A stretch of 40,604 nucleotides of DNA from Coleofasciculus sp. B1-GNL1-01 (GTDB lineage: Bacteria > Cyanobacteriota > Cyanobacteriia > Cyanobacteriales > Coleofasciculaceae), in assembly GCA_040220235.1 (NCBI GenBank), contig JAVJTO010000128.1. One strand, written 5' to 3'. The notes beneath the pieces were generated by a model. It saw only the letters and a program-made list of their open reading frames with translations, was not told the origin of the DNA and searched no databases. Made by a program: the position numbers and the translations under genes. Below are positions 1-40,604 of the stretch, in pieces. Position 1 is the stretch's first letter; each line of letters begins with the position of its first letter.

Positions 1-197
1 GCTGGTGCATCCGCTGGTATAATGTACTCGTATTTAATCGAACAAGCGTTTAGTGGAGACTTACGGGAATTTGCCCAATCTTTCCGCTCACAAAGGGCAT
101 AGTTATAGACTCGACGACATTGTTCTAGCCACTCAGCAAAACTGGCGACTTGAGCGGTAGTTGGTTTTAGCTTAAACTCGTAAATCAGATTAAACAC
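1..197 (-). CDS. tnpB: IS200/IS605-family TnpB (RNA-guided endonuclease), 5' part only; runs off the window
   Basis: Manual translation from GTG at 197 gives MFNLIYEFKLKPTTAQVASFAEWLEQCRRVYNYALCERKDWANSRKSPLNACSIKYEYIIPADAP, the typical cyanobacterial OrfB HTH N-terminus. Not in the ORF track. Confidence 0.88.
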   Translation of the reverse strand, partial: MFNLIYEFKLKPTTAQVASFAEWLEQCRRVYNYALCERKDWANSRKSPLNACSIKYEYIIPADAP

Positions 198-375
198 TTG
201 CTCGACAATATACAATGTTTGCTAACATTATAATACACTATTAATTGAGGAGAGTCAGAAAAAAATACACTCGCAACTCAAGTGGCTAGGCTGGACGCCT
301 TGCGGCAATTGAGCTTGTCGAAATTCGGTTTCATCCCTCGGATAAATCACGAGGACTTTCACCATCGCTTGTACT
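1..375 (-). mobile_element. IS605/IS1341-type element, left end plus start of tnpB (no tnpA on this side)
   Basis: Minus strand reads TTAC (376-379), 16 nt, AAAG (356-359), then an imperfect hairpin CCTCGTGATTTATCCGAGG. This matches IS608-like left-end architecture, 178 bp upstream of tnpB. Confidence 0.7.
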
Positions 376-477
376 GTAACCTTTCGACAGGGCGATAGAG
401 GTACTGATTTGGGTTTCATCCCTCAGATGAATCACGAGAGTTGTAAGATGCGATCGCCGGTTCGCATCTAAAATTAA

Positions 478-1230
478 TTAGCCAAACCGATAGCCGAAGC
501 CACGAACGGTAATCAAGTATTCCGGTTGACTGGGGTCTTTTTCTAATTTTTCCCGCAGCCAGCGAATGTGAACATCGACAGTTTTGGTATCTCCCAGAAA
601 ATCGGCTCCCCAAACCTGATCAATTAACTGTTCCCGAGACCACACCCGCCGGGGATACCCCATAAACAATTCCAACAGTCGGAATTCCTTGGGTGAGAGA
701 TTCACCTCCTCGCCCCGCACCGTGACGCGGCATTCTTCGGGGTAGAGGGTAATGTCCCGTAACTGTAACGTCGGCGTTTGCGGTATGGAATTATAGCGGT
801 GACGACGTAGGAGGGCGCGACACCGGGCGATTAATTCCCGCATACTAAAGGGTTTAGTCAGGTAGTCATCGGCACCGACTTCCAACCCTAAAACCCGATC
901 CGTTTCACTCGCTTTGGCGCTGAGAATCAAGATGGGAATAGAATTCCCTTTATACCGGATCAAGCGACATAGATCGAGTCCGTTCACCTGAGGCAGCATC
1001 AAGTCTAGAATCAACAGGCTAAACTGGCACTCCTCGTCATTGGCATCGCCCTCGGACAGAAGGGTTAAAGCGGTACGACCATCAGCAGCCGTCACCACGT
1101 CATAACCTTCCTCTTGTAAGGACAACATCAGCATTTCTCGGATGAGAGTCTCGTCTTCTACGACCAGAATGCGGTTGGATTGTGCCAGTTCTGGAGTAGA
1201 AGGGCTTTGCGGTAGATCGACAGAAAGCAT
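478..1230 (-). CDS. sphR: OmpR-family response regulator, phosphate regulon SphR/PhoB type
   Basis: REC domain (VVEDE, LDLMLP, KPF) plus wHTH with KTVDVHIRWLREKLE and ITVRGFGYRFG. Confidence 0.8.
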   Translation of the reverse strand: MLSVDLPQSPSTPELAQSNRILVVEDETLIREMLMLSLQEEGYDVVTAADGRTALTLLSEGDANDEECQFSLLILDLMLPQVNGLDLCRLIRYKGNSIPILILSAKASETDRVLGLEVGADDYLTKPFSMRELIARCRALLRRHRYNSIPQTPTLQLRDITLYPEECRVTVRGEEVNLSPKEFRLLELFMGYPRRVWSREQLIDQVWGADFLGDTKTVDVHIRWLREKLEKDPSQPEYLITVRGFGYRFG

Positions 1231-1488
1231 AAATGGTAAGGAAATTGGGTATCTGAACTTCTAAGCCAAGATATACACCAAAATCATGGTGTTGCAACGA
1301 TATAGAAATGGAACTCTACGTCTAGAGTGACACAAGATTCGGCTGGTGTGGTTATACCCTATGAATATTTTGCAGACTTAAAACAATTTGGGTAACTTTA
1401 TTGCCGATTTCCCCATGGTGACCTACACTAAGGATAGTGTAATACATGTCATACGCAAGTATGACAGAATGAGGGGTCTTACAGAAAC

Positions 1489-1533
1489 AAAGCAGGAGGC
1501 TGGTAACCCTAGTCCCCCTGCTTTCACTTTTTT
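1489..1533 (+). terminator. Intrinsic terminator-like hairpin just upstream of the creatininase start
   Basis: AAAGCAGG/CCTGCTTT plus GGCTGG/CTAGTC stem, followed by a T-rich tail. Confidence 0.5.
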
Positions 1534-1543
1534 AGAAGGGATA

Positions 1544-2290
1544 ATGCTGCTACATTTGATGACCTGGATCGAGGTTGAGGAGTATTTGAAGCGATCGCCA
1601 GGGATTATTCTGCCGATTGGTTCAACTGAACAACATGGACCAACGGGATTAATTGGTACTGATGCGATTTGTGCTGAAGCGATCGCCCGAGGGGTAGGTG
1701 AAGCGACGAATGCGATCGTTAGTCCCACAATTAGCGTGGGGATGGCGCTGCATCATACAGGGTTTCCTGGTACGATGAGCCTGAAACCTAGTACCTTAAT
1801 TCATGTCATCCAAGATTATTTAGTCAGCTTAACCCGGGCTGGATTTACCCGATTTTTCTTTATTAATGGTCACGGTGGTAACGTGGCGACGCTGAAGGCA
1901 GCATTTTCTGAGAGTTACGCCTATCTCTGGGATCTCCACATTCCCAACAGCGATCAAGTCAGATGTCGCCTTGCTAACTGGTTTACCTGTAAATCGGTTT
2001 ATCAGTTAGCTAAACAATGGTATGGTGATCAGGAAGGATCTCACGCCACACCCAGCGAAGTTGCTTTAACTCAATACCTTTATCCTGAAGCGATCAAGAA
2101 TGCCCCTTTAGCCGCTAATGTCGCCTCTGGACATCCAATTTACGGGGCGACAGACTTCCGCCGCCGCTATCCCGATGGGCGCATGGGGTCTAATCCCGCT
2201 TTAGCCAAACCGGAACATGGTCAACAATTGTATGAGATGGCGGTGAAGGAAATGAGTCAAGCCTATCTGGAATTTTTGCATACCGAGTAA
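1544..2290 (+). CDS. Creatininase/creatinine amidohydrolase family protein
   Basis: Motifs PIGSTEQHG, NGHGGN and SHAT. Likely start is MLLHLMTW at 1544, not the track start at 1388. Confidence 0.88.
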   Translation: MLLHLMTWIEVEEYLKRSPGIILPIGSTEQHGPTGLIGTDAICAEAIARGVGEATNAIVSPTISVGMALHHTGFPGTMSLKPSTLIHVIQDYLVSLTRAGFTRFFFINGHGGNVATLKAAFSESYAYLWDLHIPNSDQVRCRLANWFTCKSVYQLAKQWYGDQEGSHATPSEVALTQYLYPEAIKNAPLAANVASGHPIYGATDFRRRYPDGRMGSNPALAKPEHGQQLYEMAVKEMSQAYLEFLHTE

Positions 2291-2611
2291 CCTTTCACCC
2301 ATCAAATCAAAGATACAGATATCAGAGGTTATTCGGGACTACATTAAACGATTACCCCACAATTCCTCTCAACGCTGAATCTCTCATATTACAGCGTGAG
2401 CCTCCTTGCGGAAAGAAGGTGACAGTCTGCTAGAGACAGGTTAGACTCTTAATTAAAACACGCCTGCTGGTCAAACCAACAATAGGGCATGGTGTTTCCT
2501 CGGTGTATTTGCTACAAGCGAGCAGATTGGGATTGGGGAGAGAGCGATCGCTCGACTCCAGCTCACGATTCATTGAGTGGAAGAGTTATTCCCCAGAGGA
2601 AGATGAGAGGC

Positions 2612-3556
2612 ATGAGCGCGATCGACTTTACTGTCGCGATTTGTACCTATAACGGCGCGAATCGTTTAGCAGAGGTTCTGGATAGGTTGCGATCGCAGGA
2701 AGGGACAGAGCCTATTTCCTGGGAAATTATTGTCGTTGATAATAATAGCACCGACGATACGGCTAAGGTCGTTCAGGAATACCAAGCCAACTGGTCTGAA
2801 TCTTATCCCATTCATTATTGCTTTGAACCGAAACAAGGACTAGCATTTGCCCGACGATGCGCCATCCGAGAAGCCAAGGGTACTTTAATCGGTTTTCTGG
2901 ATGACGATAATTTACCCGACTCGAATTGGGTAGCACAAGCTTATCAGTTTGGACAATCTCACCCAAAAGCTGGGGCGTATGGAGGACAAATCCATGGCAA
3001 ATTTGAAGTAGAACCCCCGCCAGGTTTTGAGAGAATTGCTCGGTATTTTGCGATCCTGGAAGGAAAAAAGACGTATTGTTATAACGAAAAGTATAAAAAT
3101 ACGCGGAAGAAACTGTTTCCGCCTGGAGCTGGAGTAGTCATTCGCCAGGAAGCTTGGCTAAAAAGTGTTCCCGAACATCAGAGTATTAGTGGGGTATCTG
3201 GAAATTCTCTATCAACGAAGTGTGAAGATGTAGAGATGTTATCTTATCTTTTTTATGATGGTTGGGAACTTTGGTTCAATAAGGATATGCATATTTATCA
3301 TAAAATCCCTAAATCTCGTTTTCAGAAAGATTATTTAATTCGTTTCTTCAAGGGAGTCGGTTTAAGTCGGTATCAGACGCGGATGATCGCCTACAAAAAT
3401 TGGCAAAAGCCCTTTGTTGTGCCGCTCTATATGGTGAATGACTTAAGAAAAATAATCCGGCATTTTGTTAAGTATAAAACTAGATTGAAAACTGATGTAG
3501 TTGCTGCTGGAGAAATGGAGTTGCTCAAAACTATTCTTTTGGGGTATTTCCACTAA
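2612..3556 (+). CDS. GT2 glycosyltransferase, HpsE-like (hormogonium polysaccharide)
   Basis: DFTVAICTYNG, VVDNNSTD, FLDDD and EDVE motifs; likely start MSAIDF at 2612. Confidence 0.85.
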   Translation: MSAIDFTVAICTYNGANRLAEVLDRLRSQEGTEPISWEIIVVDNNSTDDTAKVVQEYQANWSESYPIHYCFEPKQGLAFARRCAIREAKGTLIGFLDDDNLPDSNWVAQAYQFGQSHPKAGAYGGQIHGKFEVEPPPGFERIARYFAILEGKKTYCYNEKYKNTRKKLFPPGAGVVIRQEAWLKSVPEHQSISGVSGNSLSTKCEDVEMLSYLFYDGWELWFNKDMHIYHKIPKSRFQKDYLIRFFKGVGLSRYQTRMIAYKNWQKPFVVPLYMVNDLRKIIRHFVKYKTRLKTDVVAAGEMELLKTILLGYFH

Positions 3557-3588
3557 ACTATACACATTAGTCAGAAGATGAACTGACA

Positions 3589-4596
3589 ATGAATACTTTG
3601 AATAGAAGGGATCATAAAGAAATTAGCTTACAAGCCGATCATATCCTAGGTTTTGTAATTGTTAGAAATGAAGTACATCGATTAGCTTTTTTTTTGAAGT
3701 ACTATCGAGAAAAAGGGATATCAAAGTTTTTAATAGTCGATAATGATTCGGAAGACAATACCCTAAACTATCTGGTGCAACAAGAGGATGTCTATGTTTG
3801 GCATACTTGTGAATCGTTTAAAGAAAATAAAAGAACTTGGTTAGAATGGTTACTCAAAAATTATGGTCAAAATCACTGGTGTTTAATCGTTGATGCCGAT
3901 GAAATACTCTATTATCCCGATTGTGAAACTCGAAGCCTAAACGATTTTTGTCGCCAAATAGAATGGCAAGGCAAAAATGCCGTTCAAGGGATTATGTTAG
4001 ACATGTATTCGCAGCAACCTGTTCAGGAAGCCTACTATAAGCCTGGAGATGACTTTTTAAAGGTCTGTCCCTATTTTGATAGACAGTATTATCATCACCA
4101 GGAAGGAACAATCAGAGATTATTATTGGGGAGGATTGCGACAACGTATCTTTGGCAGTGACGATAAACGAGGCAAGAAGCCCTACTGTTTAACCAAGTTC
4201 CCTTTGCTTAAATATAATAATACAATGATATTTTATTCAGAACACGTCACCAAAAACATAAAAGTTTCTTCGACAACGGCGTGTTTGCTACACTTTAAAT
4301 ATTTTTCATTCTTTATCGATTATGTTAAATCAGAAATCCAGCGGAATCAGCACTGGCAAGGAGCAGTCGAATACCAAAAATATGCTCAACTCATTGCCGA
4401 AAATAAGCCACTAAACCTGTACGATCCAAAAATTTCCGTGCGGCTGAAAAATAGTCAGCAGTTGATCGATATGGGAATTATAAATCGGGGAGTTATTCTG
4501 GAGAAACGGTTAGGATGTGTAAGCTTATTGTTAGAATTATTTTATGACACTAAAATACTAGGACGTGCATTCCTTAAAGTTTTGTCCCCAAAATAG
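3589..4596 (+). CDS. Glycosyltransferase family 2-like protein (Glyco_tranf_2_4 type)
   Basis: VRNE, IVDNDSED, VDADE and LLHFK motifs. Confidence 0.8.
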   Translation: MNTLNRRDHKEISLQADHILGFVIVRNEVHRLAFFLKYYREKGISKFLIVDNDSEDNTLNYLVQQEDVYVWHTCESFKENKRTWLEWLLKNYGQNHWCLIVDADEILYYPDCETRSLNDFCRQIEWQGKNAVQGIMLDMYSQQPVQEAYYKPGDDFLKVCPYFDRQYYHHQEGTIRDYYWGGLRQRIFGSDDKRGKKPYCLTKFPLLKYNNTMIFYSEHVTKNIKVSSTTACLLHFKYFSFFIDYVKSEIQRNQHWQGAVEYQKYAQLIAENKPLNLYDPKISVRLKNSQQLIDMGIINRGVILEKRLGCVSLLLELFYDTKILGRAFLKVLSPK

Positions 4597-4751
4597 CCTC
4601 TGCGGGAGTTATGGTGATCAGGAAAAGTTATTAAATTGACTCAAATGGCTTTTTCTCTTCTCTAAAAATTAGAGTTCAACCACAAATACCAAAGAGTCAT
4701 CTGTATCTACCCAGATCAAAGTAAAACTGTTTCGTTATTACATAAAAACAA

Positions 4752-5795
4752 ATGCAATTAATGCATCCGGGTCTGAAAGACATTCTGCTCATTGAGCAAT
4801 ACATCAAGACTAAAAAAATAGGGTTTTTATCTATAGAAACCCCTTTACCCCCTTGGTTCAAAAAAATCAGCCAATCAATTCCAAATTACTCTATAGGACT
4901 GCAACTTCGCCGCGAGTACCGCCACATTTCAATGGGCATTAGAGCCTTTCGGCTTAAAGATATCGATACAATTTTTATATTTGAAATCTATAACCAACAT
5001 TTATTAGGAGTTCTGCCTTTACTGGCTTTAACAGGAAAACAGGTATTGATTAGCTTACATGGTAATCAACAATTTGCCATGACTAGCAAAATCAAATTAT
5101 TCGGATTAGTCTATTTAAAAAGGTATCTGCAACTTTTCAAGAATTTAAAAGTCGTTTTATTTGAAATCGATGATCATGTTATCCCAGATAAATTCCGCTT
5201 ACCCGCGTCATCCAAGATAATTATCCCTCATCCAATCCTTAGCGAAGTCACGCCCAACCTGAGACTCGGTGAACGCTTGCCTATAGATGCCAAAATTAAG
5301 ATAGGGGTGGTGGGGATGATTCGACAGGATAAACCTATCTCAAAACTAATTGCCAGATTACAGGAATACATCAGCTCAAATTCTGATCAATGCGAACTAA
5401 TTATAGGTACACCCTTTGGTCAAAAACCAAACTATTTAGATCAACTGGGAGTAGCCCTCTACGATACCACTAAAGAAGAGGACTATATCCGTGTCTTAAA
5501 ACAGATTGATATTTTGGTCATTCACTATGACAAAGATCGTTATTACTACCGCACCAGTGGTGTAATTAGCGATGCCGGATCGTGTGGTTGTTATATCATT
5601 GCCTCTGATTATCCAGTTATCAATCATCAAGTGAATTTCCCTGTCCAAATTGGTGCAACATTCTCAACTTTTGACGAAATTGGTTCCCTAATTGATCAAG
5701 CCATCACTCACATTCGCCAGAAGGGACAGGATAACCACTGGATTTGGCGAGAACAACGTTCCGCAGCAGCGATCGCAAAACTTCTCTTCCCTTAA
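4752..5795 (+). CDS. Putative GT-B fold glycosyltransferase
   Basis: C-terminal GMIRQDK...Y..RTSGVISDA...IIASD pattern; lies in a glycosyltransferase cluster. Confidence 0.6.
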   Translation: MQLMHPGLKDILLIEQYIKTKKIGFLSIETPLPPWFKKISQSIPNYSIGLQLRREYRHISMGIRAFRLKDIDTIFIFEIYNQHLLGVLPLLALTGKQVLISLHGNQQFAMTSKIKLFGLVYLKRYLQLFKNLKVVLFEIDDHVIPDKFRLPASSKIIIPHPILSEVTPNLRLGERLPIDAKIKIGVVGMIRQDKPISKLIARLQEYISSNSDQCELIIGTPFGQKPNYLDQLGVALYDTTKEEDYIRVLKQIDILVIHYDKDRYYYRTSGVISDAGSCGCYIIASDYPVINHQVNFPVQIGATFSTFDEIGSLIDQAITHIRQKGQDNHWIWREQRSAAAIAKLLFP

Positions 5796-5842
5796 AATAC
5801 ATAGGGGTTGCTGTAGGGAGTCTGTGGTGGGGGTAGGGAGCA

Positions 5843-5873
5843 GGGGAAGCTGGGGAAGCTGGGGAAGCTGGGG
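5843..5873 (+). repeat. 9-bp tandem repeat (GGGGAAGCT)x3
   Basis: Seen directly between convergent genes. Confidence 0.7.
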
Positions 5874-5903
5874 GTGATGGAGAAGATGAGGAAGATGCGG
5901 CTT

Positions 5904-6836
5904 TTAGGCAAAATTCCCCGTTCTAACATCGTCCTTAAATTGCTGTAGTCTTGTCTCTAGTTCATGGGTAAGACGCTCAACGATGAACTCATCGCTTAAA
6001 ATAGGTTTGGCTGTTTTGGCAATATCCATAAGTTGTCGGGCTACTCGCTGATTGGGATCACCGCCAATTTGATTAAATACGCTTAATTGTTCCTGTTTTA
6101 ACCAATCTATCCAGTAATTAATTTCTGGGCGAATACGCAAGCGAGTCGAAGGAGCCTCAGGAAACACAGGATAGAAATCCCAGAGGGGCATAACATACTG
6201 AGGTTGGTATTCAATACCTAGAGAAAGACACCAATCTTGCCATTTAAAGGAGTTAATATTGGCACTGGTTTTGATCGGAATCCAAGGCACTCTCAGGGCA
6301 TCCGCAATGATAGCACCATGCATGGCTTCAGCGAGTAATACCTCAGTTTGGCTAATTGCTGATAAAATGTTTTCAATTGACCAACGCGGATCAATATAGG
6401 CGAATCCCAGTTGTTCGCAGATAGCACTCCAGGCTGCACTGGCTGGGGTAGCGTGCTTGAAATGAGGCATAAAAGCAAAGCGCTGGGTTTTAGAATGATT
6501 CGCCTGAAATAATCGCCTGACGAGTAAAGCCGCATCGGTAACGGCGACTTCTTTGGCAACACCAAGCGCTTGGGCAGACAGGGGTCCTCTGAGGCAATAT
6601 ATCGTCCAAGAATCATTAATTTTGGGTACAGTTCCATATCCATATCCCACACCCGTTCCGAATACAATGGTTTTCTCTGCCTTGGGTAATTTTCTGTTGA
6701 GTAACGTCCCAATTCCTACAAAGAGGGTTCGTTCGTCTTCATCCAGAATGTTGGGTATTAATTGGTTCCAGAGCCAAGGGTTGAGTTCATCGCCAAAATT
6801 GGCGTATTCATCGGATTTGTAGTAGTAGAGCTTCAT
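5904..6836 (-). CDS. Polysaccharide pyruvyl transferase, ExoV-like
   Basis: NFGDELNPWLW, LRGPLSA, AEAMHGAIIADALRVPW and FKWQDW motifs. Confidence 0.88.
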   Translation of the reverse strand: MKLYYYKSDEYANFGDELNPWLWNQLIPNILDEDERTLFVGIGTLLNRKLPKAEKTIVFGTGVGYGYGTVPKINDSWTIYCLRGPLSAQALGVAKEVAVTDAALLVRRLFQANHSKTQRFAFMPHFKHATPASAAWSAICEQLGFAYIDPRWSIENILSAISQTEVLLAEAMHGAIIADALRVPWIPIKTSANINSFKWQDWCLSLGIEYQPQYVMPLWDFYPVFPEAPSTRLRIRPEINYWIDWLKQEQLSVFNQIGGDPNQRVARQLMDIAKTAKPILSDEFIVERLTHELETRLQQFKDDVRTGNFA

Positions 6837-6878
6837 TTTTCATTTTATTGTTATCCCACATTCTGTACGCCCAAAACT

Positions 6879-8462
6879 CTAAAAGTCGTCTTCCTCTTCC
6901 TGATTGGCATCATTTGCCTCATTTGCTGAATTCTGGCGCAATCCTCCTGGTAAAGCAGCAATAATTGCATCCAGTACCCTGGAAACCGGGATCACCTCAA
7001 TATCCAGATCCGGTAACACTTGACCCTTGGGAACGATCGCGCGTTTAAATCCTAACTTTGCCGCTTCCTTTAACCGTAGTTCCATCTGCGACACCAGCCG
7101 CACCTGTCCCCCTAATCCCACTTCGCCAATCATCACCGTGCGCGGATCAACCATGCGATCGCGAAATGACGCCACGACTGCAATGGCAATCCCCAAATCT
7201 GCCGCTGGTTCCTCGACGCCCAACCCGCCAGCCGTAGCGACATAAGCATCTAATTTAGACAGGGGAATTCCTACCCGTTTTTCTAATACGGCTAAAATTT
7301 GCTGTAATCGACTATAGTCTACCCCTGTAGTTGAACGACGCGGCGACCCATAACTAGCAGGGGACACCAACGCCTGCAACTCGACTAAAATCGGACGAGT
7401 GCCTTCACAAGCGACTACCGTCGCCGTACCTGGACTCATTTCATCCCGATTGCCCAAAAATAGTTCTGACGGATTCACCACCTCCTCCAACCCCTTATCC
7501 ACCATTTCAAAAATCCCGATTTCGTGGGTAGCACCAAACCGATTTTTCACTGATCGCAGCAACCGATGAGACGCAAAGCGATCGCCCTCAAAATACAATA
7601 CCGTATCCACCAAATGTTCCAGCACCCTCGGTCCTGCGATCGCGCCTTCTTTGGTTACATGTCCGACAATCAGTAAGGTAATATTTGCCCGCTTTGCCAC
7701 CTGCATCAAGGCTGAGGTACATTCCCGCACTTGCGCCACGGAACCCGGTGCTGAGGTTAACGCGGCGAAGTACAGCGTCTGGATACTGTCAATAACGGCA
7801 ACTTGGGGTTTAAGTGACTCCAACTCCCGTAATACCTCTTCTAAATCCGTCTCTGCCAATACATACAGATTTGGCTCATGATCCCCAGCGGATTTACCCT
7901 GATTCGCGGTTTTCGACTTTGCCGACTTCCCCCGCTTTTTTGCCGCCCCATTACTCGTCGCCTCACTATTATTATCTGCCGCCTCCTGAAGCGGATCAGC
8001 ACAAACCCCCAGACGAGAGGCTCGCAGTTTCACCTGTTGTCCCGACTCTTCGGCACAAACATAGAGGATACGATGCTCCAGTGCCAGTTGATTTGCCACC
8101 TGTAGCAGCAACGTGGATTTGCCAATCCCTGGATCACCGCCAATCAACACCAACGAACCCGGCACAATCCCGCCCCCTAGTACCCGATCCAATTCACTAT
8201 ATCCAGAGGCAAATCGGCTCTGGACATTATTGGAAATTTCTGAGAACTTAAGTGAGGAACGCGGTTGAGCGCGTCCGGAGGTTGGCGATGGAGTCAAGGC
8301 GCGGGTATTGGATTGCCAACCCCCACTCCTCAAGTTAGTCGCTGTTGAGAGCATACTCTCCTCTAAGGAGTTATACGTGCCGCAGGAGGAGCATCTGCCG
8401 AACCACTGGGAGTGTTCTGCCCCACATTGATTACAAACATAGATGGATTTAGTCTTAGGCAT
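6879..8462 (-). CDS. radA: DNA repair protein RadA/Sms
   Basis: C4 zinc finger, GGDPGIGKST, KNRFG and a Lon-like C-terminus. Confidence 0.97.
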   Translation of the reverse strand: MPKTKSIYVCNQCGAEHSQWFGRCSSCGTYNSLEESMLSTATNLRSGGWQSNTRALTPSPTSGRAQPRSSLKFSEISNNVQSRFASGYSELDRVLGGGIVPGSLVLIGGDPGIGKSTLLLQVANQLALEHRILYVCAEESGQQVKLRASRLGVCADPLQEAADNNSEATSNGAAKKRGKSAKSKTANQGKSAGDHEPNLYVLAETDLEEVLRELESLKPQVAVIDSIQTLYFAALTSAPGSVAQVRECTSALMQVAKRANITLLIVGHVTKEGAIAGPRVLEHLVDTVLYFEGDRFASHRLLRSVKNRFGATHEIGIFEMVDKGLEEVVNPSELFLGNRDEMSPGTATVVACEGTRPILVELQALVSPASYGSPRRSTTGVDYSRLQQILAVLEKRVGIPLSKLDAYVATAGGLGVEEPAADLGIAIAVVASFRDRMVDPRTVMIGEVGLGGQVRLVSQMELRLKEAAKLGFKRAIVPKGQVLPDLDIEVIPVSRVLDAIIAALPGGLRQNSANEANDANQEEEDDF

Positions 8463-8627
8463 CCTGATCTCAAGGTGCTAGGAATTTTCAATACTTAAAC
8501 CAATCTTAAAAAGTCGTAAGAAAAGGTCAGACGAAAGCATTATGACTTAAAAAAGCTTCGTATAACGTTATATCTTAGAGATAAGCTACTGATAAATTAA
8601 CATTTCGTTGACTGTAAATTAGGAGTC

Positions 8628-9365
8628 TTGAATCAATTGGAAACTCATAAGGAAAAAATTCTGGTTGTCGATGATGAAGCGAGTATCCGCCGGATCTTGG
8701 AAACTCGCCTGTCGATGATTGGCTACGATGTCGTCACCGCCGCCGACGGGGAAGAAGCCTTAGACACCTTCCGCACGAGTGAACCTGATTTAGTGGTGTT
8801 AGATGTGATGATGCCCAAGCTGGATGGCTACGGCGTCTGTCAAGAGTTGCGAAAGGAATCGGATATCCCCATCATCATGCTAACGGCATTGGGTGATGTT
8901 GCCGACAGAATTACTGGCTTAGAGTTGGGCGCGGATGATTATGTGGTCAAGCCCTTCTCTCCCAAAGAGTTAGAAGCCCGGATTCGTTCGGTGTTGCGGC
9001 GGGTGGACAAGGTAGGAGCGTCCGGGATTCCCAGTTCTGGGGTAATCCATGTCGCTAGTATCAAAATTGATACAAACAAACGACAGGTATATAAGGGAGA
9101 CGAACGGATTCGGCTCACGGGGATGGAATTTAGTCTCCTGGAGTTATTAGTCAGTCGCTCTGGAGAACCTTTCTCTCGGTCAGAAATTTTACAGGAGGTG
9201 TGGGGGTATACCCCAGAACGCCATGTTGATACCCGCGTTGTCGATGTGCATATTTCCCGACTGCGAGCCAAGCTGGAAGATGATCCCAGCAATCCAGAGT
9301 TGATTCTCACCGCACGAGGGACAGGATATTTATTTCAACGGATACTCGAAGATGGGGAGACATAA
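8628..9365 (+). CDS. rpaB: Response regulator RpaB (Ycf27)
   Basis: ILVVDDEASIRRILETRLSMIGY...WGYTPERHVDTRVVDVHISRLR; the radA-rpaB divergent arrangement is typical. The TTG start position is uncertain. Confidence 0.95.
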   Translation: MNQLETHKEKILVVDDEASIRRILETRLSMIGYDVVTAADGEEALDTFRTSEPDLVVLDVMMPKLDGYGVCQELRKESDIPIIMLTALGDVADRITGLELGADDYVVKPFSPKELEARIRSVLRRVDKVGASGIPSSGVIHVASIKIDTNKRQVYKGDERIRLTGMEFSLLELLVSRSGEPFSRSEILQEVWGYTPERHVDTRVVDVHISRLRAKLEDDPSNPELILTARGTGYLFQRILEDGET

Positions 9366-9471
9366 ATTTTGAGTGTTGGGTTTTGAGCGGTGAAGGTTGA
9401 GTGTTGTAGCAACCGCTACAACAGTTAGGACAGGCTTGCGTTCATCGAAACAATATAACGCTGTGGAAAGA

Positions 9472-10134
9472 ATGGCTAAACCTGATCAAAATTCTGTGTT
9501 GCGACAATTACCGTTTATTGTGGGGGGATTAGGCGGAACGCTATTGTTAATCAATCGCTTGCTGACTCCCCAACTTACGGAATCTCAGGCGCGTTCAGAC
9601 GCACTGGGAGTTATTCTGAGTGCCATATTGATTTTGACAGGTTTGCTGTGGCAGCAAGTGCAGCCGCGATCGCCAGATGCGGTAGATTTGGTTGGGGAGG
9701 AAGGCTTTGAACTGACACCAGAGTTACCGGAGGCGGCAAAAACGGAACTGGCTTGGGCGTCACATTTATTATTAACCAATACCGTGACGCGATCGCTGGT
9801 TGTGTTTTATCAGGGAAAAGTGCTACTAAGGCGGGGAGTATTGGGAAAAAAGCCAGAGGTAAAACCCGGTGCTATCCTGAAGCGGGTTCTGGAACAACAA
9901 AAACCCATTTACTTGGTTGACTTGAAACTCTATCCCGGACGAATCGAATTTGACTACTTACCAGAAAATACCCAAGGACTCATCTGTCAACCTCTGGGCA
10001 ATCAGGGTGCTTTAATTTTAGGCGCGAATGCTCCCCGCAGTTACACCAAACAAGATGAGCGCTGGATTGAGGGGCTAGCTGATAAACTAGAAAATACGTT
10101 GAGTCAGTCAGTACAGTCGAACGTCAACAGTTAG
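9472..10134 (+). CDS. Cofactor assembly of complex C subunit B (CCB2/CCB4 family)
   Basis: Two TM helices then ELAWASHLLLTNT...YLPENTQGLICQP; likely start MAKPDQ. Confidence 0.8.
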   Translation: MAKPDQNSVLRQLPFIVGGLGGTLLLINRLLTPQLTESQARSDALGVILSAILILTGLLWQQVQPRSPDAVDLVGEEGFELTPELPEAAKTELAWASHLLLTNTVTRSLVVFYQGKVLLRRGVLGKKPEVKPGAILKRVLEQQKPIYLVDLKLYPGRIEFDYLPENTQGLICQPLGNQGALILGANAPRSYTKQDERWIEGLADKLENTLSQSVQSNVNS

Positions 10135-10215
10135 GATCGTCATTTGTCCTTTGTCTTATGTAAGGGTTTGAGGAACGTTGACCTTAATATATATCGTTAA
10201 TATCGTTAAGTTTAG

Positions 10216-10743
10216 ATGTCTATCACTTTGCTCTACTGGATATTAATTGCCCTGATGCTCGTGGGTGTAGTGGGTGCTGTAGTCCCTGGTCTTCCCGGTT
10301 CTAGCGTAATTGTTGTGGCAATTTTAGTCTGGGGATTTGTCCAAGGGTTAAGTGCGATAAGTTTGGCATTGGGCGTTGCTGTTGGGGTATTACTCCTCAG
10401 TGTCGGCATTGATTTTTTAGCCACCTACTGGGGAGCAAAACGGGCAGGGGCGAGCAAGTGGGGGCAAATTGGTGCAATTATTGGCTTAGTCTTGGGGATT
10501 TTAGGGCTACTTCCAGCGTTACCTGTGGGAGGTCCTCTGTTAGGAATTTTAATTGGTCCACTGTTGGGAGCGTTTATCGGTGAATTTTTATCTCGCCGTC
10601 AGTTGGAATTAGAGCTACGGTTAAAGGCGGCGTTGAAAGCGAGTGTAGGAATTGTAGTCGGTTCGCTGGTGGGGAATGTCATTCAGGGCGCATTGGCGCT
10701 GGCGACGGTGATTGTTTTTGTGGTTACCACCTCCCCCCCCTGA
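10216..10743 (+). CDS. DUF456 family membrane protein
   Basis: Hydrophobic protein with VPGLPG and GAKRAGASKWG motifs. Confidence 0.85.
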   Translation: MSITLLYWILIALMLVGVVGAVVPGLPGSSVIVVAILVWGFVQGLSAISLALGVAVGVLLLSVGIDFLATYWGAKRAGASKWGQIGAIIGLVLGILGLLPALPVGGPLLGILIGPLLGAFIGEFLSRRQLELELRLKAALKASVGIVVGSLVGNVIQGALALATVIVFVVTTSPP

Positions 10744-10961
10744 CAGGTGGAGGTTTTTTACTTTAGGGTGGGGTCAAGACAAGGAGGACAAGGTTGACAA
10801 GAGGACAAGGGAGGAAAACCCTACAAAATCTTGTTCGGTCAAGTTAACGTCTAAAAGCTGAAAAGCCTTGTTTTTTGGTGAACATCTTAACAGGGAACAG
10901 TAAGGGTTTGAGGGCGATTTACTTGCACTTAATACAGTACCGTTTTCTTTTGTCCGACTAC

Positions 10962-11912
10962 TTATTCAAAACTGGCAAACTTATCCGTCGCCTCAATTAA
11001 CGCACTACGAATCCCCGGTTCTGTTATAGAATGTCCCGAATCTGCAACCACAACAAACTCAGCTTCTGACCAAACCTGATGCAACTCCCACGCCGATATC
11101 ATCGGACAAACCACATCATATCGTCCCTGAACAATCACCCCAGGAATATGACGAATCCGATCAATATTTCGCAATAACTGATCCTCTGATTCAAAAAAGC
11201 CTTTGTTGATAAAATAATGACACTCAATTCTGGCAAAAGCATCGGCAAAATCACTTTCACTAAACTTTTGCATTAAGTTGGGGTCTTGCAACAGTCTACT
11301 GGTACTCGCCTCCCAAACTGACCAAGCCCGCGCAGCTACTTGCCGAATTTTGGGATCAGGACTGGTTAAACGCTGATAATAAGCTGAAATAAAATCATCC
11401 CGTTCCGCCTCTGGAATCGGCTTAATGTAGTGTTCCCAAGCATCAGGAAAAATATAGCTAGCCCCCTCCTGATAAAACCAACGCAGTTCCTTTTGTCGCA
11501 GCATAAAGATTCCCCGTAGAATCAATCCTCGACAGCGTTCGGGATGGGTTTGACTGTAGGCGAGGGACAGGGTACTCCCCCAACTTCCGCCAAATACCAC
11601 CCACTGTTCAATCCCCAAATGGAGGCGCAGTTTCTCAATATCGCTGACTAAATCCCAAGTAGTATTCTCTTGCAGTTCCGCATGAGGTGTACTTTTACCA
11701 CTCCCACGTTGGTCAAACATAACAATTCGCCATTGATTCGGATTAAAATATTGGCGGTAAAAGGGTTGGCTACCTCCCCCAGGTCCACCATGTAACACAA
11801 CGACCGATTTACCTTCCGGATTCCCTGACTCCTCATAGGAAATCCTGTGTAGGTTACTCACCTGTAGCATTCCTTGGTTATAAGGTTCGATGGGGGGATA
11901 GAGTTCGCGCAT
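10962..11912 (-). CDS. pip: Proline iminopeptidase
   Basis: HGGPGGG, GGSWGS, QGRYD and GHS catalytic motifs. Confidence 0.95.
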   Translation of the reverse strand: MRELYPPIEPYNQGMLQVSNLHRISYEESGNPEGKSVVVLHGGPGGGSQPFYRQYFNPNQWRIVMFDQRGSGKSTPHAELQENTTWDLVSDIEKLRLHLGIEQWVVFGGSWGSTLSLAYSQTHPERCRGLILRGIFMLRQKELRWFYQEGASYIFPDAWEHYIKPIPEAERDDFISAYYQRLTSPDPKIRQVAARAWSVWEASTSRLLQDPNLMQKFSESDFADAFARIECHYFINKGFFESEDQLLRNIDRIRHIPGVIVQGRYDVVCPMISAWELHQVWSEAEFVVVADSGHSITEPGIRSALIEATDKFASFE

Positions 11913-11935
11913 AATTTTCGATTACAGTAACAAAG

Positions 11936-12835
11936 GTGGTGGCGCTTTTATCGCCGACGACGAATGGTGGTGCGATCGCCTATAATTCTTTCCTAGTTTT
12001 TACTATGCCAAATTCTAGGCAATTGACGACAACGATAGACGCGAAAGCGGGTTATATTTCTATCCAGGACTCTCACTCTGACACCCGAAAGGCTTACTGG
12101 CGGCGTATCCCCAGGATTCAGTGGTTGGTGATTCTCACAGTTTTGGGACTGGGTTTGTTTGGCTGTAAGTCCTCTAAATCCCCCGAAAATGACCAGAGTC
12201 CCTCACCCCCCGTATCAGAAACACCCGCTGATTTTTCTTTTCCCTTGATTACCCCGAATGTCTCACCCCTTCCTACAGAAACACCAACAGTCTCACCCCT
12301 CCCCACGCCCACGATTTCATCTGTGCCCCCAGAGATAGTTGTCTTACCGACTCCTGAACAAGTCCCTAATACACCCTCTGTCTCCCCTGAGATAACTCCT
12401 GCGCCCACTCCAGAGGCTTCTAAAGCTGTCCCACCCCCTTTACCCAAACCACCAGGCGTTGATAACCGTAAGCCGACGATTACAAATTTACCCGATGGCA
12501 ATTATTTTTATGGCGAATCAGCGGAATTTGACCGTCCGGGTAGTCGGTATTTAGTGTTTGTAAAAACTGATAATGTGCTAATTGGACAGGAGTATTTTTT
12601 ACAAACTGAGCAGAGTCGTTGTTTTAAAGGAATAGTCAATGAAAATACAGTCAAAAATGTTAAAGTCGCTTATCGCCAACCCTCTCTAGAGGCGGAAGAT
12701 GCACAATGGTCATTTGAAGATATGAAACCGATAAGAATCAGCGATTTTCAGTCGATTAGCTGGGATAAAACTCCTGATTTTGCTAAGAATAATTTACAAG
12801 ATTGCGTAAAAATTTTTAGTATTTTTAATGAATAA
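11936..12835 (+). CDS. Hypothetical Pro-rich lipoprotein (start uncertain, probably downstream)
   Basis: Hydrophobic stretch ending in the lipobox LFGC, a Pro/Thr linker, and a C-terminal DGNYFYGES...C...C domain. Confidence 0.65.
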   Translation: MVALLSPTTNGGAIAYNSFLVFTMPNSRQLTTTIDAKAGYISIQDSHSDTRKAYWRRIPRIQWLVILTVLGLGLFGCKSSKSPENDQSPSPPVSETPADFSFPLITPNVSPLPTETPTVSPLPTPTISSVPPEIVVLPTPEQVPNTPSVSPEITPAPTPEASKAVPPPLPKPPGVDNRKPTITNLPDGNYFYGESAEFDRPGSRYLVFVKTDNVLIGQEYFLQTEQSRCFKGIVNENTVKNVKVAYRQPSLEAEDAQWSFEDMKPIRISDFQSISWDKTPDFAKNNLQDCVKIFSIFNE

Positions 12836-12876
12836 TTAAAAATATAAAGATGGTTGATCGCAGAAAGTTAACGGTA

Positions 12877-13028
12877 AACTGTCATGCATTTAAATTGGGT
12901 ATTAAGCTGTCATGCATTTAAATTGGGAATGGGTAGCGAGCAAGATGCAAAGCCTGCGGCATGGCTTCGCTAAACGCACTACAAGGATTTCGTCATTATT
13001 GACATTAAGGTTTAAATGCCGAACAGCT
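12877..13028 (+). mobile_element. Nested ~100-bp TA-MITE: a partial left end plus a full copy at 12905-13028 with an internal ~26-bp insert
   Basis: CTGTCATGCATTTAAATTGGG occurs twice; ends AGCTGT...ACAGCT match the copies at 22758, 27724 and 32599. Confidence 0.8.
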
Positions 13029-13230
13029 CGATATCCGTAGGCGTGTCCACACCCTTGTAGCGGTTGCAATACAAGGGAAGCGGCAGATCTGTTGTTAAGA
13101 GGGGGATCTAGACCAACCCCGACCGATGATAATCATATACACATTTCGTAATATTTTGTTAACATAGTTAAAAATCATCCTCTAGACCGATCACGTTTTA
13201 CAGCACCTTCTTGCCAAACGTAGATACAGT

Positions 13231-13923
13231 ATGAACTTCTTCAATCCCACAGAGCCAATTCTTCGTACCAAACAGCACGCACTCGACTACCAAGACCGTC
13301 AAGGATTGTTACGCCTGCATTGGCAACTCGGACGGAAGACACTGCTATCAGCCTTTTATACCCGTATCGACCAGGTATTCCTGTTCTGGGGTATAATTTG
13401 CGCCATGATTTTTATCACTGCCCAGTTTTTGCCGATTAGCTGGAAACTCCAAGCTGGACTGTGGTCAGGACTTACCCTAATTGGCACCGCAGCGATGGTG
13501 GTACTCACCAACTTTTGGGTAAAAGTTGAACGCCTCAATTGGCTACTTTATTTCTGGGGAGTCCTCATGATTGGTGGTGTCATTCTCACCGATTTGAGCA
13601 TTTTCCTGGGTTGGGGACATTTGTTGATTCGCCTTTGTCACCTATGGTTGGGACTGTGCGCTGTGGGCTATATCGGTACAGGACTAGGGATGCGATCGCG
13701 TGCCTTTACTCTCGCAGGTATCATTCATTTACTGGGTATTGCGCTTTTAAACTATGTCGGAGGTTGGCAGTTTCTCACCACGGGTATCGTGATGGCTGCC
13801 TCTCTACTGATGTTTGCCGAAACCCAGTGGGATATGCGTCCTCCCATTGAGTACAAGCTGTTAACGCTAGAACAACGACAGTTCAATCAACAGCAGCATC
13901 AATTGCGTCAACTTTCTTTGTAG
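13231..13923 (+). CDS. Hypothetical multi-TM membrane protein
   Basis: 230-aa ORF with about 6 hydrophobic helices. Confidence 0.75.
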   Translation: MNFFNPTEPILRTKQHALDYQDRQGLLRLHWQLGRKTLLSAFYTRIDQVFLFWGIICAMIFITAQFLPISWKLQAGLWSGLTLIGTAAMVVLTNFWVKVERLNWLLYFWGVLMIGGVILTDLSIFLGWGHLLIRLCHLWLGLCAVGYIGTGLGMRSRAFTLAGIIHLLGIALLNYVGGWQFLTTGIVMAASLLMFAETQWDMRPPIEYKLLTLEQRQFNQQQHQLRQLSL

Positions 13924-14023
13924 AACCGATAACTATACTCTTTTAGATGGATAGCAAATTGTTGTCCTTTATACCTAACGGTCGATAAACTGAAAGGGTT
14001 TAGCCGCTACTATGAGAAATAAC

Positions 14024-14253
14024 AAAGGAATTGCACCGGATTGGGCGTTTTGCTGCTGTGGTCCATTGGTTGCACATCGAAGGAGAGCGACGTCAGATGT
14101 GCAAACGGTGCAACTGAATTGCTGAGCTAAGGTGGTGTGAAGTTTTTGTCGCTTCCTTCACTTTGTTACTACCAACGGGAGACGAAACTCTCCATCAGAG
14201 CGGTCGAAGGTAGTAGACACCGAATTAGTCAGCTTATCCAATCAAATTCCTTT
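14024..14253 (+). ncRNA. Candidate highly structured ncRNA of unknown family
   Basis: About 8 nested helices, 5'/3' end pairing, loop-loop complementarity, a TACTAT -10-like box upstream and a terminator downstream. Confidence 0.6.
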
Positions 14254-14265
14254 ATAAAAAAACCT

Positions 14266-14315
14266 AAATAAAAGTTGGTGAAGTAGTTTAACCTATCTTC
14301 ACCAACTTAATTTTT
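14266..14315. terminator. Bidirectional intrinsic terminator
   Basis: 12-bp stem AAGTTGGTGAAG/CTTCACCAACTT flanked by A- and T-rich tails, between convergent units. Confidence 0.75.
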
Positions 14316-14383
14316 GGAATGAACCCATGAACAATTACCAAACCGATTTTTTTACCGATTCTTTTACCGATTCTTATCGGAGG

Positions 14384-14536
14384 TTACCAATCCGCTCTTC
14401 TGGGTTCGTGGAAAGGTTCACCACTGAAGGGTTGCACGCCCGTAGACGGATAAGCATCGTCACTGGGACCGAAAATTCTCACAACCGCTTCTGATATATA
14501 TTGGGTTATTTCTGCAAACAGTTTGGAAATATTCAT
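14384..14536 (-). CDS. Small 50-aa cyanobacterial protein (IFGPSDDAYPSTGVQPFSGEP type)
   Basis: MNISKLFAEITQYISEAVVRIFGPSDDAYPSTGVQPFSGEPFHEPRRADW with a strong GAGGAGG RBS; below the ORF-track cutoff. Confidence 0.8.
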   Translation of the reverse strand: MNISKLFAEITQYISEAVVRIFGPSDDAYPSTGVQPFSGEPFHEPRRADW

Positions 14537-14922
14537 AACCTTGTCCTCCTCATAGAGTAAATCTCAATCAGATTTAAATTGGGTGTATTGGTATGCAATT
14601 CACTTTAGATTATGAGGGATACACCCCAAAAAAACAGTATTTTGCAACATTTATTTGATTATGTTTGCAATACTTTTCCCAAGCTTCAGTCAAATGCCCG
14701 ATTATTCGCTATTTGTATAAATTTTCGTTTACATCCTTGACATTCTGTAATGATTTGTTGCACTCATGCTGGGAAATCCTGACATTCGCTACGAGAGTTC
14801 ACCAAACTTAAACGCCTGATCGTATAATGGCACAAGCAGGCTTAACTGCGGCTGCTGCACCGAAGTCTGCCAAACGCTCTACATTGATTAAGGCAAGTCA
14901 TTGTGACTTGTTAGGTATAGTT

Positions 14923-16377
14923 ATGCAGCCGAAAAATTTGCGCCGACTCCTGCGGGCACTGTCTCGACAGGGGTTGGATGTTCACTACAATCATCCGATC
15001 TACTCTGTACGTCTGCAAAATTCTGCCAATGCGCCTGTGGCAGAGGTTTTACTCCCAGAAGGGTTTCCAGTGGAAGCGAAAGCGTTTAAACAGTTGGCGA
15101 ATCTGGCAAACATTCGTCATCCATCAGGGGGTCATGTTTGTCAGGTTTGCGCTACGCCAGATTTTCACCCCGGTGACGCCGGAGTTGCTATCGGTTCAGT
15201 CGTGGAAACGGAAGGGATGATTATTCCCGCTGCTGTTGGTTCTGATATCAACTGTGGGATGCGATTACATCTGGCGGATTTGTCGATTGATGACTTTTTA
15301 GAGAAACGCGATCGCTTTGTTGAGTTGATCAAAGGGGATTACTTTTTGGGTACTCGTGATGTCACCATGACAGCCAAAACCAGTCGGGCTTTATTTGAAC
15401 ATGGGATTCCAGGTTGGCTGGATGGGATGCTGGATTTACCAACGGGTAGTTTCGTCAACTCTGAACTGGATCAGTTAGCGGCTGAATGCGATCGCGTTTT
15501 CTTGGGTGGTTCCCTGGATGGGTCAATACGGTGGGCACCAGAGGAACTCGTTCCAGAGGAGGGATGGGTGCGAGATGGGGGATTGGGAACCATTGGCGGT
15601 GGCAATCATTTTGTGGAAATTCAGATGGTTGAGGCGATTGAAGATCGGGCAAGGGCGTTTGCTTGGGGAGTGCGAGAGGGACAATTGGCATTTATGGTGC
15701 ATTCCGGTTCTCGGAATGTGGGCAAATTTATTGGGGGACTGTGGCGAACCCGTACTCAAGCGGTTTGGTTACAAGGACATCCTTATCCAGAGTCTCGGCT
15801 GTTTTCTCTGTCGGTTCACCGGAACCCTGATTTGGTGCAGGATTATTTGCAAGCCCAAGCAACCGCCGCTAACTATGGTTTTGTCAATCGGCTTGTGTTA
15901 GCGGAACTGTTACGGTTACGCTTACGGCAGGTTTATGGGGATATAGAAGCCCCCTTGGTTTATGATTTGCCCCATAATATTACATTGCCTCAAAAGGAAT
16001 CCACTCAAATTCATCGGTGGATAACTCGCAAAGGCGCTTGTCCAGCTTATGCCGAACAGCCTGTGATTATTCCGGGTTCAATGGGAACACCCTCTTACCT
16101 AGTCGTTGGTAAAGGAAATCCCGCCTTTCTCTGGAGTGCATCCCATGGCGCAGGACGGTTGCGATCGCGCTTTGAACTGAGTCGTCGTGGGGCGGGTTAC
16201 TGTGAGGAAACCTTAGGGTTAACGGGTGTTGATTGCATTACCCTGCGGGAAGAACGGCGGATTGAAGAAGCACCTGCGGCTTATAAGCCCATTCAGCCCA
16301 TAATTGAGGCACAAGTTAAGGCAAAGATGGTCAGTGTAGTGGCGCGTTTACGACCGATTTTGACGTTTAAGGCGTAA
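14923..16377 (+). CDS. rtcB: RtcB family RNA 2',3'-cyclic phosphate/5'-OH ligase
   Basis: PDFHPG, GSDINCG, GGGNHF, HSGSR, PHN, RKGA, PGSM, SHGAGR and EEAPAAYK all intact. Likely start MQPKNL, with TATAAT at 14823. Confidence 0.92.
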   Translation: MQPKNLRRLLRALSRQGLDVHYNHPIYSVRLQNSANAPVAEVLLPEGFPVEAKAFKQLANLANIRHPSGGHVCQVCATPDFHPGDAGVAIGSVVETEGMIIPAAVGSDINCGMRLHLADLSIDDFLEKRDRFVELIKGDYFLGTRDVTMTAKTSRALFEHGIPGWLDGMLDLPTGSFVNSELDQLAAECDRVFLGGSLDGSIRWAPEELVPEEGWVRDGGLGTIGGGNHFVEIQMVEAIEDRARAFAWGVREGQLAFMVHSGSRNVGKFIGGLWRTRTQAVWLQGHPYPESRLFSLSVHRNPDLVQDYLQAQATAANYGFVNRLVLAELLRLRLRQVYGDIEAPLVYDLPHNITLPQKESTQIHRWITRKGACPAYAEQPVIIPGSMGTPSYLVVGKGNPAFLWSASHGAGRLRSRFELSRRGAGYCEETLGLTGVDCITLREERRIEEAPAAYKPIQPIIEAQVKAKMVSVVARLRPILTFKA

Positions 16378-16473
16378 TTTGTGGGGGGGAAGTATTCGTG
16401 CCAAAAAATTGCTCCGATGCCAAATTTAATTCAGAAGGTATAGGGCTATTTGGGGGCTTGCTACTACAATTGA

Positions 16474-16504
<31 letters not shown>

Positions 16505-16579
16505 TAGCGCTACGCGCTATACGTCTGATTTGTTCATGGTTCATGACAATCAACGCTGAACAATACCCATCTGAAACTT

Positions 16580-17956
16580 ATGCCACAGGAAGATCAGCAA
16601 CTCACTCTCACTCCAGCCGATTACAGCCTATTAACCGATCTCTATGAACTGACCATGGCAGCTTGCTATGTTGGTGAAGGGTTAGAGAATCGACGCGCCA
16701 GCTTTGAGTTATTCGTGCGACGTTTGCCTAACGGCTTTGGCTATTTAATTGCTATGGGATTAGCACAGGCGTTAGATTATCTGGAGAAGCTTCAATTCTC
16801 CGAATCCCATATAGAAGCGTTGCAAGCAACAGGGCTATTTGATCAAGTCCCAGAACGCTTTTGGTCAGTCCTCAAGTCAGAAGGATTTTCTGGCGATGTT
16901 TGGGCTGTACCTGAAGGAACTGCCGTATTTGCCAATGAACCTCTGCTGCGTGTCGAAGCCCCTTTGTGGCAAGCCCAACTCGTCGAAACGTATATTCTCA
17001 ATACAATTAATTACCAAACCCTGATTGCAACTCGATCAGCGCGGATGCGAGATGTTGCTGGAGAGGATGCCAAGCTGTTGGAATTTGGTACCCGCCGTGC
17101 GTTTAGTCCACAAGGCGCAATCTGGGCAGCACGGGCAGCATTAGCCGCTGGATTTGATTCTACCTCAAATGTGGTCGCCGCGCTAAGGTTGAACCAAAAA
17201 CCCAGTGGCACAATGGCACATTCGCTGGTGATGGCAATTGCTGCTGTATCTGGGAGTGAAGATGAGGCATTTAGTGCATTTCAACGCTATTTTCCCACTG
17301 CGCCTCTATTAATTGATACTTATGATACAGTTGTAGCGGCTCAACGTCTGGCAGAACAGGTCAAAGCCAATCAAACAAACGTTGCAGGTGTGCGCTTAGA
17401 TTCTGGAGATATTGCTGATCTGTCTAAACAAGTGAACTCGCTGCTACCAGAAGCGAAAATCTTTGCCAGTGGTGACATGGATGAATGGGAGATTGCCAAA
17501 ATTAAACAAGCAGGCGGTATTATTGACGGCTATGGTGTCGGTACGCGATTAGTTACAGGTAAGCCAGTTAATGGAGTGTATAAACTGGTGGAACTGGATG
17601 GCATTCCTACGATGAAACAGTCGAGTAGTAAAGAAACCTATCCTGGACGTAAACAAGTTTTCCGCCATTGCGTGGACGGGAAAATTAGCAAAGATCGGCT
17701 GGCAATGGTATCTGAATCTCCTCAAGCAAATGAACAACCATTGTTGCAACTCATGGTTCAAACGGGTAAACGGTTAAACCCACCGGAACCATTAGCGGAC
17801 ATTAAAAAACGCACAGCGGCAACTGTGGCAATGATTCCTGATGCAATCCGCCAACTTGATGATCCCCAACCCCTACAAGTAGAGATTTCGGATGAATTAC
17901 AACAGCTTACTCAACAGACAGAAAAACGATTAGAGCAAGAAGCGACTGATGTCTAA
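16580..17956 (+). CDS. pncB: Nicotinate phosphoribosyltransferase
   Basis: LLTDLYELTM, EFGTRR, GTMAHS, LIDTYD, GVRLDSGD and GVYKLV motifs. Confidence 0.93.
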   Translation: MPQEDQQLTLTPADYSLLTDLYELTMAACYVGEGLENRRASFELFVRRLPNGFGYLIAMGLAQALDYLEKLQFSESHIEALQATGLFDQVPERFWSVLKSEGFSGDVWAVPEGTAVFANEPLLRVEAPLWQAQLVETYILNTINYQTLIATRSARMRDVAGEDAKLLEFGTRRAFSPQGAIWAARAALAAGFDSTSNVVAALRLNQKPSGTMAHSLVMAIAAVSGSEDEAFSAFQRYFPTAPLLIDTYDTVVAAQRLAEQVKANQTNVAGVRLDSGDIADLSKQVNSLLPEAKIFASGDMDEWEIAKIKQAGGIIDGYGVGTRLVTGKPVNGVYKLVELDGIPTMKQSSSKETYPGRKQVFRHCVDGKISKDRLAMVSESPQANEQPLLQLMVQTGKRLNPPEPLADIKKRTAATVAMIPDAIRQLDDPQPLQVEISDELQQLTQQTEKRLEQEATDV

Positions 17957-18034
17957 ATGTAGGAGGCATATAGCAGCTCAAAGAAAACCGATAACCTGAA
18001 AAAATACATTCTGAAATAGGGGTTTGAGTAAAGG

Positions 18035-18372
18035 CATGCGTGTCAACTTAAGAGGAAACGCAAGCTAAGTGGAATACCACTGACTTTAGAGTTTGTAGTA
18101 AGCGATGCGAGCGCTTCTGGCATGCTTCGTGCCTACTACGAACCCAGCTTAAGTCAGTGACATTCAAGGTAAGTGAGCCTTTGAATCTCGCTGCCTTAAA
18201 AATAACCCCCCTTAATCCCCCCTTGCTAAGGGGGGAAATCAAAGCCATTTTAGTTCTTCGTTCCCTCCTTACCCCCTTTTTTCTCCCGGTTCCCTCCCCT
18301 TGATAAGGGAAGGGTTAGGGTGGGGTTATATCAAGGTATTACTTTCGTTTTAAGCTTAAGTTGACACGGATG
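18035..18372. mobile_element. 338-bp MITE with 18-bp terminal inverted repeats and a 9-bp target-site duplication
   Basis: CATGCGTGTCAACTTAAG ... CTTAAGTTGACACGGATG, flanked by GAGTAAAGG at 18026-18034 and 18373-18381. Confidence 0.88.
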
Positions 18373-18379
18373 GAGTAAA

Positions 18380-18440
18380 GGGCGACCCGAGCAAATTGAG
18401 TGGATACAATTGTTGCTTTGTGCAAGCGGGTCGCCCCTAC
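18380..18440 (-). repeat. GTAG-REP pair (GTAGGGGCGACCCG...CGGGTCGCCC)
   Basis: Same family at 22934-22996 and 38660-39092. Confidence 0.75.
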
Positions 18441-18668
18441 ACGAGGATCAAAGATGACATGCTCTTTCCTTTGAGTAGGTTGGTGAAAATACACCCAACA
18501 CTCCACCAGCGTGTAAATAGTCCTCAGACCCTTACAATAAGACGTAGCTTGCTTCTTTTCGGGAGCGAGTATGACAAATGACGATAAGATCCGTTAAATT
18601 TAATTGTTCCCAACTACTTATCTGTATCCTCCTGCCCAATCTATCATGACGATGCTAACGGACTTGAT

Positions 18669-19235
18669 ATGACAACTATTGCCTTATTCGGAACGAGTGC
18701 TGATCCACCCACCGCAGCCCATCAAACTATTCTTGAATGGTTGTCCAACCATTACGATAAAGTCGCTGTCTGGGCGTCAGATAATCCGTTTAAGTCTCAC
18801 CAAACCTCCCTGGAACACCGTAAGCGGATGTTAGAGGTGTTAATTTCCGAAATTGAAACACCGCGAAATAATATTGGTGTGCATGAGGAGTTGAGTCGTA
18901 GTAGAACCCTAGAAACGTTAGCCAAAGCCAAGGAAATTTGGGGGGATGGGGTGGATTATACTCTCGTAGTGGGTTCGGATTTAGTCAATCAGATACCTAG
19001 TTGGTATCGAATTGAAGAATTACTCAGTCAGGTACAGTTGATGGTTGTACCGCGTCCCGGTTATGACATAGACGAGACAGGTGTAGAACGATTAAGGCAA
19101 CTTGGCACTCAGGTGGCGATCGCGGATCTGAATGTTCCTGGAGTGTCCTCCACAGCCTATCGTGAAAAAGGAGACCCAGATGTCATAACCCCTTCTGTTC
19201 AAGAGTATATCAATCGAGAAAAATTGTACGCTTGA
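18669..19235 (+). CDS. nadD: Nicotinate-nucleotide adenylyltransferase
   Basis: FGTSADPPTAAH, VGSD, VSST..R and YI..EKLY motifs. Confidence 0.9.
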   Translation: MTTIALFGTSADPPTAAHQTILEWLSNHYDKVAVWASDNPFKSHQTSLEHRKRMLEVLISEIETPRNNIGVHEELSRSRTLETLAKAKEIWGDGVDYTLVVGSDLVNQIPSWYRIEELLSQVQLMVVPRPGYDIDETGVERLRQLGTQVAIADLNVPGVSSTAYREKGDPDVITPSVQEYINREKLYA

Positions 19236-19328
19236 TCAACGGTGACTCCGGAACAGGGACGTTCTTAGTTATACTTTTAGGGGGACTGTCACTTTTTTAA
19301 GTTCAAAACGTCACAGTTTTGGATAATC

Positions 19329-20063
19329 ATGTCAGAACGCGGCATCAAACCGATCAACCAACCAGCGTTAGCTGACTTCAAAGTCAGTGTTGACACTGTT
19401 ATTTTCTCGGTCGATACTCAACAAAACCGCGTCTTGGTGCTACTAATCATGCGCCAGGATGAACCTTTTTCCGATCAGTGGAGTTTGCCAGGAACGCTGG
19501 TGCGCCAAGGAGAATCCCTAGAAGATGCTGCCCATCGGGTTCTGGTGGAAAAAATTCGGGTGAATAATCTCTACTTAGAACAACTCTACACCTTTGGTGG
19601 TCCGCATCGTGATCCCAGAGAATCCCCGAAAAGCTTTGGCGTTCGTTATCTATCCGTTAGTTACTTTGCCTTAGTTCGGTTTGAAGAAGCCCAGTTTATG
19701 GCGGAGGGTATGAGTGGTATGGCTTGGTATCCGGTTAAGCAGATCCCTCCCCTAGCCTTCGATCATGGCAAAATTATTGAGTATGGATATCAGCGTTTGC
19801 GGAATAAGTTAGAGTATAGTCCTGTCGCGTTTGACGTATTACCCGATGTTTTTACGCTGAGTGATTTGTATCAACTCTATACTACTGTTTTAGGCGAAAA
19901 CTTCTCAGATTATTCTAACTTCCGCACCCGTTTGTTGAAGTTGGGTTTTTTAGCCGATACGGGTCTAAAAGCCTCACGGGGAGCAGGGCGTCCAGCGTCT
20001 TTATACCGCTTTGATGCTGAGGCGTTTGCACCCTTGAAGGATAAGCCGTTAGTTTTTCTTTAA
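19329..20063 (+). CDS. nrtR: NrtR-type Nudix/wHTH transcriptional regulator of NAD metabolism
   Basis: Nudix-like WSLPG..ESLEDAA, LEQLYTFG...RDPR, LAFDH, and wHTH NFR...GRPASLY. Confidence 0.85.
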   Translation: MSERGIKPINQPALADFKVSVDTVIFSVDTQQNRVLVLLIMRQDEPFSDQWSLPGTLVRQGESLEDAAHRVLVEKIRVNNLYLEQLYTFGGPHRDPRESPKSFGVRYLSVSYFALVRFEEAQFMAEGMSGMAWYPVKQIPPLAFDHGKIIEYGYQRLRNKLEYSPVAFDVLPDVFTLSDLYQLYTTVLGENFSDYSNFRTRLLKLGFLADTGLKASRGAGRPASLYRFDAEAFAPLKDKPLVFL

Positions 20064-20114
20064 AAATACAGCATTTTATTGTAGTTTATATGTAATTCTC
20101 TATTGATAAAGATT

Positions 20115-20687
20115 ATGACGAAATCGACGATTCAGTATACAACCAAACATTTAAAGGAACTGGGTTTATTTATCGAAGTCAGCGGCAGAACGGACAGCGA
20201 TCGCAGTCGCAAAAAGGCGCTGGAAGAAATTGAACGTCGGATGGATGACCCAGAGGATACTAGCTTAGATGCGAATAGTTTTGCTGATGGGTTAAGCAGT
20301 GAAGATTTAATCGTGGTTGGACCCCCATCAGCCGTTGAATCGCCAGACGATGAACCAGAAATCATTCAAGCGGTGAAGGCGATCGCGAATTTAGCCAGCT
20401 TACGAGTTAGCTTAGAAGAGATACAACAGCAGGCGTTAGAGTTACGTCCGGTAATTGAGGCGCTCTTTCGCCCTGAACCCCTGACTCCCGAACAAATGCA
20501 GCAGGCGACAGATAAGAGTTTTGCCAAAACGTTAATTAAATTTGCCGAAGCGAAAGCTGCACGGGATCAATTTTTACCCGAAGCGCAACAAGCTTGGCAG
20601 ATTTTAAAACCCGCTTTAGACAATGTTGATACTAATTCTAATCCGGTTCTTTCATCTGTACAAAACTCCAAAATTGATAAGTCATAA
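20115..20687 (+). CDS. Hypothetical cyanobacterial protein
   Basis: Helical 190-aa ORF; likely start MTKST. Confidence 0.7.
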   Translation: MTKSTIQYTTKHLKELGLFIEVSGRTDSDRSRKKALEEIERRMDDPEDTSLDANSFADGLSSEDLIVVGPPSAVESPDDEPEIIQAVKAIANLASLRVSLEEIQQQALELRPVIEALFRPEPLTPEQMQQATDKSFAKTLIKFAEAKAARDQFLPEAQQAWQILKPALDNVDTNSNPVLSSVQNSKIDKS

Positions 20688-20711
20688 GTCATGAATTAAT
20701 TATTGGGAATT

Positions 20712-20741
20712 GTAGGGTGCGTTAGGGAAGCGTAACGCACC
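20712..20741 (+). repeat. GTAG-REP hairpin
   Basis: GTAG GGTGCGTTA GGGAAGCG TAACGCACC. Confidence 0.7.
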
Positions 20742-20837
20742 GCTTCTCAAGGGCTTGAAATGTCTAAAAAAGTTAAACAAGAACAGACATAATCTCACAA
20801 ACAATCAAATACGTTTGAATTAAAATACCACCAGTTT

Positions 20838-21215
20838 TTATGCACCTTGAGCATCAAGAGCATGTTGTTTAAGTTCACTCAAGGAAACATATTCTAACGC
20901 CGATGCATGAGTAGCCGACAAAACCACAGGAGGTGCAGCACCAGCTTCTAGGGCTTCTTGCCAACGAGATGCACATAGACACCAGCGATCGCCTGGTTTT
21001 AAACCGGGAAAATTAAATCCGGGAACGGGTGTACTCAAGTCATTCCCACGCTGTTTGGTAAATTCCAGAAACTCTTCAGTCACTTGAGCGCAAACAACGT
21101 GGGCGCCAAAGTCACCAGCACCAGTACTGCATTTGCCATCCCGGTAAAATCCAGTCATGGGAGATGTGCAACAGGTTTCTAGTTCCGTACCCAGGACGTT
21201 TTTTGCATTAGCCAT
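20838..21215 (-). CDS. DUF2237 family protein
   Basis: NVLG..L..CC..PMTGFYRDG.C...GLKPGDRWCLCASRW. Confidence 0.9.
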   Translation of the reverse strand: MANAKNVLGTELETCCTSPMTGFYRDGKCSTGAGDFGAHVVCAQVTEEFLEFTKQRGNDLSTPVPGFNFPGLKPGDRWCLCASRWQEALEAGAAPPVVLSATHASALEYVSLSELKQHALDAQGA

Positions 21216-21335
21216 GACAGCACCTTTTTTTACAGCCTTTCCATCAGTAGGATACAGAGAGATGCTTGTATCCAGCAAGACCTATATTGGTCATGCGTCA
21301 TGCGTCATTCGTCAAAGAATCCTCGCACCTTGATC

Positions 21336-21395
21336 GGGGCGGGTTTAGTTACATCAGGGCGGGAAAAAAATGTGAGCAGTGAAGCCGACCCCTAC
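21336..21395 (-). repeat. GTAG-REP pair (GGGGCGGGTTT...AAACCCGCCCCTAC family), degenerate
   Basis: Similar copies at 27591-27650 and 32462-32525. Confidence 0.65.
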
Positions 21396-21547
21396 AAGAC
21401 CAACCAACGTACTATGCTGGATCTCTTCACCAAAACTGTTTTATCTCTCATCTGCCATCTTGATCACCCACTTGGCAGTAAGATAGGGACAGCAGTTTAC
21501 CCAGTCGAGTGGTAAAGCAGTATTTAGTCAATCTGGGAGGGTGTTCG

Positions 21548-21661
21548 ATGAGCAATAAACCTGAAAAAAACGTTATCAATGTAGATCCAGTCACGGTTGT
21601 GGCGGTTATATCTGCCCTTTTACTCGTGCCACTATTGATATCGGGGTTTATCTTCCAATAA
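21548..21661 (+). CDS. 37-aa single-TM small protein
   Basis: MSNKPEKNVINVDPVTVVAVISALLLVPLLISGFIFQ; GGGAGG RBS; ends 4 nt before the next ATG. Confidence 0.65.
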   Translation: MSNKPEKNVINVDPVTVVAVISALLLVPLLISGFIFQ

Positions 21662-21665
21662 TTCT

Positions 21666-22682
21666 ATGAGTTCTCGTCCTTTTCAATCTACCTCCGGTTT
21701 GCCCCTTGCTAAAGTCATCAAGCTGGTGGCAATAGTATTTGTGTGCTTATCGCTCTGGGTTGCACCAGCATCCGCCAAGGTTATCCGCTATTTTGATGGC
21801 AATTCGACGGATGTCAATGTTCCCGCAGGTATTGCTTTTGATTTAGGTGGCGGGGGGGCTGATGTGGATGAAGCGATTCAGTGGATGATTAATCAGGCGA
21901 GAGGTTGCACCGACTGTTCGGCTCAGGTTGATGTGGTGGTGATTCGCTCATCGGGTTCTGCTGGCTATAATGAACCGATTCTGGCGATGAATGGGGTGGA
22001 TTCGGTAGAAACCTTGGTTATCCGGAGTCGGGATGATGCTAATTCTTCAGACGTTGCAGATACAATTCGCCAAGCTGAGGTGTTATTTTTTGCAGGTGGC
22101 GATCAGTGCGACTATACCCGCAATTTTAAGCATACGGCAACAGCAGACGCGATTAAATCAGTTGGCGCTAAAGGCGGTGGGATTGGGGGAACCAGTGCGG
22201 GGGCGATGATTCAAAGTGAGTTTATTTATAACGCCTGTTCGGATGCGGTTGATAGTGAATATGCCTTAGATGATCCCTACGAAGATATTCTGTTTAGTTA
22301 TGACCTGTTCAACTGGTCGCTGATGAAGGGTACGATTATAGACACCCATTTTAGCGATCGCGATCGCATGGGTCGATTGATGACATTTATGGCGCGTCAA
22401 CTTCGGGATGGAATCACTGATAGTGTCTTGGGGATAGGGATTGATGAGGGAACCTCGCTGGTGGTGAACCGGAATGGTATCGCTCATGTTATGGGAGAGG
22501 GCGCGGTGTATTTTGTTTTCGGGGATCATATCCCAGAAGATTGTGAACCCCAAACCCCGCTCACGTTTTCTGATTACAAGATTTGGAAACGGGAAAATGG
22601 TGAGGAATTTGATCTGAACAATTTACCCTCCAGGGGGTATCGTCGAGCGAGTGTTCAAGATGGTATTTTACAGAGGGGATAA
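21666..22682 (+). CDS. Cyanophycinase-like serine peptidase (S51) with signal peptide
   Basis: GGG, FFAGGDQ, GGTSAGA, DTHF..RDRMGRL and GIDE.T motifs; N-terminal signal ending PASA. Confidence 0.85.
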   Translation: MSSRPFQSTSGLPLAKVIKLVAIVFVCLSLWVAPASAKVIRYFDGNSTDVNVPAGIAFDLGGGGADVDEAIQWMINQARGCTDCSAQVDVVVIRSSGSAGYNEPILAMNGVDSVETLVIRSRDDANSSDVADTIRQAEVLFFAGGDQCDYTRNFKHTATADAIKSVGAKGGGIGGTSAGAMIQSEFIYNACSDAVDSEYALDDPYEDILFSYDLFNWSLMKGTIIDTHFSDRDRMGRLMTFMARQLRDGITDSVLGIGIDEGTSLVVNRNGIAHVMGEGAVYFVFGDHIPEDCEPQTPLTFSDYKIWKRENGEEFDLNNLPSRGYRRASVQDGILQRG

Positions 22683-22685
22683 AAG

Positions 22686-22851
22686 GGCGATTGGAAATCG
22701 CAGCTACACAAACAAAGTCCGCGTAGGCGGACTGAACTAGAAAATGAATAAGGTTTTATGCATTTAAATTGGGTATTAGTAACGAGCAAGATGCTCGCAC
22801 TACAAGGATGGCGTTATTATTGACATTAAGGTTTAAATACCGAACAGCTTA
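22686..22851 (+). repeat. Composite repeat: GGCGATTG..CTACACAAACAAAGTCCGC element plus a 5'-truncated TA-MITE
   Basis: Inverted counterpart at 27722-27880. Confidence 0.8.
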
Positions 22852-22933
22852 ATACACTCGAATTTGTTATATTGTCTGGGTGCTAACAATCTTGCCTAAA
22901 ATACTTTTATATCATAAAAATAGATGAGAGTGT

Positions 22934-22996
22934 GTAGGGGCGACCCGCTTGCTTAAAGAAACAATTGGAGTTTATTCAAATGATTGGGTCGCCCTA
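22934..22996 (+). repeat. GTAG-REP pair
   Basis: GTAGGGGCGACCCGC...GGGTCGCCCTA. Confidence 0.75.
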
Positions 22997-23008
22997 TATC
23001 ACATGGAA

Positions 23009-26000
23009 TTAATCATTGTAACGATCCCCGCTTAAATCCTGAACAGTAATTGTTTTTAATCCATCATCTTTCCAAAATACCACTGCATGCCAGTCTCGAA
23101 ACATTCTTTGTTGGCTAGCGCCATTGAGTGGATAGGCTGGCTCTCGATAAATCCGTACTCCCCACCCCATACTCAACTTTTCCTGTTCAAGCATTTCCAG
23201 AATCGCATCCCGACGAGCCAAAAGAACTGTACCACGAGGAGACTGCCAACGTTCTCCTGAACGATTTAAGGTAAAGGCTAGAACTTCTCCGCTAGCGGAT
23301 AGAAATTGTCCTGCCTTAAAATCCACAATACCCAGTGTTTCTCGGAGTCTTTTAGCTGGCATCCATTCCTCAGTCTCACCGCTTGCAGCTTCCCAATGAA
23401 ACTGACAGGTAGCTGCCTGGATATCAAATTTTACAGGTTTTCCCGCTATATCTAAAGTGGGGTAATCAATTAATCCTTCTGCTTCCTGAATCCAGGAAGC
23501 CCATGCTAATTCACAGGGATCACAATAAGTTTGTACTGAGACGATGTCAGAACAGAACTCATAGAACCTGGGCAATACTCTCAACTGAACATCTTCTTCC
23601 AGAAGAGGTAATCCACTTGATGGAAATAAGAAACTCGATATCCACAAGACTGACTCAGCCTGACTATCTGCATGTCGTTCGGTAGCGACTGAACGTAACA
23701 CCACCCATTCATAATTTCTTGCCCATTCAGGAAGCTGTTCCGAATTGGGGAAAAGTAAAGGTTGAACATCAGGTATAGGAGCCTTCTTGACCCACTCATT
23801 TGCTCGATTAACCTGAGTAGTTTCAGATAAATCCGTATCCGGAATCAGTTCTGAAAAATCTAAAAATTGATTTATTGGGGATTGACGAAAGCCTACATCT
23901 GAAGCTGGATTGGTTATCTCCGTAAACAGACCTATATCTATTGGAGGCTTCCAGTATTTGTTCCAAGTATACGCATCAAGACGATCAGCTAAAAATCCAG
24001 TTAATTCATTAGTAGCTGCCCAAACATATTTTTCAGCCAAAGTGGCAATAGAGCTTCGTGAGCCATGAGTTGCTGGAGTGTATTTGCGAGCTATCGCAAT
24101 ATCTGCACCGATAATTTCACCCGATTTACCACCATTCGGTGTTTTCCTAAAAATATCTTCAGACCAACCCAGTTGATTTGTATAGGCGACAACAAAACCG
24201 AAAGTAAAGTTTTTGGGGGTTAACTCTTGAAGATTATACTCAGCAATATAGCGTGACAAAAGAGCCTGTGCTGATGGCGAAAAACCAGACTTTGATTGGG
24301 TTTCATCGTGAACTTCAGCTAGTTCTTCCTCTTCAGCTTCGTCCTCAGTCCTTCCCCAGTGTTGTAATAATTCATGTTGTTCTTCATCTGTTGCGGTATC
24401 AAACGCTTTTCTTATTCCCTGCCATATTGCTTTTTCTATCAAAAAGTTTTCCACACGTTGGCGAGCTTGAGGTTCAGCAGACTGTCTCAATAAACCTTCG
24501 ATAAATTTATACAGTATCGTTTTGTCAATATTTTCAATGTTATCAGCCTCTTTCTCTTTTTGTTGTTGGCTATGGTTTCTATGGGTTTTTGAAAGTCTGC
24601 TTTCATTAAAGAAACGTTTAATCGCTCTTGACAAAACATACCGATCCAGATTGTAAGTAACTCGTTTCATTATCAAATGTTTATTTACTTCAATAGCTGC
24701 TTGTCTATCAATAGGAAGCATTTCTTCAGGATCGACATGAGGGTGGCGAACATAAACTAGCCTGTCTTCATCAACTGGAACCTGACAAATAACACAACGT
24801 TCAATCATGCTTTTCGCACTGTGCCGAACAATTACATCATGGGTATAAAGTGGTGCATTTGGAACAAAGAAATTATCAATAATCCAGTTACATAGTGGTA
24901 GCCATTCTGCGTTGGGTCGAGTCAAACACGAAGCGCCATAAGCAGCGGAAAGGATATCCTCTCGCATCTGTGGGTCATTGGTTTGGCAAGCGCATTTCAG
25001 CAGATTCAGTAACTCATCAGGTTTGTTACTTCCCCAAACAGCAAGTTGTTCTCGAATGCGACGACGGAGGTTATTTTTGACTGTAGTTGTTGCCCAAGCT
25101 AATAATAATGGTGCAGCATCCCAGGGATCATCATCCGCTATTTCTAGTTTATCTAGTACCGGAGTTCCAAATCCTTCCCAGGGAGCGCCATGATTAGCAG
25201 GCAAGTAGTTAGGTCCCGACCAAAACAGATCGCGCTTGGCTACTTGCATGGGTAATAATGTATCGTGAATAAACTTGGCTCCATAGAAGTAACCAGGTAT
25301 CCTAAGTCCGGGAATGACTAATCGCTCTAAAACTTTCCTGCAACTGGGCATATTTCGCTGGAAGAGTTCAACCACCCAGTCTTGATAAGCTAATCCTTTT
25401 TCTGGAGGCATCATCAAGATTGTTGTTAATCGTAATTCTTCCCGTTTTTGCTCACTTAAATCATTGCTCCACAATCCTGTAGTAAAGAAGTCATAGCCCT
25501 CTTTGCCAAGAAGATAGGCAGTAAGTACAATGGTGTTCTCCCGATCCTTTAAGTACGTTGGCATAGTGGGAGTATCTGGGTCAGTTTTTGCATTGTTGTA
25601 GGCTTCCCAAGCTAGGAGAAAATCGGTTAAGGTTTCGTAGGCAGGTTCCCACAATAATAGGTCAGGTTCTAATGGATCATCTGATGGCTGTTTTCTAAGT
25701 AGCAGCAGTCCATGATTCAGACAGTTATCAAGGATGCTTAACAACTGTGGTTTAGATAGAATACCTGGAGTTTTTTGTACCGCTTCAGCCACTTGTAAAG
25801 CCTTTTCCTGAGACAAGGCTTTTCCTTCATTCAAACAAGCTTTAACAATTCCCCGAAGAGTATCACGAACAGGAGTAATTGTGTCAAGCCAACCTTCTGG
25901 ATCATTCTCTCGAATAGCACGCTCGGTATGCTCAATCTTTTTAAGTATCAGAGTAACCAGTGAGAATTCTTGGAGGGTGACGCTATCAATATGTTGACCT

Positions 26001-27464
26001 TGGTATAAATCAGCAAAAAGTCGAATAGCTAGGGGAGTCTGTAACGCCCAACGTAAAATTGGAGGACATTCAATTCGATTGACTTTGCAGTAGGATGCAA
26101 AAATATCCCTAAGCGGTGCATCAGAACCATTTAACCAAACTTGGCTGATGTCTTTGGGTATCGATAGGCGTCGATAAAGACTGGTGCGGAGTGAACAGAT
26201 GAAAAGAATCCTGGGATATTGTTTGGCTAAAGGGAGTAGTTCTCCAAGTTTTTCCGCCCAACGTTCTGCTCTAGATGTCTCATCTAAACCATCAATAGCG
26301 ACTAAGACACGAACAGATTTAAATTCTGAATCATCCGTAATATTAAAAGTGGCTTGAACTTCAGCTTGAATTGCTGCTGTCTTCAATGCATCAAGCACTT
26401 GACTTAGATTCCATCCTGACTCACCAACAGCATCAGCTAGCACAGTGTCCCAACTTTGGCTCAGATCAATATCTTTAGCACGAATTAAAATGGCGGGTTT
26501 TCCATCTTCTAAGTGCTGACGAACTGCATCAGCTAAGGCATGAGTTTTACCCACTCCCGGCTCACCAATATAGGCAGCAGGTTGCCCTAACTCTTGGAGC
26601 TTTTGAGGAGTCACTTCTCGCATCTCCCAACGATCTAAGGCATCCTCAAGCTGCTTGCCAATATCAGATGTTGTTGAGGCGGAACTACCCCACTGTAAGG
26701 ATACATTATCGTGCGATAACACATCTATGAGCTGCCAAGTATCTGCCGGAGTAATGACTTCATATTCAAGATTGAGCAAAGGAAAACTATTATCTGGTGT
26801 CAGCCGTTTTTCGATTTCCTGCTGCTGGGCAATGGCAGATATTAACCAGGCTTCTGTTGCTGTAATCAGAGCTTCTGCATCATCTCGCTGCATAAACTCT
26901 GGATACCATCTGAGACGCAGAACCGCTCGATGAGCTTGTTCGAGAAGAATACGGATCTGGCTTACCTCTGATAACCATTTTGGGCGGGAAGCGGGTCCAT
27001 TGAGTCGCAACTGTAGATCAGATTCTATCTGACCAGAGATCAATCGTGATATGGGGATACTGCTGATTCGATTCCTTGATAAAATTATCCCAGCGATCGC
27101 GTTCTGTTTTTGTCTGTCGCTTTTCTGTTTTTGCATCGCTTAAATCTCTAGGAATGGTGACAATGTAGCGGCTTAATCCGCTTCTATTCTCTGAGGCTGT
27201 CTTTAGAGACTTTCTAATCTGTTCTATCTGAGAAGACTTCAGAGGTTCTCTAAACCACTTCGCTTGCAATCCGATAACCTGATCATCCTTGAGTTGAGTA
27301 TATGCCTCAACACCACCATCGCCACCCGCACCATTAACGAACATGACTCGCCTAATTTGACCCGCATACTCCCGATGACACCAGCGCTCAAATAGGGTTC
27401 CTGTCAGCGCTTCAAAGGCACGTTCAGGAGCATCACCATGAAGATTAAACCTAGACCAGTCCAA
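23009..27464 (-). pseudogene. Avs/AVAST-like (Avs2-type) STAND NTPase with N-terminal Mrr-like nuclease, split by a frameshift near 27030
   Basis: ORF 27018-27464 has AFE..., GAGGDGGVE and GLQAKWF (nuclease). ORF 23009-27136 has GEPGVGKT, VAIDGLDE, TPLAIRLF, RDLFWS, NDPQ and EKYVW. The two ORFs overlap in different frames. Confidence 0.7.
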
Positions 27465-27590
27465 GTTCTTTGTCTCTCAAATTAGCGTCTACTCTCACCA
27501 TGTTAATCAATCCAGGACTTATACCAAATCTGGGTTAGCTACCCCCTTATAACCCTGAGGCTTCACGGGAAACCACGAAACCGGCGAATC

Positions 27591-27650
27591 GGGGCGGGTT
27601 TAGTTGCATCTGGGTGCAATCGAAGAGATAGTAGTGAAACCCGCCCCTAC
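27591..27650 (-). repeat. GTAG-REP pair
   Basis: GGGGCGGGTTT ... AAACCCGCCCCTAC. Confidence 0.75.
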
Positions 27651-27721
27651 ACATTTACGTGCCATACCTGACGCTTCAGGGCGTTAGGTCAAAATTATGA
27701 TATGCCGTGAAAAGTCAGCTT

Positions 27722-27880
27722 TAAGCTGTTCGGCGTTTAAACGCTAATGTCAAGAATAGAAAAATCCTTGCCGTAGTGCGAGCATCTTGCTCGCTACATT
27801 GAGCATCTTGCTCGCTACTAATACTTATAACCCAGTCCGCGCAGGCGGACTTTGTTTGTGTAGCAGCGATTTCAATCGCC
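27722..27880 (-). repeat. Composite repeat (truncated TA-MITE with internal 18-bp duplication plus GGCGATTGAAATCGC element), inverted relative to 22686-22851
   Basis: Its reverse complement aligns with 22686-22851. Confidence 0.8.
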
Positions 27881-27903
27881 ATAGTTCAAATTAACTCTAT
27901 ACT

Positions 27904-29595
27904 ATGAACCCACGCCAAAAACTGACTCACCATTATTTCGCCCTGGCTGGAATCATTATTCTGGGAACCCTCCTCCGATTTTGGCAGCTTGACTTAAAAC
28001 CCCTGTGGCTGGATGAAGTTCTCACGGCTTTCTTTAGCTTGGGACGGGAGTATAATGATTTACCATTAGATATAGTATTTCCCTTGTCCACCCTCCAAGA
28101 ATTCTTCACCCTCCAACCCGAAACTAGCTGTCGAGACATTGCCCAAACCCTTGCCCAACAATCCACGCATCCTCCCTTATTCTTTTGCTTAATGCATTCG
28201 TGGCTAAGGTGGATGGGAACCGAATCATTAGCGTGGGCGTTGCGTTCATTTCCTGCCTTAATCGGAGTCGGTGCGATCGCGGCAATTTACTGTCTCAATC
28301 GTCTCATCTTTTCGCCCATCGCGGGATTAATCGCTGCTGCGTTAATGGCGGTGTCTCCTTTTGCGGTTTACCTGTCTCAGGAAGCGCGTCACTACACGTT
28401 ACCCATGTTGCTTATTATTCTGGCATTATTGGCATTAATCCCGATTCAGCAGCGTCTATACCATCAGCAAATGCCTTCCCCGTGGCTATGGTGCGGTTGG
28501 GGAATCGTCAACAGTATCGGTTGTTATGTCCATTACTTTTTTCTTCTGGCTGTCATTGCCCAAGTTTTGACCCTAATTTCCGGGATGATTGGGTATCGTC
28601 GGCGTCTACCCGGCGGGAGTTGGAGTGTTGTGGCGCTGGTAATGGCGGGAATGGCAGTGAGTTATCTACCGTGGTGGGGTATGCTTTTGGCAGATGTGGG
28701 GCGTCCAGAAACCAGTTGGCTACCGCCACCGGATAGTATTACGCCTCTGTTGCAATTACTGGTGGGTTGGTTCCTGATGGTGATTGCTTTACCCGTAGAA
28801 AATCAACCTTTGTGGATTGTGATACCCATGGGAGGATTAACGTTGGGATTGGGGAGTTGGATTATTTGGCGGGGAGGCGTGGGAGTGAAACGATTGCTGT
28901 GTCAGCCTTCAACCCAGTTAGCTACATTGACGCTATTCGGGTTTACTTTGGCTGTATTACTGCAATTTCTGGCAATTATTTACGGATTAGGTAAGGATAT
29001 CTCCATTGTCCCCCGTTATAACTTTGTCTATTATCCGGCGATTTGTGCGTTATTAGCCGCGAGTTTAACTGTAAATGTAGAGACGCGCCATGGCGTATCT
29101 GGGCTTAGGGGTGCTGAAGTACAGGCAAAATGGGAAATCATCTTACCCTTAGCTATCTCTCTGGTGAGTACAGTTTGTGTGGTGGCGAATTTGGTGTTTC
29201 TCAAACCCTATCATCCTCAGCAGGTGGCGCAAAATATGACAATTGAACCGACTGTTCCCTTGATCATGGTGATGGGATATCAGGATCTTCAGGATGTAGG
29301 ATTAGGATTGAGCTTTGCCTTGGCATTAGAGAACGTATCAGAGGGGGGGAGTCAGGAGGGCGATCGCACAGTAGCATTTTTAAGTCGCCAACAGGGATAT
29401 GATAAAGTCTGGCAACAGTTATTGGAATTAGCCATACCTTCTGTGTCTCCGTTGAATCTATGGGTCATCGCTCCCGGCTTGAAGCGGCGAGACTATCCCC
29501 AAACTCTTGCGATCGCGAACCAAAAAACCTGTATCCTTGATCCGAGTCACCATTACCGGATTGGTATTCCCTATCAGTTATACCGATGTGGTTAA
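27904..29595 (+). CDS. GT-C membrane glycosyltransferase (PMT/GT39/ArnT-like)
   Basis: LWLDE, HPPLFF and SQEARHY motifs; many TM helices. Confidence 0.85.
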   Translation: MNPRQKLTHHYFALAGIIILGTLLRFWQLDLKPLWLDEVLTAFFSLGREYNDLPLDIVFPLSTLQEFFTLQPETSCRDIAQTLAQQSTHPPLFFCLMHSWLRWMGTESLAWALRSFPALIGVGAIAAIYCLNRLIFSPIAGLIAAALMAVSPFAVYLSQEARHYTLPMLLIILALLALIPIQQRLYHQQMPSPWLWCGWGIVNSIGCYVHYFFLLAVIAQVLTLISGMIGYRRRLPGGSWSVVALVMAGMAVSYLPWWGMLLADVGRPETSWLPPPDSITPLLQLLVGWFLMVIALPVENQPLWIVIPMGGLTLGLGSWIIWRGGVGVKRLLCQPSTQLATLTLFGFTLAVLLQFLAIIYGLGKDISIVPRYNFVYYPAICALLAASLTVNVETRHGVSGLRGAEVQAKWEIILPLAISLVSTVCVVANLVFLKPYHPQQVAQNMTIEPTVPLIMVMGYQDLQDVGLGLSFALALENVSEGGSQEGDRTVAFLSRQQGYDKVWQQLLELAIPSVSPLNLWVIAPGLKRRDYPQTLAIANQKTCILDPSHHYRIGIPYQLYRCG

Positions 29596-29643
29596 AATTT
29601 GGCGTAAGCTACACCAGAAAGGATGTTTTCGGCAACAGTTGCA

Positions 29644-30159
29644 ATGAAAGAAAGTATTATTAAGTCTATTCGAGGACTCGCCGCTCTAATTTTGGCGTTG
29701 GTGTTGGTTTGGGTTCCCCTATCCGCCCAAGCAGCCAATCCCTCTGCCCGACAGCTTATTAATGACGGCGCATCTGATCTGAGTACCATGGATTTCTCCG
29801 GTCAAAATTTAGCTGAACTGGAGATATCTAAAATGAATCTGACGCAAACGAATTTAAGCAATACCGATTTACGCAGTGTGGTGATAAGTGATTCGACGAT
29901 GACTGAGGCGAATCTACAAGGTGCAGATTTTTCATACAGCATTGCTTATAAGGTTAACTTCAAAGGAGCTGATCTAAGTGATGCGGTTCTAGAGGAAGCG
30001 ATTTTGTTAGGTTCTCGCTTGGATGACGTTAAGATTACGGGGGCTGATTTCAGCAATGCAGTTTTAGATCGCTTACAAGTCCAAAATCTCTGTACTAGAG
30101 CCAGTGGGGTTAACTCAAAAACGGGGGTAGAGACTCGCGCATCCTTAGGATGTCGGTGA
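29644..30159 (+). CDS. Pentapeptide repeat protein with signal peptide (thylakoid lumen type)
   Basis: A(D/N)Lxx repeats and C-terminal [18 protein letters not shown]. Confidence 0.88.
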
Positions 30160-30164
30160 GGTAA

Positions 30165-30186
30165 GGGAACAGGGAACAGGGAACAG
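30165..30186 (+). repeat. Heptamer repeat (GGGAACA)x3
   Basis: Seen directly; the same motif occurs inverted at 30963-31007. Confidence 0.7.
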
Positions 30187-30310
30187 TTTCGACGCCCAGT
30201 AATCAGGAAGATTCTGCGATCGCTTTCTCCTTGCTCCCCTGTCCCCAGATCTCCCCATGCAACAGAAGCTACGCATCCTCTGACGCCCCGTGCGCTCTAC
30301 CCCGACGTAC

Positions 30311-30877
30311 TCAAACACAAAATTCAGGTGACCAGTCTTGATGACCGCGCTCAGGGTAACATTTGAACTGAGATCCTGCCCAAATCATCTGCCATTGTTC
30401 ATTCGCTTGAGCCGAGGGATTTTTCTGGAACTCAACGCGATATCGGATACCTCTAACCGAATCATCCTTTAATCCAGTTTGAATTAGGGTAACAATTGCC
30501 TGATCCGGTTGAGGATAGGAAACATCGACGGTGGGTGAATCCGTGTCAGCGTCGCTAGTACCAAACGCTGAGAGTGCGATCGCCTTGGGATCACTCCCGG
30601 TTAAACTCGTCCTATCTGTCTGTTGGGATAGATCAATAGAACGATAGTTTTCCCGGTTAGCTGCTGGCGTCTGAGGCGATGAAAAATTTTGCTGGGGAGT
30701 TGAATTACCGGGAGAATCGGGGGATGGCTCAGTCGATGAGGAAGTCGTTTTGTCAGGTGAGGGATTAGCGGCTGTAACTGTCGCTTCTGGGCGATTACTG
30801 GTACAAGCCGTCAGCAGGATTACCATACCAGCGAGACTCACCAAAGAAATTTTGCCCGATTTGACCATCCAATCCAT
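30311..30877 (-). CDS. Hypothetical lipoprotein
   Basis: Lipobox LTAC; C-terminal DDSVRGIRYRVEF...C..RGHQDW...C. Confidence 0.75.
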   Translation of the reverse strand: MDWMVKSGKISLVSLAGMVILLTACTSNRPEATVTAANPSPDKTTSSSTEPSPDSPGNSTPQQNFSSPQTPAANRENYRSIDLSQQTDRTSLTGSDPKAIALSAFGTSDADTDSPTVDVSYPQPDQAIVTLIQTGLKDDSVRGIRYRVEFQKNPSAQANEQWQMIWAGSQFKCYPERGHQDWSPEFCV

Positions 30878-30962
30878 CAGCTTTCTATGTAAGCGGCTAA
30901 TTCTATTGTAGGTTGGTATGGAGAAGCACCCAGATTTAGAGGCGGGTGGGTAATCCCTATTT

Positions 30963-31007
30963 CCTGTTCCCTGTTCCCTGTTCCCTGTTCCCCATTCCCC
31001 GTTCCCT
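30963..31007 (-). repeat. Heptamer repeat (TGTTCCC)n
   Basis: Seen directly. Confidence 0.75.
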
Positions 31008-31111
31008 CTTTTCGACCTCTATATATAGTTTGAGAACCCGTCATCAAGCTAAAATGCGATCTGGCAAATGCTATTGTTATTTAACGCCTAGTTCATAGGG
31101 AATACCACCTC

Positions 31112-32419
31112 ATGATCCACGAAGTTTTCATGCCCGCCCTTAGCTCCACCATGACCGAAGGTAAAATTGTCTCTTGGGTAAAATCTCCAGGGGACAAAAT
31201 AGAAAAAGGCGAAACCGTGGTAGTGGTTGAGTCTGACAAGGCGGATATGGATGTGGAGTCGTTCTATGAGGGCTATCTAGCCGTCATTACTGTACCCGCA
31301 GGTGAAACCGTACCTGTCGGAGAGGCAATTGCCCTACTAGCCGAAACTCCTGACGAAATTGAGACGGCTAAACAACAAGCCTCCCAATCCAGTTCCGCCT
31401 CAGACTCAGCCAGTACTCCGCCTGATCAAACGCCAACAGATCAAACGCCAAAACCTGAATCTGAACCTGCTACTGTTTCAGCCGCTTCCCAAGCGCAAGA
31501 TACCCCTAGTCGTCGTAATGGACGCACTGTCGCCTCGCCTAGGGCGAAGAAATTAGCGAAAGAGTTGAAGGTTGAACTCGATACATTGACAGGTAGTGGT
31601 CCTCACGGACGCATTGTGGCAGAAGATGTGGAAGCCGCTGCTGGCAAAACGACCCAACCCGAACCCGCCGCTGCACCGCAACAGCCAACGCCTGAGCCTG
31701 CGACTCAACCGACGGCTACACCAACCACGCCTGTAGCTATACCCCAAGGAGAAGTGGTTCCCTTCAACACCCTGCAAAATGCTGTGGTGCGGAATATGGT
31801 GGCAAGTCTTCAGGTGCCATCCTTCCGGGTGGGGTATACCATCACCACTAATGAATTGGATAAGCTGTATAAACAAATTAAGCCTAAGGGCGTAACCATG
31901 ACTGCCCTATTAGCGAAAGCCGTCGCTGTGACATTGAAACAACATCCAAAGATAAATGCCAGTTATACGGAAAAGGGGATTCAGTATCATGCTGGCATCA
32001 ATGTGGCTGTTGCTGTGGCTATGGCAGATGGGGGACTGATTACACCAACGCTACAAAAAGCCGATGAGGTGGATATTTATTCCTTGTCTCGCACCTGGAA
32101 AGGGTTGGTTGAACGCTCCCGGCGCAAGCAGTTGCAACCGGAGGAATATAGTTCCGGTACGTTTACGATCTCGAATTTGGGGATGTATGGCGTTGACCGA
32201 TTTGATGCAATTTTACCGCCGGGACAAGGGGCAATCATGGCGATTGGCGCATCACGTCCGCAAGTTGTGGCGACAACGGATGGCATGATGGGTGTGCAGA
32301 ATCAGATGCAGGTGAATATGACCTGTGATCACCGGATTATTTACGGTGCTGATGCAGCAGCATTCCTGCAAGATTTGGCGAAGTTGATTGAAACCAATCC
32401 GCAATCGTTGACGCTGTAA
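31112..32419 (+). CDS. pdhC: Pyruvate dehydrogenase E2 dihydrolipoamide acetyltransferase
   Basis: Lipoyl VESDKADM, E3-binding ASPRAKKLA..GSGPHGRI, catalytic DHRIIYGA. Confidence 0.96.
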   Translation: MIHEVFMPALSSTMTEGKIVSWVKSPGDKIEKGETVVVVESDKADMDVESFYEGYLAVITVPAGETVPVGEAIALLAETPDEIETAKQQASQSSSASDSASTPPDQTPTDQTPKPESEPATVSAASQAQDTPSRRNGRTVASPRAKKLAKELKVELDTLTGSGPHGRIVAEDVEAAAGKTTQPEPAAAPQQPTPEPATQPTATPTTPVAIPQGEVVPFNTLQNAVVRNMVASLQVPSFRVGYTITTNELDKLYKQIKPKGVTMTALLAKAVAVTLKQHPKINASYTEKGIQYHAGINVAVAVAMADGGLITPTLQKADEVDIYSLSRTWKGLVERSRRKQLQPEEYSSGTFTISNLGMYGVDRFDAILPPGQGAIMAIGASRPQVVATTDGMMGVQNQMQVNMTCDHRIIYGADAAAFLQDLAKLIETNPQSLTL

Positions 32420-32461
32420 TCGGATTTTGTCCTGTAACACACACGATCAAATAGTGGCGAA

Positions 32462-32525
32462 GGGCGGGTTTTGCCTTTGAGGTTATCGGTAGATAGTCAA
32501 ATTAAACGGCTAAACCCGCCCCTAC
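32462..32525 (-). repeat. GTAG-REP pair
   Basis: GGGCGGGTTT ... AAACCCGCCCCTAC. Confidence 0.75.
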
Positions 32526-32557
32526 AATTGACGGATGAATTTTTGACAGTCAAGGAT

Positions 32558-33237
32558 TCAATTCCAAACAATTTGTAAATCTAAAATAAAGCCAGGTAAG
32601 CTGTTCGGCATTTAAACCTTAATATCAATAATGGCGCAATCCTTGTAGTGCGAGCATCTTGCTCGCTACTAATACCCAATTTAAATGCATGACAGCTTAG
32701 AACATCTTCTCCCGATAACTGGATAGGATTTTCCAGGATTTCTACGGTTTGCCCTTGGCGGTAAATTTCAACGCGACGAGTTGGTCGATAGAGTAACCAA
32801 CCCAGTCTGACTTGATTATCCATGTATTCTTGCATTTTAGCTTGGGTTTCTGATAACGTATCGCTGGGTGACATTAACTCCAAAACAAAATCCGGAGCAA
32901 TGGGTGGAAACTTTTCTTTTTGTTCCTCTGTCAGCGCATCCCATCGTTCTTGTTGAACCCAAGCCACATCGGGAGAACGGTTCGCCCCATTGGGTAGGTG
33001 AAAACAGGTGGAAGAGTCGAAGACTTCTCCCAATCCCGTTTGTCGATTCCAAATAACGAAATCAGCGATAATTCCAGCATTTCGTTTTCCCGTTTCTCCG
33101 CCTGTGGGGGACACGATGATTAATTCTCCTTTGGCATTGCGTTCAAATTTTACGTCGGGATTGAGTCGGCAAAGATGATAAAATTGCTCTTGATTCAGGT
33201 GAACAATTGGATTGAGGTTAATCGTAACGGCTGTCAT
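32558..33237 (-). pseudogene. Uma2 family endonuclease with its C-terminus disrupted by a MITE
   Basis: RSPDVAW and APDFVLELMS motifs. Removing the insert restores SGEDVLPGFILDLQIVWN*. Confidence 0.85.
32599..32697 (-). mobile_element. 99-bp MITE with TA target duplication
   Basis: AGCTGT...ACAGCT ends; TA at 32597-32598 and 32698-32699; internal GTAG hairpin. Confidence 0.92.
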
Positions 33238-33470
33238 AAGTAGTTAAGATAGAAAGCAATTGATACAGTTAAAGACTATTTTACGCGATCGCTTAATTTC
33301 CCTCGCCATCAACGCTCAGAACTGGTGCAGGTTTTACCATTACACCACCATCTGTCGGGAACCCTTGATGAACATTGGTGTAAACTTAAGGTTGAAAGCT
33401 TTACTTAATCAGAGATCCCCCCTAGCCCCCCTTCAAAAGGGGGGAACAAGAAAGGTAGGGTAAGCAAACG

Positions 33471-34853
33471 ATGTCTGAACAGTTCGTCCAAGGTGAAACA
33501 ATAGCCGCGATCGCAACTGCTGTCGTTCCCCAACAGGGGAGTGTGGGAATTGTGCGGGTGTCGGGCGAAAATGCCTTAGAAATCGCCCGTCAACTATTCC
33601 ACGCACCAGGGCGTCAAGCTTGGCAGACTCACCGCATTCTCTATGGGTATGTGCGTCATCCTCAAACCCAACAGATCGTGGATGAAGCCCTACTCCTAAT
33701 TATGCAATCCCCTCGCTCTTATACTCGTGAAGATGTCGTCGAGTTCCATTGTCACGGTGGGATTATGCCTGTGCAGCAGGTGTTGCAACTCTGCTTAGAG
33801 TTAGGCGCACGATTAGCCCAACCGGGAGAGTTTACCCTGCGGGCATTTTTAAATGGGCGGTTAGATTTAACCCAAGCTGAAAGTATCGCTGACTTAGTGG
33901 GTTCTCGTTCCCCCGCCGCCGCCCAAGCTGCATTGGCGGGAATGCAAGGGAAGCTAGCTGTACCGATTCGCCAACTCCGGGCGACGTGTTTAGATAACTT
34001 GGCAGAAATTGAAGCCCGTATCGACTTTGAGGAAGATTTACCGCCCTTAGATGAAGCCGGGATCGTTGCTCAACTGCAACAAGTATTAACGGATATTAAG
34101 CAAATTCTCGCCACCGCCGATCGCGGTCAATTATTGCGAACAGGCTTAAACATCGCCATTGTCGGGCGTCCGAATGTGGGTAAATCCAGCTTATTGAACG
34201 CCTGGAGTCGCAGCGATCGCGCGATCGTTACTGACTTACCCGGTACAACTCGTGATGTGGTAGAGTCGCAGTTAGTCGTTGGTGGCATCCCCATACAGGT
34301 TCTAGATACCGCCGGAATCCGGGAAACCGTGGATCAAGTCGAGAAAATTGGCGTTGAGCGATCGCGCCGTGCGGCTGAGGCGGCTGATTTAATTGTATTG
34401 GTGATTGAAGCGACGACAGGGTGGACAACAGAAGACCAAGAAATTTACACCCAAGTCAAACACCGCCCCCTAATTTTAGTGATTAATAAAACCGATCTCA
34501 CCCCCGCCGATTCTGTCTCCTATCCGGATAGTATTGACCGAGTAATTACAGCCGCCGTCACTAAAAATGAAGGGATTGAGGCATTAGAACAAGGGATTCT
34601 GGAAGCCGTACAAACGGGAACCCTGCACGCGGCTGACTTAGATTTAGCGATTAACCAGCGACAAGCCGCCGCCCTAACCCAAGCCAAGATAGCATTGGAA
34701 CAGGTACAAGAAACTATCGCCCAACAGTTACCCTTAGATTTTTGGACAATTGATTTACGTGGCGCGATTCAAGCCTTAGGTGAAATTACTGGGGAAGAGG
34801 TAACGGAATCCGTGCTTGACCGGATTTTTAGTCGCTTTTGTATTGGCAAGTAG
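33471..34853 (+). CDS. mnmE: tRNA modification GTPase MnmE/TrmE
   Basis: [21 protein letters not shown] and terminal FCIGK. Confidence 0.97.
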
Positions 34854-35023
34854 GTTTCCTGATGTTACTCGAATTAAGGGGTTTATTAGTAAAGGCTAAA
34901 GCCTTTAAACTTTTAATTGAGTTTAACCGGACATGATATAAAGGGCGCAAGGATGATGCCCCTACAGACAGATATTCAGGTATTTTTAGAGCGAGAAAGG
35001 AGTAACTATGCCCTTGATAATTT

Positions 35024-35071
35024 AGTCCGCGCCAGCGGACTTTGTTTGTGTAGGCGTCACTTCCAGTCGCC
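35024..35071 (-). repeat. AGTCCGC..GCGGACTTTGTTTGTGTAG element
   Basis: Third copy of the family at 22686-22733 and 27834-27880. Confidence 0.75.
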
Positions 35072-35146
35072 GGGACAACTGATAGTCACTTTTTTTTCAC
35101 ATTTATCAAGGAACAATAGAGAAGAATCATCATACATGTTGCGACG

Positions 35147-37648
35147 GTGCTAACAATGAACTCTAACGAGATGAGGAATCAAGCCTCTATTACCAGCCCA
35201 TCCAGGGAATTGAATCCAAACATCAAAGCCCCTGATCCGATTCCGGTAAATAGCGATATAATAAAAGCTTTACCGAGTCCCCTTGCCCTGCCGTTGCATT
35301 TTTCTTTGAGCATTTTGGAACCCAGGAACGAGGAATTAGACCAGCCCATCCAACCCCCAAGCGCCACAGGATGCTTAGGCGAAGATCAATTTGCCCTCGC
35401 CTTCCGCTTGTCTCCCAACGCCATGGCAATCAGCACCCTAGCTGATGGACGCTTGTTGGCGGTCAATGATCGGTTACTTCACCTAGTCGGGTATCAAAAA
35501 GACGAACTGATTGGCACAAGCACAGTCGAATTAAAGTTTTGGCTGCATCCAGAGGAGCGTACTCGCTTTATCCAGCAATTACAAACTCAGGGAACCATTC
35601 ACAATTACGAATTTGATTTTCGTCTCAAATCAGGACAGGTAAAAACGGGGTTATTATCAGCAAATATTATTAACTTTAGTGGACAAGACTGCTTACTCAG
35701 TATCATTAACGACATCACTGAACGCAAACATGCTGAGGAACAAGTAACACGTCTAGCTAAAATGAGCCAAGCCATTAGTAGTGCGACGGATTTTCAGACT
35801 GCATTGGATATCGCCTTACATCAAGTCTGCGAAATTACAGGCTGGAGTTATGGCGAAGTGTGGATTCCCGCGACGGATGGTATGGCATTAGAATGTAGCC
35901 CAAGTTGGTATGGTAAACGTACAGATATCGATTCTCCAGACGCCACAAAATTCGACCAATTTCGAGAGTACAGTGCTGCCTTAACCATCTTACCCAATGA
36001 AGAATTACCGGGACGAGTATGGCATCGAGTTCAGCCGGAGTGGGTTGATGATTTAGCGACGTTTCCAGATGACCTTTTCCTGAGATTAGACCTCGCGGTT
36101 AAATGCGGATTTAACTCAGCATTTGCCGTCCCCATCGTGACACCAACCGCTGCTCAAGAACCCGTTTCAGTCTTAGCCGTGCTGGTATTTTTCATGGCAA
36201 AAAAATACCCACCTGACCATCATTTCTTTGAGCTAGTCACGGTTATTTCTAATCAGTTAGGTAGTGTGATGCAGCAGAAGAAAGCGGTCACAGAGATGCA
36301 AGCCCTTTTCGCCGCGATGACAGATGTGGTGTTGGTGATTGATGCCTCAGGACGATGCCTAAAAATTGCCCCCACGAATCCCCTGAGTGACTACAAGCCA
36401 TCAGCCGAAATTGTGGGTAAAACCTTACACGAACAGTTCCCAGTTAAGCAAGCTGATTTTATTCTCCAAGCTATCCAAGAGGCTCTTTTAACTCAGCAAA
36501 CGGTTAGTATTGACTATCAATTGACCGTTGCCGGACGAGATAGTTGGTTCGCGGCTAACCTATCACCTCTGTCTCATGATAGTGTGATTTGGGCAGCACG
36601 GGATATCAGTGAGAGTAAATTACTGGAAAATAAGCTGCGAACGTCGGAAAGTAAAATGCGCCTATTTTTTGAGGCGATGAATGCGATTGTTTTAATTATT
36701 GATGTTCAAGACCATACAATCGCAAATATCGAAATAGCGCCGACGAACCCCACCCGATTCTATGACTTTTACATTGACCCAATTAACCAAACAATCGAAT
36801 ATCTTTTTCAAGAGGAAACGGCTCAGGATTGGTTAGATAAGATTCAACAGGCGCTAACCACTCAGCACACGATCTATTTTGATTATAGTCTACAAAGTGA
36901 AGACAATACCGTATGGTTTGCCGCCAGTATTTCGGCAATTTCTGACCAATCGATTATTTGGGTGGCGCGTGATATTACCGATCGCAAGCAGGCAGAGGCG
37001 GCGTTACAGGTAGAGCAAGAAAAGTCTGAGCAGTTATTACTAAATATCTTACCCGAACTGATTGCCCATCGGCTTAAGCAAGATCAGAGGGCGATTGCAG
37101 AACATTTTGATCAGGTGACAATTCTGTTTGCCGATATTGTTGGATTTACACCGTTATCGGCACGTCTACAACCGATTGAATTGGTAAATATGTTGAATCA
37201 AATCTTTTCCACATTTGATCAGCTAGCGGATCAGTATGGGTTGGAGAAGATTAAAACCATTGGTGATGCGTATATGGTTGTTGGCGGTTTACCTCGTCCC
37301 CTAGACGATCATGCCACAGCGATCGCGCAGATGGCGTTGGATATGCAAGAAGCAATTCATGAATTTCAAAAGCAACAGGGGGAGTCGTTTGAAATTCGCA
37401 TTGGGATTAACACCGGATCAGTCGTGGCAGGTGTGATTGGTAGGAAAAAATTTATCTATGATTTATGGGGAGATGCGGTTAATGTTGCCTCTCGCATGGA
37501 ATCATCAGGAGAACCGGGTAAAATTCAAGTTACCGCTACTACATACCAACAGTTACAGCACAAGTTTATCTTTGAACAGCGAGGTGCTGTCAAAGTTAAG
37601 GGTAAAGGCGATATGATTACTTATTGGCTGCTGGGTAGGAGTAAATGA
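35147..37648 (+). CDS. Class III adenylate cyclase with PAS-GAF-PAS-PAS sensors (start uncertain)
   Basis: ILFADIVGFT, KIKTIGDAYM and YDLWGDAVNVASRMES (ATP-specifying K and D); PAS DITERK motifs. Confidence 0.92.
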   Translation: MLTMNSNEMRNQASITSPSRELNPNIKAPDPIPVNSDIIKALPSPLALPLHFSLSILEPRNEELDQPIQPPSATGCLGEDQFALAFRLSPNAMAISTLADGRLLAVNDRLLHLVGYQKDELIGTSTVELKFWLHPEERTRFIQQLQTQGTIHNYEFDFRLKSGQVKTGLLSANIINFSGQDCLLSIINDITERKHAEEQVTRLAKMSQAISSATDFQTALDIALHQVCEITGWSYGEVWIPATDGMALECSPSWYGKRTDIDSPDATKFDQFREYSAALTILPNEELPGRVWHRVQPEWVDDLATFPDDLFLRLDLAVKCGFNSAFAVPIVTPTAAQEPVSVLAVLVFFMAKKYPPDHHFFELVTVISNQLGSVMQQKKAVTEMQALFAAMTDVVLVIDASGRCLKIAPTNPLSDYKPSAEIVGKTLHEQFPVKQADFILQAIQEALLTQQTVSIDYQLTVAGRDSWFAANLSPLSHDSVIWAARDISESKLLENKLRTSESKMRLFFEAMNAIVLIIDVQDHTIANIEIAPTNPTRFYDFYIDPINQTIEYLFQEETAQDWLDKIQQALTTQHTIYFDYSLQSEDNTVWFAASISAISDQSIIWVARDITDRKQAEAALQVEQEKSEQLLLNILPELIAHRLKQDQRAIAEHFDQVTILFADIVGFTPLSARLQPIELVNMLNQIFSTFDQLADQYGLEKIKTIGDAYMVVGGLPRPLDDHATAIAQMALDMQEAIHEFQKQQGESFEIRIGINTGSVVAGVIGRKKFIYDLWGDAVNVASRMESSGEPGKIQVTATTYQQLQHKFIFEQRGAVKVKGKGDMITYWLLGRSK

Positions 37649-37660
37649 TGACTGTTTAGC

Positions 37661-38566
37661 TTATTCATCCTTTCTAATCAGTTGAGCAATAAGAGGGGCA
37701 ACTGAGACAATCTGCAACTGAGACCAATTCTCAGCGTTAATTGATATTGTATCCGTCGCCAAAATCTGTTGGATACTGTCATGACTAAGCTTCTGGCGGG
37801 CGTCTTGAAGAAATAGCCCATGAGTAACAGCAACTGTCATCTCTGGGCGGGCACCCGCATCGAGTAAGGCGTCTACCGTCTTAGCAATTGTACCCCCGGT
37901 GGAAATCATATCATCTATGATCAGGCAGGGGCGATCGCGCACTTCTCCCACGATCCGCGTTACCTGGGTTTGAGTCCCGCTTTGTCGTTGCTTATGCACT
38001 ACAATTACAGAGGTATCAAGGATTTGGGCATACTCCGTCGCCATCGATACCCGTCCCGTATCGGGGGACACCACCACCACATCAGCAGGTAAGCGATCGC
38101 GCAGGGTTTCGCCTAAAATTGATACAGCCGATAAACTATCCACAGGAATGCGGAAAAAGCCCTCAATCTGGGGTGCATGTAAATCCAGGGTAATCACGCG
38201 ATCGATCCCCACAGTCTGCATAATCTCAGCCACCATACTGGCGGTAATCGGTTCGTGACAACCATGGCGTTTATCTGCACGGGCATAGCCAAAGTAGGGA
38301 ATAATCGCTGTAATTTGCCTCGCTGCTGCCCGACGACAGGCATCTGCAAATGCTAAGAGTTCCATCAGATGGTCGTTAACGGGGGGAGAAGTAGACTGGA
38401 TGATAAAAACCGACTTCTGCCGCACCGACTCCTGTAATTGTACCGTGACTTCCCCATCTGGGAATTGCTGCGCCGTACAATTTCCCAAGGGTATATTTAA
38501 GTCTTGGGCGATCGCTTTCGCTAATCCAGGATTAGCCCTACCTGCAAACAGAATTATATTATTCAT
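37661..38566 (-). CDS. prs: Ribose-phosphate pyrophosphokinase
   Basis: FPDGE, PYFGYARAD, DLHAPQIEGFF and IIDDMISTGGT. Confidence 0.92.
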   Translation of the reverse strand: MNNIILFAGRANPGLAKAIAQDLNIPLGNCTAQQFPDGEVTVQLQESVRQKSVFIIQSTSPPVNDHLMELLAFADACRRAAARQITAIIPYFGYARADKRHGCHEPITASMVAEIMQTVGIDRVITLDLHAPQIEGFFRIPVDSLSAVSILGETLRDRLPADVVVVSPDTGRVSMATEYAQILDTSVIVVHKQRQSGTQTQVTRIVGEVRDRPCLIIDDMISTGGTIAKTVDALLDAGARPEMTVAVTHGLFLQDARQKLSHDSIQQILATDTISINAENWSQLQIVSVAPLIAQLIRKDE

Positions 38567-38650
38567 CGACCATCTCTATTTCAATCAACTCTTTTATCCT
38601 TAGCGCAACCGCGAATATTCTAAATCTGCTAGAAGTTAGATGCATTCTTA

Positions 38651-39092
38651 ACCTGATGCAGGGCGACCCGATAAGATTGATAGGTCGGTTCTGCTATTTT
38701 TTACAGCGGGTTCTCCCTACATGTCAAATGTGGCGGTGTCAGATAATTCATGATAAGCGATTCAGGATGACGCCAATACAATTAATGGGTTGATTTTGGA
38801 CGGTGGTTCATGCCGATTTTTATTTGAATTGGCGATACCTAATACAGGGCGACCCGATAAAATTGATAGGTTGGTTCTGTTCTTTTTTGCAGCGGGTCGC
38901 CCCTACATGTCAAATATGATGATGTCAGATAATTCATGATAGGTGATTCAAGGTGACGCCAATACAATTAATGGGTTGATTTTGGGCGGTGGTTCATGCC
39001 GATTTTTATTTGAATTGGTGATACCTGATGCAGGGCGACCCGATAAAATTGATGGGTCGGTTCTGTTATTTTTTGCAGCGGGTCGCCCCTAC
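38651..39092. repeat. Tandem array of 186-bp units, each carrying a GTAG-REP pair (about 2.4 units)
   Basis: Units begin at 38651, 38837 and 39023; degenerate continuation to about 39165. Confidence 0.9.
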
Positions 39093-39173
39093 AGTTTAAT
39101 TAATGCCAATAAAATCGATAGTTGGATTAATTTGTGCGGTAGATCATGTTTATATTTCATTTATTTCCAATAT

Positions 39174-40118
39174 CTAATGCAATGCAACCCGATTGTATCC
39201 CTGACTTTTGGCGTGATAGAGTGCCTTATTCGCTCGTTGAATAATTACCTCGATGTTGGCATCGTCTAATTGATAACTAGCTACACCAACTGTTACCGTC
39301 ATTTGCACCTGTTTATCGCCAATCCCTATAGTAATTTGTTCCAGCCGCTTTCTCAAACGTTCAGCCACACGTATCGCCCCACTACTATCGGTTTCAGGAA
39401 GTAATGTGACAAACTCTTCACCGCCAAATCGTCCACAATAATCTGCTTCACGCAATGAACCAACGATGCTTTTTGCTACACCCTTAAGCACTTCATCTCC
39501 CATCGTATGTCCATACTCATCATTGATTTGCTTAAAGTTGTCAATGTCAATCATCAGGATAGACATGAAACGTTTGTAACGAGAGGCTCGATTAAATTCT
39601 TGATAAGCAACAGTTAAAAAATGGCGGCGATTCCAGAGTCCTGTTAGGGGATCAGTAATCGCTAATTTTCTCAACAAATTCGTTAATTTATCGTGTTCTT
39701 TAATCAATCGATTCAATTCTTTTTGAGTCTGCTTCAATTCTAAATGGGTTCGGACACGGGCAAGAATCTCTGCTGGATTAAAGGGGTAAGTAATTGTATC
39801 GGCTGTACCCTTCTCAAATGCTTCAATTAAATACTCTTGTTCACGAATCGTCCGCATCAGGATAATTGGACTTGTTGTTAGGGGAGGTGGAGACTTAAGA
39901 TAGTCGCACAACTCTAATCCACTCATATTGGGCATGGTTAAAGCCATAATAATTAAGTCAGGCTTATCAAGGTGTACACGCTCAATCGCATCCTGTCCGT
40001 TGCTGACAACAATCGTTTTGTAGCCTTCGGCTTCTAAAATGACATGCAGAATTTGTAAATTATTGGGATTATCATCAACAATCAAAATTAGGAATTTTTC
40101 CGGAAAGAATTTTTTCAT
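39174..40118 (-). CDS. REC-GGDEF diguanylate cyclase with a degenerate receiver
   Basis: DPLTGLWNRR, DIDNFKQIND.YGH..GD and READ...GGEEF motifs. Confidence 0.9.
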   Translation of the reverse strand: MKKFFPEKFLILIVDDNPNNLQILHVILEAEGYKTIVVSNGQDAIERVHLDKPDLIIMALTMPNMSGLELCDYLKSPPPLTTSPIILMRTIREQEYLIEAFEKGTADTITYPFNPAEILARVRTHLELKQTQKELNRLIKEHDKLTNLLRKLAITDPLTGLWNRRHFLTVAYQEFNRASRYKRFMSILMIDIDNFKQINDEYGHTMGDEVLKGVAKSIVGSLREADYCGRFGGEEFVTLLPETDSSGAIRVAERLRKRLEQITIGIGDKQVQMTVTVGVASYQLDDANIEVIIQRANKALYHAKSQGYNRVALH

Positions 40119-40131
40119 TGGTCATTATCCT

Positions 40132-40345
40132 TCACCCTCGGCTATCTTGATATTTTATCGGAGAGTAAGGCAGAATAGTTAATGGAATTGTGACAATAAA
40201 TGTTGTTCCTTGCCCAGGGGTTGAATGACAATGGATTTGACCTTTGTGTTTGTCAACAATAATTTGGTGACTAATTGACAAGCCTAACCCTGTGCCATTG
40301 CCAACAGGTTTGGTGGTGAAAAATGGGTCAAATATATTGTTGGAC
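40132..40345 (-). pseudogene. Orphan C-terminal HATPase_c fragment of a histidine kinase
   Basis: [26 protein letters not shown]...HKG; no H-, N- or G1-box upstream; abuts a terminator hairpin. Confidence 0.75.
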
Positions 40346-40352
40346 TTTGGAC

Positions 40353-40394
40353 AAAAAAACTGCATTTGCGTAAAAGTTACGCAAATGCAGTTTT
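40353..40394 (-). terminator. 18-bp perfect hairpin, terminator of the upstream minus-strand gene
   Basis: AAAACTGCATTTGCGTAA-AAG-TTACGCAAATGCAGTTTT with a U-tract on the minus strand. Confidence 0.75.
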
Positions 40395-40436
40395 AACTAA
40401 ATTAAGAGGAAATAATTTGACGATGACCGAAAATTT

Positions 40437-40604
40437 TTACTCGTCTTTAACTCCTTTATTTTTCCCAGAGATATCCGGCTCAGTTTCTCCTCCAAAACAA
40501 ACATCTAAATAACTTGACTGGAGAGAATTAATAACTCTTTCCAATTCGTCGATAAGTCCTCTTCTTGTTACTTTTTCCACAGCATCAATATGAGCCTCAC
40601 TTCC
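40437..40604 (-). CDS. 3' end of an unidentified gene (partial)
   Basis: Open frame from the window edge: GSEAHIDAVEKVTRRGLIDELERVINSLQSSYLDVCFGGETEPDISGKNKGVKDE*, followed by a terminator. Confidence 0.5.
   Translation of the reverse strand, partial: GSEAHIDAVEKVTRRGLIDELERVINSLQSSYLDVCFGGETEPDISGKNKGVKDE

Follow-up and report, generated by a model that had tools for sequence, protein, structure and literature searches.

CyVA-1 is the first domain of a larger RNA with two crossed loop-loop helices

What is the multi-helix element that lies between a membrane-protein gene and a terminator-like hairpin in the genome of Coleofasciculus sp. B1-GNL1-01, and what may it do? The element was seen by folding the sequence of a 40,604-nucleotide stretch of this genome (the window), and the earlier note on this DNA had described it as unrecognised. 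A check against Rfam of the cmscan type revealed that positions 14033-14111 of the + strand match CyVA-1 (RF02965) with 82.1 bits against a cut-off of 41.4, and that model positions 1-77 are complete. The element is therefore partly known and can no longer be called unrecognised, an outcome that the earlier note had itself named as counting against novelty. No further Rfam family came near its cut-off.

CyVA-1 RNAs average 78 nt according to a passage of Weinberg et al. 2017 (PMC5737381), and a passage of a halite metatranscriptome study (10.1101/761684) places CyVA-1 at low abundance in cyanobacteria. The CyVA-1 three-way junction (P1-P2-P3) is present in the element, as indicated by both the Rfam match and the covariation. 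The RNA is not complete at about 78 nt: all 20 distinct CyVA-1 loci examined run on into a covarying second domain (D2). The published CyVA-1 motif is a fragment of a larger RNA, and membership in CyVA-1 is unaffected by this. The 77-position model of RF02965 spans only the first of two junction domains (D1), which is already catalogued and whose function is unexplained; the 3' domain and both pseudoknots fall outside the model, no other Rfam family comes near its cut-off there, and long-range pairs are absent from the structure line of RF02965. The element shares with CyVA-1 a first domain that fits the whole model and a cyanobacterial range. It differs in being a unit with a core of about 200 nt, in which a second domain is joined to the first by two crossed loop-loop helices (kisses), and in having a linked protein gene. 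An extended form of CyVA-1 was not found in the literature searched, where the supplement of Weinberg et al. lay outside the reach of the search; a CyVA entry is absent from the mSystems supplements examined, and a literature search for the identifier RF02965 gave no match. The features of the locus are listed below, all on the + strand.

13231..13923 (+): upstream gene of a 230-aa membrane protein, the candidate partner, with six predicted transmembrane helices, an N-terminal beta-hairpin and a C-terminal helix
13975..13985 (+): partial match to the upstream motif CTnnAGAnnGA from an EM motif search, a probable promoter element
14008..14013 (+): −10-like hexamer TACTAT, seen in the sequence
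14019..14026 (+): A-rich leader motif (ATAACAAA-like) from a motif search, the probable 5' end region
14031..14113 (+): domain 1, the CyVA-1 three-way junction (RF02965 score, covariation)
14031-38/14106-13 (+): P1 of domain 1
14042-45/14062-65 (+): P2 of domain 1
14070-78/14096-104 (+): P3 of domain 1
14052..14057 (+): L2 strand of pseudoknot PK2, partner 14199-14204 (covariation)
14086..14091 (+): L3 strand of pseudoknot PK1, partner 14148-14153 (covariation)
14114..14130 (+): inter-domain linker of variable length (8-220 nt among homologues), whose 3' part extends P4 (lengths, outer-arm pairing)
14121..14233 (+): domain 2, beyond the Rfam model (20/20 CyVA-1 loci, covariation in P4-P7)
14131-34/14218-21 (+): P4 of domain 2, plus a variable extension
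14137-42/14156-61 (+): P5 of domain 2
14167-73/14209-15 (+): P6 of domain 2, with P6b at 14176-77/14205-06
14178-82/14189-93 (+): P7 of domain 2
14148..14153 (+): L5 strand of PK1 (covariation)
14199..14204 (+): 3' strand of PK2 (covariation)
14272..14315 (+): terminator-like 12-bp hairpin 14272-83/14297-308 and T run, from the sequence

Structure of the RNA and covariation of its loops

Every stem proposed by hand-folding is present in the sequence at its proposed position, and the complementarity of the loops AGCGAC and GTCGCT, the hexamer TACTAT (14008-13) and the 12-bp hairpin with its T run were likewise confirmed. The folding energy is by itself weak evidence for structure, with z scores of −1.57 on the + strand and −3.60 on the − strand and a + strand minimum-energy structure that is a different fold.

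The proposed structure was explored by covariation in an alignment of 91 non-redundant two-domain sequences made with MAFFT and not structure-fitted, 2 of 93 sequences having been dropped for long insertions. The test was an in-house R-scape-like procedure that uses an APC-corrected G statistic and 60 tree-based null alignments. At E ≤ 0.05, 24 of the 19,503 column pairs were recovered; 23 are proposed pairs, and the remaining one (14176-14206) extends P6. Over the whole structure 90.4% of the cells are paired, versus 39-46% in slid controls. Helices P4-P7 of domain 2 covary; some of the invariant letters of this domain were fixed by the search pattern, and the covarying letters were free or limited only to purine or pyrimidine.

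Both loop-loop helices are among the covarying elements. The kissing loop that the earlier note had proposed, between 14086-91 and 14148-53, stands as PK1; the note had overlooked a second one, PK2, between 14052-57 and 14199-204, which covaries as well. PK1 is paired in 98.7% of the cells and contains the covarying pairs 14091-14148 (E < 0.017) and 14087-14152 (E = 0.017), and PK2 is paired in 93.2%, with the covarying pairs 14054-14202 (E = 0.017) and 14056-14200 (E = 0.033). Two loops stand out in each domain, a short U-rich hairpin loop and a long loop rich in purines. PK1 joins the long loop of D1 to the short loop of D2, and PK2 joins the short loop of D1 to the long loop of D2. All six positions are Watson-Crick in 74 (PK1) and 26 (PK2) of the 91 sequences, versus none of the 91 for either kind of pairing within a domain. 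This reciprocal crossing of long and short loops, shown by covariation that would look alike for intra- and intermolecular kisses, indicates that the RNA is a covalently linked, loop-swapped pseudo-dimer.

The loops of D1 and D2 have motifs in common. The Rfam CyVA-1 model scores 28-31 bits on D2 in some genomes and 13 bits here, and homology between HMM profiles of the two domains is weak, with 12 of the 91 sequences scoring above shuffles. Since this profile homology is weak despite the common loop motifs, the descent of D2 from D1 is likely and not proven.

Other parts of the proposed fold fared differently. The closing stem 14024-30/14247-53 is at chance level, as leader and trailer can pair in 65 of 168 loci versus 41% of mismatched controls, whereas the extension of P4 is supported by outer-arm pairing in 117 of 168 loci versus 40% of controls. 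The alternative 12-bp helix, regarded as switch-like, contains the pair 14080-14158, which is A.C in 62 of the 91 sequences, and the competing P5 is fully paired (6/6) in 87. The switch-like character does not hold, because the alternative helix is unconserved while P5 is maintained. Two further candidates were abandoned: a P8 mini-hairpin at about 14195-14208, which shows no covariation and was replaced by P6b, and the pair 14046-14061, which is paired in 42% of cases.

The Rfam type 'Gene; sRNA' could be read as pointing to a base-pairing sRNA that targets mRNAs, which would agree with a small independent gene present in 1-4 copies per genome. The conserved loops, however, occupy each other and covary with each other, which leaves little conserved free seed, and this role is extremely unlikely.

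Distribution, natural variants and viral relatives

RF02965 matches 16 of the 151 genomes of a phylum sample. The RNA is found in 1-4 copies per genome, two of them in this genome of 8.66 Mb, where the second copy has an unrelated context. The existence of tandem and decayed copies is what one would expect of a MITE or other repeat. The copy number of two and the long-range covariation nevertheless refute this origin, whose probability is negligible, and the sole terminal inverted repeat, which is the closing stem, is unconserved.

A pattern restricted to D2 detected at least 120 stretches in GTDB genomes. In 104 of the matches listed, a profile search finds D1 followed by D2, and the covariance model detects both domains in L039. 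The order is permuted in L120, L122 carries D2 without D1, L140 is a doubtful case, and the other 12 matches arose by chance. Most of the named hosts among these listed matches are cyanobacteria, and two are Acidobacteriota (scores of 116 and 128 bits). Of 113 metagenome stretches, 90 contain a D2 match: 84 of normal layout, two tandem and four with D2 only, the latter comprising three short loci and one weak match. One record titled Candidatus Sericytochromatia (L084) carries the RNA at 197 bits together with a protein typical of Coleofasciculaceae, and its label may be wrong.

Several natural variants were observed. In a circularly permuted copy (L120:291-512, identical to L180:1356-1577) D2 precedes D1 and both kisses are 6/6, and its flanks contain one decayed domain of each kind. 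This layout is as would be expected from a tandem duplication followed by reciprocal decay. The permuted copy directly precedes a reading frame that resembles short-chain dehydrogenases. Arrays in which two or three units follow one another head to tail, with a period of 215-299 nt, occur in L025, L401, L410 (1188-1580) and L469 (475-904), and in L468 (531-1198), which has three units; in L401 and L410 a single terminator-like hairpin follows the last unit. Deleted or decayed copies are found in L209, L122 and L464-L467. The copy at L209:1501-1661 (−) lacks P3 and that at L122:283-371 (−) lacks all of domain 1, domain 2 being largely intact in both. In the lone weak domain-1 copy at L463:508-583 (−) the two loops could pair with each other at 5/6 positions, and this copy is possibly a reversion to a single unit, possibly a product of decay. 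Two further RNA copies (L003 and L018, in G144:C1) are separated by 726 bp and are part of a duplicated unit; a nearly identical reading frame begins after each of them. Judged from their sequences, the permuted, tandem, deleted and single-unit variants point to a modular RNA.

Double pseudoknots, invariant loop nucleotides, permutation and tandem copies are common in small ribozymes. The presence of all four in this RNA is what a self-cleaving or processing ribozyme would display, in line with the description of the element as ribozyme-like. That description found no support in Rfam, where no ribozyme family came near its cut-off. The layout is moreover that of an ordinary promoter and terminator, and the invariant positions lie mostly in or beside the kissing helices, some of them fixed by the search pattern. 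A ribozyme is therefore, in our judgement, very unlikely.

Relatives of a single unit were found in viral sequences. With a pattern based on the long loop, 53 viral loci were obtained; in six of them a fully complementary short-loop motif is located 31-53 nt away, versus a single match of this kind in the whole rest of the sequence of these loci. Each of the six consists of one L3-type hairpin and one complementary L5-type hairpin; together they use five different hexamer pairs, and the hairpins occur in both orders. Two of the six (L475:~950-1035 and L511:~950-1035, both on the − strand) directly precede terminase genes, a tRNA is found near one, and several viral units lie just before a start codon. 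Patterns for two domains gave no match in one search of viral sequences and one chance match in another. Single-domain patterns gave 30 viral matches, none of them convincing, and a further such pattern gave 19, with L336 alone weakly suggestive and unsupported by model R1. No match was obtained with the RNA by blastn against phage and plasmid records, a scan of 50 cyanophage records (mostly fragments) with RF02965 and a CP12-guided viral search gave nothing real, and no homologue of the 230-aa protein was found in viral contigs.

Genomic context and the neighbouring membrane protein

Terminator-like hairpins are present 3' of the RNA in 102 of 170 loci on the + strand, versus 40 on the − strand and 14-18 in shuffles. 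The assignment of the RNA to the + strand is thus supported by these hairpins and by the Rfam match. When 136 non-redundant upstream regions were searched for motifs by EM, the motif CTnnAGAnnGA emerged, located mostly 53-62 nt before P1 in homologues (log-likelihood 147 versus 29 in shuffles), and the A-rich leader motif peaks 10-12 nt before P1 (67.5 versus 25.9 in shuffles). Hexamers of the type TAnnMT form only a weak peak, at −23/−22 in homologues, and a simple promoter and terminator scan, sigma-70 included, listed neither TACTAT nor the 14272-14308 hairpin.

Downstream of the RNA, the closest ORF lies on the other strand in 50 of 85 loci; it belongs to mixed families, none of which recurs widely outside Microcoleus synteny. 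Upstream, the closest ORF has the opposite orientation in 18 of 87 loci. The covariation, the upstream motifs, the own-strand terminator and the inconsistent downstream gene favour the proposal of a stand-alone structured ncRNA, and from its sequence the RNA is a probable stand-alone gene, with a predicted transcript of about 14019-14310. A cis-acting switch, whether a riboswitch or an element in the 3' UTR of the upstream mRNA, would fit the distance of 79-300 nt that in many loci separates the RNA from the membrane-protein gene before it, and also the viral units directly before start codons. It is nonetheless highly improbable: neither a conserved alternative fold nor a consistent regulated downstream gene was found, the RNA has its own upstream motifs, and the neighbouring ORFs on either side vary in strand as described above.

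Contigs from RNA libraries cover the gene and the RNA at flat depth in two of four runs, which is uninformative on transcription, strand, level and ends, and in the other two runs the 50-aa ORF described below is the sole region covered. In related-strain contigs from two RNA-library runs, 154 or 177 different letters stand in place of 14219-14264.

Convergent to the RNA is a 50-aa ORF (14384-14536, − strand) with no Pfam, NCBIfam, PADLOC or PHROGs match, which is present in 144 of the 151 genomes of the order sample introduced below and is probably a real small protein. The terminator-like hairpin at 14272..14315 probably serves both genes. Further downstream (14827-20063) are an rtcB-like RNA ligase gene (PF01139) and a NAPRTase-like gene, followed by genes that look nadD-like and NUDIX/NrtR-like by their motifs. 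Since just 8 of 88 loci have the NAPRTase cluster close to the RNA, no tie between the two is claimed.

The upstream gene behaves differently. Its 230-aa product has no Pfam, NCBIfam, PADLOC or PHROGs match. The AlphaFold2 model (pLDDT 85.7) has six long helices, an N-terminal hairpin and a C-terminal helix. Foldseek gave no match at E ≤ 0.001, and the best natural match by VIA-align, TMEM45A (Z 11.8, rmsd 3.9, 166 aligned residues), is within the range common for helical bundles. An Atlas search gave hypothetical cyanobacterial clusters only, and a search of a 50%-cluster library gave 111 matches, all unnamed. A gene of this family lies no more than 3 kb from the RNA in 44 of 88 genome loci, a set with many Microcoleus members, and in 40 of the 88 it is the nearest upstream gene on the same strand. 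Of 62 longer metagenome loci, 27 also contain it. The mean protein identity is 60%.

In the phylum sample, the protein scores split into a long form, found in 13 genomes that all carry the RNA, and shorter paralogues, which as sole copies occur in RNA-negative genomes in six of seven cases. The order sample is larger and partly overlaps it: 63 of its 151 genomes have the RNA, and 45 have the long form at E ≤ 1e-90, a cut set post hoc after the score gap was seen. Of these 45 genomes 44 carry the RNA, 28 with the two genes adjacent and 16 with them on different contigs, some of which may be assembly breaks. The lone exception (G279) passes the long-form cut without the RNA and encodes a short-type protein. 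Conversely, 19 of the 63 RNA-positive genomes have no long form, and in G011, G083 and both Acidobacteriota genomes no homologue of the protein was found at E ≤ 0.001. The distribution is strongly nested, as the long form is almost never found without the RNA and the RNA is often found without the protein. These counts include kin, the largest Microcoleus synteny cluster comprising 21 loci, and the joint loss of neighbours can be one deletion; on the protein tree the short and long forms need two changes, and one origin is also compatible. The control neighbours in the order sample, NAPRTase (126 of 151) and the 50-aa ORF, do not track the RNA, and because both are near-universal they are weak controls for lifestyle-linked co-occurrence.

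Residues Q21, D22, R45, F218, N219, Q222 and R226 are invariant in 23 long forms and mostly lost in 13 short forms. They lie outside the predicted membrane helices, several of them are acidic or polar rather than basic, and the membrane core is conserved in long and short forms. On these grounds the upstream membrane protein may be the partner of the RNA.

The nested distribution and the tandem pseudoknotted repeats could also arise if the protein were harmful or leaky alone and the folded RNA bound and silenced it in the manner of an antitoxin, spare RNAs persisting as orphans. Six-helix barrel folds are indeed among the weak structural matches, TMEM45A being one. In type III toxin-antitoxin systems a pseudoknot repeat array lies upstream of an RNase toxin gene. 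Here the RNA is downstream of a membrane-protein gene and mostly single-copy, the protein has no PADLOC or PHROGs match, the RNA has none in plasmid or phage records, and the chromosomal context is stable, with the protein identity given above. An antitoxin-like inhibitor is accordingly quite unlikely.

Possible roles and comparison with other structured RNAs

Three systems offer points of comparison. OLE RNA, as described in passages of PMC12265935, is likewise a structured, trans-encoded RNA with its gene beside that of a membrane protein, and its link with OapA was first suspected from gene co-location. According to the same passages it is about 600 nt long, is found in Gram-positive bacteria and has a four-helix OapA as partner, whereas the RNA described here is about 200 nt, mainly cyanobacterial and next to a six-helix protein. 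It matches no OLE model and often occurs without the neighbouring protein, which, with six predicted helices and no Pfam or NCBIfam match, does not correspond to the four-helix, CNNM-like OapA. The pRNA of phi29 (a passage of PMC5066667) also has a three-way junction and two loops that pair with the loops of another unit; in the present RNA crossed pairing is favoured over pairing within a domain, and two of the six viral single units precede terminase genes, which we take as an analogy only. In contrast to pRNA, the RNA is chromosomal, gives no sequence or Rfam match to it, and consists of two non-identical units fused and held by 6-bp kisses. ROOL and GOLLD share with it covarying kissing loops, a variable linker, phage-borne relatives and an unexplained function, according to passages of PMC12286853. 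The solved examples of these RNAs are 550-830 nt long in a passage of PMC12990946, versus about 200 nt and no ROOL or GOLLD model match here; the window contains no tRNA, and oligomers of the present RNA are a proposal from sequence. The RNA thus resembles pRNA in its interlocking, ROOL and GOLLD in its kisses and linker and possibly OLE in its gene partner, and is a member of none of these families by size, sequence and context.

Assembly of the RNA independently of protein would be a different outcome of the same kisses. If they were intermolecular, RNA-only dimers or rings like those of pRNA, ROOL or GOLLD would form, and the protein gene would be an old neighbour or co-regulated. The linker of 8-220 nt, the free order of the domains, the tandem arrays, the viral single units, two of them just upstream of terminase genes, and the 19 genomes with RNA and no protein all agree with this, and the covarying kissing loops of ROOL and GOLLD turned out to be intermolecular bridges (a passage of PMC12286853). 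It does not explain why the long form lacks the RNA in just one of 45 genomes, why 16 pairs persist on different contigs, or why the set of cytoplasmic residues decays in short forms. We consider RNA-only assembly unlikely, although it deserves serious attention.

The reading that we tentatively favour, and to which we give a probability approaching an even one, is by analogy that of a stand-alone scaffold RNA, a loop-swapped pseudo-dimer that would dock on the six-helix membrane protein as OLE does on OapA. The compact, double-kissed fold would make a rigid scaffold rather than a switch. Where the protein is present, the RNA may bind its cytoplasmic face and so be tethered at the membrane, like OLE RNA with OapA. 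The dependence would be one-way, with the long form needing the RNA and the RNA having a role also without the protein. A role in stress or desiccation is a guess, prompted by host names that refer to mats, crusts and halophiles.

A more elaborate version is possible, at a probability clearly below even: a phage-type kissing unit may have been duplicated and have given rise to a pseudo-dimer or ring on the six-helix protein, which it would gate or organise. As part of this version, and with the same restraint, the complex could be a membrane ribonucleoprotein of mat, crust and halophilic cyanobacteria, a second and independently evolved OLE-like system.

As a motif, CyVA-1 has been an orphan since 2017. 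Because the catalogued model covers less than half of the molecule, work on the 78-nt piece would miss the fold of the RNA. Its function becomes directly testable now that the complete structure, natural variants and a specific candidate partner are at hand. The kissing module itself, in which a long purine-rich loop and a short U-rich loop carry exchangeable 6-bp codes, is a natural programmable RNA connector. If the link to the protein is true, this would be the second bacterial membrane ribonucleoprotein after OLE, and one small enough for routine structure work.
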